Assembly (NCBI GenBank): GCA_041663145.1
Contig: JBAZRG010000001.1
Span: forward strand, 74,467 to 138,466
From: Minisyncoccota bacterium
Lineage (GTDB): Bacteria > Patescibacteriota > Minisyncoccia > Phycocordibacterales > PALSA-1337
DNA length: 64,000 nucleotides
Direction of reading: 5' to 3'
Positions 1 through 64,000 of the stretch are shown piece after piece (position 1 is the first letter of the stretch; each line of letters opens with the position of its first letter). Made by a program: the position numbers and the translations under genes. The notes under the pieces are model-generated. The model had not been told where the DNA came from. It ran no database searches and was given only the letters and a program-made list of their open reading frames with translations.

Positions 1-421
1 TATCCAGACGATCGGTCGTGCGGCTCGAAATGCCGCCGGTCGCGTGATCTTATATGCCGATAGATTGACTGGTTCTATAAAATTCGCCATAGCGGAGACA
101 GATAGACGTCGTGCCATCCAGGTTGCATACAATAGGGAGCATGGTATTACTCCAAAAACAATAATAAAAAAGATTCACGATATTACCGATCAGTTGAGGA
201 CTGATCATGATAAGGCTGTCAATGCTCTTGTGGAAATAGATAGTGTATTGGCAGAGACCAATCCTCAATTATTGATAAAACAAAAGGAACAAGCTATGGC
301 AGAGGCAGTGAAAACCCTCGATTTTGAGACGGCCGCTTTGGTTCGGGATGAGATATCGGCTTTAGAAAAGAAATTCGGTCTAATTGTTGATAAAAAGAAA
401 GCACGTTCTAAGAGGATATGA
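1..421 (+). CDS. uvrB: Excinuclease ABC subunit B, C-terminal fragment (5' end lies outside the window)
   Basis: The frame is open from the window edge. The translation ends with a UVR domain ('LDFETAALVRDEISALEKK'), preceded by the UvrB-typical '...NREHGITPKTI' segment. Confidence 0.75.
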   Translation, partial: IQTIGRAARNAAGRVILYADRLTGSIKFAIAETDRRRAIQVAYNREHGITPKTIIKKIHDITDQLRTDHDKAVNALVEIDSVLAETNPQLLIKQKEQAMAEAVKTLDFETAALVRDEISALEKKFGLIVDKKKARSKRI

Positions 422-1251
422 TAGAATATGACAGCGACATTATGACTGAAACAAAAAAAATAAAAAAGGAGAAAATATTGGTTATAGCAGGTGATGGAGC
501 ATTCGGAGAAAAACTGACTGATCTCTTGAAAAAGGACGGATATCAGGAAGTGTTTTTGATGAAGAATGGTTCAGAAGGATTGAAACAAATTTATGATTTA
601 TTGCCACATCTTGTGATCATGGATGTAACTTTGCCTGGGATGAGTGGTTATGAGATCTTGGCTAAAAAGCTTGCTGAACCGTTATTGGCAAAGATTCCAG
701 TTTTTCTCTTGTCGACGCAAGGTTTACCGATCGATATTCGCAGTGTTCCAGCTGGAGCGGTAACCGAATATATCATGGCTTTGCACGCCGATCCTGTAGA
801 GATAGTTACGAAAGTTAATAGACATTTTTCATACGAGTCGGTAACGTCAGGCTCTCTCGAATCGGACGCCGCAGTCGAAAGGACAGGGAAGAAAAAGTTA
901 TTATGGGTCGAGGATGATAAGCTGATCGGCAATATTTTATCAAAGAAGCTAACTGCTTCAGGATTTGAACTTTTTCATGCACAAAATGGTGAAGGAGCTT
1001 TGGAAATATTAAAAACCGTTATGCCAAATGTGATTGTCGTTGACCTCATCTTGCCGGGTATGAGCGGTTTTGAGATTCTCCAAAAGATCAATGCTGATAT
1101 GAGTTTCCAAAAAATCCCGAAGATGGTTTTATCGAATTTGTCAAAGCCGTCAGACATAGAAAAAGCTCATGCTTTGGGTGCCACAAAGTTCTTGGTCAAA
1201 GCCGCTACGTCTCTGGATCAGATAGTGGCTGAAGTCAAAGCGATGTGTTAA
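418..1251 (+). CDS. Response regulator with two tandem receiver (REC) domains and no output domain
   Basis: Two CheY-like blocks are present: 'KILVIAGDG...LVIMDVTLPGMSGYEIL' and 'KLLWVEDD...VIVVDLILPGMSGFEIL'. Each has the phospho-acceptor Asp context. The start overlaps the uvrB stop (ATGA). Confidence 0.7.
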   Translation: MIEYDSDIMTETKKIKKEKILVIAGDGAFGEKLTDLLKKDGYQEVFLMKNGSEGLKQIYDLLPHLVIMDVTLPGMSGYEILAKKLAEPLLAKIPVFLLSTQGLPIDIRSVPAGAVTEYIMALHADPVEIVTKVNRHFSYESVTSGSLESDAAVERTGKKKLLWVEDDKLIGNILSKKLTASGFELFHAQNGEGALEILKTVMPNVIVVDLILPGMSGFEILQKINADMSFQKIPKMVLSNLSKPSDIEKAHALGATKFLVKAATSLDQIVAEVKAMC

Positions 1252-1309
1252 AGTTATTTTGCTCTAAAATAGCGTTATTGGAGTCATGTAACATATAGGT
1301 GGAATATAA

Positions 1310-1393
1310 GCGCAGGTGGCAGAGCGGTCAATTGCAATGGACTGTAAATCCATCGCCCTATGGGCTACGAAGGTTCAAATCCTTCCCTGCGCA
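1310..1393 (+). tRNA. tRNA-Tyr (GTA), type II with a long variable arm
   Basis: Hand-folded. Acceptor GCGCAGG/CCTGCGC. Anticodon stem ATGGA/TCCAT with loop CTGTAAA. Variable arm GCCC-TAT-GGGC. T-arm GAAGG-TTCAAAT-CCTTC. Confidence 0.8.
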
Positions 1394-1536
1394 CACGAAA
1401 AAACCGAGCTTTGCTCGGTTTTTGAGTGGGAGCAGAGCGACGCGACTGCTCGCGTCGCGAGGAAGGATTTGAAGAGTCTGAGCATGCGGCGCGAAGCGAA
1501 GCGAGCACAGCGCGAAGACTGTACCGAAGCTGTAAG

Positions 1537-1559
1537 CTTCAAATCCTTCCCTGCGCACT
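1537..1559 (+). repeat. Direct repeat duplicating the tRNA-Tyr 3' end (TTCAAATCCTTCCCTGCGCAC)
   Basis: A 21-22 bp identical copy of the tRNA-Tyr T-arm and acceptor 3' strand lies about 165 bp downstream of the gene. GC-rich hairpins lie between the two copies. Confidence 0.7.
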
Positions 1560-1699
1560 ACTTCGCAACTCGGCTAATCGCCGAGTTGCTTCGTAGTGGA
1601 GACCACACGAGAATATATTAGACAATCCATTTACATAAAAAAGACGCGGTTCTGATGTCCGCGTCGGTGTGTTTTTGTTGTCGTACAAAATCGTACGAA

Positions 1700-2080
1700 T
1701 TAGTTGCGATACATATCAATGTCGGCGAGTTCGTGTTCGAAATATGGATGAAGAAGTACTCCGTCTTTAGCATCGCACAACGACATCCATGAACCCACTT
1801 CTAAGTAGAGCAATTCTTGATAATATCGACGTTCTTCTTCCGTGATCGGACCCATAGGGTGATCGTCCCGCCACATTTTGATTTTGGCTCTGCTGTCTTG
1901 CCAATCGTACGTCAGTTCCTCGATTCTGGTCGATGGTTGTTTTTTACGAAGTATGAGTTTACTACGGATGGATGCGACAATGAACATGACGAGGCTAAAT
2001 ACAGAAAGCAAGATCAGTATCGTGAAAGAGAGTAAACAGCAATAAGTTATGAGGCTATTAACATCTGTCAACGTTTTCAT
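1700..2080 (-). CDS. Hypothetical small membrane protein (one N-terminal TM helix)
   Basis: ORF with a hydrophobic N-terminus. No recognisable family. Confidence 0.4.
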   Translation of the reverse strand: MKTLTDVNSLITYCCLLSFTILILLSVFSLVMFIVASIRSKLILRKKQPSTRIEELTYDWQDSRAKIKMWRDDHPMGPITEEERRYYQELLYLEVGSWMSLCDAKDGVLLHPYFEHELADIDMYRN

Positions 2081-2150
2081 AATCTGCTGAAATGCTACGC
2101 CCTTATGAAATACACGTCAAGATACGTGTGTGGATTGATTAGCACTTTAT

Positions 2151-3326
2151 TCAGTCGACAATAACTCTTTTCAATTCAGTCGGTATATGAACAACGATTT
2201 CATAAGGTATGGTTCCGCATAATTTGGCGATAGAATTGATCGAATTTTTGGCAGTTGGATCAGAACTGATAACTGTAACTGGTGTACCAATACTCACTTC
2301 ATTCATGTGTGATATGTCTATGGTTGTTATATTCATACTGACTCGGCCAATGATAGGGCAGGGAGTGTTCAGATCACCGACACCGATATATCCTTTATTG
2401 GAAAGTCGTCTATCGATACCTTCATAATAACCAGCGGGTATGTTTGCAATTCTCATATCTCGTGTTGCCTTGAATGTATTGTCGTATCCGACAGTTTCGT
2501 CACGTCTAAGTGTCTTTATGCCGGATATCAGAGTCTTCATCTCTAGTATGGGCTTGAGTGCCATTCCTCTCATATTTCCCAGACCATATAGACCCAATCC
2601 GAGTCTCGAACAATTGGCATCAAGATCGTGATCGATCCAATGTCCGTCCGTAGCAGATATATGGAAGTACTTTATATTTGAAAATTGAGATTTGAAATAT
2701 TCAACTGTTTTTTTCCATACATTGATTTGTGATTCGAGAGAAGTAGAATTTATATCACTGGTGTTGGAAAAATGAGACATTATTCCACAGAGTCTGATCA
2801 GGGGATTTTTGGATAATAGATCTACGGCGATACTTTCTTCTGCTGGCAATATTCCTTGTCGACGCATACCCGTATCGATTTTGAGATGAATTGAAATCAC
2901 CGAATCTGTATCTTCGATGCCACGGAGAGTTTCGACAGAACTAATTGTGAATATTATGTCGCGAAGTCTGTTTCCAAGAATTGTTTCGGGACGAGAATAA
3001 CCGATTATCAGGATTTTATCGCGTATACCAAATGATCGGAGAGCTACTGCTTCAAAAAATGAATCAACGACTATAAACGGTAGATTTTTCTCTCCTCTTA
3101 GTATATGAGCTACTTCGCGCAAACCGTGTCCATAAGCGTTACTTTTTAGTACTGGAGCAACATTATTTTGTGGTGCCAGTTTTCGGAATAGTGCGAGATT
3201 GTTCAATAGTCTGGAACGAGATATTTCGACGGTTATGAGTGGTTCATAGGGAAATCGACGTCGAGATAGCCATGTGAGGGGATTCATCATGCTTTTATTG
3301 TACTTTTTTGAGCATGTTGACGCCAC
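2151..3326 (-). CDS. alr: Alanine racemase (PLP-dependent)
   Basis: The PLP-lysine motif 'VAPVLKSNAYGHGL' is present. Length (391 aa) and overall pattern fit Alr. Confidence 0.8.
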   Translation of the reverse strand: MASTCSKKYNKSMMNPLTWLSRRRFPYEPLITVEISRSRLLNNLALFRKLAPQNNVAPVLKSNAYGHGLREVAHILRGEKNLPFIVVDSFFEAVALRSFGIRDKILIIGYSRPETILGNRLRDIIFTISSVETLRGIEDTDSVISIHLKIDTGMRRQGILPAEESIAVDLLSKNPLIRLCGIMSHFSNTSDINSTSLESQINVWKKTVEYFKSQFSNIKYFHISATDGHWIDHDLDANCSRLGLGLYGLGNMRGMALKPILEMKTLISGIKTLRRDETVGYDNTFKATRDMRIANIPAGYYEGIDRRLSNKGYIGVGDLNTPCPIIGRVSMNITTIDISHMNEVSIGTPVTVISSDPTAKNSINSIAKLCGTIPYEIVVHIPTELKRVIVD

Positions 3327-3786
3327 TTGACATATTATGTATATATGCTATAATAGCAAAGTACGAGGCTGTAGAGCCTCAATTTTGTTCCTTAAAACCA
3401 CATATGCTTGAGTAAAGCTTATTTCGCCTGTGGCGAGATTACATGTGTTTGAGGAAAACTGATAGGAAGAATATGAAAAATCGCAGGGTTACGTGGTATC
3501 ACTTTTGGGTCTTGTTGACAGTTGGCTTTCTGCTCATCATTGCGTCGAGACCATCGACGCCGATAATGACGCCGGAGCCGACGCCAGCTTCGCTTTCTCC
3601 CGAAGTGGGAGAAGTAAAGATGGTTGAGGAAGTTACAGTCCCTCAAGAAGGGATTGTGCCAACTTCGACAACGGAAACTCAAATTGTCAGCGTGATCTAT
3701 CACGCTGAACCGCAGATTCGGTGATTCAGTATTTGGTAAAATCAAACGCAGTAAAAACAAAAACAAACAAGAAAGGTAAAGGATAG

Positions 3787-4971
3787 ATGAAAATTAGAAA
3801 TCTGTTAGCGATTATTTCAGTCATTGCAATGTCGGTCTCCGGCCCAGTTGGTTACTCTCAATCGGTGCCAAGTGGCGGCGATGATACCAATGGTGGGAAT
3901 GAGCAGACCGGAAATCAGACCGGCGGTTCCGATGACTCCAGTGGTGGCTCCAATGGTGGGAATGGTCAGGTGGAGTGCCCTCCGGGGTTCATCTGCACGG
4001 ACACGGTACCTTCTGCCGTGCCATTGGCCTCTCCAGCGACACTGAAAGCCTATGCGCTGACACTTGTCAAACCAATCTCCGTACAGGTGTACGGGATGAG
4101 CGTTTCCGGCGACAATTATCGGTCGGTAGAATATACATCCGCAGACGCCGACCCTGCCAAAATGGCAGCGTTGGCTAGATCTCAACAATTGTCTTTCAAG
4201 GCAGCGGTTGGAGATCAGTTGTGGTCATATGTGAGTTACGACAGTCGGCCGATTCCTCTTATGGAGTCTAACGGCCAGTTGGTGAATTACACCTTCAACC
4301 TGTTCTCCGGTTCGAAAGCGTTCAAGCTCGAACCACAAAAGGGTGGTTGGGGCATTCCAGAGACCGCCTATAAGGTGGAACTCGACATGTCCTACGTCCC
4401 ATTCGTGGTGCCGGGCATGCAAGATGCTGTCATCGTAACGACCGATGAAAACGGGAATCAGACCGGTTGGTATAGTTTCCGCGAATCTTACGGAAACTAT
4501 GTTGACAGGGGTGTTCTCCTTTTAACCGAGGAGATGACTGGTCACAGAGGCCAGCTCATCATCACCATGAAGAATGGTGAGAAAATATCTTATAACCTCA
4601 AGAACGAACAACGGCAAGAGTCTGTCTCATTGCAGTTTACCGAAGTTCAGGCCACGATCAAGGGAGTGCGGTCGGTGCCGGCCACGGAAAATATTATGTA
4701 TGTGGCCGGTGATGAGATCATCCGCACTTCCGCAAAGGAAGATATGTGGTCATCGATCACGTTTCCTCCCGGACTCGATCGATACCCAGTCAAAGTCGCC
4801 GTCATTGAGACGGAGACACTGGGTCTCAACTGGAGCGCAGAATGGCTGGAGTTTAACCCTTATGTGGAGCCGGTCCGGTTCCTGATAAAGGCGAGTCAAC
4901 CTATTCTCATTCGCTTCGAGTATGAGACAGATCCAGAGCCACTGAACGGTGGCGGTATCGGAAAAAGCTAG
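3787..4971 (+). CDS. Secreted hypothetical protein with signal peptide and a Gly/Asn/Ser-rich low-complexity linker
   Basis: N-terminal 'MKIRNLLAIISVIAMSVSG' is signal-peptide-like, followed by a GGDDTNGGNEQTGNQTGGSDDSSGG linker. Confidence 0.5.
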   Translation: MKIRNLLAIISVIAMSVSGPVGYSQSVPSGGDDTNGGNEQTGNQTGGSDDSSGGSNGGNGQVECPPGFICTDTVPSAVPLASPATLKAYALTLVKPISVQVYGMSVSGDNYRSVEYTSADADPAKMAALARSQQLSFKAAVGDQLWSYVSYDSRPIPLMESNGQLVNYTFNLFSGSKAFKLEPQKGGWGIPETAYKVELDMSYVPFVVPGMQDAVIVTTDENGNQTGWYSFRESYGNYVDRGVLLLTEEMTGHRGQLIITMKNGEKISYNLKNEQRQESVSLQFTEVQATIKGVRSVPATENIMYVAGDEIIRTSAKEDMWSSITFPPGLDRYPVKVAVIETETLGLNWSAEWLEFNPYVEPVRFLIKASQPILIRFEYETDPEPLNGGGIGKS

Positions 4972-5146
4972 GCTCAAGCATATAGATTCACGAACCGCGG
5001 TTGCGCTAAGCATTCCGCGGTTCTTTTTATTTAGAATCAGATTTATATGTCAGATATAATCAATGCATATCTAGACCCACGAATCGCCCATTTGAATTTG
5101 CATTTTCATGTCAAATACGCTATATTGAGCCAACTAAATCAAAATC

Positions 5147-5305
5147 ATGGCCAAACAAACTCAACTTATACAGATCAAAAACAAATCTACCGGAGAGGTC
5201 TATTGGACGCGCAAAAACAAGAAGAAAGTCGAGCGCAAGGTAGAACTCAAGAAATACAGTGCCAAGCTCAGGAAACACGTCGTCTTCAAGGAGGCCAAAA
5301 AATAA
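5147..5305 (+). CDS. rpmG: 50S ribosomal protein L33
   Basis: A 53-codon ORF, too short for the ORF track, translates to MAKQTQLIQIKNKSTGEVYWTRKNKKKVERKVELKKYSAKLRKHVVFKEAKK, an L33 pattern. A Rho-independent terminator hairpin lies at about 5329-5365. The overlapping 90-aa track ORF 5047..5319 is in another frame. Confidence 0.8.
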   Translation: MAKQTQLIQIKNKSTGEVYWTRKNKKKVERKVELKKYSAKLRKHVVFKEAKK

Positions 5306-5437
5306 TCATTTCGTTATAGACTATTTTGTATGCGGACAAAGACATTGCGTTCTGTCCGCATTATTCGTACAATCTACTGGTGATTCTGTTAATTGATTAG
5401 CGTGTTAATCTGATCTTTGATGTGAACAAATGAGAAT

Positions 5438-5508
5438 GGGCGATTAGTTAAGTGGTATAACTGCGGTCTCCAAAACCGCTGTCGGAGGTCCGATTCCTCC
5501 ATCGCCCG
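5438..5508 (+). tRNA. tRNA-Trp (CCA)
   Basis: Acceptor GGGCGAT/ATCGCCC. Anticodon stem GCGGT/ACCGC with loop CTCCAAA. T-arm GGAGG-TCCGATT-CCTCC. The rpmG followed by tRNA-Trp arrangement is a common bacterial synteny. Confidence 0.8.
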
Positions 5509-5530
5509 CTGATGATCTGTACCCCATAAA

Positions 5531-6691
5531 GTGTATAATGCCCCCATGGAACCACTTGCCTCAAAAATCAGGCCGAAGTCGCTCGGAGAATTTGTCGGTC
5601 AAGAACATTTGGTCGGTAAAGATAAACCTTTGCGTACTGCCATAGAAGGTAAGCATCTATTCTCGTTCATTCTCTGGGGACCACCGGGAACCGGCAAGAC
5701 TACATTGGCTAGAATATACGCCGAATCTCTGAATGCACGATTGTATGAACTCTCGGCTGTTTCTGCCGGTAAAGACGATATACGTTCTATTGTAAATGAT
5801 CCAATATTACTCGACCAACGTCCCAAGCTATTATTCTTGGATGAAATACACAGATTCAATAAAGCACAACAAGATTTCCTCTTACCATTCGTAGAAAATG
5901 GTCAGCTAACTCTCATCGGCGCAACTACAGAAAATCCCAGTTTCGAGGTCATTCCCGCCTTGCTATCGAGATGTAGATTGTTTGTTTTGAAAAGTCTGTC
6001 GGATGAAGATCTGAAGAAAATAATCAAGAGAACAAAAATAAAACTGGATAAATCATCTGTCGATTGGCTTGCTTCGCTTGCGAATGGTGATGCTAGGATC
6101 GCCATAACTGCTCTCGAAAACACAAAGAGACTGTATGGTGCGGTTAATAGAGAAAATCTCAAAAACACATTTGAACATGCTTTCATACGATTCGATAAAA
6201 AAGGTGAGGAGCATTTCGATACGATTTCCGCCTATATCAAGAGTATGAGAGCGGGCGATGTTGATGCGGCCATTTATTATCTGGCCAGAATGGTAGAAGG
6301 CGGTCAAGATCCAAAATTTATTGCCAGAAGAATGGTTATCTTCGCCAGTGAAGATATAGGCTTGGCACAACCGACCGCTTTGGTCGTGGCCAATGAAGTG
6401 TTTCGCGCAGTAGAAACAATCGGCCTGCCTGAAGCAGGTATCAATCTCGCTCACGGCACGGCATATCTCGCTCTAGCCAAGAAAAACAGGGAAGCATACG
6501 ATGCCTATTTCGAAGCTCTCAGTGATGTACGCAAAACAGGCAATCTGCCTATACCACTTGAGATCAGGAATGCACCGACAAAGCTCATGAAAGAATTGAA
6601 TTATGGAAAAGGGTATGAGAAGTATCCTAAAAATAAATCATATTTGCCGGATAAGATAAAGGGGAAGAGGTATTTTAAGGATAAAGAATAA
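5531..6691 (+). CDS. rarA: Replication-associated recombination protein A (AAA+ ATPase, MgsA/RarA)
   Basis: Walker A 'GPPGTGKTTLA', Walker B 'LFLDEIHRFNKAQQD', and a RarA C-terminal domain ('YYLARMVEGGQDP'). Confidence 0.85.
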   Translation: MYNAPMEPLASKIRPKSLGEFVGQEHLVGKDKPLRTAIEGKHLFSFILWGPPGTGKTTLARIYAESLNARLYELSAVSAGKDDIRSIVNDPILLDQRPKLLFLDEIHRFNKAQQDFLLPFVENGQLTLIGATTENPSFEVIPALLSRCRLFVLKSLSDEDLKKIIKRTKIKLDKSSVDWLASLANGDARIAITALENTKRLYGAVNRENLKNTFEHAFIRFDKKGEEHFDTISAYIKSMRAGDVDAAIYYLARMVEGGQDPKFIARRMVIFASEDIGLAQPTALVVANEVFRAVETIGLPEAGINLAHGTAYLALAKKNREAYDAYFEALSDVRKTGNLPIPLEIRNAPTKLMKELNYGKGYEKYPKNKSYLPDKIKGKRYFKDKE

Positions 6692-6775
6692 ATTGCTCCA
6701 CATCGAGACTTAGAATATTTATCTTGAAGGAGAATAAAGTAATGCCAGCACGTCTATTACGTACTGGCATTGTGT

Positions 6776-7606
6776 TTATTTGTTTCTGTTCAGGAGATTC
6801 GTTACGACACTTATGGTCTCCCGGGCGTAGCCGTTTTGACAAAAACTGAAATGTCCGCCCCTGACCCGTATGTGTTCTTTGACTCCAAGAAGTTGGACTG
6901 TTTCCATTTGTGTATCGAATGGAACGAAGCCATCATCGCAGGTCACTATCATTGCTACGTGACAGCTGAGTGTGTTAACTTTCGGAGCCGGAATGCCGAG
7001 ACTCACTTCTCGTAATATGTGTCCCGACTCGGCCTGGATCTCAGCGTTTGACCCATCTTTCACCAAGATGGCATCGTCGGCCAATAGTCTGAATGGATGC
7101 CCGAATAATGCCCTCAAATAGTACGGCTTCACCATCCTTTTTACCAGACTCTTTGGCAACCCTACTCCTTTAGGGGGAGCCGCCGCGATCATACAGACGA
7201 ATTTCACTTTGTCCGGGCATTGTCTCGCTACTTCTAGGGCTACGAGTGAACCCAAAGAGTGTCCGACGATCGACACTTTTCCAAGTGAAGATCTGACTTC
7301 TTCGACTATTGATCTGACGAAGTCGCGAAAATGGACATCCGCCAGATTCATGGATAGATTATTGCTGTGGCCGGGGTATTCCGGATAATAAGCTCTGAAG
7401 CCGTCAAGAGGAAATCGGTTTCCCCATTGTCTCTTGTTTAGGCTGAACATTCCACCAAGGAAGAGAACTTCCTCTTTTCTAGTTACAACTCTAAACCTTT
7501 GAGGATTGAAATCCAGGTATTTCCTGGATTCCCGCAGGTTTAATGGCCGCGGGAGAAGCGGTATATTGGTTTTCATAGTGCAAATTTTCTCTTGCGATGA
7601 TAGCAT
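6776..7606 (-). CDS. Alpha/beta-fold hydrolase
   Basis: Nucleophile elbow 'IVGHSLGS'. Length and pattern are typical of the fold. Confidence 0.6.
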   Translation of the reverse strand: MLSSQEKICTMKTNIPLLPRPLNLRESRKYLDFNPQRFRVVTRKEEVLFLGGMFSLNKRQWGNRFPLDGFRAYYPEYPGHSNNLSMNLADVHFRDFVRSIVEEVRSSLGKVSIVGHSLGSLVALEVARQCPDKVKFVCMIAAAPPKGVGLPKSLVKRMVKPYYLRALFGHPFRLLADDAILVKDGSNAEIQAESGHILREVSLGIPAPKVNTLSCHVAMIVTCDDGFVPFDTQMETVQLLGVKEHIRVRGGHFSFCQNGYARETISVVTNLLNRNK

Positions 7607-7648
7607 CTATAGATAACTTTGTCAAATTAGCTATTTGACAACTATGCA

Positions 7649-7984
7649 TTGGTTGTGATACCATATATGAAGATAACCATGAAAACTCTAAGTGTATTTG
7701 CGGGAATGAGCAATTATTTTGCCATTCCCGCCAGCTTATCTCCAGAAGAAGAGAAAATCTTTATGAGAGAGGCTGAAAAAATCAACACCTTGATTGAGAA
7801 TGACATTTTCCGATCAAGAGAAGAAACATTCTCAGAGATTCTTGACGAATCAGGGGTGTCTGAGGAAGTCTTGAGGAAACTCCAGCATTTGGTCGAACTG
7901 ACCGGTCTCAGTTTCTATTATAGTCGAGACAATGGTAAGTGGCTTATCGGGATAAGCGCCCCGATTTACCAATGCTCGCAATAA
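7649..7984 (+). CDS. Hypothetical protein
   Basis: ORF followed by a strong terminator hairpin at about 7986-8025 (AGTCCGTGGAT...ATTCACGGACT plus T-run). Confidence 0.4.
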   Translation: MVVIPYMKITMKTLSVFAGMSNYFAIPASLSPEEEKIFMREAEKINTLIENDIFRSREETFSEILDESGVSEEVLRKLQHLVELTGLSFYYSRDNGKWLIGISAPIYQCSQ

Positions 7985-8078
7985 CACGAGTCCGTGGATT
8001 TGAAAAAGATTCACGGACTTTTTGTTTATCTATTTATCATAACGCAACCATACATATCCTTTTTCTTCCGAGAATATT

Positions 8079-8654
8079 TTGCGAACAATATGCCAGTATA
8101 TGAGCTTGACTACATACCTACTACACTGTAGATTTTCAATGGAGAAAGGACAAAAGATGTTTGATAATAACCATAAAATCCTATCAGACAATAGTTTCGT
8201 CAATATCACGGGCCTTTCGACGCAAGTTGCGACCGATGGTCCGGAAGGCTTTGTAAAAGCGTATATCAGACCGGAATCGTCCTGGATGGGTAAATGGACG
8301 ATAATCAGGGTATTTAATCGTAACTACATTGTTCTGGTCACCGATACAGGACAAATCTGGATCCGACCGAAATTTGAAAATGAAGATATTTCTGAGATAG
8401 AATATCTTCTCTGTGAGATCTGTCTGTGTGGTTACGATGAGAATATGGTCGAAAGATATTTCGATAAATTCTTTTCTGGATACCCTGGACATCCCGTCAT
8501 GAATGTTTCAGGTGTATTCGAGAGATTAGTTGATCCATACTGGTCCGAGCTCACAGTCAACACCAAAAGCAGTGCTCAGATTGAGAAAGAGGTTGCTGTT
8601 TGGCGCTACAATAACTCCGGTATGGAGCAATGGCCAAGGATTTGGATGATGTAA
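8079..8654 (+). CDS. Hypothetical protein
   Basis: ORF only. The true start may be the internal Met 'MEKGQKMF'. Confidence 0.35.
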   Translation: MRTICQYMSLTTYLLHCRFSMEKGQKMFDNNHKILSDNSFVNITGLSTQVATDGPEGFVKAYIRPESSWMGKWTIIRVFNRNYIVLVTDTGQIWIRPKFENEDISEIEYLLCEICLCGYDENMVERYFDKFFSGYPGHPVMNVSGVFERLVDPYWSELTVNTKSSAQIEKEVAVWRYNNSGMEQWPRIWMM

Positions 8655-8709
8655 ATACATTCAAATGGTGGGTGTAAATACATTTTTGATCAAACACAAA
8701 GCCCGTTCT

Positions 8710-9615
8710 TCACAAGGAGACGGGCTTAACTTTTTTCCATCTCTCAATGATTTCAAAAACTGGTTTTACATCATTTGCATCCATCCATACAATTTCTTTA
8801 TCTCTCTTGAACCAAGTCATTTGTCTCTTTGCGTACTGGCCGATCTTCACAGATAATTCCTTGATCATGCCAGCTTCGTCCAGCTCTCCTTTAAGGAGTT
8901 TTGCCAGGTATCTATATTCGAGACCCAATTCATCCATCCTTTCAAATGAAAGTCCGTTTTCATGGAGTCGGCGTGCTTCATCTATCATCCCAGATTCAAG
9001 TCGCTTTTTTAGTCTAATATAAATTCTATTTCGTAATTCAGTCGGTGGTAAGGTAAGGCCGATCTTTAGAGTATCGTATATCTTTTCACTTGGTTTTATC
9101 TCCGGCACTTTACCCAATGCTCTAGCAATGATGATGGCACGCACTATTCGTCTTTTGTTATTTCTATCAATATTTTTTGCTCGGTTAGGATCGATCGTCT
9201 CTAGAATAGTCACAAGCTCGGTCGGAGAAATTTTTTCGAGTGAAGCTTGTTCATCCTGGTCAGTTATGACTTCTGGAAAATCCATCCCATCTATAAGTGA
9301 AGAGATATAAAAACCAGTTCCACCGCAAATGATCGGTAATTTTCCTTTTGCAGAAATTTCTCGCACTACTTTCAGAGCCATATCCTTCCATTGTTTTGCA
9401 CTAAATCGCTCGGCAGGATCGACTATGTCGAGAAGATGATGTGGTACTCCTCGCATTTCTGAAGGAGTAATTTTACCCGTACCTATATCAAGACCCTTAT
9501 AGACCTGTCTTGAATCAGCGGAGATTATTTCACCATCGAATTTGAGAGCGCACTCTACTGCAAGGTCGCTTTTACCCGTGGCGGTGGGGCCGAGAATGGT
9601 GAGGACTTTGGTCAT
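8710..9615 (-). CDS. miaA: tRNA dimethylallyltransferase
   Basis: P-loop 'ILGPTATGKSDLA' and 'ISADSRQVYKGLDIGTGK'. Confidence 0.85.
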   Translation of the reverse strand: MTKVLTILGPTATGKSDLAVECALKFDGEIISADSRQVYKGLDIGTGKITPSEMRGVPHHLLDIVDPAERFSAKQWKDMALKVVREISAKGKLPIICGGTGFYISSLIDGMDFPEVITDQDEQASLEKISPTELVTILETIDPNRAKNIDRNNKRRIVRAIIIARALGKVPEIKPSEKIYDTLKIGLTLPPTELRNRIYIRLKKRLESGMIDEARRLHENGLSFERMDELGLEYRYLAKLLKGELDEAGMIKELSVKIGQYAKRQMTWFKRDKEIVWMDANDVKPVFEIIERWKKVKPVSL

Positions 9616-9616
9616 T

Positions 9617-10165
9617 TTAGGATTTGAACTTCATATCGTACCAATCAAGATTGTATATATCCTGTATGAGTATTCTCTCTCCTTTTGCCCATGTTTTGTT
9701 GTTTTCCATTTTGAGGAGTTTCATTGCTTTTTTAATGCTTGGCTCACTTGGACCCTCTATCTCTACAAATGCTGGCATGCCTGGATATTGATCTATATCG
9801 AACCTCCAATCATTTAATAAAAATGAAATGCGGATTTTCTCTTGGTGTGCGTATTTTTCTAAACCGATTTCCTGGAACAAATCGGATAATTGCTCTGGTG
9901 AATCGATATTAAAATTGATCTCTTTATGCTTTCGTACACCACTACGTATTTTTGATTTTGCTTTCCATGTCACCTCATGCCTTCCTTCAGAGTTAGATCT
10001 TATTCGAAGAAACCAAAGATCCTCACCTTCCTTTGTACCAATGGGTCGATACCAATCAACTGTTAATGTCGTTTCTTGAATCTTTTTGGCTTTTAATGAA
10101 ATAAGTAACCTGATTACCTGGTCCTTGTCGATATCTAATACCTTTGTTTCTATTTCTATAGCCAT
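9617..10165 (-). CDS. CYTH-domain protein (CyaB/thiamine-triphosphatase-like)
   Basis: N-terminal 'EIETKV' (an ExExK motif) and size about 180 aa. Confidence 0.5.
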   Translation of the reverse strand: MAIEIETKVLDIDKDQVIRLLISLKAKKIQETTLTVDWYRPIGTKEGEDLWFLRIRSNSEGRHEVTWKAKSKIRSGVRKHKEINFNIDSPEQLSDLFQEIGLEKYAHQEKIRISFLLNDWRFDIDQYPGMPAFVEIEGPSEPSIKKAMKLLKMENNKTWAKGERILIQDIYNLDWYDMKFKS

Positions 10166-10171
10166 AAAAAA

Positions 10172-10615
10172 TCAGATTTCGTTTCTTATAAGCTTTGCAA
10201 CTGCATGCAGTTCTTGCTCTGGGCTAGATTCTCTACTACCAGGTCGGTATAGGAATTTTCTTGGTTCATACTCGGTAATTCCATCATCGCCTTTTTTTCG
10301 AGGTAACATATGTAAATGAAAATGGGGAACAGATTGGCCTGCTATGTCGTTTTCATTCCAAGCATAATTGAATCCTTCTGCTTGAAATATCTTGATCAGT
10401 GCTTTCTTCATCTTATTACGAATATCGAAAATAGCAGACTTTTCCTCGTCTGTGAGATCTTCAAATAAAGCCACACAGCGTTTTGGTGCTATGAGGACAT
10501 GACCGGGTACTATTGGAATATTTGTGGGAAATGCCCATGCAAGATCGTTTTCACAAATCAGGCGTTTTTTGATCTCGGGAATCTCACAATAAACACAGCG
10601 AATTTTGTTACTCAT
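10172..10615 (-). CDS. HIT-family hydrolase
   Basis: Histidine triad 'VPHFHLHMLPR'. N-terminal Cys pair 'CVYC'. Confidence 0.6.
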   Translation of the reverse strand: MSNKIRCVYCEIPEIKKRLICENDLAWAFPTNIPIVPGHVLIAPKRCVALFEDLTDEEKSAIFDIRNKMKKALIKIFQAEGFNYAWNENDIAGQSVPHFHLHMLPRKKGDDGITEYEPRKFLYRPGSRESSPEQELHAVAKLIRNEI

Positions 10616-10698
10616 GTTTAGACTATATCAAAATGTTAATAGTTTATCTACTAAAAAAGGCGGCACGAATGGGATATGTGCCACCTGAAGATGATGCA

Positions 10699-11217
10699 TT
10701 ACTCGATGAATTCCGAGAATACCGTCATGTCGCGTTCGACCTCACCACGACTGGGAACATGAATGAAGTTATCGAAGGTGGTGATCTGTGATCTGCAGTT
10801 TGCATCTAGCAGAGTCATTGTGCGGTAACCAATCATTCTTGCAATACGGTACCTCCATGTGCTTTCATCACATAAAGTTGGATCATTGTGCGCTCCTTTG
10901 AACAAGTTAACTCTATCGATAGCATTTTCACCGTTTACTATCCAGAAACCTAGCTCCATATGTGCAAAGCAAGCGATCAAGGAGTTGAGGATGACCACTG
11001 GCAGATGTGGATACAGACGAATGAGATCCGATTCGCCGAGTTTTACCGGTTGTAAACCGGATTCAAACCATAGCCGTTTCGTTTCTTTAGGTCTGGTGGG
11101 TGCAAGCTGAAGGCTTAGTCCATCTTCAAGAATTGATTCTGATACCATGTTCACCACATAATCGAAGCGATTGTGATATGTGGGCAGTTTGAGTAGGACA
11201 GGAATTGTTTCATTCAT
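10699..11217 (-). CDS. Hypothetical protein
   Basis: ORF with no recognisable motifs. Confidence 0.35.
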   Translation of the reverse strand: MNETIPVLLKLPTYHNRFDYVVNMVSESILEDGLSLQLAPTRPKETKRLWFESGLQPVKLGESDLIRLYPHLPVVILNSLIACFAHMELGFWIVNGENAIDRVNLFKGAHNDPTLCDESTWRYRIARMIGYRTMTLLDANCRSQITTFDNFIHVPSRGEVERDMTVFSEFIE

Positions 11218-11404
11218 TTAGAGAGTCTTTCTTGGTTTGCTAATCAGGTGAGCTGAGTTGTCAATCTGTGTGTATATTGACACATCCTATCAAAGCCGTC
11301 AATCTTTTGATTGACAAATATTCTGTGCTTGCACTGCGTAGCTCGCGATTAGCGAGCGAAGTAGTCCTCCTTCGCTCGTAGGACACGAGCTTCGGAGGGA
11401 CAAG

Positions 11405-11486
11405 TGCCGGGAGGGAGAATCGAACTCCCATGGATTACTCCGCACGATTTTGAGTCGTGTGCGTCTACCAATTCCGCCATCCCGGC
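11405..11486 (-). tRNA. tRNA-Leu (CAA), type II
   Basis: Minus-strand reading GCCGGGA...TCCCGGC-A. Anticodon loop CTCAAAA, long variable arm, T-loop TTCGATT. Confidence 0.8.
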
Positions 11487-11546
11487 TATGCATACCAGTC
11501 TACTAGAAATCGCTTGAAAATCAAATATGATATATAATATTTCATT

Positions 11547-12521
11547 ATGACAAGCCAATATGTTAATGACGCTATTTTCTGGATTGAAATAGACAAAATC
11601 GCTCCAAATCCCTATCAACCTAGACGAGAATTTGATCCGCTGGCGCTCAAAGCTCTATCGGAATCGATTCGTATGTATGGTGTTTTGCAACCATTGGTTG
11701 TTACTCGAAAAGAGGTTTTTCGTGATGAGGGGGGAATGACGGTCGAGTATGAACTCATTTCCGGCGAGAGAAGATTGCGTGCCTCTAAGCTGGCTGGACT
11801 TCAGGCAGTGCCGGCCCTCATCAGAAATGGTGAAGAGAATGCTCAGGTCAAACTCGAAATGGCAATCATTGAGAATCTTCAAAGAGAGGATCTAAATCCA
11901 GTCGAAAGAGCGCGTTCATTCGAACGATTGTCAAAAGAGTTTGGTCTCAAACAATCCCAGATCGCAGATAAGATGGGTAAGAGTCGCGAATATGTTTCAA
12001 ATTCGATGCGCATACTTTCACTACCTGATGCCATGATCAATGCCTTGGAACAGGGTCGGATCTCCGAAGGGCATACCAGACCACTACTCATGCTCATCGA
12101 TCGTCCGGAAGAACAACAGGTATTGTTCATGGAAATCATGACGAAGAAATTGACCGTTCGCGAAGCCGAGTCTATGTCTCGACGAGTTGCCACCGAGAAG
12201 ATTCGCAATAAGAACAAATATCTCGATCCACAGATAATGGAAATGGAGAAAAATTTTACTCAGTCCTTGGGTACCAGAGTCAGGATAGAAAAGAATAAAG
12301 ACGGCGGAACCGTTACAATCGATTTCTTCAGTCCCGATGATCTGCGTGGTCTTCTTGAACGTTTGAGTAATGAGAAAAGTGAAGTTACGAAAACTGAAAA
12401 TAAGAGTTCAGATAAAAGCGATGTTCTTGGTGGCGAAAATGCTATCGATGATCGTGCTCCTCTCGAAGTGGAGAAAGAAGAAAATGAAGAGATCTATTCA
12501 TTAAAGAACTTCTCGATCTAG
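11547..12521 (+). CDS. parB: Chromosome partitioning protein ParB/Spo0J
   Basis: ParB box 'ISGERRLRASKLAGL' and an HTH region. The acidic/Lys-rich C-terminal tail is atypical. Confidence 0.8.
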   Translation: MTSQYVNDAIFWIEIDKIAPNPYQPRREFDPLALKALSESIRMYGVLQPLVVTRKEVFRDEGGMTVEYELISGERRLRASKLAGLQAVPALIRNGEENAQVKLEMAIIENLQREDLNPVERARSFERLSKEFGLKQSQIADKMGKSREYVSNSMRILSLPDAMINALEQGRISEGHTRPLLMLIDRPEEQQVLFMEIMTKKLTVREAESMSRRVATEKIRNKNKYLDPQIMEMEKNFTQSLGTRVRIEKNKDGGTVTIDFFSPDDLRGLLERLSNEKSEVTKTENKSSDKSDVLGGENAIDDRAPLEVEKEENEEIYSLKNFSI

Positions 12522-14842
12522 ATCTTTTCAACGACTTTCTTTTTTGCAAAACCTCTTTGCTTTTTCGGTTGAGCTAATATTTCCAACGCTCTCTCGAATG
12601 ACAATGAATAGATATCGTCAGGCGCTTTTACGGATCTAAAATCTGCATCATTTCTGACATACGGACCAAAACGTCCGATAGAGGCGACGATAGGATTGCC
12701 TGTTTTCGGATCAGTGCCGAGAGTTTTTGGCAGACTGAGATATTTGAGAGCGTCCGCTACTGTAACCTTCGAAGGATCCATCGTTTTTGGAATCGAAGCC
12801 ATTCTCGGTTTGATCGCTTTTACTATTTTTACTGGCTCTGTATCAATTCCGACGTCACCAGTTACTCCTATTGCACCTGTCACACTTGCTGATACAGCTT
12901 TTTTCGGCTTTTTTGCACGAGGTTTTTTGACTTTCGGCTCACGAATGCCTAGTTGTACATATGGACCGTATTTGCCATTCAATACAAATATCGGAAGGCT
13001 TGATTCCGGATCTACTCCGATCGGTTCGTCTTTTTTGAATTCGGTACCGTCCAACGTGAGCGCTCCATCGCAATCCGGATATTTTGAGCAGGAGAGGAAT
13101 TTGCCATTTTTACCCAACTTGATTTCCATCGGTGTGTTGCCACATTTCGGACATTTGTATTTCGGGTCTGCTGAGCCAAGATTGGTGATCTTTTCTATTT
13201 TGTCTTTTGATTTTACATCTTTATGAAATGGTCCATAAAAATCAGTCAGAGTTTTCAAATATGTTCGTGTTCCAGTCGCTATATCATCGAGCTTATCTTC
13301 CATCTCCGCGGTAAAAGAGTCGCTGATATAGGTAGGGAAATTTTGTTCTATGAATGAAGATACGACATCGCCGGTATCGGTCGGATGAAGTGATTTGTTT
13401 TCTTTGGAAACATAACCACGATCTTCGATGGTCTTCGATATCGATGCGTATGTCGAAGGACGACCGATGCCACGTTTTTCCAGTTCTTTGATAAGTCCGG
13501 CCTCGGTATATCTCGAAGGCGGTTCGGTCTGTTTTTCTTCTTTATCTACGCGCAGAAGATCGAGTTTTTCGTCCTTATTACATTTCGGCAATATATTTTG
13601 TTCGCCGACTGATTCTGGATCGGCTTTGAGCCAACCGTCGAAAATGACACGTGAGCCAGTGGCTTCAAAATCAGGAATGGTTGATTGACCAGCTTGAATA
13701 TTTGCGATTATTTTTGTTCTGGCAAGTTTGGCATCGGCCATTTGTGAAGCTACGGCACGTTGCCAGATCAGACGGTAAAGCTTTTTTTGCTCATCATTGT
13801 GACCGGCTGATTCTTTTACAAAATGAGAAGGACGAATAGCTTCGTGTGCTTCCTGGGCATTTTTACTTTTTGCTGCGTATTTTTGAAATTGGATGTAATT
13901 CTTACCATAAGTTTTCTCGATGACCGCACCGATCTGATCTAGAGCTTGTTGACCGAGATTTGTCGAATCCGTTCGCATGTAGGTGATATAACCGGACTCG
14001 TAGAGTTTCTGAGCGATGCCCATAGTACGTGATGGAGAAAAACCGAGTCGTGAACTGGCGGCTTGCTGGAGTGTGGATGTTATAAATGGAGCACGGGAAG
14101 AACGTTTCTGTTCTGATTCCTCTATATTTACAATATGCCACGGTTCCTTTCGGGCAATCTCAAGTATCGATTCGACTTCTTTGGAGTCGCGTGGTTCCTT
14201 GGAACAAAAAAGTTCTACTTCATCGCCGGAGACAGTTTTCCACATGCCGGAGATTCTCCAATAGGTTTCTGGAACGAATGCTCGGATCTCTCTTTCACGT
14301 TCCATGATGATGCGTAGTGCCGGAGATTGGACACGCCCGGCTGATAGGCCGTAACGGACTTTTTTCCAGATCAATCCGGAGAGATCATAACCGAACAGTC
14401 GGTCTAGGACGCGTCTGGCTTCTTGAGCTTCACGGAGATGTTCATCGATGTCGCGTGGCTGTTTCAAGGCTTCCATAACGGCATCTTTTGTGATCTCATG
14501 ATATGTGACACGCTTCATCTTCTTGGCGATGCCTGCACCGAGTCTTTCCTTCAGAACTTCGGCAATATGCCAAGCTATTGCTTCTCCTTCACGGTCGGGG
14601 TCTGTAGCGAGAATGATCTCATCGGCTTTGGCGGCATTCATGGCTATGTCAGCAATGACATTTTCTTTTTTAGCCACAACTTCATAGTGGGGAATAAAAC
14701 CACCTTCGATGTCTATAGCTTTCTTACTAGACTTTGGTAGGTCACGGACATGTCCAACTGAAGCACGTACCACAAATTCGTCTCCGAGATATTTGGAGAT
14801 TGTTTTTGATTTTGAAGGTGACTCGACGATCATCAATTTCAT
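12518..14842 (-). CDS. topA: DNA topoisomerase I
   Basis: TOPRIM N-terminus 'LMIVESPSKSKTISKYLG', active-site Tyr region, C-terminal Zn ribbons (CPKCG...C..C) and a Lys-rich tail. 774 aa. Confidence 0.9.
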   Translation of the reverse strand: MKLMIVESPSKSKTISKYLGDEFVVRASVGHVRDLPKSSKKAIDIEGGFIPHYEVVAKKENVIADIAMNAAKADEIILATDPDREGEAIAWHIAEVLKERLGAGIAKKMKRVTYHEITKDAVMEALKQPRDIDEHLREAQEARRVLDRLFGYDLSGLIWKKVRYGLSAGRVQSPALRIIMEREREIRAFVPETYWRISGMWKTVSGDEVELFCSKEPRDSKEVESILEIARKEPWHIVNIEESEQKRSSRAPFITSTLQQAASSRLGFSPSRTMGIAQKLYESGYITYMRTDSTNLGQQALDQIGAVIEKTYGKNYIQFQKYAAKSKNAQEAHEAIRPSHFVKESAGHNDEQKKLYRLIWQRAVASQMADAKLARTKIIANIQAGQSTIPDFEATGSRVIFDGWLKADPESVGEQNILPKCNKDEKLDLLRVDKEEKQTEPPSRYTEAGLIKELEKRGIGRPSTYASISKTIEDRGYVSKENKSLHPTDTGDVVSSFIEQNFPTYISDSFTAEMEDKLDDIATGTRTYLKTLTDFYGPFHKDVKSKDKIEKITNLGSADPKYKCPKCGNTPMEIKLGKNGKFLSCSKYPDCDGALTLDGTEFKKDEPIGVDPESSLPIFVLNGKYGPYVQLGIREPKVKKPRAKKPKKAVSASVTGAIGVTGDVGIDTEPVKIVKAIKPRMASIPKTMDPSKVTVADALKYLSLPKTLGTDPKTGNPIVASIGRFGPYVRNDADFRSVKAPDDIYSLSFERALEILAQPKKQRGFAKKKVVEKI

Positions 14843-14883
14843 ATGTTGAGTAAGTATTGCATGATAATTATTTTTTGCAAAAT

Positions 14884-15780
14884 CTATATAGACGTATTGA
14901 TCCTGTATTTACCTTCATCTTCGGTCACAAGATCTAGGAGTTCTAGCTGTGAGATCTCAATATTTAGAGCTGGAGATGAGATCTGGATCTTGTCCAGAAG
15001 TTCTGAGGAGTTTTGTGGAGCGTACCGGAGAATTTGAAGTATCTTCTTTTGTTCATCGGACAGGGACGCGGGTATTATAATCTCGGTTTGAGCGTCATCT
15101 TTTTTCATGGAGTTTTTGGGAATATCAAAACCGAGTGCATCTAGTATATCTTTGGCTGAGAACACCGGTATAGCGCCTTCTTTGAATAGATTGTGAGGAC
15201 CGACTGACAGATCGGAAAATATAGATCCTGGTACGACTAATACGTCCCGATTGAACTCCAGAGCGTGTTTGGCAGTGATGAGTGTACCCGAATCATGCCG
15301 ACCTTCGATAATGAGGGTTGCGTGAGAGATCCCGGCCATCAGACAATTTCTGACAGGGAATGTCCACATAGTCGCTCCCTGTTCGTATTCAAATGGAGAG
15401 AGCAATGTCTGACCTTCACGTATCATCTTATCAGCTAGTGATAGTCGAGTTCTGGGGTACAAAACTTCACGAGATAGACCAGAGCCTGGTATGCCGATCA
15501 CTCTCATGCCAACCTTGAGAGCTTCGGCATGGGCGATCGAATCTATGCCGATAGCCAGACCGGAGACAATGACGATCGGGTAGTCTTTTAGTCTACGAAT
15601 GAGTCTTACGCAAACATCATGCCCATATTTGCTATAATTGCGCGCGCCGACAACGCAAAGATATCGAAATTCTTCTTGGGACGGCGGTAAAGAGCCCGCA
15701 CAATACAGAGTTTTTGGAGGTTTATCTATTTCCAAAAGTAATCTAGGATATTGTGATTTGTTGAGCAATATGGTTTTCAT
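14884..15780 (-). CDS. dprA: DNA processing protein DprA/Smf
   Basis: Rossmann-like 'VVGARNYSKYGHDV...IVSGLAIGIDSIAHAEAL'. The dprA-topA pair is a conserved synteny. Confidence 0.75.
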   Translation of the reverse strand: MKTILLNKSQYPRLLLEIDKPPKTLYCAGSLPPSQEEFRYLCVVGARNYSKYGHDVCVRLIRRLKDYPIVIVSGLAIGIDSIAHAEALKVGMRVIGIPGSGLSREVLYPRTRLSLADKMIREGQTLLSPFEYEQGATMWTFPVRNCLMAGISHATLIIEGRHDSGTLITAKHALEFNRDVLVVPGSIFSDLSVGPHNLFKEGAIPVFSAKDILDALGFDIPKNSMKKDDAQTEIIIPASLSDEQKKILQILRYAPQNSSELLDKIQISSPALNIEISQLELLDLVTEDEGKYRINTSI

Positions 15781-15891
15781 CTATTTATTCGGTATGGAAT
15801 GTAATATCTTAACAGGTGTGATATGAAGAGATGTTCAAAAAAGTATAAAATTATGATAAAATCACTACTATATTAATACACGAACACGAAT

Positions 15892-17154
15892 ATGCTCGAC
15901 ATAAAATTTATCAGGGAAAATAAGGATCTGATTGCGCTTGCGGCAAAAAAGAAACATATCGAATTTGACGTAGAACAACTCATGGTTGTCGATGATAACA
16001 GGCGGACTCTCCAGATGAGTGTCGAGAAAAATCGCGCTTTACAAAATGTCGCTAGCGATAAGATAGCTAGCGCGACCACTCCTGATTTGCGTGCCACGAT
16101 CATAACCGAGATGAAGGAAGTCAAAAAGACTCTCGAAAAAGACGAAGAAGATCTGAAAAAAGTCATGATTGAATGGCAAGCTCTGATGTTAAAGGTTCCG
16201 AATATTCCAGATATGTCGGTACCAGATGGAGTAGATGATGCAGAGAACAAAGAGATCAAGACCTGGGGCGAACAAACAAAGTTTGATTTCGAAGCACGCG
16301 GTCACGAAGAAATCATGAATGGTTTGAAAATGATAGATCTCGAGAGAGGTGCAAAAGTCCACGGTTTCAGAGGATATTTTTTGACTGGTGATGGTGTTCG
16401 ACTTTGTTTTGCTATTTGGAATTATGCTTTGAAGTTTTTTGGCGATAAAAAGTTTACACCAGTTATTCCGCCTATCATTGTCCGCAGGATCAATCTTTTT
16501 GGAACAGGATATTTACCACAAGGTGAGGATGATCTATATAAGACGCAGGATGGGGATTTTCTGGCGGGAACAGCCGAAGTTCCGCTCATGGGTCTGCATG
16601 CCGATGAAGTTTTCAAAGCTGAAGAATTGCCAAAACGATATCTCGGTTTTTCGCCCTGTTACAGGAGGGAGGCTGGTTCACATGGCAAGGACGTCAGTGG
16701 TCTTATTCGAGTCCATGAATTTTATAAATTTGAACAAGTTGTTCTTTGTGAAGCCAATCATGAGACCTCGGTTACTTTCCATGATGAACTAAATCGTAAT
16801 ACGGAGGAATTCATCGAATCATTGGGTATACCATATAGAACCGTTATCAATTGCGGTGGTGATCTAGGTCTTGGTCAAGTCAAGAAATACGATATTGAAC
16901 TATGGGTGCCGAAAGAAGGCAAATATAGAGAAATTTCATCGGCTTCATATTTTCACGATTTCCAAACACGAAGACTAAATATCCGTTATCGTGATGCTGA
17001 GGGTGTGTCACGTTATGCTCACTCCCTAAATTCTACTGCAATACCGACACCGCGCATCCTGGTATCACTAATCGAAAATTATCAGCAAGCCGACGGCACC
17101 GTGCGAATTCCTGATGTTTTGATTCCTTATTATGGTGCAAATAAGATCGGTTGA
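15892..17154 (+). CDS. serS: Seryl-tRNA synthetase
   Basis: N-terminal coiled coil 'MLDIKFIREN', class II motifs ('FRREAGSHGKD', 'GLGQ'). 420 aa. Confidence 0.9.
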   Translation: MLDIKFIRENKDLIALAAKKKHIEFDVEQLMVVDDNRRTLQMSVEKNRALQNVASDKIASATTPDLRATIITEMKEVKKTLEKDEEDLKKVMIEWQALMLKVPNIPDMSVPDGVDDAENKEIKTWGEQTKFDFEARGHEEIMNGLKMIDLERGAKVHGFRGYFLTGDGVRLCFAIWNYALKFFGDKKFTPVIPPIIVRRINLFGTGYLPQGEDDLYKTQDGDFLAGTAEVPLMGLHADEVFKAEELPKRYLGFSPCYRREAGSHGKDVSGLIRVHEFYKFEQVVLCEANHETSVTFHDELNRNTEEFIESLGIPYRTVINCGGDLGLGQVKKYDIELWVPKEGKYREISSASYFHDFQTRRLNIRYRDAEGVSRYAHSLNSTAIPTPRILVSLIENYQQADGTVRIPDVLIPYYGANKIG

Positions 17155-18068
17155 TACAAAATATGCATTCGAGATCACGATTAACAGGTAAACAATCGAA
17201 ACGTTTTATAGAACGTAAACAATCACGATTGATCATCACGACGTTGCTCGTGATGATTAGTCTTGGAACTATCATATTTTCGATTTCTAGATTTTCGAGT
17301 CTGAATGCCTTGGCGATAAATTCTATTACAGTTTCTGGAGCAGATTCGGAAATAGACGGGATACTTAGCGCGGCCGCATACGACGCTTTGGATGGAAAAT
17401 ATCTAGGTCTATTTTCTAAATCAAATATTTTGATATATCCCAAAAAAGCGATACGAGAATCCGTCGAAAAGATCTCTTCCAGAATCGAATCAGTTTCGGT
17501 TTCGAGAGGTGAAGATAGGACACTAAACGTATCCGTAACTCTAAAACAGGCGGCGGCTCTGGTTTGCGCGAACCTACCGGACTTCTCGGACGATTCTACA
17601 GGCTGTTATCTCGCTGATTCTACAGGTCTTATCTTCAAACAATTTAGCGCATCTTCGACTCCGTTTATTAACAAATATTATATTCCTTGGATTTCAGAAA
17701 AGTACGGTGCGGATGGGGATGCTGTTGGTACTTTTGCAACTTCGACGGAATTGTTTTTGGAATTGCAAGAGATTTACAGTGTCATAAAAGAAGCTGGGAT
17801 CAACCTGTCCGGAATATTGGTTGATAAGGACGGCTACGAATTGTACGTTCAAGATTCAAATGATGACATGGAGACTATTTCGCCAAACGATACTTCTGTG
17901 ACCGTCATATATATGAATAATAGTGAAACACTTGCAAATCAGACTGTGAATCTGATTTCATTTTGGAAAAATATGATGGATGATGCCAAACATAACGGTG
18001 TTGTCAAAAAATTTGAATATATCGACGTTCGTTATGGGTCCAATGTATTTTATCGTCTGATAGAGTAA
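17151..18068 (+). CDS. Membrane protein with a POTRA-like domain, possible FtsQ/DivIB homologue
   Basis: One TM helix, then 'INSITVSGADSEIDGILSAA...VSVSRGEDRTLNVSVTLKQAAAL', which resembles the FtsQ POTRA pattern. Overlaps serS by ATGA. Confidence 0.4.
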   Translation: MIQNMHSRSRLTGKQSKRFIERKQSRLIITTLLVMISLGTIIFSISRFSSLNALAINSITVSGADSEIDGILSAAAYDALDGKYLGLFSKSNILIYPKKAIRESVEKISSRIESVSVSRGEDRTLNVSVTLKQAAALVCANLPDFSDDSTGCYLADSTGLIFKQFSASSTPFINKYYIPWISEKYGADGDAVGTFATSTELFLELQEIYSVIKEAGINLSGILVDKDGYELYVQDSNDDMETISPNDTSVTVIYMNNSETLANQTVNLISFWKNMMDDAKHNGVVKKFEYIDVRYGSNVFYRLIE

Positions 18069-18082
18069 AATGAACCTAAAAT

Positions 18083-19003
18083 ATGAGGAATTTCTTTACT
18101 ACAGTATTCGGTGGTTTGGCAGTCGTGGGTATCTTTATGATTTTGGTATCCGTGATCGGTCCTATCGTACAAAATATCAGCTCATGGACCGGTCATGCGG
18201 CTGATTTTTCTGATTCTGGTTGGGCACGCGTCATCAGATTTAGTGCGCTAGAAGAGGAAGATCCTCTGGAATCAGCAGTCCTCAGTATTTCTGATGGTTC
18301 ACTTGCAAAGATGACGGCGGAGGCGTACACCATTCGCGATCTGACTACTTCGAAGACGATTGTGACTAAAAACGTCGATCAATTACGTCCGATGGCTTCT
18401 CTCACAAAACTGGTAACGGCCGTGGTTGCCCGCAAACTTATATTACCAAATGAAAGGGTTACTATTACAAATGAGGTACTGGCGACATATGGAAATACGG
18501 CTGGTCTCAAAAATGGCGAGACATTTCAAGCTGAAGATCTGCAATATCCGTTACTTATGGTTTCGTCGAATGACGCGGCTGAGGCATTGGCTAGAAGCTA
18601 CGGACGGAGAAACTTCATCAAAGCCATGAATGAATTTACCCAGTCGATCGGCGCATACAGAACATACATGGTGGACCCTTCCGGACTTTCTCCGAAGAAT
18701 GTTTCGACTGCCAATGATCTTACAATCATCTTGGATTGGATAAGAAAAAACGACCCTTCCGTATTGCAGATGACGACATTGAAATCTAAAACAATCCGTG
18801 ATCATAGCTGGATAAATCCGACACATTTCCTATCGTGGTCGGACTATATAGGTGGTAAGAACGGTTATTTGCCGGAATCAGATCGCACCTCGGCGTCTCT
18901 GTTCAGTCTGGGTGATAATAAACATGTATATGCAATAGTCTTGCTTGGAAGTGAGACACGCGATGCTGATTGGGTTAGATTAGTTAGACAGGTGACGAAA
19001 TAG
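18083..19003 (+). CDS. Serine-type D-Ala-D-Ala carboxypeptidase (S11/PBP5-like)
   Basis: SxxK 'ASLTK', SxN 'SSND', and a KTG-like 'KNGY' box after the N-terminal TM/signal. Confidence 0.6.
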   Translation: MRNFFTTVFGGLAVVGIFMILVSVIGPIVQNISSWTGHAADFSDSGWARVIRFSALEEEDPLESAVLSISDGSLAKMTAEAYTIRDLTTSKTIVTKNVDQLRPMASLTKLVTAVVARKLILPNERVTITNEVLATYGNTAGLKNGETFQAEDLQYPLLMVSSNDAAEALARSYGRRNFIKAMNEFTQSIGAYRTYMVDPSGLSPKNVSTANDLTIILDWIRKNDPSVLQMTTLKSKTIRDHSWINPTHFLSWSDYIGGKNGYLPESDRTSASLFSLGDNKHVYAIVLLGSETRDADWVRLVRQVTK

Positions 19004-19023
19004 ATAGAGCTTGGTATAGTCAC

Positions 19024-20070
19024 TTGATGAAGAAAAAAGCGGTAAAGGCGCATATGGCTCCGAAAAAGCAGTCATTTTGGAATAAGCTTTGGAATAAGCT
19101 CGGGAGGCCTTTTTTCGTCTTGGCTCCTATGGCAAATGTGACTGATCTGGCATTTCGATCAATGATCGCCAAGTACGGTAAACCTGATGTGATGTGGACA
19201 GAGTTTGTCTCGGCCGATGGACTAGTCTCAGAAGGGAAAGTAAAATTGTTGATCGATCTTAAATTTAACAAAAAAGAAAGACCGATTGTTGCGCAATTGT
19301 TCACGGGTCATCCGGAAGTGATGAACAAAGCGGCGATGATCGTTCAAGATCTAAAGTTTGATGGTTTGGATATCAATATGGGTTGTCCAGATAGAAGTGT
19401 TGAGAAACAGGGAGGCGGCGCGGCTCTAATGAAAAATCCTCAAAAGGCGATTGAAGTGTTGAATGCTGCCAGAGAAGGTGCTCCCAAAATTCCAGTATCC
19501 GTAAAGACAAGGATCGGATATAACGCAATTGATATGGACTGGATTTGTACACTTTTGGAACAAAAATTACCGGTTCTGACTGTGCATTTGAGAACACGCA
19601 AAGAAATGTCGGATGTGCCCGCGCATTGGGATCTGATGCCGGAAATCATAAAGATGCGCGATTCTATCAGTCCGGATACTCTCATTATCGGTAATGGTGA
19701 TGTGGATTCTGTAGAAGATGGAATGAATAAATGTAAAGAAACTGGTTGTGATGGTGTGATGGTTGGTCGAGGTATATTTGGCAAACCCTGGTATTTTAGT
19801 TCGATTAAGAATCACAAAAAAACGATAAAATCAGAAAATCTTACAGAAGAGCGAAGTCCAGAATTTCGAATGAAATTGCTTTTAGAACACGCTATATTAT
19901 TTGAAAAAGCGTTTTGTGGCAAGAAGCGTCTAAAAAGTTTTGATGTAATGAAAAAACACTTCAAAGCTTATGTCTCTGGTTGGGATGGAGCAAAAGAGAT
20001 TCGGGTGGAATTGATGAATGCAGAAAATGCTGGTGATGTGAAAGTGGTAATTAGAAGATATCTGAAATAG
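19024..20070 (+). CDS. tRNA-dihydrouridine synthase
   Basis: TIM-barrel Dus motifs 'LAPMANVTDLAFR' and 'GLDINMGCP', with the catalytic Cys context. Confidence 0.8.
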   Translation: MMKKKAVKAHMAPKKQSFWNKLWNKLGRPFFVLAPMANVTDLAFRSMIAKYGKPDVMWTEFVSADGLVSEGKVKLLIDLKFNKKERPIVAQLFTGHPEVMNKAAMIVQDLKFDGLDINMGCPDRSVEKQGGGAALMKNPQKAIEVLNAAREGAPKIPVSVKTRIGYNAIDMDWICTLLEQKLPVLTVHLRTRKEMSDVPAHWDLMPEIIKMRDSISPDTLIIGNGDVDSVEDGMNKCKETGCDGVMVGRGIFGKPWYFSSIKNHKKTIKSENLTEERSPEFRMKLLLEHAILFEKAFCGKKRLKSFDVMKKHFKAYVSGWDGAKEIRVELMNAENAGDVKVVIRRYLK

Positions 20071-20118
20071 AGATAATGGGGAGTTGAAAAACAATTATCT
20101 CATGAATATTTTCTAAGA

Positions 20119-20268
20119 AGCTCGGCAAATACTGTCCTAAAATAACTCACAAGGTCACCCGCTCCAAATTGCAACCGTATTAGAGCAGATGGAACTACTC
20201 TAATACGGGCAATTTGTTCGGGGTTCAAATCGCATTGTGAGTTATTTTAGGACAGTATTTGCCGAGCT
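20119..20268. repeat. Perfect 34-bp inverted repeat (AGCTCGGCAAATACTGTCCTAAAATAACTCACAA) flanking an 82-bp core that contains an 11-bp-stem hairpin
   Basis: Arms at 20119-20152 and 20235-20268 are exact reverse complements. The inner hairpin CCGTATTAGAG...CTCTAATACGG is at 20175-20208. It sits between convergent genes. Confidence 0.85.
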
Positions 20269-20270
20269 CC

Positions 20271-21539
20271 CTAATATCTTGAGTACCAGACATCATTTCT
20301 CCAGACCCAGTTAGAATCCATACCGCCGAAGACGAATATTTTATCTTTGAATAGAAGTACAGAATGATCTTCACGACCAGTCCACTCTGGATCGATTTCT
20401 GTTTTTTTCCAGATCTTACCATCATCGGAATACCAGATATCGTTCACACCCTTGAGATCGGAATCATCTAGTCTACCTACTGTCCATAATTTATCTTTGT
20501 ATCCTATAAGCGAATATCCTTGTCGAGCCTGCCATGGCGGATTGTTTGTGACGAGTTCCCAGTCCATGCCGTCTGTCGAAGACCAAATATCGTCGAATGT
20601 ATCGCCAGATAGATTCATTCCGCCAGACAAATATATTTTATCTTTGAAAATTGCTGTATCGTGATCCCAGCGTGGTTTCCAAGGTGTAGGAGTTTTGACT
20701 TCTTTCCAAGTGATACCGTCTTCTGAATACCAGATGTCATTTTTGACTGATCTAGCATCATAATTCACACCTCCAAACATCCACAATTTATCTTGAAAGA
20801 CTTCCAGTGTCTGACCTTCACGAGCAGGCCAGTCGGCATTTGCTACGACTTTTTTCCAGTTTATACCATCAGTTGATTGCCATATATCGTTGGTGTATCC
20901 ACTCTTCACTCCGTATCCGCCGAGCATCCATAGTTTATCCTTGAAAAATGCAACCGACATGGATCTGCGAGCCGACCAGTCCGCGCTTTTACGTACCAAT
21001 TTCCAGTTTATACCATCATCGCTGTTCCAAATATCGTTGAAATGAGGAGCATCCCAATAGTGAACATTATGATTCTTATCGACTTCGGTATTTCCATTGA
21101 GACCTCCCATAGTCCACATCTTGTCTTTAAAGACAAAGCTGACCGCGGAATCTCGTGGTTGCCACTTTGCTTCGGCTGTAGCCATAGACCAGTCTAGTTT
21201 GGCTGGATCGAAAATGTTGGATTGGATTTGGGTTGCTTTGATTTCTGGAGTAGCATTGATTACAGGCGTTATAAGGGGAGTAACTATAGGCGTAACTCTG
21301 GCTCTAGGAGTAATGAGGGGTGTCATCGTGACTGCTGGTGTAGCCATAGGTGTGGTTCTAGGTAGAGGAGTGGCGAGCGCTAAGACCAAAGGAGTTTCGG
21401 TAGGATTTGATGGAGAAATGTTTTGGGCAGAAGCTTTTTTGTACAACTTTGCATTGTTATCTACCAGATAGTTTATGAGATAATCTGAGCCGAACTTGGT
21501 GCAGATGACAAGGATGAGGAGGAAAATCATTCCTTTCAT
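20271..21539 (-). CDS. Secreted Kelch-repeat beta-propeller protein with a Pro/Thr-rich linker
   Basis: Six repeats of '(N/D)DIW.S.DG..W' followed by 'W..R..H....FKDK(L/I)W..GG'. N-terminal signal 'MKGMIFLLILVICT'. PT-rich linker. The start at 21539 is chosen to avoid overlap with the dnaX start; the track ORF extends to 21671. Confidence 0.6.
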   Translation of the reverse strand: MKGMIFLLILVICTKFGSDYLINYLVDNNAKLYKKASAQNISPSNPTETPLVLALATPLPRTTPMATPAVTMTPLITPRARVTPIVTPLITPVINATPEIKATQIQSNIFDPAKLDWSMATAEAKWQPRDSAVSFVFKDKMWTMGGLNGNTEVDKNHNVHYWDAPHFNDIWNSDDGINWKLVRKSADWSARRSMSVAFFKDKLWMLGGYGVKSGYTNDIWQSTDGINWKKVVANADWPAREGQTLEVFQDKLWMFGGVNYDARSVKNDIWYSEDGITWKEVKTPTPWKPRWDHDTAIFKDKIYLSGGMNLSGDTFDDIWSSTDGMDWELVTNNPPWQARQGYSLIGYKDKLWTVGRLDDSDLKGVNDIWYSDDGKIWKKTEIDPEWTGREDHSVLLFKDKIFVFGGMDSNWVWRNDVWYSRY

Positions 21540-21643
21540 AAAAAAGATCAAACCTCTCTTATCAAACCGAGAATTATCCTCATTCATATGCGTACATAAT
21601 AACACAAGGCACAATCGTAAAATTTTTCGTTTTACGGTAAACT

Positions 21644-22684
21644 GTGGACATGGCAGTATTATATAGAACACACCGTCCTTCAGTCTGGAATGAAGTCGTC
21701 GGACAAGATCAGGTTACAGACTCGCTTAGAGATGCCGTAGACAGTGGACGTGTGGCACATGCCTATCTGTTTTCCGGATCACGTGGTACTGGCAAAACAT
21801 CGGTGGCTCGCATATTGGCTGGTGCTCTCTTAACATCTGGTGAAGATGTCTATGAGATCGACGCGGCCTCGAATCGTGGTATAGATGATATACGCGAACT
21901 CAGGGAACATGTTTCGATCTTACCTTTTAGCTCCAAATACAAAGTCTACATCATAGACGAAGTCCACATGCTCTCAAAAGAAGCTTGGAATGCGCTTCTG
22001 AAAACTCTGGAAGAACCGCCGGTACATGTTATCTTTATCCTTGCTACGACTGATTTGGACAAAGTTCCTGATACTATCATCTCCCGTTGTCAGACTTTTG
22101 TCTTTCGTAAGCCATCGAGAGAGATCTTGCGCAAGGAAGTGACGAGAATAGCAAAAAAGGAAGGTTATGATCTGGATCTCGGTGCCGCGGATCTCATAGC
22201 ACTACTTGGTGACGGCTCATTTCGAGATGCGCTCGGAATGTTGGAAAAAGTGATCTCTGCATCAGGGGACCAAAGTTCAAAGACAAGCAAGCAGATCAGT
22301 CGTGAAAAAGTCGAATCTATCACAGGTGCGCCTAGAGCAGAGCTGGTGAACTCTTTTATCGAAGGACTTATGGCAAAGAAGAGCGACGATACCCTTGGTG
22401 TTATATGCGAAGCGGAAAAAGCTGGTATCTCGATGAATATTTTTGTGACTCTGATATTGGAAAAATTACGTTTCATCCTGATCATGACACATTCAAAGTC
22501 ATCTGAGGTGAATATTAAAGATCGCCTCTCGCCGGATGATCTAGAATTCGTAAAAAAGCAGGCAGAAACCAAACTTCTGACTCCATCCATGCTCTACGCC
22601 ATGCTCGAAGCGGCTGAAGGCGTTTCTCGAGCAAAAATCGAGCAATTGCCCCTAGAGTTGGCTGTCGTGAAGATTTGTGGTTAA
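21644..22684 (+). CDS. dnaX: DNA polymerase III subunit gamma (short form, no tau extension)
   Basis: 'YRTHRPSVWNEVVGQD', Walker A 'GSRGTGKTS', 'DEVHML', and sensor 'SRCQ'. Confidence 0.8.
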   Translation: MDMAVLYRTHRPSVWNEVVGQDQVTDSLRDAVDSGRVAHAYLFSGSRGTGKTSVARILAGALLTSGEDVYEIDAASNRGIDDIRELREHVSILPFSSKYKVYIIDEVHMLSKEAWNALLKTLEEPPVHVIFILATTDLDKVPDTIISRCQTFVFRKPSREILRKEVTRIAKKEGYDLDLGAADLIALLGDGSFRDALGMLEKVISASGDQSSKTSKQISREKVESITGAPRAELVNSFIEGLMAKKSDDTLGVICEAEKAGISMNIFVTLILEKLRFILIMTHSKSSEVNIKDRLSPDDLEFVKKQAETKLLTPSMLYAMLEAAEGVSRAKIEQLPLELAVVKICG

Positions 22685-22865
22685 ATTGTGAAGATGCGAT
22701 AGTGTGTAGTAACATTTACAATCTTGCGGGCTCCTCCTTCGCTCTTGCAGAGCTACGGAGGACACAGTCGTCTAATGGGTGGGTCGCCTACGCTTGCTGT
22801 CGCAAGCTTCGGCGGACCGAAGTCGTCTTGGTGATCGTTATACTGTGTAGTTACATTTACAACTT

Positions 22866-22936
22866 TGCGGGCTCGTCTAATGGTAGGACTCCTCCCTTTG
22901 AAGGAGGCTATTGGGGTTCGAATCCCTGGCCCGCAG
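22866..22936 (+). tRNA. tRNA-Gln (TTG)
   Basis: Acceptor TGCGGGC/GCCCGCA. Anticodon stem CCTCC/GGAGG with loop CTTTGAA. T-loop TTCGAAT. Confidence 0.75.
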
Positions 22937-23081
22937 CAAATAAATTACATAAAACAATAATATGAAAAATAAAACTCAAGTATTCATGATTCACGGAGGA
23001 ATGACTTTCAAAAACAAGAGAGATTATTTACATTTAGAATCAATAAATTAAATAATATGGCAACAATATCATATAATATCT

Positions 23082-23597
23082 ATGAGTAAAAAATATATAT
23101 GTGACGGAACAAAATATGAGATTGGTGGCCCGAAGGCTGATACAATAGGTTTACCAGTTTCTATTATGGGTCAACCTTTAAAGATAAGTGTAGAAGGCTA
23201 TGAATTACAGTTAAAATCATCATTCCACATTAGTCTCGTTTGTATCGGTAAGATGATTGAGAAGCATAAGATATCTATTCCTGATTTTGTAAATAAAGTC
23301 ATTGAAGACTTCTGTAGCTATGTTAGTACTACGGAAATAAATTTTTTGAAATATCGTAATGAATTTAGATTCGTCTCACAAAATGAAAGGCGAACCATTG
23401 TTGCAATGTGTGATATTTCTAATCTAAAAGAGTTTTTTGACTTGATTAACAAAAAGTATTCCTTGAAAGTTGAATATCAACCTACACATGTAACTATCTA
23501 TACCTTGCAACCAGAATTAGGCATCTTTCTATCTGACAGTAATGATTTACGGGAGCTTACAAAGGTAATTCCTAAGCCTGAAGGTGTGAATATATAG
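23082..23597 (+). CDS. Possible 2H-phosphoesterase (LigT-like) family protein
   Basis: Two H-x-S/T-x motifs ('FHISLV' and 'THVTIY') spaced about 90 aa apart. A 29-codon ORF upstream (about 22985-23075, 'MKNKTQVFMIHGGMTF...') looks like a gene fragment. Confidence 0.35.
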   Translation: MSKKYICDGTKYEIGGPKADTIGLPVSIMGQPLKISVEGYELQLKSSFHISLVCIGKMIEKHKISIPDFVNKVIEDFCSYVSTTEINFLKYRNEFRFVSQNERRTIVAMCDISNLKEFFDLINKKYSLKVEYQPTHVTIYTLQPELGIFLSDSNDLRELTKVIPKPEGVNI

Positions 23598-23675
23598 TTG
23601 TTCCAGCAGCGTCCCATCCGGCCAGCAAAATGATCTGTACCTCATAAAGCAGAATTTTTTGGGCACTAGTGAGCT

Positions 23676-25031
23676 TTATGCTATTCTTTTTAGTGGCATA
23701 GAAGCCTCAAGTAATTTTTGGGCTTTGCCATTCTTAAAATTTGTGAACACTGCCTCTTCATCGTACGAACCGTAAACGTATTTGGATTTCATTACGAAAG
23801 TGTGTGGTGACGAAGTGGGAATAAATCTATGAGCGCCCTTTAAGGGATTATTAGTCTTAGGACCATAGCTTATCAGGATATCTTTGATTCTAGATATCAC
23901 ACTGTCTCCCCAAACGCTTCGATATATACCTTCATATTTCGCATAAGATATTTTTGAGTGACTGGAATAATCCTTAGATTTATTTATGATCATGTCTATA
24001 GAATCCAGTAATCCATCTGTTATCCGGCTTGCATTTGAATCCAGGGTATTTGTAAGGACGACAACGCCGATATCATTTTTTGTGTCAAAGGCGGTACGCG
24101 TAATAAAACCATTGAAACCACCTCCGTGCCCGATAATCTTCCGGCCATTAAGATAATTGATATCTAGACCCAACCCGTATTCATCACCGTCTTCTGTCTT
24201 GGCGTGTGGTCTGCTCATCTCTTTAACAGATTCTCGGTTGATGACATGCAGTGGGTTGTGATTTAGCGAAAGAGACGAAATGAATTTTATCAGATCAGTT
24301 GCATTTGAAACGAAGCCTGTGGCTGGCGCATAGGCATTTGTGGCGTAATGGTTAAACACTATTCTATTTTGATCCGGTGTTTCAGAACCATACCCAGTAG
24401 CTATGTGCTTTATTTCTTTCTTGTAATCTACATATGTATTCTTCATGCCGAGCGGTTTGAGAATCATTTTTATCACATATTCCTCATACGACATTCCAGA
24501 GGCCTTTTCAATCACTAATCCCAGAAGTGAATAGCCGTAATTGGTATATTTGAACGTAGTCAGGTTTTCAATGACTAATGACTTGGAAGAAAAAGATTTC
24601 TTCAAATCTTTTGGAAATTTACCATTTTCCCAATGTGGCGTATCTCCATCACGGAAAACACCCGCTGTATGTGATAACAATTGACGAACAGTGATATGAG
24701 AAGCGTCACTATGTTTAGTTTTGGCCTTAAACCAGTCTATATAGTCAGAAACATGATCATCGAGCCTGAGGTTACCTTCCTCGACAAGCTTCATAATAGC
24801 AACCGCCGTAAACATTTTTGAATGCGAGGCGATATGATACAAAGTATCGGCGCCTGCTTTTTGCTTATGTTCAACATCTGCAAAACCAAAACCCTTTGCG
24901 TAAATGATTTTACCGCCATGAGAAATAGCGATCGAAATTCCTGGTGTCTTATCGTATTTAATTTTCATGGGAATCCATGCGTCTACGATATGACCGATCT
25001 GTTGTATTGCCGTTGAGATTTGGTTATTCAT
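23676..25031 (-). CDS. Beta-lactamase-family serine hydrolase (class C / PBP-like)
   Basis: SxxK 'SHSK', Y-x-N 'YTNYGY', and a C-terminal KTG-like region. 451 aa. Confidence 0.6.
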   Translation of the reverse strand: MNNQISTAIQQIGHIVDAWIPMKIKYDKTPGISIAISHGGKIIYAKGFGFADVEHKQKAGADTLYHIASHSKMFTAVAIMKLVEEGNLRLDDHVSDYIDWFKAKTKHSDASHITVRQLLSHTAGVFRDGDTPHWENGKFPKDLKKSFSSKSLVIENLTTFKYTNYGYSLLGLVIEKASGMSYEEYVIKMILKPLGMKNTYVDYKKEIKHIATGYGSETPDQNRIVFNHYATNAYAPATGFVSNATDLIKFISSLSLNHNPLHVINRESVKEMSRPHAKTEDGDEYGLGLDINYLNGRKIIGHGGGFNGFITRTAFDTKNDIGVVVLTNTLDSNASRITDGLLDSIDMIINKSKDYSSHSKISYAKYEGIYRSVWGDSVISRIKDILISYGPKTNNPLKGAHRFIPTSSPHTFVMKSKYVYGSYDEEAVFTNFKNGKAQKLLEASMPLKRIA

Positions 25032-25138
25032 AACGTATTTAATCTACATCCACCTGAGCTCTAAGTCAAAAGAATGTAGAGAAGTCGGCAACGGAAACAA
25101 AATATCTAATATGTCGAAATGCGTGCTACTATAATGTA

Positions 25139-25804
25139 ATGCAAAATAAAATAGATAAAAATATCAAGAAAGTCGTCTATTTTATTAGACACGGACAAAG
25201 TGAACATAATATTGCGCCAGTTTTTCAGTCTCCAGATTCACCACTAAATGAACTTGGTAGGAAGCAGGCCTTGTCAATTGCAAAGCGAGTATCCAAGATA
25301 CCATTTGAAGCTCTGATTTCTAGTCCATTTGCGAGAACAAAAGAAACTGCTGATATTATTTCCAAAGCGACAGGTAAGGAATATGAACTTTCTGATTTGT
25401 TTGTCGAGCGTGTGAAGCCGACTATTGTAAATGGTAAACCCTATGAAGACAAGGAGGCAAATGAAATCTGGAAAGAATGGGAAAAGAGTCTTTACACCCG
25501 GGGTGTGCGCGTTGCTGACGGTGAAAATTTTGATGATCTAGTAACTCGTGCTGATAAGGCTCTTAAATTTCTTCAGGATAGACCGGAAAAATCTTTAGTA
25601 GTGGTAACGCACGGCTTTTTTCTGCGAACATTGATTGCTAGAATACTTATTGGTGACTTTTTATCCGGAGAAGCATTCTTCAGATTTCAAAAGAGTGCAT
25701 CCATGGAAAATACCGGCATAACGGTCATACGCTATCAATCAAGTTTCGAACAGACAGATAATTGGCGTCTATGGATCTATAACGACCACGCTCATCTAGG
25801 ATAA
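25139..25804 (+). CDS. Histidine phosphatase family protein (phosphoglycerate-mutase-like)
   Basis: The 'VYFIRHGQSEHN' RHG motif and a second His region 'VVVTHGFF'. Confidence 0.7.
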   Translation: MQNKIDKNIKKVVYFIRHGQSEHNIAPVFQSPDSPLNELGRKQALSIAKRVSKIPFEALISSPFARTKETADIISKATGKEYELSDLFVERVKPTIVNGKPYEDKEANEIWKEWEKSLYTRGVRVADGENFDDLVTRADKALKFLQDRPEKSLVVVTHGFFLRTLIARILIGDFLSGEAFFRFQKSASMENTGITVIRYQSSFEQTDNWRLWIYNDHAHLG

Positions 25805-25977
25805 AGTATCAATAACGGCTTAAATCCCTTCGGATAACATCCCCACGACCAGCAGTCAACATAGTATTGGGAGTCCGGGGAGTTAATTTTACTTGTAATT
25901 TTCTGCGGTTATGATAGTGTATAGATACAAACGGCTTCGGCCCGACTCTACCGCAAGGTAGAGGTAACAAGAAGGAT

Positions 25978-26172
25978 TCAGGGTAGCAATGCCTTGAATT
26001 TTTTATAAATGATAACAGGACGGAGATAGTCTTCACCTCCGCCATCTTGCTCAAATCCAACATTCACTCCAAGAGTACACCACCAAATTTCTCCTTCATG
26101 GAAAAAGGGGCGCTTTTCGATCTGGTCAATTACGAATTTCTTATCATGCCACTTTTGAAAGTCTTTTTTCAT
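25978..26172 (-). pseudogene. Truncated paralogue of the MazF/PemK-like toxin at 28447..29082
   Basis: The 64-aa product 'KDFQKWHDKK...EGEIWWCTLGVNVGFEQDGGGEDYLRPVIIY' aligns to residues about 85-150 of the 211-aa copy and then terminates. It shares the upstream 'ATTTCCAAATAAAT..AATTTTGTTA' promoter-like block and the downstream hairpin block. Confidence 0.6.
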
Positions 26173-26443
26173 TGATTTATATTATACTTGTAATTACCAT
26201 GTCTTAACAATCCTGAATCAGTTGAGGTCAGAAATGCTCATTTACATTTCCAAATAAATTTAATTTTGTTAAAATACTGAAAGTTCTTGTAAATAGAAGG
26301 GGGTGAGGGGGAGGACTCCCCAATAAAGGTTGGCGCTGAGGAGGTCCGTAAATGCGCCGTAAACCCTTGTCCCCTTATGTTTATAAGATTTTGAACAGAG
26401 TCTGATCATTTGCCATTAATTGTTGATTTGAGTTAGTATTCAC

Positions 26444-26860
26444 GTGAATACCATAAATAGCACTACTATGAAATCCGTAACAATATGTTCAAGCAATAAG
26501 TTTGCAAAAGAAGCACTGGCCTTTGCTGAAGAATTAAAGAAGCTTGGCGTTACCGTCCTTGCTCCACATTATTATGCTTATAATTACGGGGATGTGGACA
26601 AGGTTGAGGGTCACAATAAGAAATTCATAGCTATGGGGCTCACGCATGATCATTTCAATAAAATCAAGAAAGGGGATGTCATATTCATCTTCAATAAGGA
26701 CGGCTATAGTGGCAACAGTGTCACACTTGAACTTGGCTATGCAACGGCTTTGGGGAAAATTATTTATGCTCTTTCTGATAAGGATCCTGAGACATGCAGA
26801 GATATATTATTTACCGGGTATGCAGATACACCGGAGAAGCTAGCTAAATTACTCAAATGA
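26444..26860 (+). CDS. Nucleoside 2-deoxyribosyltransferase-like (NDT/Rcl fold) protein
   Basis: C-terminal 'SVTLELGYATALGKIIYAL' contains the catalytic-Glu motif of the NDT family. The likely start is Met 'MKSVTIC'. Confidence 0.55.
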   Translation: MNTINSTTMKSVTICSSNKFAKEALAFAEELKKLGVTVLAPHYYAYNYGDVDKVEGHNKKFIAMGLTHDHFNKIKKGDVIFIFNKDGYSGNSVTLELGYATALGKIIYALSDKDPETCRDILFTGYADTPEKLAKLLK

Positions 26861-27306
26861 AATCAAAAGTAAAAATTTACGTACTTGGAAGTAGTCATTT
26901 CCAAGAAGAAATGGTTAAGTGTTCTGAACAATTGCGTACCTTGGGGCACGGTGGATGGATCCATCCAGATTATGAGGCCTTTGTGCGAGGTGAGAAACAA
27001 GACATTGTTAGTCGTTGGTTAAGTGGTGAACATGCCGCAGTTAAACGAGAGAATAATTATCTAAAGGAACATTACGAGCATATCTTGGAAAGTGATGCGA
27101 TCCTCATAGTAAATGCCGAAAAGAATGGCGTTAAAAACTATATCGGTGGAAATGTGCTAATTGAAATGGGACAAGCTTTTGTCAATAACAAGAAAATCTT
27201 CTTCCTCTATGGTATGCCTACAAAGTCTGCATATCTAGATGAAATTGAGTGTATGGATCCTATTTGTCTAAACGGAAAATTGGCGGATATTAAGAAGTAT
27301 TTATAG
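26857..27306 (+). CDS. Nucleoside 2-deoxyribosyltransferase-like protein, second paralogue
   Basis: 'KIYVLGSS' N-terminus and 'GGNVLIEMGQAFVNNKKIFFL' Glu motif. Overlaps the upstream gene by ATGA. Confidence 0.55.
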   Translation: MKSKVKIYVLGSSHFQEEMVKCSEQLRTLGHGGWIHPDYEAFVRGEKQDIVSRWLSGEHAAVKRENNYLKEHYEHILESDAILIVNAEKNGVKNYIGGNVLIEMGQAFVNNKKIFFLYGMPTKSAYLDEIECMDPICLNGKLADIKKYL

Positions 27307-27309
27307 ATA

Positions 27310-28050
27310 ATGGCTTAACAAAGCCAGATTTAGCATATCCTATTGGACAAAGTGTCAAAATGCTTGACAAATGCTGTGGGTATGCTATACTTGTCGTGTC
27401 AGGATAAGGTATTGGATACAATCTTGATGTGCTTAGTAGGCACTTTCTTCAGTACATTGTAAGTCAAGTCAGTTTCGAGGGCGCGAAGCATTTCTTCTTC
27501 GCCCTCGTCTTTGCGGTTTGGCGCTTCGGGGGTTCGTCCCACGTGCTACCGGCCGCATGTAAAAGGGCAGTTCTGGCTATAGCCTCTCTATCAGAAAGAG
27601 CCAGATAAGTGAAATTGGGTTGCAGGTATTTGTGAGAAACAAATACCACGCATGCGTTTCACTTAAGGAGATTCATTTCTCTTACCTCCATGCTTTGGCA
27701 CAAAAAGTGGAGGCGGACAACAGTTAGAATGTGTCTTGCTCGATACCCCTGAAAGAGAAAATCTGAAAGCAATATTTCAGGAAGGGGATTGAGGACAGAA
27801 TCATCTCGCGAGGATTCTATGTGGGGGTAGTAAGTGGCAAGTCGCCCACCTTCATGACCCGTCAAGCTTTCATGCGAACAAGGTTTGCCGCATGAGCCAC
27901 CCAGCATCATCTGGTGTTGGTTACAAAAGAATTTCCGAGTGGAAGTTCTGCAAACCATTAGTTACCTGCCCCTGAGCTGCGCCACATTTTGGCGATGGCT
28001 CGGGGGTTTTCTTTTTATACTAATCATAGTGGTGGAATGAAAGCTGTACA
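27310..28050. other. About 740 bp non-coding, GC-enriched, hairpin-rich region (candidate structured RNA or decayed foreign DNA)
   Basis: No ORF longer than 99 aa in any frame. GC is roughly 50% against about 38% in flanking genes. There are strong hairpins, for example CGAGGGCGCGAAG...CTTCGCCCTCG at 27477-27510, and a GGGGGTTTTCTTTTT terminator-like run at 28003-28017. Confidence 0.4.
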
Positions 28051-28055
28051 AAAAA

Positions 28056-28355
28056 GTGTTAAATTTAGTGTTACATAGGAACGAGATAATACGCCCAATG
28101 ATATATTACACTTACATTCTCAGATGTGCCGATGATTCTCTGTATGTTGGGTGTACGAACGATCTTGAAAAACGTCTTTTTCAACATAACAATTCTAAGC
28201 GAGGCGCGCACTACACGAAGATCAGAAGACCTGTAATATTGGTATACCACGAGAAATTCGTCACTCTGAGGAAAGCTCGAGGAAGGGAAGCAGAGCTCAA
28301 AAGTTGGAGAAGAGAACAAAAATTGGCGTTGGTGGGTACTAAGAAAAAGGCATAA
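28056..28355 (+). CDS. GIY-YIG nuclease superfamily protein (YhbQ/UPF0213-like, about 90-100 aa)
   Basis: 'YYTYILRCADDSLYVGCTNDLEKRLFQHN...GAHYT' GIY-YIG core. The start is probably the Met at about 28098. Confidence 0.65.
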   Translation: MLNLVLHRNEIIRPMIYYTYILRCADDSLYVGCTNDLEKRLFQHNNSKRGAHYTKIRRPVILVYHEKFVTLRKARGREAELKSWRREQKLALVGTKKKA

Positions 28356-28446
28356 CGAAATTGCTTTTTATTCATTAATTTGCTATTGTATGGACACAAG
28401 TGGCTTCGGCCTCACCTCCGAAAGGAGGAGAACAGGTGGAAAAATG

Positions 28447-29082
28447 TCAGAATAAATTTCTGGCATTTTTTCTTAATTCCTCAAATTTTTCTTTATCAAG
28501 AAAGCCTATTTTTTCGACATGACGTCGAGTATCGATTGATCGTATTTGAGAAAGAAGAGCTGACGCATGCTTTGTGTCGACTAGTCCAACAGGTATACGT
28601 AGATGATGTTTGTTGGGAGATGATGTTAGGGGGATAACCATGCATATTCTTGGTCCAAATTCTCGAATGATTACACATGGACGTAGAAATTCTTCACCAC
28701 TTCCGTCTTGTTCAAAACCAATATTGACTCCTAATCTACACCACCATATCTCTCTTGTTGTATATAGACGCTTCTCTTCAAGTTCTGCTTTTTTCTTTTT
28801 TGAATTCCATTTATCAAAATCTTTAGAATCAAGGTCTTTGTCAATCAAAGAAAATCTTATCCCATATTCTACTTCATATTCCAGATCTTTAATATGATTT
28901 TCAGCTTTATCTATTGCCAATCTTATAAAGTTAAAATCGCCGAGATGTTGTATATCCAAATCACTTTCATAATCTTTCTCAGAAACCCTAAATTTATCTA
29001 AGGAAATTTCTTCGATTTTTATATAATTGTTTGCACTCATAATAATTTGGGATAATTTTATTCTTAATTTTAGAAATAGCAA
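28447..29082 (-). CDS. MazF/PemK-family toxin fused to an acidic N-terminal extension of about 100 aa
   Basis: C-terminal 'REIWWCRLGVNIGFEQDGSGEEFLRPCVIIREFG...ICMVIPLTSS...HLRIPVG' matches the MazF/Kid pattern. The N-terminal 100 aa are D/E-rich. No separate antitoxin ORF is adjacent. Confidence 0.65.
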   Translation of the reverse strand: MLFLKLRIKLSQIIMSANNYIKIEEISLDKFRVSEKDYESDLDIQHLGDFNFIRLAIDKAENHIKDLEYEVEYGIRFSLIDKDLDSKDFDKWNSKKKKAELEEKRLYTTREIWWCRLGVNIGFEQDGSGEEFLRPCVIIREFGPRICMVIPLTSSPNKHHLRIPVGLVDTKHASALLSQIRSIDTRRHVEKIGFLDKEKFEELRKNARNLF

Positions 29083-29120
29083 GACAGACTTATATTTACC
29101 ATTTCCAAATAAATATAATT

Positions 29121-29438
29121 TTGTTAGAATACAAAATCATGACAAAAAACCCTTACCTCAACGCACTCATTGCTTCGCTTTACATCGTCTTTGTCGTACT
29201 CCTTATAACTTACGGTCCCATGTTTGTCAGAGAAAAACCGGATACAATTCTCGCTCCTATGGCGATGCTTAGCTTATTAGTTCTATCGGTTGCTTTTATG
29301 GGTTACACTTTCATCTTTCGACCGGCACTCATGTATATGGATGGACAAAAAAGTGAGGCGATAGGGCTTTTCACTAGGACATTACTTACGTTTTCTATTA
29401 TAACCGCTGTGATAGTTATTGTTGCCTTTTCCGTCTAG
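29121..29438 (+). CDS. Small membrane protein (3 predicted TM helices)
   Basis: Hydrophobic segments 'LIASLYIVFVVLLITY', 'LAPMAMLSLLVLSVAFMGY' and 'LTFSIITAVIVIVAF'. Confidence 0.45.
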   Translation: MLEYKIMTKNPYLNALIASLYIVFVVLLITYGPMFVREKPDTILAPMAMLSLLVLSVAFMGYTFIFRPALMYMDGQKSEAIGLFTRTLLTFSIITAVIVIVAFSV

Positions 29439-30355
29439 TCGAATATATTCACGAGATACTCATCAATCTTGCGTTGATCGAGATCGTAAAAAGTCTTATC
29501 TTGATTTCGAATGTCGGTTGCTAGTTTGACACCGACGAATCGCCAATGCCACGGTTCGTAGACATAGTAGCCGTTGTTTTTTGGATATGACAGGACGAAA
29601 CCATACTTATAGGCATTCCTTTGCATCCATTCGAAAGCCGGAGTGCTTTCGAAGCCGTCAATATTACCACCCAGACCGGAAGTGATCATGTCTAGAGTTG
29701 TGCCGAGTTGATGTTCGGAGTAACCCTGATCGGCTGAAAATGAATTGGCGGTGCCAGCTCCATAGGTTAGGGAGTAATTGCCTTTTAGAGCTTTTTGCTC
29801 GGCGAATGACCTATAAGCGGAAGAAACATAGAGATTGATTTTGGAAGAAGAGGCGTTCTTTAGCATGTCTATCAAATGAGGCAGAATATCGGAGTGGATG
29901 AGCATCTGCTTGCTTTCACTGTATTGATAGGTGAGCGGTATCTCCGAGAGGCGTGCTGGCACGTAATTTTCATTTAGGAAATAAGCTTTGGAATATTTTT
30001 TAAGAAGTTCCGGATCAGTTTGAGCTAGCTTCTGAAGATTGGTGAGTGTGCCTGATAGTGTGCCATATTGATTTTGGACACCGCCGAGCTGTTCCGTGAT
30101 AGCACCGACTTTTTTCTGTTCTATCGATAAGGCATTGAAAAGTGAATTGTTCGTGTCTTTTATCGAAGCTTGTAAAACTTCAGTCGTAGATGATAAAGCT
30201 GTGGAAAGAGTCAAAATATTTGCATTCAAATCCGAAACTTTGAGAGAAAGCGAATTCATCCGAAAATGAGAATATATTAGTGTAAAGACTAGGACTATAG
30301 AGACAGAAGCGAATAAGAAAGTATTTGATTTTGGTGTGAAATTTAATGGTGTCAT
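29435..30355 (-). CDS. D-alanyl-D-alanine carboxypeptidase, peptidase M15 (VanY-like)
   Basis: 'SAYRS...EQ', 'SEHQLGTTLD' and 'EPWHWR' zinc-ligand motifs. N-terminal TM. Confidence 0.7.
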   Translation of the reverse strand: MTPLNFTPKSNTFLFASVSIVLVFTLIYSHFRMNSLSLKVSDLNANILTLSTALSSTTEVLQASIKDTNNSLFNALSIEQKKVGAITEQLGGVQNQYGTLSGTLTNLQKLAQTDPELLKKYSKAYFLNENYVPARLSEIPLTYQYSESKQMLIHSDILPHLIDMLKNASSSKINLYVSSAYRSFAEQKALKGNYSLTYGAGTANSFSADQGYSEHQLGTTLDMITSGLGGNIDGFESTPAFEWMQRNAYKYGFVLSYPKNNGYYVYEPWHWRFVGVKLATDIRNQDKTFYDLDQRKIDEYLVNIFD

Positions 30356-30431
30356 GGTTATAATCTATACGATTATCACTTTACACACAAATCATGAGAT
30401 GTGAGTAATTTTCTTAGAACATTTGTAATGT

Positions 30432-30935
30432 CTATATAGTGCTTGCGAAAGTTCCGACAATGAGACCGAGAATGATAGCGATGCCACCAATCACAACGAC
30501 GCGGATTCCATTCAATAAAAGATTTCCTTTGGAGATCTTTGCTCCGACCAGACCGAGAACAAAAAGGGCGATTGTCGAGAATAGTATGGAATAGTATAGA
30601 GCTTGGCCAACTGGCAAAAATAGATATGAAGAAAGAGGAATGAACCCGGAGATAAAATACGAAATGAACATGACTAATCCCGAAAAGATGTTTTTGAGAG
30701 TCACTTTTTCTTTACCGGTCGTAAATTCGTCCGCTGAAGATTCGGCGATAAATGAACCGGCACCCATTGAGAATGCTTCAACGAAGATAAGGACTATGCC
30801 AGTAAGGAAGATGTCCTCTTTTGACATTCCAGCGACGGCAATTCCAGACAAGAGACCGACTGTCGATACCAGACTGTCTTCTACGCCGAAAATGAAATTC
30901 CTAAAATACGAAACCGGATATTTGTGTTTGAACAT
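30432..30935 (-). CDS. VIT1/CCC1-family membrane protein
   Basis: 'FGVEDSLVSTVGLLSGIAVAG' VIT signature and multiple TM helices. Confidence 0.6.
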   Translation of the reverse strand: MFKHKYPVSYFRNFIFGVEDSLVSTVGLLSGIAVAGMSKEDIFLTGIVLIFVEAFSMGAGSFIAESSADEFTTGKEKVTLKNIFSGLVMFISYFISGFIPLSSYLFLPVGQALYYSILFSTIALFVLGLVGAKISKGNLLLNGIRVVVIGGIAIILGLIVGTFASTI

Positions 30936-30983
30936 GTCTATAGTTTAACACACTCCATAACGATATCGATTTAGGGTGTCTAT

Positions 30984-31379
30984 CTATTCAGTTGTTTTTC
31001 CTTCGAATTTGTCTGTTGTATCAGCTTCACCCAGAACTTTGGTCTTATGAACAACTCCGTCACGATGATGGGGTGGCATGTAGAGAGTATAGAGCTTCAT
31101 TGGCTCGGATCCAGTATTTACAATATTATGCTTTGTTCCGAGTGGCACGATAACGACACTACCATTTTCAAGAGGGTGAGAAATGCCATTTACGATTGCC
31201 TTGCCAGTACCTTTTTCGATTCGAAAGAACTGATCGACAGTGTGAGTCTCCTCGCCGATGTCTTCGTTTGGGAGAAGAGACATCAAAACAAGCTGACTAT
31301 TCTTCGCAGTATAAAGAACCTTTCTGAAGTTATCATTTTCTAGAGTGAGTTTTTCTATATTAGTGGTATATCCTTTCAT
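30984..31379 (-). CDS. Cupin-domain protein
   Basis: Two cupin motifs: 'HTVDQFFRIEKGTGKAIVNG' and 'PLGTKHNIVNTGSEP'. Confidence 0.6.
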   Translation of the reverse strand: MKGYTTNIEKLTLENDNFRKVLYTAKNSQLVLMSLLPNEDIGEETHTVDQFFRIEKGTGKAIVNGISHPLENGSVVIVPLGTKHNIVNTGSEPMKLYTLYMPPHHRDGVVHKTKVLGEADTTDKFEGKTTE

Positions 31380-31430
31380 GGGTGTATTATCTCATATTTC
31401 AATCGAGTATTCAAATATAAAAAGACCACC

Positions 31431-31862
31431 TCAAAACCGAAATTCTGAGGTGGGTCGAAGCTCAATCAATACTTTGTGCGATTCTTCGAATATATCAGGA
31501 AGTCTGTTTGTCCCACCATTTTTTTCTAATTTTATAGTACCAGTCCGGTGCACCGAATTGTATATAGCGGTGAACTGAAACCTGTCATCAGACATAGGAT
31601 CAATGACATGTCCCTCTAATGACCAAAGCGATGTGAGGGAGGTTGGATGACGTTTGACCGAATCAATCACCGTTGCCACTCGCATGACGAGAGTTGCGGC
31701 AACGGTGGCTGATGCTTCGAAAATGCAAGCAGTCACAAACTCAGCTTTATTTCGCGAAATTTCCCGGACATTGCAATTGGGCCTAAATAGGGAAAACATG
31801 ATGTCTTTTTCGCCCGGGCCTCTTATGATTTCAAGCCTATCGGTCCCATCTTTTTTGAGTGC
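31431..31862 (-). CDS. Hypothetical protein
   Basis: ORF with likely start 'MALKKDG'. No motif recognised. Confidence 0.35.
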   Translation of the reverse strand, partial: ALKKDGTDRLEIIRGPGEKDIMFSLFRPNCNVREISRNKAEFVTACIFEASATVAATLVMRVATVIDSVKRHPTSLTSLWSLEGHVIDPMSDDRFQFTAIYNSVHRTGTIKLEKNGGTNRLPDIFEESHKVLIELRPTSEFRF

Positions 31863-32049
31863 CATACAACACCTTTCTGTATCGAACAAGGATTATTAGA
31901 TGAATCCCACACATCCATATTTCTCATCTTATGATGCAAGAAACGACTTAACCATACAGTTAAGGATCTGAGTATAAATTACCATGTGATTATTGTTGTG
32001 TCAAACATCCAGTTCCGTATTCAATCGTTGACCATGATGACATTCTTTC

Positions 32050-32523
32050 TCATGAGTTTAGTATCCAAATCATAAAGTTCAGATATCCAGCGAAGCTGAC
32101 CCAGAGTATGTAGGGAAGAAGTAGCCACATCGCAGGTTTTGATATTTTGTAGAAGAGAAACATCGTCCAGATGATCGTAAACCACATGAAAGCGATATCG
32201 ACAAATGCCCAGAGGGGGCTATGCAAACCAAAGAAAATGATTGACCATGCGGCATTGAGAACAAGTTGAAGTCCAAAGACAGCAAGAGCTTTTCGTACGT
32301 CTTTACGATCCAAACCTTTATTCCAGACTAGGAATGCTGCGATACCCATAAGGAGATAAAGTGTCGTCCAGACTGGACCGAATAACCAACTAGGTGGATT
32401 GAGAGCGGGTCTAGTGAGTGTGGCGTACCATGTAGGGATCGCAGAGATAGTAAAGACTGAACCGATGATGCCGGCAAGCTCTGAGACGATGATTGCAACT
32501 GCGAGTTTTATAGATTTATGCAT
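32050..32523 (-). CDS. tspO: TspO/MBR tryptophan-rich sensory protein
   Basis: 'WYATLTRPALNPPSWLFGPVWTTLYLLMG', five TM helices, Trp-rich. Confidence 0.8.
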   Translation of the reverse strand: MHKSIKLAVAIIVSELAGIIGSVFTISAIPTWYATLTRPALNPPSWLFGPVWTTLYLLMGIAAFLVWNKGLDRKDVRKALAVFGLQLVLNAAWSIIFFGLHSPLWAFVDIAFMWFTIIWTMFLFYKISKPAMWLLLPYILWVSFAGYLNFMIWILNS

Positions 32524-32643
32524 GTGTATATATTATCTCATATTTACATTACTTACTATGTATATAAAAAAGACCACTTCAGAACACTCGTCTTGAAGTG
32601 GTTGACTGTTGACTGTCCCGTAGATAGTCACGAAGTGATAAAG

Positions 32644-32862
32644 CTAGTCTTTGTTCGCTTGAACATGAGGCCTTGTGAGCATTACGATCGCTCTGATGGG
32701 GATGTAATTTCTGCCTATCTTGTCAATCTGGATGCAATCCAGACCGACGGAGATAATCGTCACTTTGATTTTGTCTCCGGACGATAAACTTAGGCAAACT
32801 TCTTTGTTAACGTTGCGTTCCAGAATTTCATGGAACGTTCTCGATGGATCCATTCGTATCAT
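32644..32862 (-). CDS. Small hypothetical protein (beta-rich, Sm/DUF2642-like pattern)
   Basis: 72-aa ORF with the pattern 'KVTIISVGLDCIQIDKIGRNYIPIRAIVML'. Confidence 0.35.
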   Translation of the reverse strand: MIRMDPSRTFHEILERNVNKEVCLSLSSGDKIKVTIISVGLDCIQIDKIGRNYIPIRAIVMLTRPHVQANKD

Positions 32863-32895
32863 TTAAACACCCTTCTTTGTGTTAGCAGTGCGTCG

Positions 32896-33300
32896 CTAGT
32901 CCTCCTCACGCGGTTCCGTGCGGCGCGGGAGATAGCGGAGGTTGCGACTGTTTCCTCCTTGTTCGCACCTGGTCGCCACACTACTAAAGATTTCGCGTGC
33001 AGTGAGGTCAGTGAGAGCTTCGTCGATCTGCTCATCAGTGACCTCAATTCGATCCTGATAGGCCACATCCCATCGGTCGGCACGATCCGGATTTGGACCG
33101 ATAAAGATAACTTCCTTCCCATTTGGTAATGTGATTACCTCATTTGGGTGTGGTAAGTGACTATTAACAGTAATGCAACTGGTTTGCACTGCGGTATGTA
33201 GCGTTCGTGCTGCATATCGACCGTCATCCATACATTCGAAGACAACGAGGGAAGTCTTGCCTTCACGTGGAATACGCTGCCCTACATCGTATTTGTTCAT
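32896..33300 (-). CDS. Hypothetical protein (GC-rich ORF)
   Basis: A 134-aa ORF in a locally GC-rich stretch with no motif. It may be foreign or may be spurious. Confidence 0.3.
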   Translation of the reverse strand: MNKYDVGQRIPREGKTSLVVFECMDDGRYAARTLHTAVQTSCITVNSHLPHPNEVITLPNGKEVIFIGPNPDRADRWDVAYQDRIEVTDEQIDEALTDLTAREIFSSVATRCEQGGNSRNLRYLPRRTEPREED

Positions 33301-33395
33301 AAAGTCCTTTGATTTTTAGTTGTGCAAGTTGACTATATGAAATCTTATCACAGTTAAAGTCAGATGTCAACTCTATCGTGGACAAGTTCAGAACC

Positions 33396-33995
33396 CTACT
33401 TTAGTAATGTAGGCTGGATTTTTTCAAAGTCAAAAAGCTCAGAGTTCCTTATTAGAATGGTTTTATTTGTTGTAAATGATATTCCCTTATTAGGATTGTC
33501 TTCAAAGCCTAAATATATGCAACTTACAGTCCTATCACGGATTTCCTTAATGGCAGGCTGTAAATCAGAATCAGAACTCGCCAATATAATTTCTTTTACC
33601 TTTTTATCGCAAGAATAACTGACCATATCCACCGCAATCTTCACGTCAACACCTTTTTCTTTGAATACCAGTACTTTTTTACCGTTAAAGCCATCTTCCA
33701 TCTGTCCTCTAACCCTACCGCTTAATATAACCTCGAATCCCTGAGCTTCGAGATGTGTTTTTAGTAAACGCTGTTCCTCAATTAGCTCTTGGGATTTGTC
33801 GTGGCTATCTTGGTGTGCCTTTATGCGGGCAAAATAAAATACTTTTCTATCTATATTTATATCTTTCAGGACTTTATCAAAAAGCCCTTTGAAGTTGTAT
33901 TCATTCCAGACGATTTTCTTTTTACGAGCGTCCTTGAAAACAGTTCGAATTTTGCCTTTGAAGTTTTCGCCGTCAATGAATAGCACTGTTTGCAT
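33396..33995 (-). CDS. NYN-domain (LabA-like) protein
   Basis: 'MQTVLFIDGENF' N-terminus and '...KGVDVKIAVDMV...ILASSDSDLQPAI', which is the NYN/PIN-like Asp constellation. The start is moved to the Met at 33995; the track ORF extends to 34133. Confidence 0.6.
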   Translation of the reverse strand: MQTVLFIDGENFKGKIRTVFKDARKKKIVWNEYNFKGLFDKVLKDINIDRKVFYFARIKAHQDSHDKSQELIEEQRLLKTHLEAQGFEVILSGRVRGQMEDGFNGKKVLVFKEKGVDVKIAVDMVSYSCDKKVKEIILASSDSDLQPAIKEIRDRTVSCIYLGFEDNPNKGISFTTNKTILIRNSELFDFEKIQPTLLK

Positions 33996-34339
33996 AATAA
34001 GGCCTATTTTAGCAGAAAATGGCTCAGCAACGCAAAACCCCAGCGGACCGTTAGGCTGGCTGGGGCGTGTATATAGACACTTTACTCTTTTTGACATTAA
34101 AGTCAATCGAGTAACTGTGGATACCTGAAGCACCCATTTGTAAGACGATTGCTTGAATGGTTTGCTGCACTTACTTGTTGAACTTACTGAGTTCTAGACT
34201 GAAGCTCGTAAATTCAATTCCTATCTCCAGTTACGAAATTAACCCATACTATGATCAGCACAAATCCGCCAAATGATGTATAGTAACGCAGCTAATGGCA
34301 AAATAGTCCAAAAAATGATTAAAAACATAAAACAAATTA

Positions 34340-34789
34340 ATGAGAGAATTCAATAAAAATTTCGGAGGAAGGCAGAATTTCGGTAAGAGGCCGGAGAATT
34401 TTAAAATGTTCACGACTACTTGTGCAGAATGCGGCAAGTCGTGTGAAGTGCCATTTAAGCCAAATGGATCGAGGCCGGTATATTGCAAGGAATGTTTCGG
34501 AAAACAAGGCGGATCACATAATGTATCTCATAGCCGAAATTCATTTAGGGACGCATCTACTCGTGATCCACAAGGTGGAAATGGCCCCTTGAATGATATA
34601 AAAACTGCACTTTCCATGATTAACATAAAATTGGATAAAGTGCTTTCTGCAATAGAAAGTGCAACTGACGAAATCGAAGAAGCAGATTCTGGTGAATTTC
34701 ATGCAGTTCCAGAAGAAGTGGTCAAAGAAGTTGTAACAGAGAAACCCTTAAAGCCAACAAAAAAGAAGTCTTCGAAAAAGAGGGATTGA
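34340..34789 (+). CDS. CxxC-x17-CxxC zinc-ribbon protein with an acidic/Lys-rich tail
   Basis: 'CAECGKSCEVPFKPNGSRPVYCKEC', a small zinc-ribbon family that is common in many bacteria. Confidence 0.55.
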   Translation: MREFNKNFGGRQNFGKRPENFKMFTTTCAECGKSCEVPFKPNGSRPVYCKECFGKQGGSHNVSHSRNSFRDASTRDPQGGNGPLNDIKTALSMINIKLDKVLSAIESATDEIEEADSGEFHAVPEEVVKEVVTEKPLKPTKKKSSKKRD

Positions 34790-35020
34790 TAACAAAAGGT
34801 TCAACAATATGTTTAGAGTCGTGCGTCTGGTTCCCTCTAGTGGACGAGTTCAGAACTGTGAATTGGAAGGAAATTGAAAGGGAATTGGTCTTTTTTTACA
34901 ATTATTCAATCGAGTATATAAAATGCCACTTCAGAACTTCCTGAAAAATCGAGATACAGATTAATTATCCTAAAAGAAAAAAAGCGCACATCATCGAAGA
35001 TGTACGCTCCGTGCACATAA

Positions 35021-35833
35021 TCACCTACGTACAGCGAGAAAGAGAGTGTTTGTTCCGCTGGGCAGCTCATGCGACGGCGTGTTCAGTCTTATTATCGGTC
35101 CGGACGAAACAATACCATCGGCTGCATTGGGGCCGAACTCACCTGAAAACTCGAAGAGTCTCCATTTAGGACCGTCCTTTGACGGCACCAAACCGAGGAA
35201 GTAGATGGAATTTCTGTTCACAACTGCTTCCTGCGTGGCAATGACGACATTCCAACTCAAAAAATGGTGATCTAAAACGTGACTTTGTTTTTTGAGCTGG
35301 CACAAATCCCAGATGCTTCCAGGTGTATAACCTGCTGACTTGAAGTTGCTTTCAACCTCTTGAAGCTGTACACCAGGATTGTTCCTCATGAGGAATGAAA
35401 GCTCAACGCGGCGCACCTCCTTGGGCCTTTCGGGGCGGTAGAAGGGCGTGAGAGTAATCCTTATTCCATCGTTCCAGACACCGGTCATTAGATAGGTGAA
35501 TGGATCTGAGTAATCGACGACTGCCTGCAGAACTGCTCCAGAGGGGTTAAACTCGCCAGCGGTCGTGTGAATCTGTTCAGTTCTGTCAACCCAATTTACC
35601 CACTTCTTCGAAAATACTGGTAAACCGAGATGTAGCCTCATTTGGTCGATTACTTCTGAGTCTTCGAGATCGAGGCTAGAAAATTTTACCGCATCCAGCA
35701 CCGAACTGAACAGCTTGTTCTCAATCAATCTTCTCTGAAGTTCATTACAATCTAGCTGCTTTTGCAGGATCAGGTTAAGCACCTGATTCCCTTGTGCTAG
35801 GGTTGTGTCTTTCACACAATTCCTTTCTTTCAA
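35021..35833 (-). CDS. Hypothetical protein
   Basis: A 270-aa ORF inside the repeat-bounded islet. No motif recognised. Confidence 0.4.
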   Translation of the reverse strand: MKERNCVKDTTLAQGNQVLNLILQKQLDCNELQRRLIENKLFSSVLDAVKFSSLDLEDSEVIDQMRLHLGLPVFSKKWVNWVDRTEQIHTTAGEFNPSGAVLQAVVDYSDPFTYLMTGVWNDGIRITLTPFYRPERPKEVRRVELSFLMRNNPGVQLQEVESNFKSAGYTPGSIWDLCQLKKQSHVLDHHFLSWNVVIATQEAVVNRNSIYFLGLVPSKDGPKWRLFEFSGEFGPNAADGIVSSGPIIRLNTPSHELPSGTNTLFLAVRR

Positions 35834-36005
35834 TTTTTAGGAACAGATGTCAGGGAAATCCCTGGTTCCAGAATTACAATACCATTTAAACAAAGATGGT
35901 GTCAATATTGTACAACCCGACATTGAAAATTAATTATGTTTAGAACATATATAAAAGAAAGAACCCGCCAGCGAACTGAGCGAGTCTCTCATGTTCGGGC
36001 GGGTG

Positions 36006-36416
36006 CTATTTGATTCTACGCAATGATTTGACAATGATCTTGGTGGCGTCTGCAATCGAGACGATTTCGACTGTTCCTGCTTTATTTATCTTGATTACCC
36101 ACTCACCGTTGAGTCGTTCGATTGTGAATGAGTATTCTGAGAGTGGTACAGATACAAGATTTACATCCAGTTCAATATCGTCCGAAACAAAGTCGATCGC
36201 TCTGCATTGTTTGCAGAGGAAGACATTGATTTCGATGATCGTCTCTTCTGGTCTGTTAGTGTAGTATCCTTGGCCGTACTTGGACCTTACAGACCAGATG
36301 AGTTCCCGGGCGTGAGATTTGGTCTTTAATGTTTGACCAAGGTACATGTTTAAATCCAGCAGGATAGCGAAAAGCTTGCCTGCTTCAGGGTGATGCACAA
36401 ATATCTTTGCTTTCAT
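36006..36416 (-). CDS. Hypothetical protein
   Basis: A 136-aa ORF inside the islet. Confidence 0.4.
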   Translation of the reverse strand: MKAKIFVHHPEAGKLFAILLDLNMYLGQTLKTKSHARELIWSVRSKYGQGYYTNRPEETIIEINVFLCKQCRAIDFVSDDIELDVNLVSVPLSEYSFTIERLNGEWVIKINKAGTVEIVSIADATKIIVKSLRRIK

Positions 36417-36605
36417 AGAACAGAACTGATAGTTGTTGTTTGTTTCATTTCAAAGACTGCTACACTGTAGCATGGCATACTACAATCGATTTGTCAAACT
36501 CACGAACGCACTGGCTAGAGGACGTTCGAACCTATTTTAAGGAGTCTCTGCCCATCTATTCTGTGTTGTTTCCTAATCCAAAATTAATTCTGTTATAATT
36601 GAATT

Positions 36606-37204
36606 ATGAAAAAGAAGATCATCAAAAAAGAAGTAGTTATCTATCAAGCAAAGAACGGAGCGATCGAGTTGCGGGGTGATTTTACACATGAGACCGTGTG
36701 GGCAAATCGTATGCAAATGGCACTGATGTTCGATGTAAATCCACAAGCAATTTCGAAGCATATTCAAAATATTTATAATGAGAAGGAATTAGAGAGAAAA
36801 GCAACTAGTTCCAAAATGGAACTAGTTCAAAAAGAGGCCGGAAGGCAAGTGCACCGAGATGTAGATATGTAGATATTTTTGGAATAGAAAGAAGTCAAGG
36901 ATCTATAGCTGGAATTGTTGGCAATGTAATGCAGTCTTTCGAAGGTAAAGATCTCTATGAAAGTGCTGAAGAAAAAGCTTCGCACTTGTTGTACTTCATG
37001 GTAAAAAATCATCCATTCACTGATGGAAATAAAAGGAGTGGTGCTTTCGCTTTTGTATGGTTCTTGAAACAAGCCAATATTTTGGATGTATCCAAGCTTA
37101 CACCTTCGGCACTTACCGCACTCACGATCCTCGTTGCAAGTAGTAACCCGAAAGATAAAGATAAGGTTGTGGCTTTGATTCTGAATTTGATTGCTAGAAA
37201 ATAA
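36606..37204 (+). pseudogene. rhuM: Fragmented rhuM-like virulence/Fic-Doc family gene (two ORF pieces)
   Basis: Piece 1 (36606..36872): 'VIYQAKNGAIELRGDFTHETVWANRMQMALMFDVNPQAISKHIQNIY' matches the RhuM N-terminal domain. Piece 2 (36929..37204): 'EKASHLLYFMVKNHPFTDGNKRSGAFAFVWFL' matches the Fic/Doc HPFx(D/E)GNKR motif. Normally these are one protein of about 330 aa; here the middle is missing and the frames differ. Confidence 0.6.
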
Positions 37205-37465
37205 CTGCTCTCGTTCGTGGACGTGTTCAGAACTGCCAACTGGCGCAAAATCAATTGTTATTTGTATATATTTTGTAATATATGCTAGTATTATCGTTAC
37301 AAATGAAAAAGACAGTCGTTAGACTAAATAATTGGCACCATAACCACGTTTTTAACGAAGGGGTTTATTGGCATGTCTCAAACTAACTACTAATCAGTAT
37401 TTCTAGAGACAAAAACACCCTTCAGAATTGTTGGGTGTTTTTGTTTTACTAACTAAATAACTATT

Positions 37466-38593
37466 ATGAAAAAATTAACAAAGAGCGAATTTGTAGGAGA
37501 TTTATCAAAATTGGTGTCGATTGAGACACTTACTTCTGATATCGAGCAAAATACAAAAGCCTTAGATTATATAGAATCTAAGATCGACAAAAGGACGAAC
37601 ATCAAGCGTATTAAAAATGGTAAGGCAGAATGTCTCATTGCTTGCAATATAGATACACGTACGCCAGATATTTGCTATTTAGCACACATTGATGTGGTTG
37701 CTGGGAGGTCAGATCAATTCAATATGATAGTGAAAGGAAGCATTGCATATGGTCGTGGCGTAAGTGACATGAAATTCTCGATTCCAATAGGTTATACACT
37801 TCTCAATAATCTGATCGATAGTAAGTCAAAACTATCATTCGCTTTTGTTGTTACCACAGACGAAGAAACTGGTGGCTATGATGGTTGTGCGTACTTGGTC
37901 AATGAATACGGGTTCAAACCAAAGGTACTTATCGTACCTGATGGCGGCGACAATCTCATATTTGTTAATAAGTCGAAAGGAGTTTGTGCTCTGAGAATAG
38001 ATTCGATTGGAAAGCCGGTACACTCTTCCAGAATATGGGATGGTAAAAATGCTTTAGAACCGCTGATTAAACTCTGTGGAGAAATACTTAGAAGATACGA
38101 GAAAAATAATAAAAAGGAATCGTGGAAGACGATGATAAATATCGGAAAATTACAAGGGGGTACATTTGTCAACCAAGTTTGTCCTGAGGCTTATGTAACT
38201 CTCGACTTTAGATTTCCTGAGACAACGACTTCAGATGCGATTATTGATGAAGTCTCTGCTATTGCCAAGAAAATTGATTCTTCACTAAAAATATCAAAAA
38301 GTTCAGTCGGTAAGCCGACATTCGTCGATATGAAGAATCTAATAGTAAAACTCTTTATTGAGAGTCTTGAGAAAACTTTTGATCAAAAGATCAAAATCAA
38401 AGGGACATATGGTGCTTCTGATGCCAGACACTTTGCTGATCTAAATATTCCAATACTGATGATAAAACCAATTGGCGGTGAAATACATGGTGAAAATGAG
38501 AATATTGATATTGATTCATGCCTTTTATTCTATTCTGCTCTAAATAATTTTCTAATCGAATTTGAAGAGAAAAAATTACAATTGCATCGGTAA
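37466..38593 (+). CDS. M20-family metallopeptidase (ArgE/DapE-like)
   Basis: 'AHIDVV', 'GVSDMKFSI' and 'TTDEETGG' motifs. Terminator hairpin at 38606-38645. Confidence 0.7.
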   Translation: MKKLTKSEFVGDLSKLVSIETLTSDIEQNTKALDYIESKIDKRTNIKRIKNGKAECLIACNIDTRTPDICYLAHIDVVAGRSDQFNMIVKGSIAYGRGVSDMKFSIPIGYTLLNNLIDSKSKLSFAFVVTTDEETGGYDGCAYLVNEYGFKPKVLIVPDGGDNLIFVNKSKGVCALRIDSIGKPVHSSRIWDGKNALEPLIKLCGEILRRYEKNNKKESWKTMINIGKLQGGTFVNQVCPEAYVTLDFRFPETTTSDAIIDEVSAIAKKIDSSLKISKSSVGKPTFVDMKNLIVKLFIESLEKTFDQKIKIKGTYGASDARHFADLNIPILMIKPIGGEIHGENENIDIDSCLLFYSALNNFLIEFEEKKLQLHR

Positions 38594-38601
38594 ATATTGA
38601 T

Positions 38602-38865
38602 CTAAAACAACCCCGTCCGCTTGCGGCGGGGTTGTTGATTTTTTCTGATAATGAAGACAATACCACCGAGTACCAAAGCCCAAATGATAATTTTACCGAT
38701 TATACTTCCTAGATTACCCGATGAGACTGCGGATATGGAGCTTAGTAATATGAAAGCAAGACCTAAAATAAATATAGCCATGATTGGTTGAAAAGGATCA
38801 CGGTATCCTCCACGGCGACGGTGATGATAGTAGTATGGTTTTCGATAGTTGCGGTAGTAGCTCAT
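38602..38865 (-). CDS. Small hypothetical membrane protein (Tyr/Arg-rich N-terminus, 2 TM helices)
   Basis: ORF. The C-terminal end overlaps the M20 terminator hairpin. Confidence 0.3.
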   Translation of the reverse strand: MSYYRNYRKPYYYHHRRRGGYRDPFQPIMAIFILGLAFILLSSISAVSSGNLGSIIGKIIIWALVLGGIVFIIRKNQQPRRKRTGLF

Positions 38866-39158
38866 TGATATGGGTTCGATTATACCTCTAGTCCTTAAGT
38901 GAAATTACTTGAAGTCCTTTTTCCTCAATATCTTTTCGTGGCCAAAACTTGATTAGATCATTTATTTTCCATATCCCGACATAGCCAACTTGTTTTTCCA
39001 ACTCCCGTCCAGTGTAATCTTTTGTTGCAGGATTCCATTCTTTTAACACTATTGAATTTATGTTAAATGGGAGCTAAACATTTTCAATATTATGCAAATG
39101 AAAAACCCGCTGCGACGAGTCCTTCAGTGAAGACTGTTGCGAGCGGGTGAACACCTGT

Positions 39159-39878
39159 CTAGATGACAATTTCTCCCGGATTGAATACGTGGAACCCGGA
39201 TTCAGCGGTTCTTCCGCCATCGTTGGAATTCCGATAGCTTCCTTGTCCCACAATAGTACCGGATTTTTGTGCTCTTATGAGAACAGTAGGACCATAAGGT
39301 CCCTCAACCCAATCACCTGAGTTTCCGTCCTCACTTAGACGGAATGTGCTGATTTTGTTGTTTCCTATTGAGTCTGAATCATCCTTCTTCTCAATTTTAC
39401 ACCCCAATTTTCTGCCAAGTTGGAATTGGCACCAGACTGTTCGTGCTTCCTGCCATCCAGGCGGTAAGCTTTTCCTCTTATATTTCCACTCCACCACTCT
39501 CGTAGTAAGAGATGTGTTATTGGCGAAGCGGAATACCCAATCGTCGGTGTTAAATGCAGAGTGTCCTACAAATACACCACTACCGGCCACTGGTCGTATC
39601 TCCGGCTTTTTCTCGCTAACTTCTGTTGCCTCTGGTACGAGTTGCAGATGCGCGAGCCCATCTCCATTTTTGGTGAAGATGTGGAAAGTTTCAGGCAATC
39701 GATAAAAGTCGTTAGCGATCATCTCTTTTGCCTCGCTACTGCATTGCACAAACCGTGTTGCCTCTTCAAATTTGGCGCGAAAGTTTGTGTCATCAGCGCG
39801 GAATTCGGTCCTTTGAAGACCATTTTCTAATACATAACACACCCTGAATTTCATTTGTTTCCTTTTTTTAATGAGCAT
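39159..39878 (-). CDS. Hypothetical protein (GC-rich ORF)
   Basis: A 239-aa ORF with locally elevated GC. No motif recognised. Confidence 0.35.
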   Translation of the reverse strand: MLIKKRKQMKFRVCYVLENGLQRTEFRADDTNFRAKFEEATRFVQCSSEAKEMIANDFYRLPETFHIFTKNGDGLAHLQLVPEATEVSEKKPEIRPVAGSGVFVGHSAFNTDDWVFRFANNTSLTTRVVEWKYKRKSLPPGWQEARTVWCQFQLGRKLGCKIEKKDDSDSIGNNKISTFRLSEDGNSGDWVEGPYGPTVLIRAQKSGTIVGQGSYRNSNDGGRTAESGFHVFNPGEIVI

Positions 39879-40162
39879 TTGCGGTTGCTCGTCTTACCGT
39901 CCAGTCATCATAGTCGAAGTCTCTGGAAGACTTTGGGTGCACGCATCTCTTCATGAGCGCATGCACTAACGAGTCGAAACGAACAGTTTCAACCCAACGT
40001 CCCAATTAGGGAAATGTTTACTATACTCTTAGAGTGTAGCTTTACAGGAACTATTAAAAGTGCCCATAAAGCTACACAAGAAAAGTTGTGTGTATACTTG
40101 TTATAATATGTCAAAAAACTATATGCTAACATCATAGCATATTCGATATATAATGTCAAGTG

Positions 40163-40235
40163 CTCCGCGGGTAGGATTCGAACCTACGACCAATCCCTTA
40201 ACAGGGGACCGCTCTACCAACTGAGCTACCGCGGA
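40163..40235 (-). tRNA. tRNA-Asn (GTT)
   Basis: Minus-strand reading TCCGCGG...CCGCGGA-G. Anticodon loop CTGTTAA. T-arm GGTTCGAATCC. Confidence 0.8.
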
Positions 40236-40478
40236 ATGTTGTATCTATATGGTTTTAAATATTTCGTGATGTGTCTACTTGTCCTTCGTAGCTCCGAGTT
40301 TTACGAGGAGCGAAGGAGGACCAAGACAGCTACCGCGGAATATGTTTTACACTGGAACGATCTTCACTATCAAATGTCAAGCTATGTTTCTCGCGCTCGA
40401 CATGAGAGAATGTACCATATAGTCATGACGAAATCAAAATCATCGAACTGGATTAGTGTCATAATAGAAGACTAGGAT

Positions 40479-40691
40479 ATGTTGATCAAAGTAAAAGTAA
40501 TAACAGAGGCCAAGAGGGAATCTATAAAGGAGGTGACTCACGATAGTTTCCGAGTATCTTTGACTGAAGCGGCGGAGCAAGGTCGGGCCAATGGACGTTT
40601 ATTGGAAATAATGAGAAAATTGTACGCAAAGAGATCAATTAAAATAATAAAAGGTCATCATTCGAGGAGTAAGATTTTGGAAATTGTATAG
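40479..40691 (+). CDS. DUF167/YggU-family protein
   Basis: The 70-aa sequence 'IKVKVITEAKRESI...AAEQGRANGRLLEIMRKL...IIKGHHSRSKILEI' fits the UPF0235 pattern. Confidence 0.55.
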   Translation: MLIKVKVITEAKRESIKEVTHDSFRVSLTEAAEQGRANGRLLEIMRKLYAKRSIKIIKGHHSRSKILEIV

Positions 40692-40767
40692 AAAGCAGTA
40701 TAGTAGATATAGGAGTAGTTCCTTTGTTCATTAATAGCAAGTCGCCGCGTAATACATAAAAACAAAC

Positions 40768-41151
40768 ATGAACATAAACATCAAGACTACATCGATCACT
40801 CTCACTCCGGCAATTTCAGAATACGTTGCAAAGCGCCTAGATAAGATCGGTAAATTGCTGGGTAACGATCCTTCGATTCAGTGCGATGTTGAATTGGCTA
40901 GGACAACTGAACATCATCAGAAAGGTAATATATTTCGCGCCGAGATTCACATAGTAGGTTCAGCCAAAAATGCTTATGCCAGTTCAGAGGAGACCGATCT
41001 ATATTCCGCTATTGATACCGTCCGTGATGAAATCCTGCAGGAGATTCGAGTCGGTAAAGGTAAAAAAATATCTCTGATTCGACGCAGTGGAGCCAGATTG
41101 AAAAATATGGTAAAGGGTCTTTGGTCTTGGAGACGATCAAAGTCATTGTAA
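40768..41151 (+). CDS. hpf: Ribosome hibernation promoting factor / RaiA family
   Basis: 'MNINIKTTSITLTPAISEYVAKRLDKIGKLL' is typical of the S30AE/HPF N-terminal domain. Confidence 0.7.
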   Translation: MNINIKTTSITLTPAISEYVAKRLDKIGKLLGNDPSIQCDVELARTTEHHQKGNIFRAEIHIVGSAKNAYASSEETDLYSAIDTVRDEILQEIRVGKGKKISLIRRSGARLKNMVKGLWSWRRSKSL

Positions 41152-41392
41152 AAAGTTCGCGTGATGGACTAAAGAGTCTTATCGCATTATAATATTCTTA
41201 TATGAATAAAACTTTTTTTAGTGCGAGTGAGATGAAACAACCAGTCAATCAGTGGATATGCATAGCTTTTATGTTGGTATTTTGTTTTTGGACAGTACTA
41301 TTTTATTCCGTAGAAAAAGCCAAAGATATTGGCAATGAATTTATTGCTCAAGGAGCATCGATCGATCTTGCGAATTAACAAGTAAAGATATA

Positions 41393-42247
41393 TCAGGAAG
41401 GCAATGTGATCCCATAGCCATTCTGAAAGTCGGCAAAAGACATTATTTTTGCGCCCTCAGGCAATACTTTTTCTATAATAAGTTTATCGTTTTTATATGA
41501 AGCCTCGATGATCTTGACCCGAATACTTCGGCCATCTCTTTTGTAGATGAAATATGCCTGTGGCCATGAATGATATGCTTGAATTTTTCGAAAATTGGTA
41601 TATGGATTTGCAGAAAGATCTATGAGACCGTCTTCTTTGGTGACCTTTTTGGTGTAAGTGGCATATTCATGTTTTTGTGGAAGAGCGGTAACACTGCCGT
41701 CCATCCATTTTGGTAATATTTCTACCAATAGACGAGCTCCTTCTCGAGCCATCATTTCTTCGAATTTCTCATAGGTCGGCCATTCGGTAACGATTACATT
41801 TTTTTGGGCAACGATCGGACCATGGTCCATTTCCGAATCGAGTACCATGATAGACACTCCCGTTTCTTTCACATCATCAATCATCATGGTTGGCAGTGGT
41901 GAAGGACCTCGATATTCTGGAAGAAGGGAGGGGTGAATATTCAGTGTCTGTTTTTTGGGTATATCAAGCAAAGATTTTGGCAAGATGCGTCCATAGGATG
42001 CAACAATGAATACATCTACATTCAAGTTTGCAAGTTCCGGACCTAGCTCCTTTGGTGAAGAATCAAAAACTTTTATATTTCTTTCCACCCCCCATTGTTT
42101 CGTGACATTAGGTGTTAGTATTTGTTTTCTTCCAACTGGCTTATCCTTAGTCGTCACGATACATTTAGGTAACATATGTGCTTTCTCCAATTCGTCCAAG
42201 ACGATGATTGAAAATCTCGATGAACCGAAGAAGGCAAAATTAATCAT
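41393..42247 (-). CDS. fmt: Methionyl-tRNA formyltransferase
   Basis: N-terminal formyltransferase fold ('FFGSSRFS', 'HPSLLPEYRGPSP') plus a C-terminal domain. Overlaps def. Confidence 0.8.
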   Translation of the reverse strand: MINFAFFGSSRFSIIVLDELEKAHMLPKCIVTTKDKPVGRKQILTPNVTKQWGVERNIKVFDSSPKELGPELANLNVDVFIVASYGRILPKSLLDIPKKQTLNIHPSLLPEYRGPSPLPTMMIDDVKETGVSIMVLDSEMDHGPIVAQKNVIVTEWPTYEKFEEMMAREGARLLVEILPKWMDGSVTALPQKHEYATYTKKVTKEDGLIDLSANPYTNFRKIQAYHSWPQAYFIYKRDGRSIRVKIIEASYKNDKLIIEKVLPEGAKIMSFADFQNGYGITLPS

Positions 42248-42779
42248 GATTTTGTGTCTGTAACTCCTCGATTTCTTCGGGAGTCATTTCCCAGACTTCC
42301 TTGGCATTGTCTATGAATAATACGCCTTTCAAATGATCTATCTCATGTTGAAAAACTTGAGCCAAAATACCGCTTGCTCCACGCTCGATCTTTTTTCCAG
42401 TTTCATCATAAGCGCTTATGATGACTCTTTTTGCTCGACGAACCTTGCCATAGAACCAACGCACGGATAGGCATCCTTCTTCGACATCATGTTTTTCTTT
42501 TGAGATTTTGAGTAAAACAGGATTGATGAAAATAAGATCCGATCCATCGCCTCGATATGAAGGGTCGGCTTGCTTCAAGACTGTTCCGGAAACTACAAAA
42601 ATTTGCAGGTCAACACCGATCTGAGGAGCTGCGATAGCGATGCCGTCTTTTTGTTTACCCATCGCGGTACGCATCTTGGCGATTACAGAATTGATAGCTG
42701 GACTGCCAATATCTGAAATGGGTACAGGTCTCGCTGTCTGTCTCAATATGGGATGATCTTTGTCGACGATTTCGTTCAT
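42240..42779 (-). CDS. def: Peptide deformylase
   Basis: 'GIAIAAPQIG', 'EGCLS' and 'QHEIDHLKG' motifs. Confidence 0.9.
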   Translation of the reverse strand: MNEIVDKDHPILRQTARPVPISDIGSPAINSVIAKMRTAMGKQKDGIAIAAPQIGVDLQIFVVSGTVLKQADPSYRGDGSDLIFINPVLLKISKEKHDVEEGCLSVRWFYGKVRRAKRVIISAYDETGKKIERGASGILAQVFQHEIDHLKGVLFIDNAKEVWEMTPEEIEELQTQNHD

Positions 42780-42814
42780 TTATATACTATAACAGTGTTA
42801 TGATGATTAGTAAA

Positions 42815-43070
42815 ATTACATCTGCAACCTCTCACACATCATTACATATGTATAGACCCCAACATAATGTTCCCGCCACAATCCTGCGTAATCGCTTCTC
42901 AAATTACAACCGTGTTTGGTTCCAAGGCTTCACCAAACACGGGTAATTTTTCGAAGCTCAATCGCATACTCGGATTGTTTCGGGAACATTATGTTGGGGG
43001 TCATGACATAAGCATAAGTTCGCAAAATGTTCTCGGAAGACAAAAATGATGTGTGAGGGGTTGCAGATGG
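42815..43070. repeat. Composite palindromic MITE-like element, copy 1 (inner TIR element 42855-43004 nested in an outer 27-bp inverted repeat)
   Basis: Inner TIRs GACCCCAACATAATGTTCCCG / CGGGAACATTATGTTGGGGGTC. Outer IR ACATCTGCAACCTCTCACACATCATT / AATGATGTGTGAGGGGTTGCAGATG. An internal hairpin CCGTGTTTGGT...ACCAAACACGG is also present. A second copy lies at 55355-55536. Confidence 0.8.
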
Positions 43071-43089
43071 GTTACAACTCAAATTACGA

Positions 43090-45015
43090 CTAGAGTAAAC
43101 TTTCTGGATTTATCTTGACACTGACATCTGGTGGCATTTGGCGGATCTTATCGATCAGTACTGGATCAGGCCATGAATGAGATTCTATAGATAAGAGTCC
43201 GTGGATCACAGATTTACCTCTGACTGTTGAAGTAAAAGCTGGAAAGATATTTAGATCGGCCGGGTCTAAGATTTTTTGGATCACAGCCATCTGTTTTGAG
43301 ATCTTTTCTTTTTCACCTTCTATCGTGATTTTGACCAAGACAGTATATGGCGGATATTGAAATTGCTTTCGTTCGGCGAGAGCTGATCGATAAAAATCGG
43401 ACAGATTGCCTTTTAGACCGTATTCAAATACTTTTTCGGATATATGACGCGTTTGGACCATGATCGTACGCGAAGCCATGCCACGAAGACGTACTAGTGT
43501 ATGCATGATTTTTTCTTGGATTCGAAAATCCGGTAGAGCAAAAAGGGAATCCAATGAAGCTATTGCTACATGATCGATCCGATCTAACAAATACAATGCC
43601 GCCATATCAGTTCCGAGTAATATACTACCGGGGTGGCTCTTAAATTTATCTAATGTATCATTTACTTTTTTATCGGTTTCAGTCAGGTCCTTGTCGATCT
43701 GGAATAAATCTATGTCTGGAAATTTAGTTTTGATTTCCAGAGCAACCTTGTCTATACCGATACCTAGTGGAGTCAATCTCCAACTTCCACATGATATGCA
43801 ATTTTCTTCGGCATCACATCTCTCACCACATTTGTGACACATAAAGAAATTTCTACCACTTTCTGTTGAAGTATGGAGTACGACTGGCGCAGAACAGTTT
43901 TTGCACATTACGATAGTCTCACAATCATCACATACGGTGAGAGGCGAATGTCCACGACGCAAAGTCAAGATGAATAAATGAGTGTTTTGTTCTTGATTGG
44001 CGCGAATCAACTCCTCAAGTTCTTTTGAAAGTATCCGAAAACCGTCGGCTTTAGCTGTTTTTATCTTCATATCAACCAATTTATCCTGTGCGGTCGATAT
44101 TGATCTCCATTTGAAAGGTGATCCTTCTTCGATATTTTCAGTCTCCAATCTATGCAAAGTCTCGATTGAAAGCAGACTGTCAGCTAGATATATACTCTGT
44201 TTTGATTGTAAACCGATAGTTTCCAAAGCGTGTCTTATATCCAAATAAGGCGCTTTCAAAGTTCGCCAATTTCTAGAATTTTCTCTTTCAATAATGATTG
44301 TGTCGATATCGTCTCGTGGCAAGATGGGGAATGATCCGGTTGCGATGACGACGATGGGGTGCAGAGTCTCAGAGATTTTAGTCCATGTTTCGACAATCTG
44401 TTTTTTTGTTAGATCACCATTCAACTTGAATATATAACCCTCTATTCCTTTTTCCAGTACTTTATAAAAATATTCAGAGTCGGCTATGGTTGGAGTGTAT
44501 ATGACTATAGATCGCTTACGGGCAAATTCCTGACGGATGAGACTGCGCCATGAACTGATCCTGTCGAGATCATTTGCCTGTATCGCAAAAATATTATTCT
44601 TGGCCATGATCGGATCGGAATTTTTCGGCTTTGCAGTTTCAAATGAGTTTTGCCTAGGCAAAGGAGGTCTGATCTTGTCTGATTGATCTAAGATAGTTCT
44701 AGCAACCATAGTGTCGATGATGGCACCGATCGTTGTGGCATAGTGTATAGACAATTTATTTGAGGCTGCTATAAATGCTGGAGGGAAGAACATCACAGCT
44801 TTGATCTTGCCTAGTTTGCGGATAATGAATCCAGCTTTTTTGATATCCATCTTTTGATCGACAGCATCTTCGCTTTTCGTAACTACGGCGTGAATGCTCT
44901 TTGATCGAAGTGGAACGGTTACGATAGCGCCTATTGGGACATCGGTAGAAGTGAAATATGACAGTTCTCCGGATATCTTCGAATTTGAAAGCGGTATGAC
45001 CGTAATGATGTTCAT
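43090..45015 (-). CDS. priA: Primosomal protein N' (PriA-like) with a Cys-rich zinc-binding insert; helicase motifs look degenerate
   Basis: N-terminal 3'-DNA-binding-domain-like segment, Cys cluster 'CDDCETIVMCKNC...CHKCGERCDAEENCISCGS', and a PriA C-terminal region. I could not find a GxGKT Walker A or a DExH box by eye. Confidence 0.65.
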   Translation of the reverse strand: MNIITVIPLSNSKISGELSYFTSTDVPIGAIVTVPLRSKSIHAVVTKSEDAVDQKMDIKKAGFIIRKLGKIKAVMFFPPAFIAASNKLSIHYATTIGAIIDTMVARTILDQSDKIRPPLPRQNSFETAKPKNSDPIMAKNNIFAIQANDLDRISSWRSLIRQEFARKRSIVIYTPTIADSEYFYKVLEKGIEGYIFKLNGDLTKKQIVETWTKISETLHPIVVIATGSFPILPRDDIDTIIIERENSRNWRTLKAPYLDIRHALETIGLQSKQSIYLADSLLSIETLHRLETENIEEGSPFKWRSISTAQDKLVDMKIKTAKADGFRILSKELEELIRANQEQNTHLFILTLRRGHSPLTVCDDCETIVMCKNCSAPVVLHTSTESGRNFFMCHKCGERCDAEENCISCGSWRLTPLGIGIDKVALEIKTKFPDIDLFQIDKDLTETDKKVNDTLDKFKSHPGSILLGTDMAALYLLDRIDHVAIASLDSLFALPDFRIQEKIMHTLVRLRGMASRTIMVQTRHISEKVFEYGLKGNLSDFYRSALAERKQFQYPPYTVLVKITIEGEKEKISKQMAVIQKILDPADLNIFPAFTSTVRGKSVIHGLLSIESHSWPDPVLIDKIRQMPPDVSVKINPESLL

Positions 45016-45093
45016 GGTCTATTTATACCTCATTTATTTGTTAATTCCCACAGGAGCGTTTACAATGAGACAACAAACTATAATATCAAAAAC

Positions 45094-46401
45094 ATGAAAA
45101 ATAAAAGTGCAATATTAGAAATTGAAGGTATTGGTCAGGAAAAATCATTAAAAGGATCGATAAAAATCAACGGAGCCAAGAATGCGGCCTTGAAAGCCAT
45201 GGCCGCGGCTATCCTTTTCGATGGACCGGTAACTCTCAATAATATACCTGATAATGAAGACGTAAAGACTATGTCAGATATTCTGTCGAAGCTGGGGGCA
45301 AAGGTGATTAACGACGGTAAGCATTGTCTCAAGATCGACACGTCAAAGATACATTCGACAGCTATAGATCCGAAATTGGCAAGTAGTATGCGTGCCTCGA
45401 TAGTGTTGTCAGGTCCGATGCTCGGTCGTTTTGGTAAATTGACATTTCCAGCTCCAGGTGGCTGTGTGATCGGTTCGAGACCGATAGATCTATTCATCGA
45501 TGGATATGAAAAGCTCGGCGCTTCGACTACAGAAACCGAATGTATATATGAGATGAATGCTCCAAAGGGTCTAACTGGATCGGAAATCACTTTCAAGAAA
45601 ATATCGGTCGGAGCTACCGAAACGCTCATGATGGCGGCAGTTATGGCAAAGGGTACAACGACTTTGAATAATTGCGCCAAGGAGCCGGAAATCGTAAATG
45701 TAGCGGACTGGCTCAATGCTTGTGGTGCCAAAATAATGGGTCAGGGAACATCGACGATTACTATCGAAGGAAATGCTGGCCGCTTGCTTACCCCTAAAGT
45801 GCCATATACCGCGATTCCGGATCGTATCGAAGCCGGAAGTTATCTATTATTAGGAGCGATGCTCGCAAGTGACATTCGTATCGAAAATTGTAGGCCAGAT
45901 CATCTCGGGGCAGTTATCGATCTACTTCGTAAGTCTGGAGTTGAAATTAAGACCGGAGATGGTTTCGTACATATAGTGAATAATAAACCGAATAAAAATT
46001 ATGTAAGTGTCGACATAGAGACTCGAGAATACCCGGGATTTCCGACTGATCTACAAGCACAAGCAGTCACATTTCTGACACAGGTAACAGGAACAAGTAC
46101 TGTTACTGAAACGATTTTCGAAGGAAGATTCAAATACGTGCAAGATTTGATCAGTCTCGGTGCTAGGATCGATCAAGTTTCGGCTCATGAAATAAAAGTC
46201 CACGGTCCTACACCGTTCACACTTTCACCGTTGGATCAAATATTCAAAGCACATGATATTCGTGCTGGATTCGCATTGATCATGGCTTTGATCGCCGGAA
46301 AAGGAAAGTATTCGATAAAGGATATTCATCTAGTCGATCGCGGATACGAGCATATTGAAAATCGCTTGAAAGAGCTTGGTGTAAATGTAAAGAGAGTTTG
46401 A
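45094..46401 (+). CDS. murA: UDP-N-acetylglucosamine 1-carboxyvinyltransferase
   Basis: 'KINGAKNAALKAMAAAIL' N-terminus, catalytic Cys region, and an EPSP-synthase fold pattern across the protein. 435 aa. Confidence 0.9.
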   Translation: MKNKSAILEIEGIGQEKSLKGSIKINGAKNAALKAMAAAILFDGPVTLNNIPDNEDVKTMSDILSKLGAKVINDGKHCLKIDTSKIHSTAIDPKLASSMRASIVLSGPMLGRFGKLTFPAPGGCVIGSRPIDLFIDGYEKLGASTTETECIYEMNAPKGLTGSEITFKKISVGATETLMMAAVMAKGTTTLNNCAKEPEIVNVADWLNACGAKIMGQGTSTITIEGNAGRLLTPKVPYTAIPDRIEAGSYLLLGAMLASDIRIENCRPDHLGAVIDLLRKSGVEIKTGDGFVHIVNNKPNKNYVSVDIETREYPGFPTDLQAQAVTFLTQVTGTSTVTETIFEGRFKYVQDLISLGARIDQVSAHEIKVHGPTPFTLSPLDQIFKAHDIRAGFALIMALIAGKGKYSIKDIHLVDRGYEHIENRLKELGVNVKRV

Positions 46402-46423
46402 CGCGTTCGAACCTTCCAGAAGG

Positions 46424-46508
46424 AACTTCCCTCCCGTGCTCCGAGGACGGGTAGCTAGCGATTAGCGCCCGCAGGAGACGGGAGGGAAGTTCCTTCTGGA
46501 AGGTTCCT
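46424..46508. repeat. GC-rich 26-bp perfect inverted repeat with a 30-nt loop (intergenic murA-mreB)
   Basis: CCTTCCAGAAGGAACTTCCCTCCCGT ... ACGGGAGGGAAGTTCCTTCTGGAAGG. The loop carries 'GCGATTAGCG'. Confidence 0.8.
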
Positions 46509-46548
46509 GGATCGCTATCTTTTATAAATTTTGTGTTATAGTGCAAAT

Positions 46549-47562
46549 ATGAGTTTTTTTTCGCCAAAATTGGGAATAGATCTCGGTACTGCCAATACCC
46601 TAGTATTCGTGCCGAAAAAGGGAATAGTCTTGAATGAACCGTCGGTTGTGGCTGTTTCTGAGGTTGATAAAAAGGTCATGGCTGTGGGTTTTGAAGCCAA
46701 AGAAATGATCGGCCGCACTCCGGACGGTATCGTTGCCTATAGACCGATGCGTGATGGTGTAATCGCTGACTATAAAGTGACTGAGGCAATGCTTCGATAT
46801 TTTATCGATAAAGCATTGGGTAGATTTGCACTGTTAAAACCGGAGGTGATGCTATCTGTACCAGCCAATATAAGTTCGACTGAAAGACGTGCGGTGATCG
46901 AGGCAGCACTTCGGGCAGGTGCTCGAGCGGCATTCGTTGTCAAAGAACCAGTCTTGGCGGCAATCGGTGCAGGTATTCCTATTCATGAAGCCAAAGGTCA
47001 TATGGTTGTTGATATTGGTGGTGGTACTACTGACGTAGCAGTCATATCGCTCGGAGGTATAGTTTCCTCGACATCAGTAAAATGTGCCGGTACAAAGATC
47101 GATGCCGCCATAGCCGAATATGTAAAAAGGACTTTCAATCTAGCTGTTGGAGATCATATGGCAGAGATCATCAAGATCAATATTGGATCCGCCGTGCCTC
47201 TCGATCAGGAACTTTCTATGATAGTAAAGGGTCGTGACTATATCTCCGGATTGCCTAGATCTACGGAGATAAAGACAAATGAGATAGTCAAAGCTATTTC
47301 GATCGAACTTCGAGACATGATAAAAGCGATAAAGGATGTATTGCAGGAAACCCCACCAGAATTGGCGGCTGATATTATCGATCAGGGAATCATGATGACT
47401 GGCGGCTCATCACTGCTTCGAAACCTGCCCGAGCTAGTCTTTCGCCGTACCGGAGTCAAAGCTCAATTGGCGGAAGAACCGCTTCTCTGTGTCGTGAAGG
47501 GCACCGGCATCGCTCTCGATCATTTGGATCTGTATAAGAAATCGATCATTACAAAGAGGTAA
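46549..47562 (+). CDS. mreB: Rod shape-determining protein MreB
   Basis: 'LGIDLGTANTLVFV', 'VVDIGGGTTDVAV' and 'IMMTGGSSLLRNL' actin-fold motifs. The start is moved to Met 'MSFFSPK'. Confidence 0.9.
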   Translation: MSFFSPKLGIDLGTANTLVFVPKKGIVLNEPSVVAVSEVDKKVMAVGFEAKEMIGRTPDGIVAYRPMRDGVIADYKVTEAMLRYFIDKALGRFALLKPEVMLSVPANISSTERRAVIEAALRAGARAAFVVKEPVLAAIGAGIPIHEAKGHMVVDIGGGTTDVAVISLGGIVSSTSVKCAGTKIDAAIAEYVKRTFNLAVGDHMAEIIKINIGSAVPLDQELSMIVKGRDYISGLPRSTEIKTNEIVKAISIELRDMIKAIKDVLQETPPELAADIIDQGIMMTGGSSLLRNLPELVFRRTGVKAQLAEEPLLCVVKGTGIALDHLDLYKKSIITKR

Positions 47563-47568
47563 TGACTT

Positions 47569-48291
47569 ATGTATAATTGTGGAATGGATACCACGAATGA
47601 ATTAAAGAATCTGTCCCATCACTCTTTTTGTTTGATTGGCGGAGATGCGATATGGGATGAACTTAGACTATTTCTCGATAAGGAACATAGTTTGAAGATG
47701 ATCGGCAATCCTGATTATTTTTACAGGCATTATGAGAGTTTGTCGATAGATGATGCTCGCGAGATAAAAACAGCACACTCTATGCGGCCGACTTCTATGC
47801 TAGGGAAGAAGGTTTTTGTTATAAAAATGAATGCCATAACAATCGAAGCCCAGAATGCTCTACTCAAATTACTTGAAGAACCGGCTGAATATGCCTATTT
47901 CTTCCTCATCATTCCCGGAGAACATTTATTGTTACCTACGGTAAAATCTAGACTCTCATTTATTCGATCGAAAATATCAAGAAGACAGGACGAAGGAGAC
48001 AACTCGACTGCTTCTGATACTTCATCATTGGAAATAAAAAACTTTGTGAAAGGAACATATGTCAAACGTCTGGATATCGTAAAAAAATTGTTAGATCAGA
48101 TCACCAAAGAAAAAAAGACCAAACAAGATGCTATAGATTTTCTAGATGGAGTGCAATCGTTCATTTACAATGAAAAAAATGATAAAAAACGAAACGAATC
48201 ATTGACGATCATAGAAAACGCAAGAAAATATATGAACGATCGATCTCCGTCAATCAAAATTCTACTCGAGTACGTTGCTGTCAATTTGTGA
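47569..48291 (+). CDS. holB: DNA polymerase III delta-prime-like clamp-loader subunit
   Basis: 'AQNALLKLLEEP' and 'TVKSRL' clamp-loader motifs with no Walker A. Overlaps/abuts mreB. Confidence 0.55.
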   Translation: MYNCGMDTTNELKNLSHHSFCLIGGDAIWDELRLFLDKEHSLKMIGNPDYFYRHYESLSIDDAREIKTAHSMRPTSMLGKKVFVIKMNAITIEAQNALLKLLEEPAEYAYFFLIIPGEHLLLPTVKSRLSFIRSKISRRQDEGDNSTASDTSSLEIKNFVKGTYVKRLDIVKKLLDQITKEKKTKQDAIDFLDGVQSFIYNEKNDKKRNESLTIIENARKYMNDRSPSIKILLEYVAVNL

Positions 48292-48350
48292 TATAATCGA
48301 CAGTAATAGAGTATTAGTGGCCGGATTCTTATTCATCTAAATATAAAAAT

Positions 48351-48902
48351 ATGGCATACGATTTCAATCCGCTAAAAAAACAATTATCCGGTGTCGATGA
48401 ATGGCTGAAAAAGGAATTTTCGACTATTAGAACCGGTATGGCTTCTCCACAGATCTTGGACGGTGTTCGAGTAGAGATTTATGGTGCCCCAATGTCTATA
48501 AAAGAGCTCGGCAGTGTCATGATCGAAGGTGCTCGAACTCTTCGAGTTACACCTTGGGACAAAAGTCAGGTGAAAAGTATTGAAAAAGCTATCACAGTCG
48601 CCAATCTCGGAGTTTCCGTAATCGTTGATGATCAGGGACTTCGAGTGATTTTCCCAGAACTGACCGAGGATAGACGAAAAGATATCGTAAAGGTTGCCAA
48701 GGAAAAAGTTGAAGAAGGTAAAAAACAGATTCGCCAACATCGTGAAGCTGTGATCAGAGATCTAGATAGTCAGGAAAAAACCGGTGGCATGGGTAAGGAT
48801 GATGTCTTTCGTTTGAAACATGAAACTCAAAAAATCGTTGATGAGGCCGTCAAAAAAACCGATGAAACATTTACTAGAAAGGAAAAAGAAATACTCGGTT
48901 AA
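48351..48902 (+). CDS. frr: Ribosome recycling factor
   Basis: 'LKKEFSTIRTGMASPQILDGVRVEIYG' and 'TEDRRKDIVK' are typical of Frr. 183 aa. Confidence 0.9.
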   Translation: MAYDFNPLKKQLSGVDEWLKKEFSTIRTGMASPQILDGVRVEIYGAPMSIKELGSVMIEGARTLRVTPWDKSQVKSIEKAITVANLGVSVIVDDQGLRVIFPELTEDRRKDIVKVAKEKVEEGKKQIRQHREAVIRDLDSQEKTGGMGKDDVFRLKHETQKIVDEAVKKTDETFTRKEKEILG

Positions 48903-48911
48903 TATAAATAA

Positions 48912-50021
48912 ATGATAACAGTTGTAATATTCCTTGCTGTCCTCGCAATACTTATATTTGTTCATGAATTGGGCCATTTTCTATTGGCTAGGATGAACGG
49001 TATCAGGGTAGATGCATTCAAGATCGGCTTTGGTCCGAGAATACTTTCCTGGGTGCGAGGAGAAACAGAATACGGTCTAAATCTCATACCATTTGGTGGA
49101 TATGTGAAGATTCATGGAGAGGATCCGGATGAGGAGTCGCTGACTGGTGTGGATAAAGAACGCAGTTTTGCAAATAAAAATCGCTTGCGTCAGGCGACGG
49201 TACTCGTTGCTGGAGTTTTCTTTAATTTTATTTTTGCTTGTCTACTGTACATCATCATATTCGCTTCAGGTGTGACTGTTGCTGGTGACGTATTCCCAAA
49301 TTATGCTGAGCATCAATATGACCCCAGAGTACTCATCACTCACATAGAACCAGGATCACCAGCTGAAGATTCAGGTCTTATAGTAGGCGATACTATTGTA
49401 GGTGTTGGAAATCTAAATAAAGAGCCAGCCGAAAATATTTCAAAAATAGAAACTATTCAAAATAATATAAATGACAGTGCTGGTAAAGATACACAATTTA
49501 CATATAGTCGTAATGGACAGGATTATTCCGTAAATGTGATACCGATAAACAGTATAGTCGAAGGAAAATACGCAATCGGCATCACCATGAGTGATGTTGT
49601 AGATATGCGATTGCCGATATTATCGTCTATTTATGAAGGATTCCGTTATACCGGTATTATGATTTGGCAGACAACTGTCGGACTCATTTCATTTTTCGCT
49701 GACATATTCCGTGGACAAGCCGACTTTGCAACTGTCACAGGTCCTATAGGTATTGCAGGCATCGTTGGCGATGCCGCTTCGATGGGAATCATAGAGCTTC
49801 TAATGATCACGGCTATCATCTCCATAAATCTCGGTGTGATAAATCTATTGCCATTTCCGGCATTGGATGGTGGGAGACTACTATTTGTCATTATCGAAGG
49901 TGTCATACGCCGACGAATACCATCTAAGTTCACAAATATCGTAAACACGGTTGGCTTTGTACTCCTTATGATACTTATGCTCATAGTTACTTATAAGGAT
50001 ATATTCAAATTGTTGAAATAG
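48912..50021 (+). CDS. rseP: RIP metalloprotease RseP (site-2 protease, with PDZ)
   Basis: HExxH 'FVHELGHFLLAR', a PDZ region, 'NLLPFPALDGGRLLF' (LDG motif), and TM helices. Confidence 0.85.
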   Translation: MITVVIFLAVLAILIFVHELGHFLLARMNGIRVDAFKIGFGPRILSWVRGETEYGLNLIPFGGYVKIHGEDPDEESLTGVDKERSFANKNRLRQATVLVAGVFFNFIFACLLYIIIFASGVTVAGDVFPNYAEHQYDPRVLITHIEPGSPAEDSGLIVGDTIVGVGNLNKEPAENISKIETIQNNINDSAGKDTQFTYSRNGQDYSVNVIPINSIVEGKYAIGITMSDVVDMRLPILSSIYEGFRYTGIMIWQTTVGLISFFADIFRGQADFATVTGPIGIAGIVGDAASMGIIELLMITAIISINLGVINLLPFPALDGGRLLFVIIEGVIRRRIPSKFTNIVNTVGFVLLMILMLIVTYKDIFKLLK

Positions 50022-50071
50022 TGAGAAGACCAGGCATTGATTAAGAGGGTGTTTATCGGTAATATATTGTC

Positions 50072-51310
50072 ATGAAGCAAACAGAATTATTCACAAAAAC
50101 TCGCCGGGAAGCACCGAGCGATGAAGTTGCCAAGAATGCGCAATTGTTGATCCGAGCCGGTTTTATCCACAAGGAGATGGCTGGTGTGTATTCTTATTTA
50201 CCTCTAGGTTTACGTACGTTAAATAAGATCATCGGCATTATACGTGAAGAGATGAATGCTATCGGAGGACAAGAAGTTCACCTATCCGCTCTTCAAGACA
50301 AAAAATCATGGGATGCCTCGGGCAGATGGGATGATTCTGTCATCGATATTTGGTTCAAGACAAAACTCCGAAATGGCAGTGAGGTTGGTCTGAGTTTTAC
50401 TCATGAAGAACCTCTAACAGCTCTTATGCGAGATCATATAAGTTCATTTAGAGATTTACCGCGAGCCGTATATCAATTTCAAACAAAATTTCGAAATGAA
50501 GAACGAGCCAAGTCCGGCATACTTCGCGGTCGGGAGTTTTTGATGAAGGATTTGTATTCATTCAATGTCGATGAAGAAAGTCATCAGAAGTTTTATGAAA
50601 AAGCCAAACAGGCTTATATACGCATATTCGACAGAGTCGGTCTCGGCAATGAAACATATCCAACTTTTGCAAGTGGTGGATCGTTCTCAAAATATTCACA
50701 TGAATTTCAAACTCTGACTGGTGCGGGAGAAGATACTATATTTGTAGATGAAAAAAAGAAGATCGCGGTCAATAAAGAAGTGATGAATGATCAAGTTCTA
50801 GCCGATCTGGGTATTTCTAGAGAAGATCTTGTCGAAAAGAAAGCTGTTGAAGTCGGTAATATATTTAGTCTGGGAACTAAATTTTCCGAACCATTGCATC
50901 TGACATACAAAGACGCATCCGGTGTTGTCGTACCGGTAGTTATGGGTAGCTATGGTATCGGACCGGGCAGAGTGATGGGTACGATCGCCGAGATCAAAGC
51001 TGATGAGCGAGGTCTAGTCTGGCCGGAATCAGTTGCTCCATTTGCGATTCATCTTGTGGCATTGTTTGGCGACAATGAAGAGGTTCGAAATACGGCAAAT
51101 AAACTCTACGAATCTCTGATCGCCAAAGGGAAGGACGTTCTCTATGATGACAGGGAAACCAGTGCCGGTGATAAGTTTGGCGATTCGGACCTGATCGGAA
51201 TACCAACTCGCTATGTTATCAGTGCAAAAACTTTAAAAAATGCTGAGATCGAAGTCAAAGATAGGTTGACTGGCAATGTGACGATGAATCCTATTTCGGA
51301 GGTTATGTAA
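50072..51310 (+). CDS. proS: Prolyl-tRNA synthetase (short form without the editing insertion)
   Basis: 'YSYLPLGLRTLNKI', class II motif 2 'FRNEERAKSGILRGREF', motif 3 'GSYGIGPGRVMG', and a C-terminal anticodon-binding domain. Confidence 0.85.
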   Translation: MKQTELFTKTRREAPSDEVAKNAQLLIRAGFIHKEMAGVYSYLPLGLRTLNKIIGIIREEMNAIGGQEVHLSALQDKKSWDASGRWDDSVIDIWFKTKLRNGSEVGLSFTHEEPLTALMRDHISSFRDLPRAVYQFQTKFRNEERAKSGILRGREFLMKDLYSFNVDEESHQKFYEKAKQAYIRIFDRVGLGNETYPTFASGGSFSKYSHEFQTLTGAGEDTIFVDEKKKIAVNKEVMNDQVLADLGISREDLVEKKAVEVGNIFSLGTKFSEPLHLTYKDASGVVVPVVMGSYGIGPGRVMGTIAEIKADERGLVWPESVAPFAIHLVALFGDNEEVRNTANKLYESLIAKGKDVLYDDRETSAGDKFGDSDLIGIPTRYVISAKTLKNAEIEVKDRLTGNVTMNPISEVM

Positions 51311-51397
51311 TAATTTCTAATTAATATTCGTGGATGCTTAAGTGGCGCAATTGATTGTTGAACTCTGGAACTACCATGTTGACTGTTTGACAAAGTC

Positions 51398-52510
51398 ATG
51401 ATAGTACAGTTATGGTCATTAGCTCTTCGAAATAACTCGACAGAGCCGATCTATAATACAGAAAGGTTAGTCGTCATGAAGATAACAAGTAAGACAAGAC
51501 GGATACTGGCCCCCCTGTCAATTCACAGGAGTCAGTTAATGAACAAATGTGCCACTCCGGCGAAGATGAACATTGGTGGTGGATGGTCAGGTGATCCAAA
51601 CACACCAATAATATCGCACGCCGACTTCGTTGCTGACGCAGTATTGCCAGCACTTGAAGCGGCCTGTACACGTTTTGGTCAGGAACAAGTCGCGGCTGAA
51701 ATTGTAGATGTGACACTTCCTATATACGAACGGGAAGTGCTATATGTACATGGCAAGGCCGAGATGCCGAGCGGTGAAGCTGCCGCCTTTCTGTCATGTA
51801 CATTGCGTGGTGGAGACGAACGGGGAAACATATCAGCGAATGTTGTAAATCCCTTGCTTGCAAAGAAATACGGCATCAAGCGTGTTTTTGGACCGATCTC
51901 AGAGTTAGGGATTGTCCATCAAACAACAAGGGTCTTTGAACCGGCAAAGTTTTTCCATCACCACGCCTGTAGAATGGGTGAAGTGGTCGATAACTTCAGT
52001 GAAGCTGACTATCTCGCCTACATTAAAGTGTGCGAGAATCTTCTCAAGCACGGCGTTTACGACTGGAGCATTGAAAATAATCCCGAGCAATGGGGAATGC
52101 TTCGTCCATCGATTCGACTTTACGGCATGTCGGCCGTACTTACACCAATTGCACAGGCGATGATCGATATCGCTCATCTACCTGGCACAAAGGAAGTGAA
52201 GTATCAATACTCCATGATGTGTTTGACGATTTATGGTCTGTACCCGATCATGATGCCTAGGGTTCGAAAAAACGGCGTCGATGAGATCAGCAAAATGCTC
52301 CAACCCATTACCGATTTCGTCCTGGGGTTGTCAAAAGAAGGTGTATTCATGGATAAGGACAGAAATAACTTTTACGAAGAACGCCAGTTCTTCAGATCGC
52401 TCGGGAACGATTACATCGACGACATCAGAGAGAAGGGTATTCAACAGGCTCTCAAAGAGTTACGATGTTATTGGCTCAAACGGTTGACAAAAAATAAGAA
52501 CAAGTCGTAG
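51398..52510 (+). CDS. Hypothetical protein (GC-rich relative to neighbours)
   Basis: A 370-aa ORF with no motif recognised. Terminator hairpin CGGTTACCAATAATGGTAACCG plus T-run at 52541-52572. The likely start is an internal Met. Confidence 0.4.
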   Translation: MIVQLWSLALRNNSTEPIYNTERLVVMKITSKTRRILAPLSIHRSQLMNKCATPAKMNIGGGWSGDPNTPIISHADFVADAVLPALEAACTRFGQEQVAAEIVDVTLPIYEREVLYVHGKAEMPSGEAAAFLSCTLRGGDERGNISANVVNPLLAKKYGIKRVFGPISELGIVHQTTRVFEPAKFFHHHACRMGEVVDNFSEADYLAYIKVCENLLKHGVYDWSIENNPEQWGMLRPSIRLYGMSAVLTPIAQAMIDIAHLPGTKEVKYQYSMMCLTIYGLYPIMMPRVRKNGVDEISKMLQPITDFVLGLSKEGVFMDKDRNNFYEERQFFRSLGNDYIDDIREKGIQQALKELRCYWLKRLTKNKNKS

Positions 52511-52653
52511 GCTTTGCAACAGTTCAGTATCGTTTCAAACACGGTTACCAATAATGGTAACCGCGTTTTTATTCTGTGTCGACCGTTTTATTTTGGTGAA
52601 AAATTACAATGCATACATTGACTGAATCTTCGTTTTCGTAGTACAATACCGCC

Positions 52654-55332
52654 ATGCCTCCACTTCAGAAACTAACTACAAAAGCTAGAGAAGCCTTGCG
52701 CAGAGCCCATGAATTGGCTATTGAACGCGGACAAAATCACGTAAATCCGGTGCATTTATTGTGCGCCCTTATTTTGCAAGAAGAGAGTATGGTTGCTTCT
52801 ATTCTAGATCGAATGGAAGTCGACACTCCGATGCTCACAGATGTCGTATTGGAGCATATCGAAGCTCCTGAAGGCTCTAACGTCCTTTCACCATCGTATC
52901 AGATATACCTCACACCTGACCTTGCCCAGATTCTCGATAATTCAGTAAAAGTAGCGGCAAGTCTCAAAGATGAATTTATTTCTACAGAACATTTATTCTT
53001 GTCCATTTTTGATATACCATGCATGGCTCGTGATATTTTGGCTCGATTTAAGATAGAGAAGGAAGCTGTGACAAAAATCATTACCGAATTGAAATCAAAT
53101 CCACCATCGAAAGACGCAGAACCAAAGAAGTTTAGGACTCTGCTCAAATACGCCAGATCTCTCACCAAACTTGCTCGTGAAAATAAGCTGGATCCGGTGA
53201 TAGGACGTGATGCAGAAATCATGCGCATCATCCAGATTCTTTCCAGACGCACAAAAAACAATCCGATTCTGATCGGTGAAGCCGGTGTCGGTAAAACGGC
53301 GATCGTCGAAGGTTTGGCTTTGCGAATGGCTCAAGGCGATATTCCGGAATCGTTACGCGACAAAGAACTAGTCTCACTTGATCTAGGTTCGCTTATTGCT
53401 GGTACGAAATATCGTGGTGAATTTGAGGAAAGACTGAAAAATATTTTGAAAGAAGTAGAACGTTCTGATGGCAAAATCATTCTATTCGTTGATGAGATAC
53501 ACACTCTAGTTGGAGCCGGAGCATCGGAAGGATCAATGGACGCCTCGAATATGCTCAAACCTGCCTTGGCCAGAGGTGAACTCCGAGCCATAGGAGCAAC
53601 AACCATAAAGGAGTATCAAAAATACATCGAAAAAGATCCGGCTTTGACACGAAGGTTCCAACCGGTGTTTGTGAATGAACCTTCTCAAGATGACGCTGTT
53701 TCCATTTTACGTGGACTGAAAGAAAAATATGAACTATTTCATGGTGTGCGAATCACTGACGATGCGATCATGGCCGCGGTCAATCTTTCCAGTCGTTACA
53801 TAGCGGACAGATTCCTGCCTGACAAAGTCGTCGATCTCATAGATGAAGCTTCGTCTTCGTTGCGCATTTCACTTGAAAATATGCCTCCGGAACTCGAGGA
53901 GACGAGGAGAAAGATCATGCGACTAGAGATCGAACGTGAGGCTCTCAAAAAAGAGACTGATAAAGTTGCAAAACAACGTCTGAGTAAGATCGAAGAAGAA
54001 ATAGCAAATCTCAAAGAAGGTACTTCCGAACTCGAACTCAAATGGAAAAATGAAAAAGAAACCATTGCCGATATCAAACGTCTAAAAACGGAGATCGAGG
54101 CATTGCGCATTGAAGGTGAAGGAGCCGAGGCGCGTGCTGATCTAGCAAAAGCCGCCGAGATTCGCTATGGCAAATTACCTCAAATCGAAAAAGAGCTGGA
54201 ACAGAAAAATCGCCGACTAAAGAAACTGCAATCTTCTAGGCGCATCTTGAAGGAAGAGATCAATTCTGAAGACATAGCAGGTGTTGTATCGCGCTGGACA
54301 GGTATACCAGTCTCGCGCATGTTGGAGTCTGAAGCAAAGAAATTGACTCGCATGGAAGAAGAATTGGAAAAGAGAATAGTTGGTCAAAGTGAAGCAGTAA
54401 AGAAGATTTCGGATACGATCAGGAGATCGAGAGCCGGCGTAGCTGATCCAAATCGTCCGATCGGTTCATTCATCTTTCTTGGACCTACTGGTGTCGGAAA
54501 AACCGAGCTCACCAAGGCTTTGGCTGAATTCCTATTCAACGACGAACGATCTCTCATACGAGTCGATATGTCGGAGTTCATGGAAAAACATTCTGTATCA
54601 AAACTTATTGGCGCGCCTCCTGGCTATGTCGGTTACGACGAATCTGGAGGTCTTACAGAATCCGTAAGACATCGACCGTACTCCGTAATACTTTTTGATG
54701 AAATCGAAAAGGCGCATCCAGAAGTATTCAACGTGCTTTTACAAGTTCTGGACAATGGCCGACTCACGGATTCGAAGGGGCGTGTGGTAAATTTCAGAAA
54801 TACAGTCATAATCATGACATCGAATATCGGTGCTCAACATATCGAACGAATGGAGAAATTTGGTTTCTCCCGCAATAGCGACGATCATGACCGAGAGAAC
54901 TATGTCGAAGCCAAAAATAAGATCAATAACACGCTTAAGGACTACTTCCGTCCGGAATTTTTGAATCGCCTCGACGACATCATCATCTTTGATATTTTGT
55001 CCGAAGAGGCAATAAGAAAGATTGTTGATATTCAGGTTACTCAAGTCACGAAGCGTCTCTCCGATAAACAGATCGAACTTTCTCTCATGCCGGCTGTTTA
55101 CGAATATCTAAGCAAACAAGGTTACAATCCACAGTATGGAGCACGTCCACTCAAACGCTTGATACAAAATATGATTCTAAATCCTGTAGCTAATATGCTC
55201 ATCGGTCAAGAAGTGGCTAAAGGCGGACAGATCGTAGTCGATTATCGAAATGAAAAATTCACTTTTGAGGTTCGCAAGAAGAAGCGCGGTGAGAGTCCTA
55301 TTATTGTCCGCGACATAATGATGCAGAAGTAG
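52654..55332 (+). CDS. clpB: ATP-dependent chaperone ClpB
   Basis: Two AAA+ modules ('[15 protein letters not shown]' and '[15 protein letters not shown]'), a long middle coiled coil, and a Clp N-domain. 892 aa. Confidence 0.95.
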
Positions 55333-55354
55333 TCTAAGGAATTCATCTTTAGTG

Positions 55355-55536
55355 CACGTGACCCCCAACATAATGTTCCCGCCACAATCCTGCCCAGTAG
55401 GCGATCGTGCTCGATCGCGTAATCGCTTCTCAAATTACAACCGTGTTTGGTTCCAAGGCTTCACCAAACACGGGTAATTTATCGAAGCTCAATCGCATAC
55501 TCGGATTGTTCTGGGAACATTATGTTGGGGGTCACG
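55355..55536. repeat. MITE-like element, copy 2 (26-bp perfect TIR CACGTGACCCCCAACATAATGTTCCC)
   Basis: Same core as 42855-43004, about 90% identical, with a roughly 30-bp internal insertion (CCAGTAGGCGATCGTGCTCGATCGC). Confidence 0.85.
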
Positions 55537-55555
55537 TGTAGCACGAAAAGAGCGT

Positions 55556-55715
55556 GATTTACACAGACAAGACCTAACATCTGTCTTTTTCTTCCGAGAA
55601 TAATCTGCGAAACAATATACCAATACATTTTCCAAAGGACTCGCGAATCCTTGTAGCGAGTCCTTTGTGAAAATGTTGGTATATTGTGAGCAGAGTTCGA
55701 GGATGAAAAAGACAG
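55556..55715. repeat. Second nested palindromic element (28-bp IR ACAGACAAGACCTAACATCTGTCTTTTT), containing a 12-bp-stem hairpin
   Basis: IR arms at 55556-55585 and 55685-55715. Inner hairpin CAAAGGACTCGC...GCGAGTCCTTTG. A 40-bp block inside ('CTTTTTCTTCCGAGAATA.T.TGCGAA.CAATAT.CCA.TA') is repeated at 8047-8090. Confidence 0.8.
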
Positions 55716-55725
55716 ATGTTAGGTC

Positions 55726-58446
55726 TTGTCTGTAAATTTACTTGTCGAATTAGTAAAATTGTGCTACTATCCGCCCACTATGTCCGGACAAAAGCGTCAT
55801 CAAATAGAGGTTAAAGAGAACTCTCGTATAGGTCACGACAAAATCGTGGTCAAGGGAGCGCGTACCCACAATCTCCGAAATATCACAGTAGAGATGCCTA
55901 GAAATGCAATGATTGCAGTTACCGGACTCTCTGGTTCCGGAAAATCATCATTGGCATTCGATACCATATTTGCTGAAGGACAGAGACGTTACGTCGAATC
56001 ACTTTCCGCATATGCTCGTCAATTTCTCCATAAGATGCAAAAGCCGGATGTCGATGAGATCATTGGACTGTCGCCGGCTATTTCCATCGATCAAAAATCG
56101 AGATCAAACAATCCTCGATCGACAGTAGCAACTATCACTGAGATATACGACTATATGCGCGTGCTTTTTGCTCGAGTCGGAAAACCACACTGTCTCGTAT
56201 GTGGTCGCGCCATACATCGCATATCGAAAGAAGAAATCCTGAATACTATTCTAAATACGGTAAATACAAAAACTGGTAAAGCAAAAAAAGTGTTCGGTGT
56301 GGAGATACGTCAAGCTAAAATTCAGATTTATGCGCCGATCGTAGTCGGTCGAAAGGGTGAATACTATCAGATGCTATACGATCTATTGGGTAAAGGTTAT
56401 GATCGTGTGCGAATCGATGGAGTTGGATACAGACTGCGCGACCGAATTATTCTAGAAAAGAATCACAAACATGATATAGATATTTTAGTCGATGAAATAT
56501 TCCTGTCAGAATTTGAGGGAGCCGGAAAAGAAAACGCCAAAGAAAGATTGTCAGAATCGTTGGAGCAGGCGATAAGAGAGGCTGACGGTCTGATCAAGAT
56601 AGAATATCCAAAATCAGCACAGTCAGATGGTGGAAATAGCAAATCCTCATCCACTGAAGTAGATGGAAAACTGATGTCGGTCAAATTCATGTGCCCGTAC
56701 GATGGATTTTCATATCCGGAAGTTGAACCTCGACTGTTTTCTTTCAATTCTCCGTACGGAGCATGTCCTGAATGTAATGGTCTAGGCACGGAAAGTATTT
56801 TTTCCGAAAAACCTTGTCCGAAATGCAAAGGCGCTCGTCTGCGCGAAGAAGCTCTCAAGGTTATGATAGACAACAAAAATATTGTGGACATAACAAATAT
56901 GTCCATAGAAAAAGCCATTGTTTATTTTAAGGATATCTCTCTTTCCGATACTGAAAAAGAGATTGCCAAAGTCGTACTAAAGGAAATTTCATCCAGACTG
57001 TCATTTATGGTAAACGTCGGTATCGAATATCTGACTCTGGATCGGAGAGCCCATACACTTTCTGGAGGTGAAGCACAGCGCATCAGACTGGCATCTCAGC
57101 TTGGTTCAGGCCTGGTTGGCGCTCTCTATGTACTCGATGAACCGACGATCGGTCTCCACCAAAGAGACAATGATCGATTGATCCAGACATTGCTTCGTCT
57201 CCGAGATCTGGGCAATACTATAATAGTAGTGGAACACGATGAAGATACGATGTTTTCATCCGACTATATCATCGACATTGGTCCTGGCGCCGGAGTGGCA
57301 GGCGGTCGAGTGGTAGTTTCTGGTTATCTAGATGAATTGCTCACAGCCAAAACAAATCCTTCCAAATCGCTGACTTTGGCATATTTGCGCGGCGAAGAAT
57401 CTATCCCAGTACCTGTAAGAAGACGTGAACCAAAAGGAAAGATATCTATTCGAAACGGAAATGTTTTCAACATCAAAGATATGAATGTCGACATTCCATT
57501 GTCATCGTTGAATGTTATCACGGGTGTTTCCGGATCTGGTAAATCGTCTCTGATGTATGAAATTCTGTATAGAAATCTTGAAGCTCGTTTTGAACGCAGA
57601 AATAGAAGTGATGAGACGATAAATTGTAAAAGTTTTACTGGATCGGAGTATGTTGGAAGAGTGATTCTCATCGATCAGTCGCCGATCGGTAGAACACCGC
57701 GTTCAAATCCCGCCACCTATACCGGTGCTTGGACGCATATCCGTGATCTATTCGCCGCCGAATCAGAATCGAGAGCTAGAGGGTGGGGTGCCGGCAGATT
57801 TTCATTCAATAGACCCGGTGGCCGATGTGAGGCCTGTGAAGGTAATGGGGAAATAGCTGTTGAAATGCATTTTTTGCCGACCGTCTATGTGACGTGTGAT
57901 GTCTGTGGCGGTACTAGATTTACAAAAGAAACTCTCGATATCAAATTCCGAGGAAAAAATATTCACGAAGTTTTGGAATTGACTATAGAAGAAGGACTAA
58001 GTTTCTTTGCGGATATTCCGGCTGTTGAAGATAGATTGAAGACCCTGATCGATGTGGGACTAGGATATGTTCGACTGGGTCAATCCGCAACGACACTTTC
58101 GGGTGGTGAAGCGCAACGTGTAAAGATATCATCCGAGCTCTACAGAGCGCATTTGCAAAAAACCATATATCTTCTGGACGAACCAACAGTTGGACTTCAT
58201 TATGAAGATGTTCGAAAATTGATCGATATCCTTCAACAGTTGGTGAATAAGGGTAATACTGTAGTTGTTATAGAACACAATCTGGACCTGATAAAAAATG
58301 CCGATTACGTTATCGATATCGGACCTGAAGGAGGCGATCGAGGTGGAAAGATCGTGGCAAAAGGCACGCCCGAAGATGTTGCAAAAAGCGAGCTTAGTTA
58401 CACTGGAAAATATTTGAAGAAGTCACTGAAGACAAAAAAGCCATAG
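55726..58446 (+). CDS. uvrA: Excinuclease ABC subunit A
   Basis: Two ABC modules ('[14 protein letters not shown]', '[13 protein letters not shown]'), Zn fingers ([10 protein letters not shown]; CEACEGNG), and signature 'LSGGEAQR' twice. The probable start is Met 'MSGQKRHQ' at about 55780. Confidence 0.95.
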
Positions 58447-58716
58447 CGTAAGCTAAGGCATTGCAACTAGCAATAATAGGCCAAACTTGATCATAAGTGA
58501 CGAATTCTGTGAATGTAGCGTCGAGGCGGTCTAGTTAAAACAGTCAGAAGTTGAAATGTTCCAAGTATTAGGCAGCCTATTATGGTTACTATGAATGTGG
58601 CAATAAGTAGGAATGGGCCGACAAATTCTTTGTTCTTTAGCCTAGAATTACATTGTTCCAAAATAACATATTCGTTCATATTTCCTTGTATGTTGGCAGT
58701 TTGAATCGAAAGATCA

Positions 58717-59991
58717 TTGCGTTATTTCCATAATTACAATACTCTTAAAATAATGAAGCGTCAACAAATCGTAAAACAGAATATGCCTGATTCACCGGGG
58801 ATTTATATTTTTCGGGATTACAGAAAACGTCCCATGTATATCGGCAGAGCCACCTCTCTTAACGATCGTGTTAAGAGTTATTTTAGCTATGATCTCATCG
58901 AAACACGCGGTCCGAGAATCGTCGATATGGTCACAAAAGCAAAGTCTTTGACTTGGCAAGTTACAGGTTCTGTTTTGGAAGCAATTCTTTTGGAGAGCAA
59001 TCTGATCAAGCGATATCAGCCTTTTTATAATGTAGATGAAAGAGATGATAAGAGTTCTCAATATGTAGTGATAACCGACGAGCCGTGGCCTAGAATATTT
59101 TTGGAACGTGTTAGGACATTTGATCAGACAAAAGATCAGAATCAATTACCGTATAAGGTGCTCCGATATTTCGGCCCATTCACGGAGATCGGTCTCATAA
59201 AAGAAGCGATGAGAATAATGCGCAAATTGTTTCCGTTTAGGGATAGAAAATCTCGCGATCCGAGACATGAAGAATTTTATAGATCTATAGGCAGATCTCC
59301 GCAAAACACCGATGAAAAATCACATGAAGAATATCTAAAAACCATCAAACATCTCATCTTATTTTTCGAGAGTAAAAGTGACAAACTTATCAAGACTATT
59401 GAAAAGGAAATGAATGCTAATGCCAAACTATTACGATTTGAAAAGGCGGAAGAGAATAGGCGGCTTCTATTTGCTTTGAAACACATAAATGACATGGCTT
59501 TATTGAAACGTCATGCCAATAATTCAGATGGAGTGAATGATCCGTCGAGATCTTTTCGGATTGAATGTTTCGATATAGCCCATCTCTCCGGAACAAATGT
59601 AGTTGGTGTAATGGCGGTCAATATAAATGGAGAGTCAGCAAAATCAGAATATCGGAAATTTTACCTATCGAAACAGGTTAATGATGATCTTCTGGGGCTC
59701 ATGGAAATTGTTTCTAGACGTCTCAATCATTCGGAATGGGCATATCCAGATCTTATAGTTGTTGATGGGAGCGAAAATCATGTCAAAGTGGTGGAATCGA
59801 TATTAAAATCGAGGAGAATCAATATTCCTGTTGTGGCGGTTACAAAAGATGATAGGCACAAGGCTTCACGATTTATCGGGTCAGCGGACTTAATAGAGAA
59901 ATACAAAAATGAAATAATTGCAGTCAACGCTGAAGCGCATCGATTTGCTATAACTTATCATCGACAGAAGAGAAAAATAAAAATCACATAA
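58717..59991 (+). CDS. uvrC: Excinuclease ABC subunit C-like (GIY-YIG plus RNase-H-like endonuclease domains, no C-terminal HhH)
   Basis: GIY-YIG 'PGIYIFRDYRKRPMYIGRATSLNDRVKSYF', a UvrB-interacting region, and 'FRIECFDIAHLSGTNVVGVMAV' endonuclease domain. Only 424 aa. Confidence 0.7.
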   Translation: MRYFHNYNTLKIMKRQQIVKQNMPDSPGIYIFRDYRKRPMYIGRATSLNDRVKSYFSYDLIETRGPRIVDMVTKAKSLTWQVTGSVLEAILLESNLIKRYQPFYNVDERDDKSSQYVVITDEPWPRIFLERVRTFDQTKDQNQLPYKVLRYFGPFTEIGLIKEAMRIMRKLFPFRDRKSRDPRHEEFYRSIGRSPQNTDEKSHEEYLKTIKHLILFFESKSDKLIKTIEKEMNANAKLLRFEKAEENRRLLFALKHINDMALLKRHANNSDGVNDPSRSFRIECFDIAHLSGTNVVGVMAVNINGESAKSEYRKFYLSKQVNDDLLGLMEIVSRRLNHSEWAYPDLIVVDGSENHVKVVESILKSRRINIPVVAVTKDDRHKASRFIGSADLIEKYKNEIIAVNAEAHRFAITYHRQKRKIKIT

Positions 59992-60084
59992 AAAATCCCG
60001 AACAACTCACACCTGTCCCTAATAAGCACGTGAATTGCTCTGCAGAGCAATTCACTCTGTCCTCAGTACATCTATACACTATGA

Positions 60085-61107
60085 ATGGTTGGATTGCTAA
60101 TGTACAATATGGTCATGAATCATCGTCTACGAGTCGGAGTATTGCGTGGTGGTCCTTCCAACGAGTATGAGGTATCTCTCAATTCGGGCTCAGCTGTATT
60201 GTCCGCACTGAATAAACATTTTGAAGATCGATACAAACCTCATGACATATTCATCGATCGTGCCGGAACGTGGCATATGGAAGGTTTGGTAATAAAACCC
60301 GAAAATGTAACTCATAAAGTTGATGTGATAGTGAATGCTCTTCATGGTAACTATGGCGAGGACGGCAAAATACAGTCATTCTTGGAATCTCACGGCATAC
60401 CTTTTACTGGTTCAGGTTCTTTGGGATCGGCTATCGGTATGAATAAGAGTTTGACTAAAAAAATACTCAAAGATCACGGAATAAAAAGTCCTTATGGTAT
60501 CGAAATACCATCAAACCGAATACGAGATAATGTTTCAAGTGTTAGAGATGAACTATTTCGATCTTTTTCAATGCCGGCAGTTGTAAAACCAACATCTAGT
60601 GGTTCATCCGTCGGTGTATCGATCGTCAAATATTATGATAGTTTAGTACCAGCTCTCGAGGAAGCGGCCAAACATTCAGGATCTGTTCTAGTTGAAGAAT
60701 TTATCCCTGGTATTGAAGCAACGTGCGGTGTTATCGAGGGATTTAGAGGCAGTGATCTATACGCTTTGCCACCGATAGAGATTCGACCGCAAACTCATTT
60801 CTTTGATTATGAAGCAAAATATTCTGGCAAATCACAGGAAATAGTCCCGGCAACATTTTCTCAAAAGATAAAATCAGCTATTGAGGATATAACAAAAAAG
60901 ATCCACAGCGCTCTGGGTCTCCGTCATTATTCGAGATCCGACTTCATCATTCATCCGAGACGCGGAATCATCTTACTTGAAGTGAATACGTTACCGGGAC
61001 TTACGAACGAATCATTGATACCAAAATCACTGAGAGCCATTGGCAGTGACACGCATGAATTCGTAGATCATCTGATTGGATTGGCGATGGGGAAGAGGAG
61101 GGTGTAG
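60085..61107 (+). CDS. ddl: D-alanine--D-alanine ligase
   Basis: 'RVGVLRGGPSNEYEVSLNSG', 'VNALHGNYGEDGKIQSFLE' and ATP-grasp motifs. The probable start is Met 'MNHRLRV'. Confidence 0.85.
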   Translation: MVGLLMYNMVMNHRLRVGVLRGGPSNEYEVSLNSGSAVLSALNKHFEDRYKPHDIFIDRAGTWHMEGLVIKPENVTHKVDVIVNALHGNYGEDGKIQSFLESHGIPFTGSGSLGSAIGMNKSLTKKILKDHGIKSPYGIEIPSNRIRDNVSSVRDELFRSFSMPAVVKPTSSGSSVGVSIVKYYDSLVPALEEAAKHSGSVLVEEFIPGIEATCGVIEGFRGSDLYALPPIEIRPQTHFFDYEAKYSGKSQEIVPATFSQKIKSAIEDITKKIHSALGLRHYSRSDFIIHPRRGIILLEVNTLPGLTNESLIPKSLRAIGSDTHEFVDHLIGLAMGKRRV

Positions 61108-61224
61108 TCGCTCACTGCGTTCGCTCCTTATTTTCGGGTGTTTGTTTGAAAAAATCAAAACCCATTTTGCGGAAAACCCTGACCGAATTAGAGATAATGT
61201 TTTAGGATTTTTTTGTTCATAAAT

Positions 61225-62166
61225 TTACTTTTGAATACAATGTTGGATGAATACCATTACCAGATTTAAGACTAAGCGAGCATTTTTTTCGTTCGCGTAC
61301 TCTTGTTTAGGATGAGCGTCTCCGCTTTTTCCTCGTTCTCGCATAAGAACGGCATCTAAATTTTTAAATATTTCAGAAGAAAATTTGTCCGCTGGTATGG
61401 CGTCTTTTTCTTGTGCTTTTTTTACCAAACTTATAATTCCTTCCGAGCTACCGGATTTACCATCCACGATAATTTGCAAAAAAGCCTGCAGAGCAGTTAC
61501 TGCATGGGTGATTGAATTGCTATAACCCTGGTCGGTTTTTTCTTGATATGCCTTAAATGCGTCTCGCAGGTCACGGTTTACAGGTGCCCATTGTTCTGCT
61601 GACAGAAACTGCAAAACTGGTATATAAATTTCTTTCGTTATCTTTTCATCTTGACGTGGGATAAACTCTTGTCGGGTTAACAATACATTTACACCGTAAT
61701 GCTCGAACACGTCATTTAATCTTTCTGCAAATTTATCAAAATCCTTGTATCGATATTCATTTAGTCTATTTTCAAATTCTTCGTCCGTTTCATTACTTGA
61801 TCTGTATAATGCCTTATCAGCTCTTTCCGCTAAAATTGCTTGGCAAAAACACGAGAACAATTCGAGAAGAACATTTTGCGATTCATTTCTAAAGATGTGT
61901 TCGAAATCCATCCGAGCACTTTGCTCTGTTTGTTCATGTAAAAAATGTTTTCCATACGATCGGTATTTATGATTTTCGTTTAGATAATGAATAGCAAAAA
62001 ATGTCCTTAAATTCTCATCCGAAAAATAATTTTTCAAGTAATGCCAAACATTGTCTTTTTCTTGAATTGAAAGCTCATCCCAGCTTCTGTGGCCAAGTGT
62101 TGGATGTAACTCTTTAAGAGCTTCTGATTGTGTCGCACTCCAAAATTTAAAAATTGAATTACTCAT
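61225..62166 (-). CDS. Hypothetical protein with a C-terminal HEPN-like Rx4-6H motif
   Basis: A 313-aa helical protein. 'RGKSGDAH' (R-x6-H) lies about 30 aa before the C-terminus, as in HEPN nucleases. It is immediately downstream of, and translationally coupled to, an XRE-HTH gene. Confidence 0.4.
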   Translation of the reverse strand: MSNSIFKFWSATQSEALKELHPTLGHRSWDELSIQEKDNVWHYLKNYFSDENLRTFFAIHYLNENHKYRSYGKHFLHEQTEQSARMDFEHIFRNESQNVLLELFSCFCQAILAERADKALYRSSNETDEEFENRLNEYRYKDFDKFAERLNDVFEHYGVNVLLTRQEFIPRQDEKITKEIYIPVLQFLSAEQWAPVNRDLRDAFKAYQEKTDQGYSNSITHAVTALQAFLQIIVDGKSGSSEGIISLVKKAQEKDAIPADKFSSEIFKNLDAVLMRERGKSGDAHPKQEYANEKNARLVLNLVMVFIQHCIQK

Positions 62167-62168
62167 AA

Positions 62169-62369
62169 CTATTTCTTCAGTAAATCATCAACCGATACAT
62201 CAAGGGCTTTCGCAATCCTTTGAATCGTCTCAATGGTAGGGTTAGGACTTTCGTCTAACTCTATCTTAACAATCGTATTGAGCGACAAATCGGCAAGTTT
62301 AGAGAGTTTATCTTGCGAAAGCCCTTTATCTAGCCTGTATCGTTTGATGTTTTTGCCTATTGTGGACAT
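62169..62369 (-). CDS. XRE-family helix-turn-helix transcriptional regulator
   Basis: 'IKRYRLDKGLSQDKLSKLADLSLNTIVKIE' is a Cro/C1-type HTH. 66 aa. Confidence 0.75.
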   Translation of the reverse strand: MSTIGKNIKRYRLDKGLSQDKLSKLADLSLNTIVKIELDESPNPTIETIQRIAKALDVSVDDLLKK

Positions 62370-62491
62370 AGTAGATTATAATATATGGAAAGTGATATAA
62401 TACTTTTATCACTTGCAAATCAATAATATCAATTCTCCATTCTTTTTTCAATGTAGCCGCCGGGTTTTTTCGCCGAAAATCTGAAATTTTG

Positions 62492-62562
62492 TGGACCCAG
62501 GGAGAATCGGACTCCCGTCTCGGCAATGCGAATGCCGTGTCATACCACTAGACCATAGGCCC
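62492..62562 (-). tRNA. tRNA-Ala (CGC) with a G3:U70 pair
   Basis: Minus-strand reading GGGCCTA...TGGGTCC-A. Anticodon stem CGGCA/TGCCG with loop TTCGCAT. T-arm GGGAG-TCCGATT-CTCCC. The G3:U70 identity pair is present. Confidence 0.65.
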
Positions 62563-62615
62563 CCATAGTTATTTTATTTAACATAACTATCTTAGCTCAA
62601 TTCTAACCTAAAATG

Positions 62616-62686
62616 TCGGGCTGCCGGGAATCGAACCCGGACCTCACACTCCCGAAGCGTGTATACTACCACTATACTACAGCCCG
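62616..62686 (-). tRNA. tRNA-Pro (CGG); anticodon-stem register is ambiguous and a TCG (Arg) reading is not fully excluded
   Basis: Minus-strand reading CGGGCTG...CAGCCCG-A. D-stem GTAT/ATAC. Anticodon stem CACGC/GTGTG with loop TTCGGGA. T-arm CCGGG-TTCGATT-CCCGG. Confidence 0.6.
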
Positions 62687-62743
62687 ATTCGTAAAATGAG
62701 AATATCAGTTATTGGATGATTAGTCCATGAATAATTTGCAGTC

Positions 62744-63208
62744 TTAAATTATATTCAATTCCTTGAACCATTCATACATCACCACTTCTAAACCTGGTGA
62801 TTTTTGCCACTCATCTTCGGAGATTTTTCCTTTTAAATATTCTTCTGTTTTTTCAGCCAGAGCTTTGATTTGTTTTTGGTCATACCATCCTGCTTGTTTT
62901 GTCTCATCTTGGCTTCTATTTAATTCACCAGTTGTCTGAATCTCGTATATCTTCCAGAGGTGCCATGAGCCATCTTCTCTCCTGCATTTATTTTCTTTTC
63001 TGCCTTCTATTATCAATTTCAAATTTTTCGCATCCAGACCAACCTCTTCATTGAGTTCACGTATGGCGGCATCTTCAAAACTAGAATCACCGTCAACATG
63101 ACCTGCTGGAATAGCGAATCCATACGGTTCTCTTCCTCGTTCAATGAGAAGAATCTTATCACCATTTTTAACTATCATTCCAACGCTTTTATGATCACAG
63201 ATTTTCGT
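62744..63208 (-). CDS. NUDIX hydrolase
   Basis: Nudix box 'GHVDGDSSFEDAAIRELNEEVGL'. The start is moved to Met 'MTKICDHK'; the track ORF extends to 63325. Confidence 0.7.
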   Translation of the reverse strand, partial: TKICDHKSVGMIVKNGDKILLIERGREPYGFAIPAGHVDGDSSFEDAAIRELNEEVGLDAKNLKLIIEGRKENKCRREDGSWHLWKIYEIQTTGELNRSQDETKQAGWYDQKQIKALAEKTEEYLKGKISEDEWQKSPGLEVVMYEWFKELNII

Positions 63209-63363
63209 CATGTTTATATTGTATTTAAGTCTGACTCGTTCGTTTGAATGATAACTAAAGAAATTTGTTTTCGCAATAAAATTTGCTCTTTGAATTTTTG
63301 TAAAAAAGAAAATGGTGAGAATCATACTGAATTCTCACCACAGTGAACTTATGTTGACGCGAT

Positions 63364-63963
63364 CTAGTTTTGACTGTTTTCGACGTGAAAAGTCATTGCC
63401 TCTTCGACTGATGTGATGTCAAAATCAGCGATTAGCCACAGACCGTCTGGGTCCGCGCTGGAATCGTAGCCGACGATGAGCGGATCGCCCTTCGGAAGTG
63501 GGGTAACCTCATTGAGTGTGAAGCTCCCTGGTTCGGCGATGATGAAAATCATATCGCCGAACAGCTCTCGCGCTTTCTTGATTTTCTCGCGAACTTCACA
63601 CGGAATCAAACCTTTGAACTGGCAGATCAGCTCCAGTCCTTTCCGCGCTGGGCGTTTGGCCGCGAGAAGTTGCAGAACATCCTTGTACTGCTTCGCGATG
63701 TTCCTGGGTAAGTCTGGTTCGATTTTGAAGTCATTACCAGGCATTGCCACCAGACGGCAGGTTGAAGAAGTTAGACTGAAGACCACTAGTCTTGGGAACC
63801 CCTGTGCATCTCTCCATGTCAATGGTTCGAGGCTGAGATGCTGATAGACACTACAAATCCTATTGAGCTTTTGGAGCTGTTCACCCTTTTCTGCGAGAGT
63901 ACGGTGATGATTTTGTACGTCGTGAAGATGAGATGTGAGTGTTCGACTCGCTTCGGCCTCCAC
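63364..63963 (-). CDS. Hypothetical protein (GC-rich ORF; may extend past the window end)
   Basis: A 199-aa ORF with about 50% GC and no motif recognised. Confidence 0.3.
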   Translation of the reverse strand: MEAEASRTLTSHLHDVQNHHRTLAEKGEQLQKLNRICSVYQHLSLEPLTWRDAQGFPRLVVFSLTSSTCRLVAMPGNDFKIEPDLPRNIAKQYKDVLQLLAAKRPARKGLELICQFKGLIPCEVREKIKKARELFGDMIFIIAEPGSFTLNEVTPLPKGDPLIVGYDSSADPDGLWLIADFDITSVEEAMTFHVENSQN

Positions 63964-64000
63964 ACCAAGAAGACCCTCGAGCAGACCTTCGGTGTGGTTA

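Follow-up and report, generated by a model that had tools for sequence, protein, structure and literature searches.

Two copies of a short palindromic sequence lie between core genes in the stretch of DNA analysed here (64,000 nt, hereafter the window), and we consider them probably to be a small, non-coding and non-autonomous insertion element that is palindromic throughout and MITE-like, taken broadly enough to include REPIN, Correia and ERIC repeats, and present in this Paceibacterota lineage only. When a 25-nt insert in one copy is set aside, the copies differ by 3 mismatches and a 1-nt difference in a C run; given this 98% identity, a recent duplication of the element is the best-supported reading. 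The def product beside copy 1 is MFA6314872.1 and the neighbouring priA is WC648_00675 (exact protein match, Candidatus Paceibacterota MAG). The genes, promoter-like sites and parts of the two copies are arranged as follows.

41393-42779, minus strand: fmt and def (NCBIfam).
42786-42814, minus strand: promoter-like site of def, TTTACT-17-TATAGT, preceded by a TG and lying 6 nt ahead of the def ATG.
42855-43002, no strand assigned: copy 1, 148 nt, GACCCC...GGGGGTC, between the priA stop (43090) and the def promoter and start (42779).
42857-42884, plus strand: left terminal inverted repeat (TIR) of copy 1, 19 nt perfect and 28 nt at 93%, containing the dyad AACATAATGTT.
42894-42957, plus strand: apical core of copy 1, with a 5-bp stem, a 7-bp stem of CAAATTAC and GTAATTT, an AA bulge and an 11-bp apical stem.
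42972-42999, minus strand: right TIR of copy 1.
43090-45015, minus strand: priA (NCBIfam).
Plus strand: murA (NCBIfam).
52654-55332, plus strand: clpB (NCBIfam).
55360-55533, no strand assigned: copy 2, 174 nt, between the clpB stop (55332) and uvrA, in the same plus-strand orientation as copy 1.
55394-55418, plus strand: insert specific to copy 2, 25 nt, forming a side hairpin GCGATCG-TGCT-CGATCGC; unique in the window, its placement ambiguous by about 3 nt.
55742-55782, plus strand: promoter-like site of uvrA, TTGTCG-17-TACTAT and then CCGCCCACT, with the ATG at 55780; recognised by eye and below the promoter-scan threshold.
Plus strand: uvrA (NCBIfam), most likely start ATG at 55780.

An earlier note on this DNA had placed two such copies at these two sites, and both are there, with limits now refined to those listed; their intergenic placement, between def and priA and between clpB and uvrA, agrees with the gene identities obtained from NCBIfam. 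The identity of the copies, which the note had put at about 90%, rises to the 98% given above once the internal indel is set aside, and the insert in copy 2, taken to be 30 bp, is 25 nt long. TIRs of 20-26 bp had been described; TIRs are present, with lengths revised to those listed for copy 1 and to 26 nt perfect (36 nt at 92%) for copy 2. The reported internal hairpin also exists, but it is not limited to the interior, since the entire unit is a single imperfect palindrome that folds into one long hairpin. An 18-mer of the TIR, CCCCAACATAATGTTCCC, occurs four times in the window, once in each arm of each copy, against 0.04 expected, and the window contains five exact inverted repeats (arms of 16 nt or more, loops of up to 260 nt) against none in 20 shuffles; thus, chance is excluded as the origin of the element. 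At 148 and 174 nt the copies are short and non-coding, and the open frames across the element had no homologue among about 15 billion proteins; likewise, no called ORF in that collection matched a concatenated six-frame translation of the element.

Folded as RNA, copy 1 reaches a minimum free energy of -76.5 kcal/mol on the plus strand and -82.1 kcal/mol on the minus strand, and copy 2 reaches -86.7 kcal/mol (z -12 to -14 for the folds of both copies); as single-stranded DNA, the element folds at -49.2 kcal/mol (z -12.7). A CC/TT internal loop and the AA bulge are internal asymmetries common to both copies despite their different flanks. The apical core is common to copy 1, copy 2 (55425-55488) and a third palindrome of the window (20158-20222), which is described below.

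Copy 1 lies downstream of priA and upstream of the promoter-like site of def. Copy 2 starts 27 nt past the clpB stop codon, its inverted-repeat extension starts 22 nt past that stop, and the promoter-like site of uvrA lies downstream of all palindromic sequence in the clpB-uvrA spacer; the -10 box of this site and a CCGCCMAC motif before the ATG are conserved in two relatives (L037 and L038). Both copies, like four other long hairpin elements of the window, are set between the stop codon of the preceding gene and the promoter of the next one, and each of the five long-inverted-repeat hairpins begins 1-50 nt past a stop codon. Since the two copies are co-oriented on the plus strand while their host genes lie on opposite strands, any effect of the element must be independent of orientation, as expected for a palindrome. 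No rho-independent terminator signature (U-tract) was found at either copy, and the tails past the hairpins are not T-rich. Ordinary intrinsic terminators do occur in this genome, for example at 7990-8025.

Three further palindromes of the window bear on the element.

20119-20268, plus strand: e20k, a 150-nt palindrome with 34-nt perfect arms (z -16), between the convergent dus and Kelch-repeat genes.
46409-46506: e46k, a single-copy hairpin with 29-nt arms.
55563-55733, no strand assigned: pal55k, a 171-nt palindrome with 29-nt perfect arms (z -21.7), 29 nt downstream of copy 2 and unrelated to it.

The first of these is probably a distant member of the family. In both e20k and copy 1 the core stem starts from position 40, the 17-mer CAAATTRCAACCGTRTT stands at offsets 45 and 46, a 2-nt AA bulge lies on the same strand and the apical stem has 11 bp. 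Four core pairs of e20k are changed by compensatory substitutions relative to copies 1 and 2, and the outer arms are unrelated. The sequence similarity between e20k and copy 1 is modest (p ~0.005 against shuffles, marginally the best match in the window), and it is the common register and structure that make their kinship likely, though not certain. A core that is kept while the arms differ is atypical for transposase-defined MITEs. Two other segments were considered as degraded members and rejected: 58455-58600, with a z of -0.1, and 62190-62338, which by eye appears to lie inside a small HTH-type ORF.

Copy 1 is, in addition, enclosed by a second inverted repeat.

42819-42843, plus strand: left arm of the outer inverted repeat, 25 nt, enclosing copy 1.
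43003-43069, minus strand: right arm of the outer inverted repeat (43045-43069) together with the module B motif (CTTCCGAGAACATTTTGCGAA at 43019-43039).

This nesting had been noticed in the earlier note, which gave the outer repeat 27 bp; it is 25 nt long and 24/25 complementary, with one mismatch, occurs nowhere else in the window, and brackets a 201-nt segment beside a promoter. Part of the outer region belongs to a repeat of its own. A segment of about 60 nt containing TTTTTCTTCCGAGAAYATTTTGCGAAC, which we call module B, is common to the left half of pal55k, the outer-repeat region of copy 1 (43003-43069) and a non-palindromic stretch at 8040-8105, and its motif occurs three times against 0.04 expected. 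Given this sharing, there is a second repeat family, one member of which encloses copy 1 and another of which is only 29 nt away from copy 2.

A search for target-site duplications, which the earlier note had proposed, gave none at copy 1 and an ambiguous ACGT at copy 2. The flanks of copy 1 (TATA|...|ATGA) form no direct repeat for any choice of ends. Those of copy 2 (ACGT|...|ACGT) are palindromic and read equally as an extension of the inverted repeat; the CACGTG palindrome there allows a duplication of 2, 4 or 6 bp just as well as such an extension, and the reconstructed empty site is the same in each case. Beyond the boundary shared by the copies, the specific flanks of copy 2 are complementary (p=0.011). 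In copy 1 the corresponding flanks show weak complementarity (p=0.10), but around them lies the 25-nt outer repeat, which is highly significant. Both copies thus sit at centres of local dyad symmetry.

The two loci were compared with those of seven relatives (L008, L009/L010, L011/L012, L035, L036, L037 and L038). In L038, whose ClpB is 87% identical, the clpB-uvrA spacer measures 78 nt, against 447 nt in the window. Copy 2, one ACGT and the 55563-55733 palindrome were removed in silico, which left 104 nt, and this remainder is colinear with the L038 spacer (score 43; the best of 1000 shuffles scored 36), in an alignment that takes in AGAG..GTGATTTACA, where the excision was made, as well as the promoter region. 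Given this colinearity, copy 2 and the 171-nt palindrome are insertions. Judged from the spacer sequences, the clpB-uvrA spacer is ancestrally short and copy 2 was inserted there, in agreement with the MITE-like reading of the earlier note; the empty-site comparison is inter-species and not allelic (ClpB 87-89% and PriA 62-64% identical in the relatives). An 'empty-site' match in L037, CTTT-GT-ACGTGTA, is alone not significant (p=0.12). Between murA and mreB, relatives have 13-113 nt; the window has 129 nt, of which 98 nt are the hairpin at 46409-46506. The small genes found between priA and def differ from one relative examined to the next, and this gap is thus a variable spot.

Blastn and a covariance model of the core (R1) detected no element at the priA-def and clpB-uvrA loci of the seven relatives. 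In the window R1 matched only its own three training sequences, a 19.9-bit match at the apex of pal55k being a generic hairpin match, and it gave no match in about 85 kb from L008, L009, L011, L012, L035 and L036; in L037 and L038, the element was not found by blastn and an inverted-repeat scan. A weak blastn match in L035 (7714-7734) was supported neither by the covariance model nor by its context. L008 is the only relative with comparable elements, of which it has three, with 31-35-nt perfect arms and interiors that are not palindromic; one of its long inverted repeats lies 25 nt past its priA.

The TIR 18/19-mer gave only chance matches in 185,579 GTDB species genomes, JGI metagenomes and IMG/VR: five isolated TIR matches of 18-20 nt were rejected as chance, lying in unrelated contexts with no partner arm, and so were 22 matches to the core 17-mer in IMG/VR, none of them with a partner half. 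Plasmid and phage records held no blastn match to the element. Rfam 15 identified only tRNAs in the window at gathering thresholds, and permissive scans added only generic miRNA-precursor hairpin matches, 60-180 bits below threshold. The conserved structured RNA in relatives that the earlier note had named as the alternative therefore did not appear, neither as an Rfam family nor at the loci of the seven relatives. In the literature searched, we found no paper on MITE-like repeats in CPR/Patescibacteria.

The search for a mobilising enzyme drew on Pfam and NCBIfam annotation, which covered 62 of the 70 ORFs of the window. No transposase, integrase or recombinase, HUH protein or reverse transcriptase was present among these 62 ORFs, which are housekeeping genes together with a small GIY-YIG protein, a MazF-like toxin, an NYN-domain protein and a Fic fragment. 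Look-ups of the edge genes added 1.4 kb of uvrB coding sequence to the DNA covered. The matching transposase that the earlier note had suggested looking for was thus absent from the 62 ORFs, and the collections searched held no IS with a matching TIR. Two motif readings were dropped as well. A REP-like family of GTAG plus a GC hairpin, an idea suggested by the 25-nt insert in copy 2, was rejected, since GTAG plus hairpin shows no enrichment (6 occurrences, 4.15 expected); the arms contain no GTAG. A LexA/Cheo box (GAAC-N4-GTTC) in the TIR dyad was set aside because, by eye, the spacing is N5 and one half-site is mismatched.

Several known systems resemble the element in part. Correia (NEMIS) repeats of Neisseria and ERIC (IRU) repeats of enterobacteria are non-coding imperfect palindromes of 100-155 nt with TIRs, which are intergenic and co-transcribed, form long RNA hairpins and encode no transposase; they exist in tens to hundreds of copies, internal indels produce size variants, and a TA duplication is typical of Correia. 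The element is like them in size, in being a palindrome with TIRs, in its intergenic location, in its predicted hairpin RNA and in having an internal-insert variant (copy 2, 25 nt), whereas it has no sequence similarity to them, no TA duplication at its copies, and two copies (plus one distant relative) seen in 64 kb. REPINs combine two inverted REP arms in one hairpin, lie in extragenic positions 3' of genes, are mobilised by RAYT and carry a conserved 5' tetranucleotide of the GTAG type. The two-arm hairpin unit, the lack of a clear target-site duplication and the extragenic position just downstream of genes are REPIN-like, and the mosaic of repeat modules, with copy 1 inside a module-B element and copy 2 beside one, recalls BIMEs; unlike REPINs, however, the element has no RAYT or Y1 gene among the 62 scanned ORFs and no GTAG in its arms, and its 148 nt are longer than typical REPINs.

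The comparison with DDE-derived MITEs (IS630/Tc1, IS5, IS1595) is likewise divided, and the earlier description of the element as MITE-like stands in part. The element is short, AT-average and non-coding, has TIRs of 19-36 nt and sharp ends, and exists in near-identical dispersed copies with insertion polymorphism against relatives and with nesting, all of which agree with that description. A consistent target-site duplication and a transposase partner do not: the collections searched yielded neither a parent IS nor a transposase whose TIR matches, and the only relative detected keeps the interior and not the TIRs. Strict membership in the DDE-derived MITEs is unproven, since copy 1 lacks a target-site duplication and the element has no known partner IS. 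With integron attC sites the element shares an imperfect palindrome, a comparable length and termini that fit the RYYYAAC and GTTRRRY boxes at 6/7; it differs in being fully paired, with no extrahelical bases or unpaired spacer, in having no integrase among the 62 ORFs and no cassette context, and in C/G runs that are one base too long for the consensus.

Against a broad MITE-like element stands the fact that the 64-kb window, part of a 356,648-bp contig, holds only two copies and one distant relative, and that e20k keeps the core and not the termini, a poor fit to a TIR-recognising transposase. The conserved core, the divergent termini and the lack of a target-site duplication fit a hairpin-recognising (REPIN/HUH-like) mechanism somewhat better, though neither a gene of that type among the 62 scanned ORFs nor the hallmark motif turned up. 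A REPIN-like element, moved in single-stranded form by an HUH/Y1 enzyme (RAYT, IS200/IS605-type) or another hairpin-recognising enzyme, with the hairpin and core as recognition unit and no target duplication, is nevertheless possible rather than likely. It would account for an element that is entirely a hairpin, stable also as single-stranded DNA, for the lack of a convincing duplication, and for a core kept at the same offset with four compensatory pair changes while the arms of e20k differ; the placement downstream of genes matches that of REPs and REPINs, and the co-orientation of the three members on the plus strand whatever the gene direction gives a hint only (n=3, p ~0.25). Yet the 62 scanned ORFs include no Y1_Tnp or RAYT, the arms lack a conserved GTAG-type motif and GTAG plus hairpin is not enriched, REPINs usually number tens to hundreds of copies against the 2-3 seen in the 64-kb window, and the kinship of copy 1 and e20k has modest statistics (p ~0.005 from sequence alone). 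Somewhat less probable still, we think, is a functional cis-acting hairpin (a long terminator, an insulator or an RNA-processing site) or a small RNA gene, duplicated by recombination. The position of both copies and of the other long hairpins, 1-50 nt past a stop codon and ahead of the promoter that follows, speaks for it, as do the compensatory changes that keep the core stems paired between copies 1 and 2 and e20k, but DNA palindromes stay complementary without any RNA function, so this covariation does not discriminate. There is also no Rfam family, and the U-tract terminator signature is absent although the genome has ordinary intrinsic terminators; the two copies are oppositely oriented relative to host transcription, and none of the relatives examined has the element at these loci, the clpB-uvrA spacer of one of them being complete without it.

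The termini raise another reading, a site for a site-specific recombinase (integron attC-like, Xer/dif-like, or an invertible segment between inverted repeats), which we regard as very unlikely. By eye, CCCCAAC-ATAAT-GTTCCCG ... CGGGAAC-ATTAT-GTTGGGG resembles the attC arrangement R''(RYYYAAC)-5 nt-L'' ... L'-5 nt-R'(GTTRRRY) at 6/7 per box; ATTATGTT and CATAATGT, compared by eye, are found in the E. coli dif site as well; and the outer 25-nt repeat brackets a segment of 201 nt beside a promoter. However, the R/L region is perfectly paired, with neither the extrahelical bases nor the unpaired central spacer that define attC, the neighbours are core housekeeping genes and not cassettes, no intI, xer or invertase occurs among the 62 scanned ORFs, no full 28-bp dif-like site can be written, and e20k lacks these termini. 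Strong palindromes are also a known class of artefact, and short-read contigs break inside the hairpins, so a chimeric palindrome made by the assembler or by amplification had to be weighed; it is scarcely credible here. An independent Logan assembly (SRR18595301) reproduces both flank/TIR junctions of copy 1, one contig (L002) running from def to 42875 and another (L003) from 42972 through priA and murA, which makes an artefact unlikely, and two copies with different flanks carry the same CC/TT loop and AA bulge. The ends of these Logan contigs were rejected as proof of extra copies: L003 also ends (at 46453) in the loop of the single-copy hairpin at 46409-46506, and the breaks may thus simply reflect hairpins.

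If the copies are a mobile element of the broad MITE-like kind, as we prefer, they would have spread in trans through an enzyme encoded elsewhere in the genome or since lost, and this enzyme would recognise either the 19-bp termini with the dyad AACATAATGTT or the folded hairpin. The element may tend to land at centres of local dyad symmetry, which would explain both the nesting of copy 1 in the outer inverted repeat and the complementary flanks of copy 2. It would be transcribed at the ends of the priA and clpB messages, where its hairpin of about 70 bp, in either orientation, may block read-through or exonucleases or serve as a substrate of RNase III, and its position may thereby be tolerated or mildly useful.

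A bolder generalisation, which we hold to be doubtful, is that a class of palindromic elements of about 150 nt exists in the CPR lineage, with no target-site duplication, with a core CAAATTRC-AA-CCGT...ACGG-GYAATTT conserved at the same offset in members of 148 and 150 nt while the termini are not, and with homing to dyad centres in the gaps between stop codon and promoter that builds nested and adjacent palindromes. Were this so, it would mean a hairpin- or cruciform-recognising mobilisation (HUH-like or novel) in an ultra-small genome with no local transposase. Unless the core-conserved, dyad-targeting behaviour with no target-site duplication is confirmed genome-wide, no new biological principle is involved.

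Our verdict is that the element is a new family within a well-known kind, the small palindromic intergenic repeats of bacteria, sharing no sequence with the collections searched. The genomes of CPR/Patescibacteria, which are very small, are usually said to contain little mobile DNA. In at least one Paceibacterota lineage, several long hairpin insertions were acquired recently, namely the two copies, their distant relative and two or three unrelated palindromes. Hairpin insertions occupy the short gaps between core genes (priA/def, clpB/uvrA and murA/mreB), where most close relatives have none, and they probably also cause assembly breaks in MAGs of this sort. The element marks recent mobile-DNA activity in a reduced genome, and its hairpins may modulate read-through between essential genes.

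Downstream of copy 2 of the 148-nt palindromic repeat (55360-55533, between clpB and uvrA), and separated from it by 29 nt, lies an unrelated 171-nt near-perfect palindrome, pal55k (window 55563-55733), with perfect arms of 29 nt. Folded as RNA, pal55k gave an MFE of -111.6 kcal/mol (z -21.7). ATTTAC occurs as a direct repeat, with one unit on the left edge of the palindrome and the other 2 nt past the right edge, and, like copy 2, pal55k is missing from the clpB-uvrA spacer of the related locus L038. Within pal55k we recognized a second repeat module of ~60 nt, module B, containing CTTCCGAGAAnnnTnTGCGAA, which has 3 matches in the window vs 0.04 expected.

Occurrences of module B in the window
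8040-8105, + strand, not palindromic
43003-43069, - strand, in the outer inverted-repeat region of copy 1
55563-55625, + strand, in pal55k, mirrored at 55670-55733

Every occurrence is located between the 3' end of one gene and the next promoter, and the two other than 8040-8105 belong to long inverted repeats.

The convergent dus and Kelch-repeat genes are 200 nt apart, and this gap is filled by the 150-nt palindrome e20k (20119-20268; perfect arms of 34 nt), whose right arm extends to the stop codon of the Kelch gene. e20k, which has the apical hairpin core and the offsets in common with the 148-nt repeat, is probably distantly related to it. Another hairpin, e46k (98 nt, 46409-46506, perfect arms of 29 nt), begins 7 nt past the murA stop, and GTAGCTNGCGATTAGCG (16/17) is common to its apex and, at 11338-11354, to a hairpin adjoining the tRNA gene at 11405-11486 (estimated p ~0.03). 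Loop-free perfect palindromes are also present, one of 26 nt between uvrC and ddl (60030-60055) and one of 22 nt within the def coding sequence (42403-42424).

The 3' end (1374-1394) of the tRNA gene at 1310-1393 recurs nearby, as a perfect 21-nt direct copy 164 nt downstream (1538-1558) and, between these two, as an inverted copy (1456-1473). A small integrated element may have left these repeats (1374-1558) as a scar, or they may stem from local rearrangement. In the related locus L035 (~7030-7665), an apparent tRNA gene, identified by eye only, is interrupted by a ~580-nt insertion carrying a small cysteine-rich ORF; judged in the same way, the insertion is possibly an intron that includes a homing endonuclease.

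For def and uvrA, only 6-9 nt separate the end of a -10-like box from the start codon (window 42779-42814 and 55742-55782; corresponding regions in relatives, L037 8625-8656 and L038 11293-11333), and the uvrA TAYTATCCGCCMAC-ATG motif is kept in both relatives. Given this short distance and the conserved motif, the sequences suggest that the def and uvrA mRNAs are leaderless or nearly leaderless.

Small accessory genes were found in the window at 28056-29082 and 36929-37204, encoding a 99-aa GIY-YIG protein, a MazF/PemK-like toxin with a fused N-terminal extension, and a 91-aa Fic fragment. Positions 26245-26277 and 29100-29132 have a repeat of 33 nt in common (94% identity).

The related Paceibacterota MAG WC666 (L008; PriA identity 62%) has three elements with perfect terminal inverted repeats of 31-35 nt (130-291, 3389-3540 and 8929-9171), all with non-palindromic interiors; one lies 25 nt past the priA stop, and on one of the three the gene caller called a 48-aa ORF. 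Small accessory genes occupy the priA-def gap of L008, L009, L011 and L035 and differ from one relative to the next, for example a Peptidase_M78-like protein or hypothetical proteins of 169-217 aa. The priA-def junction is a lineage-wide hot spot for insertions.
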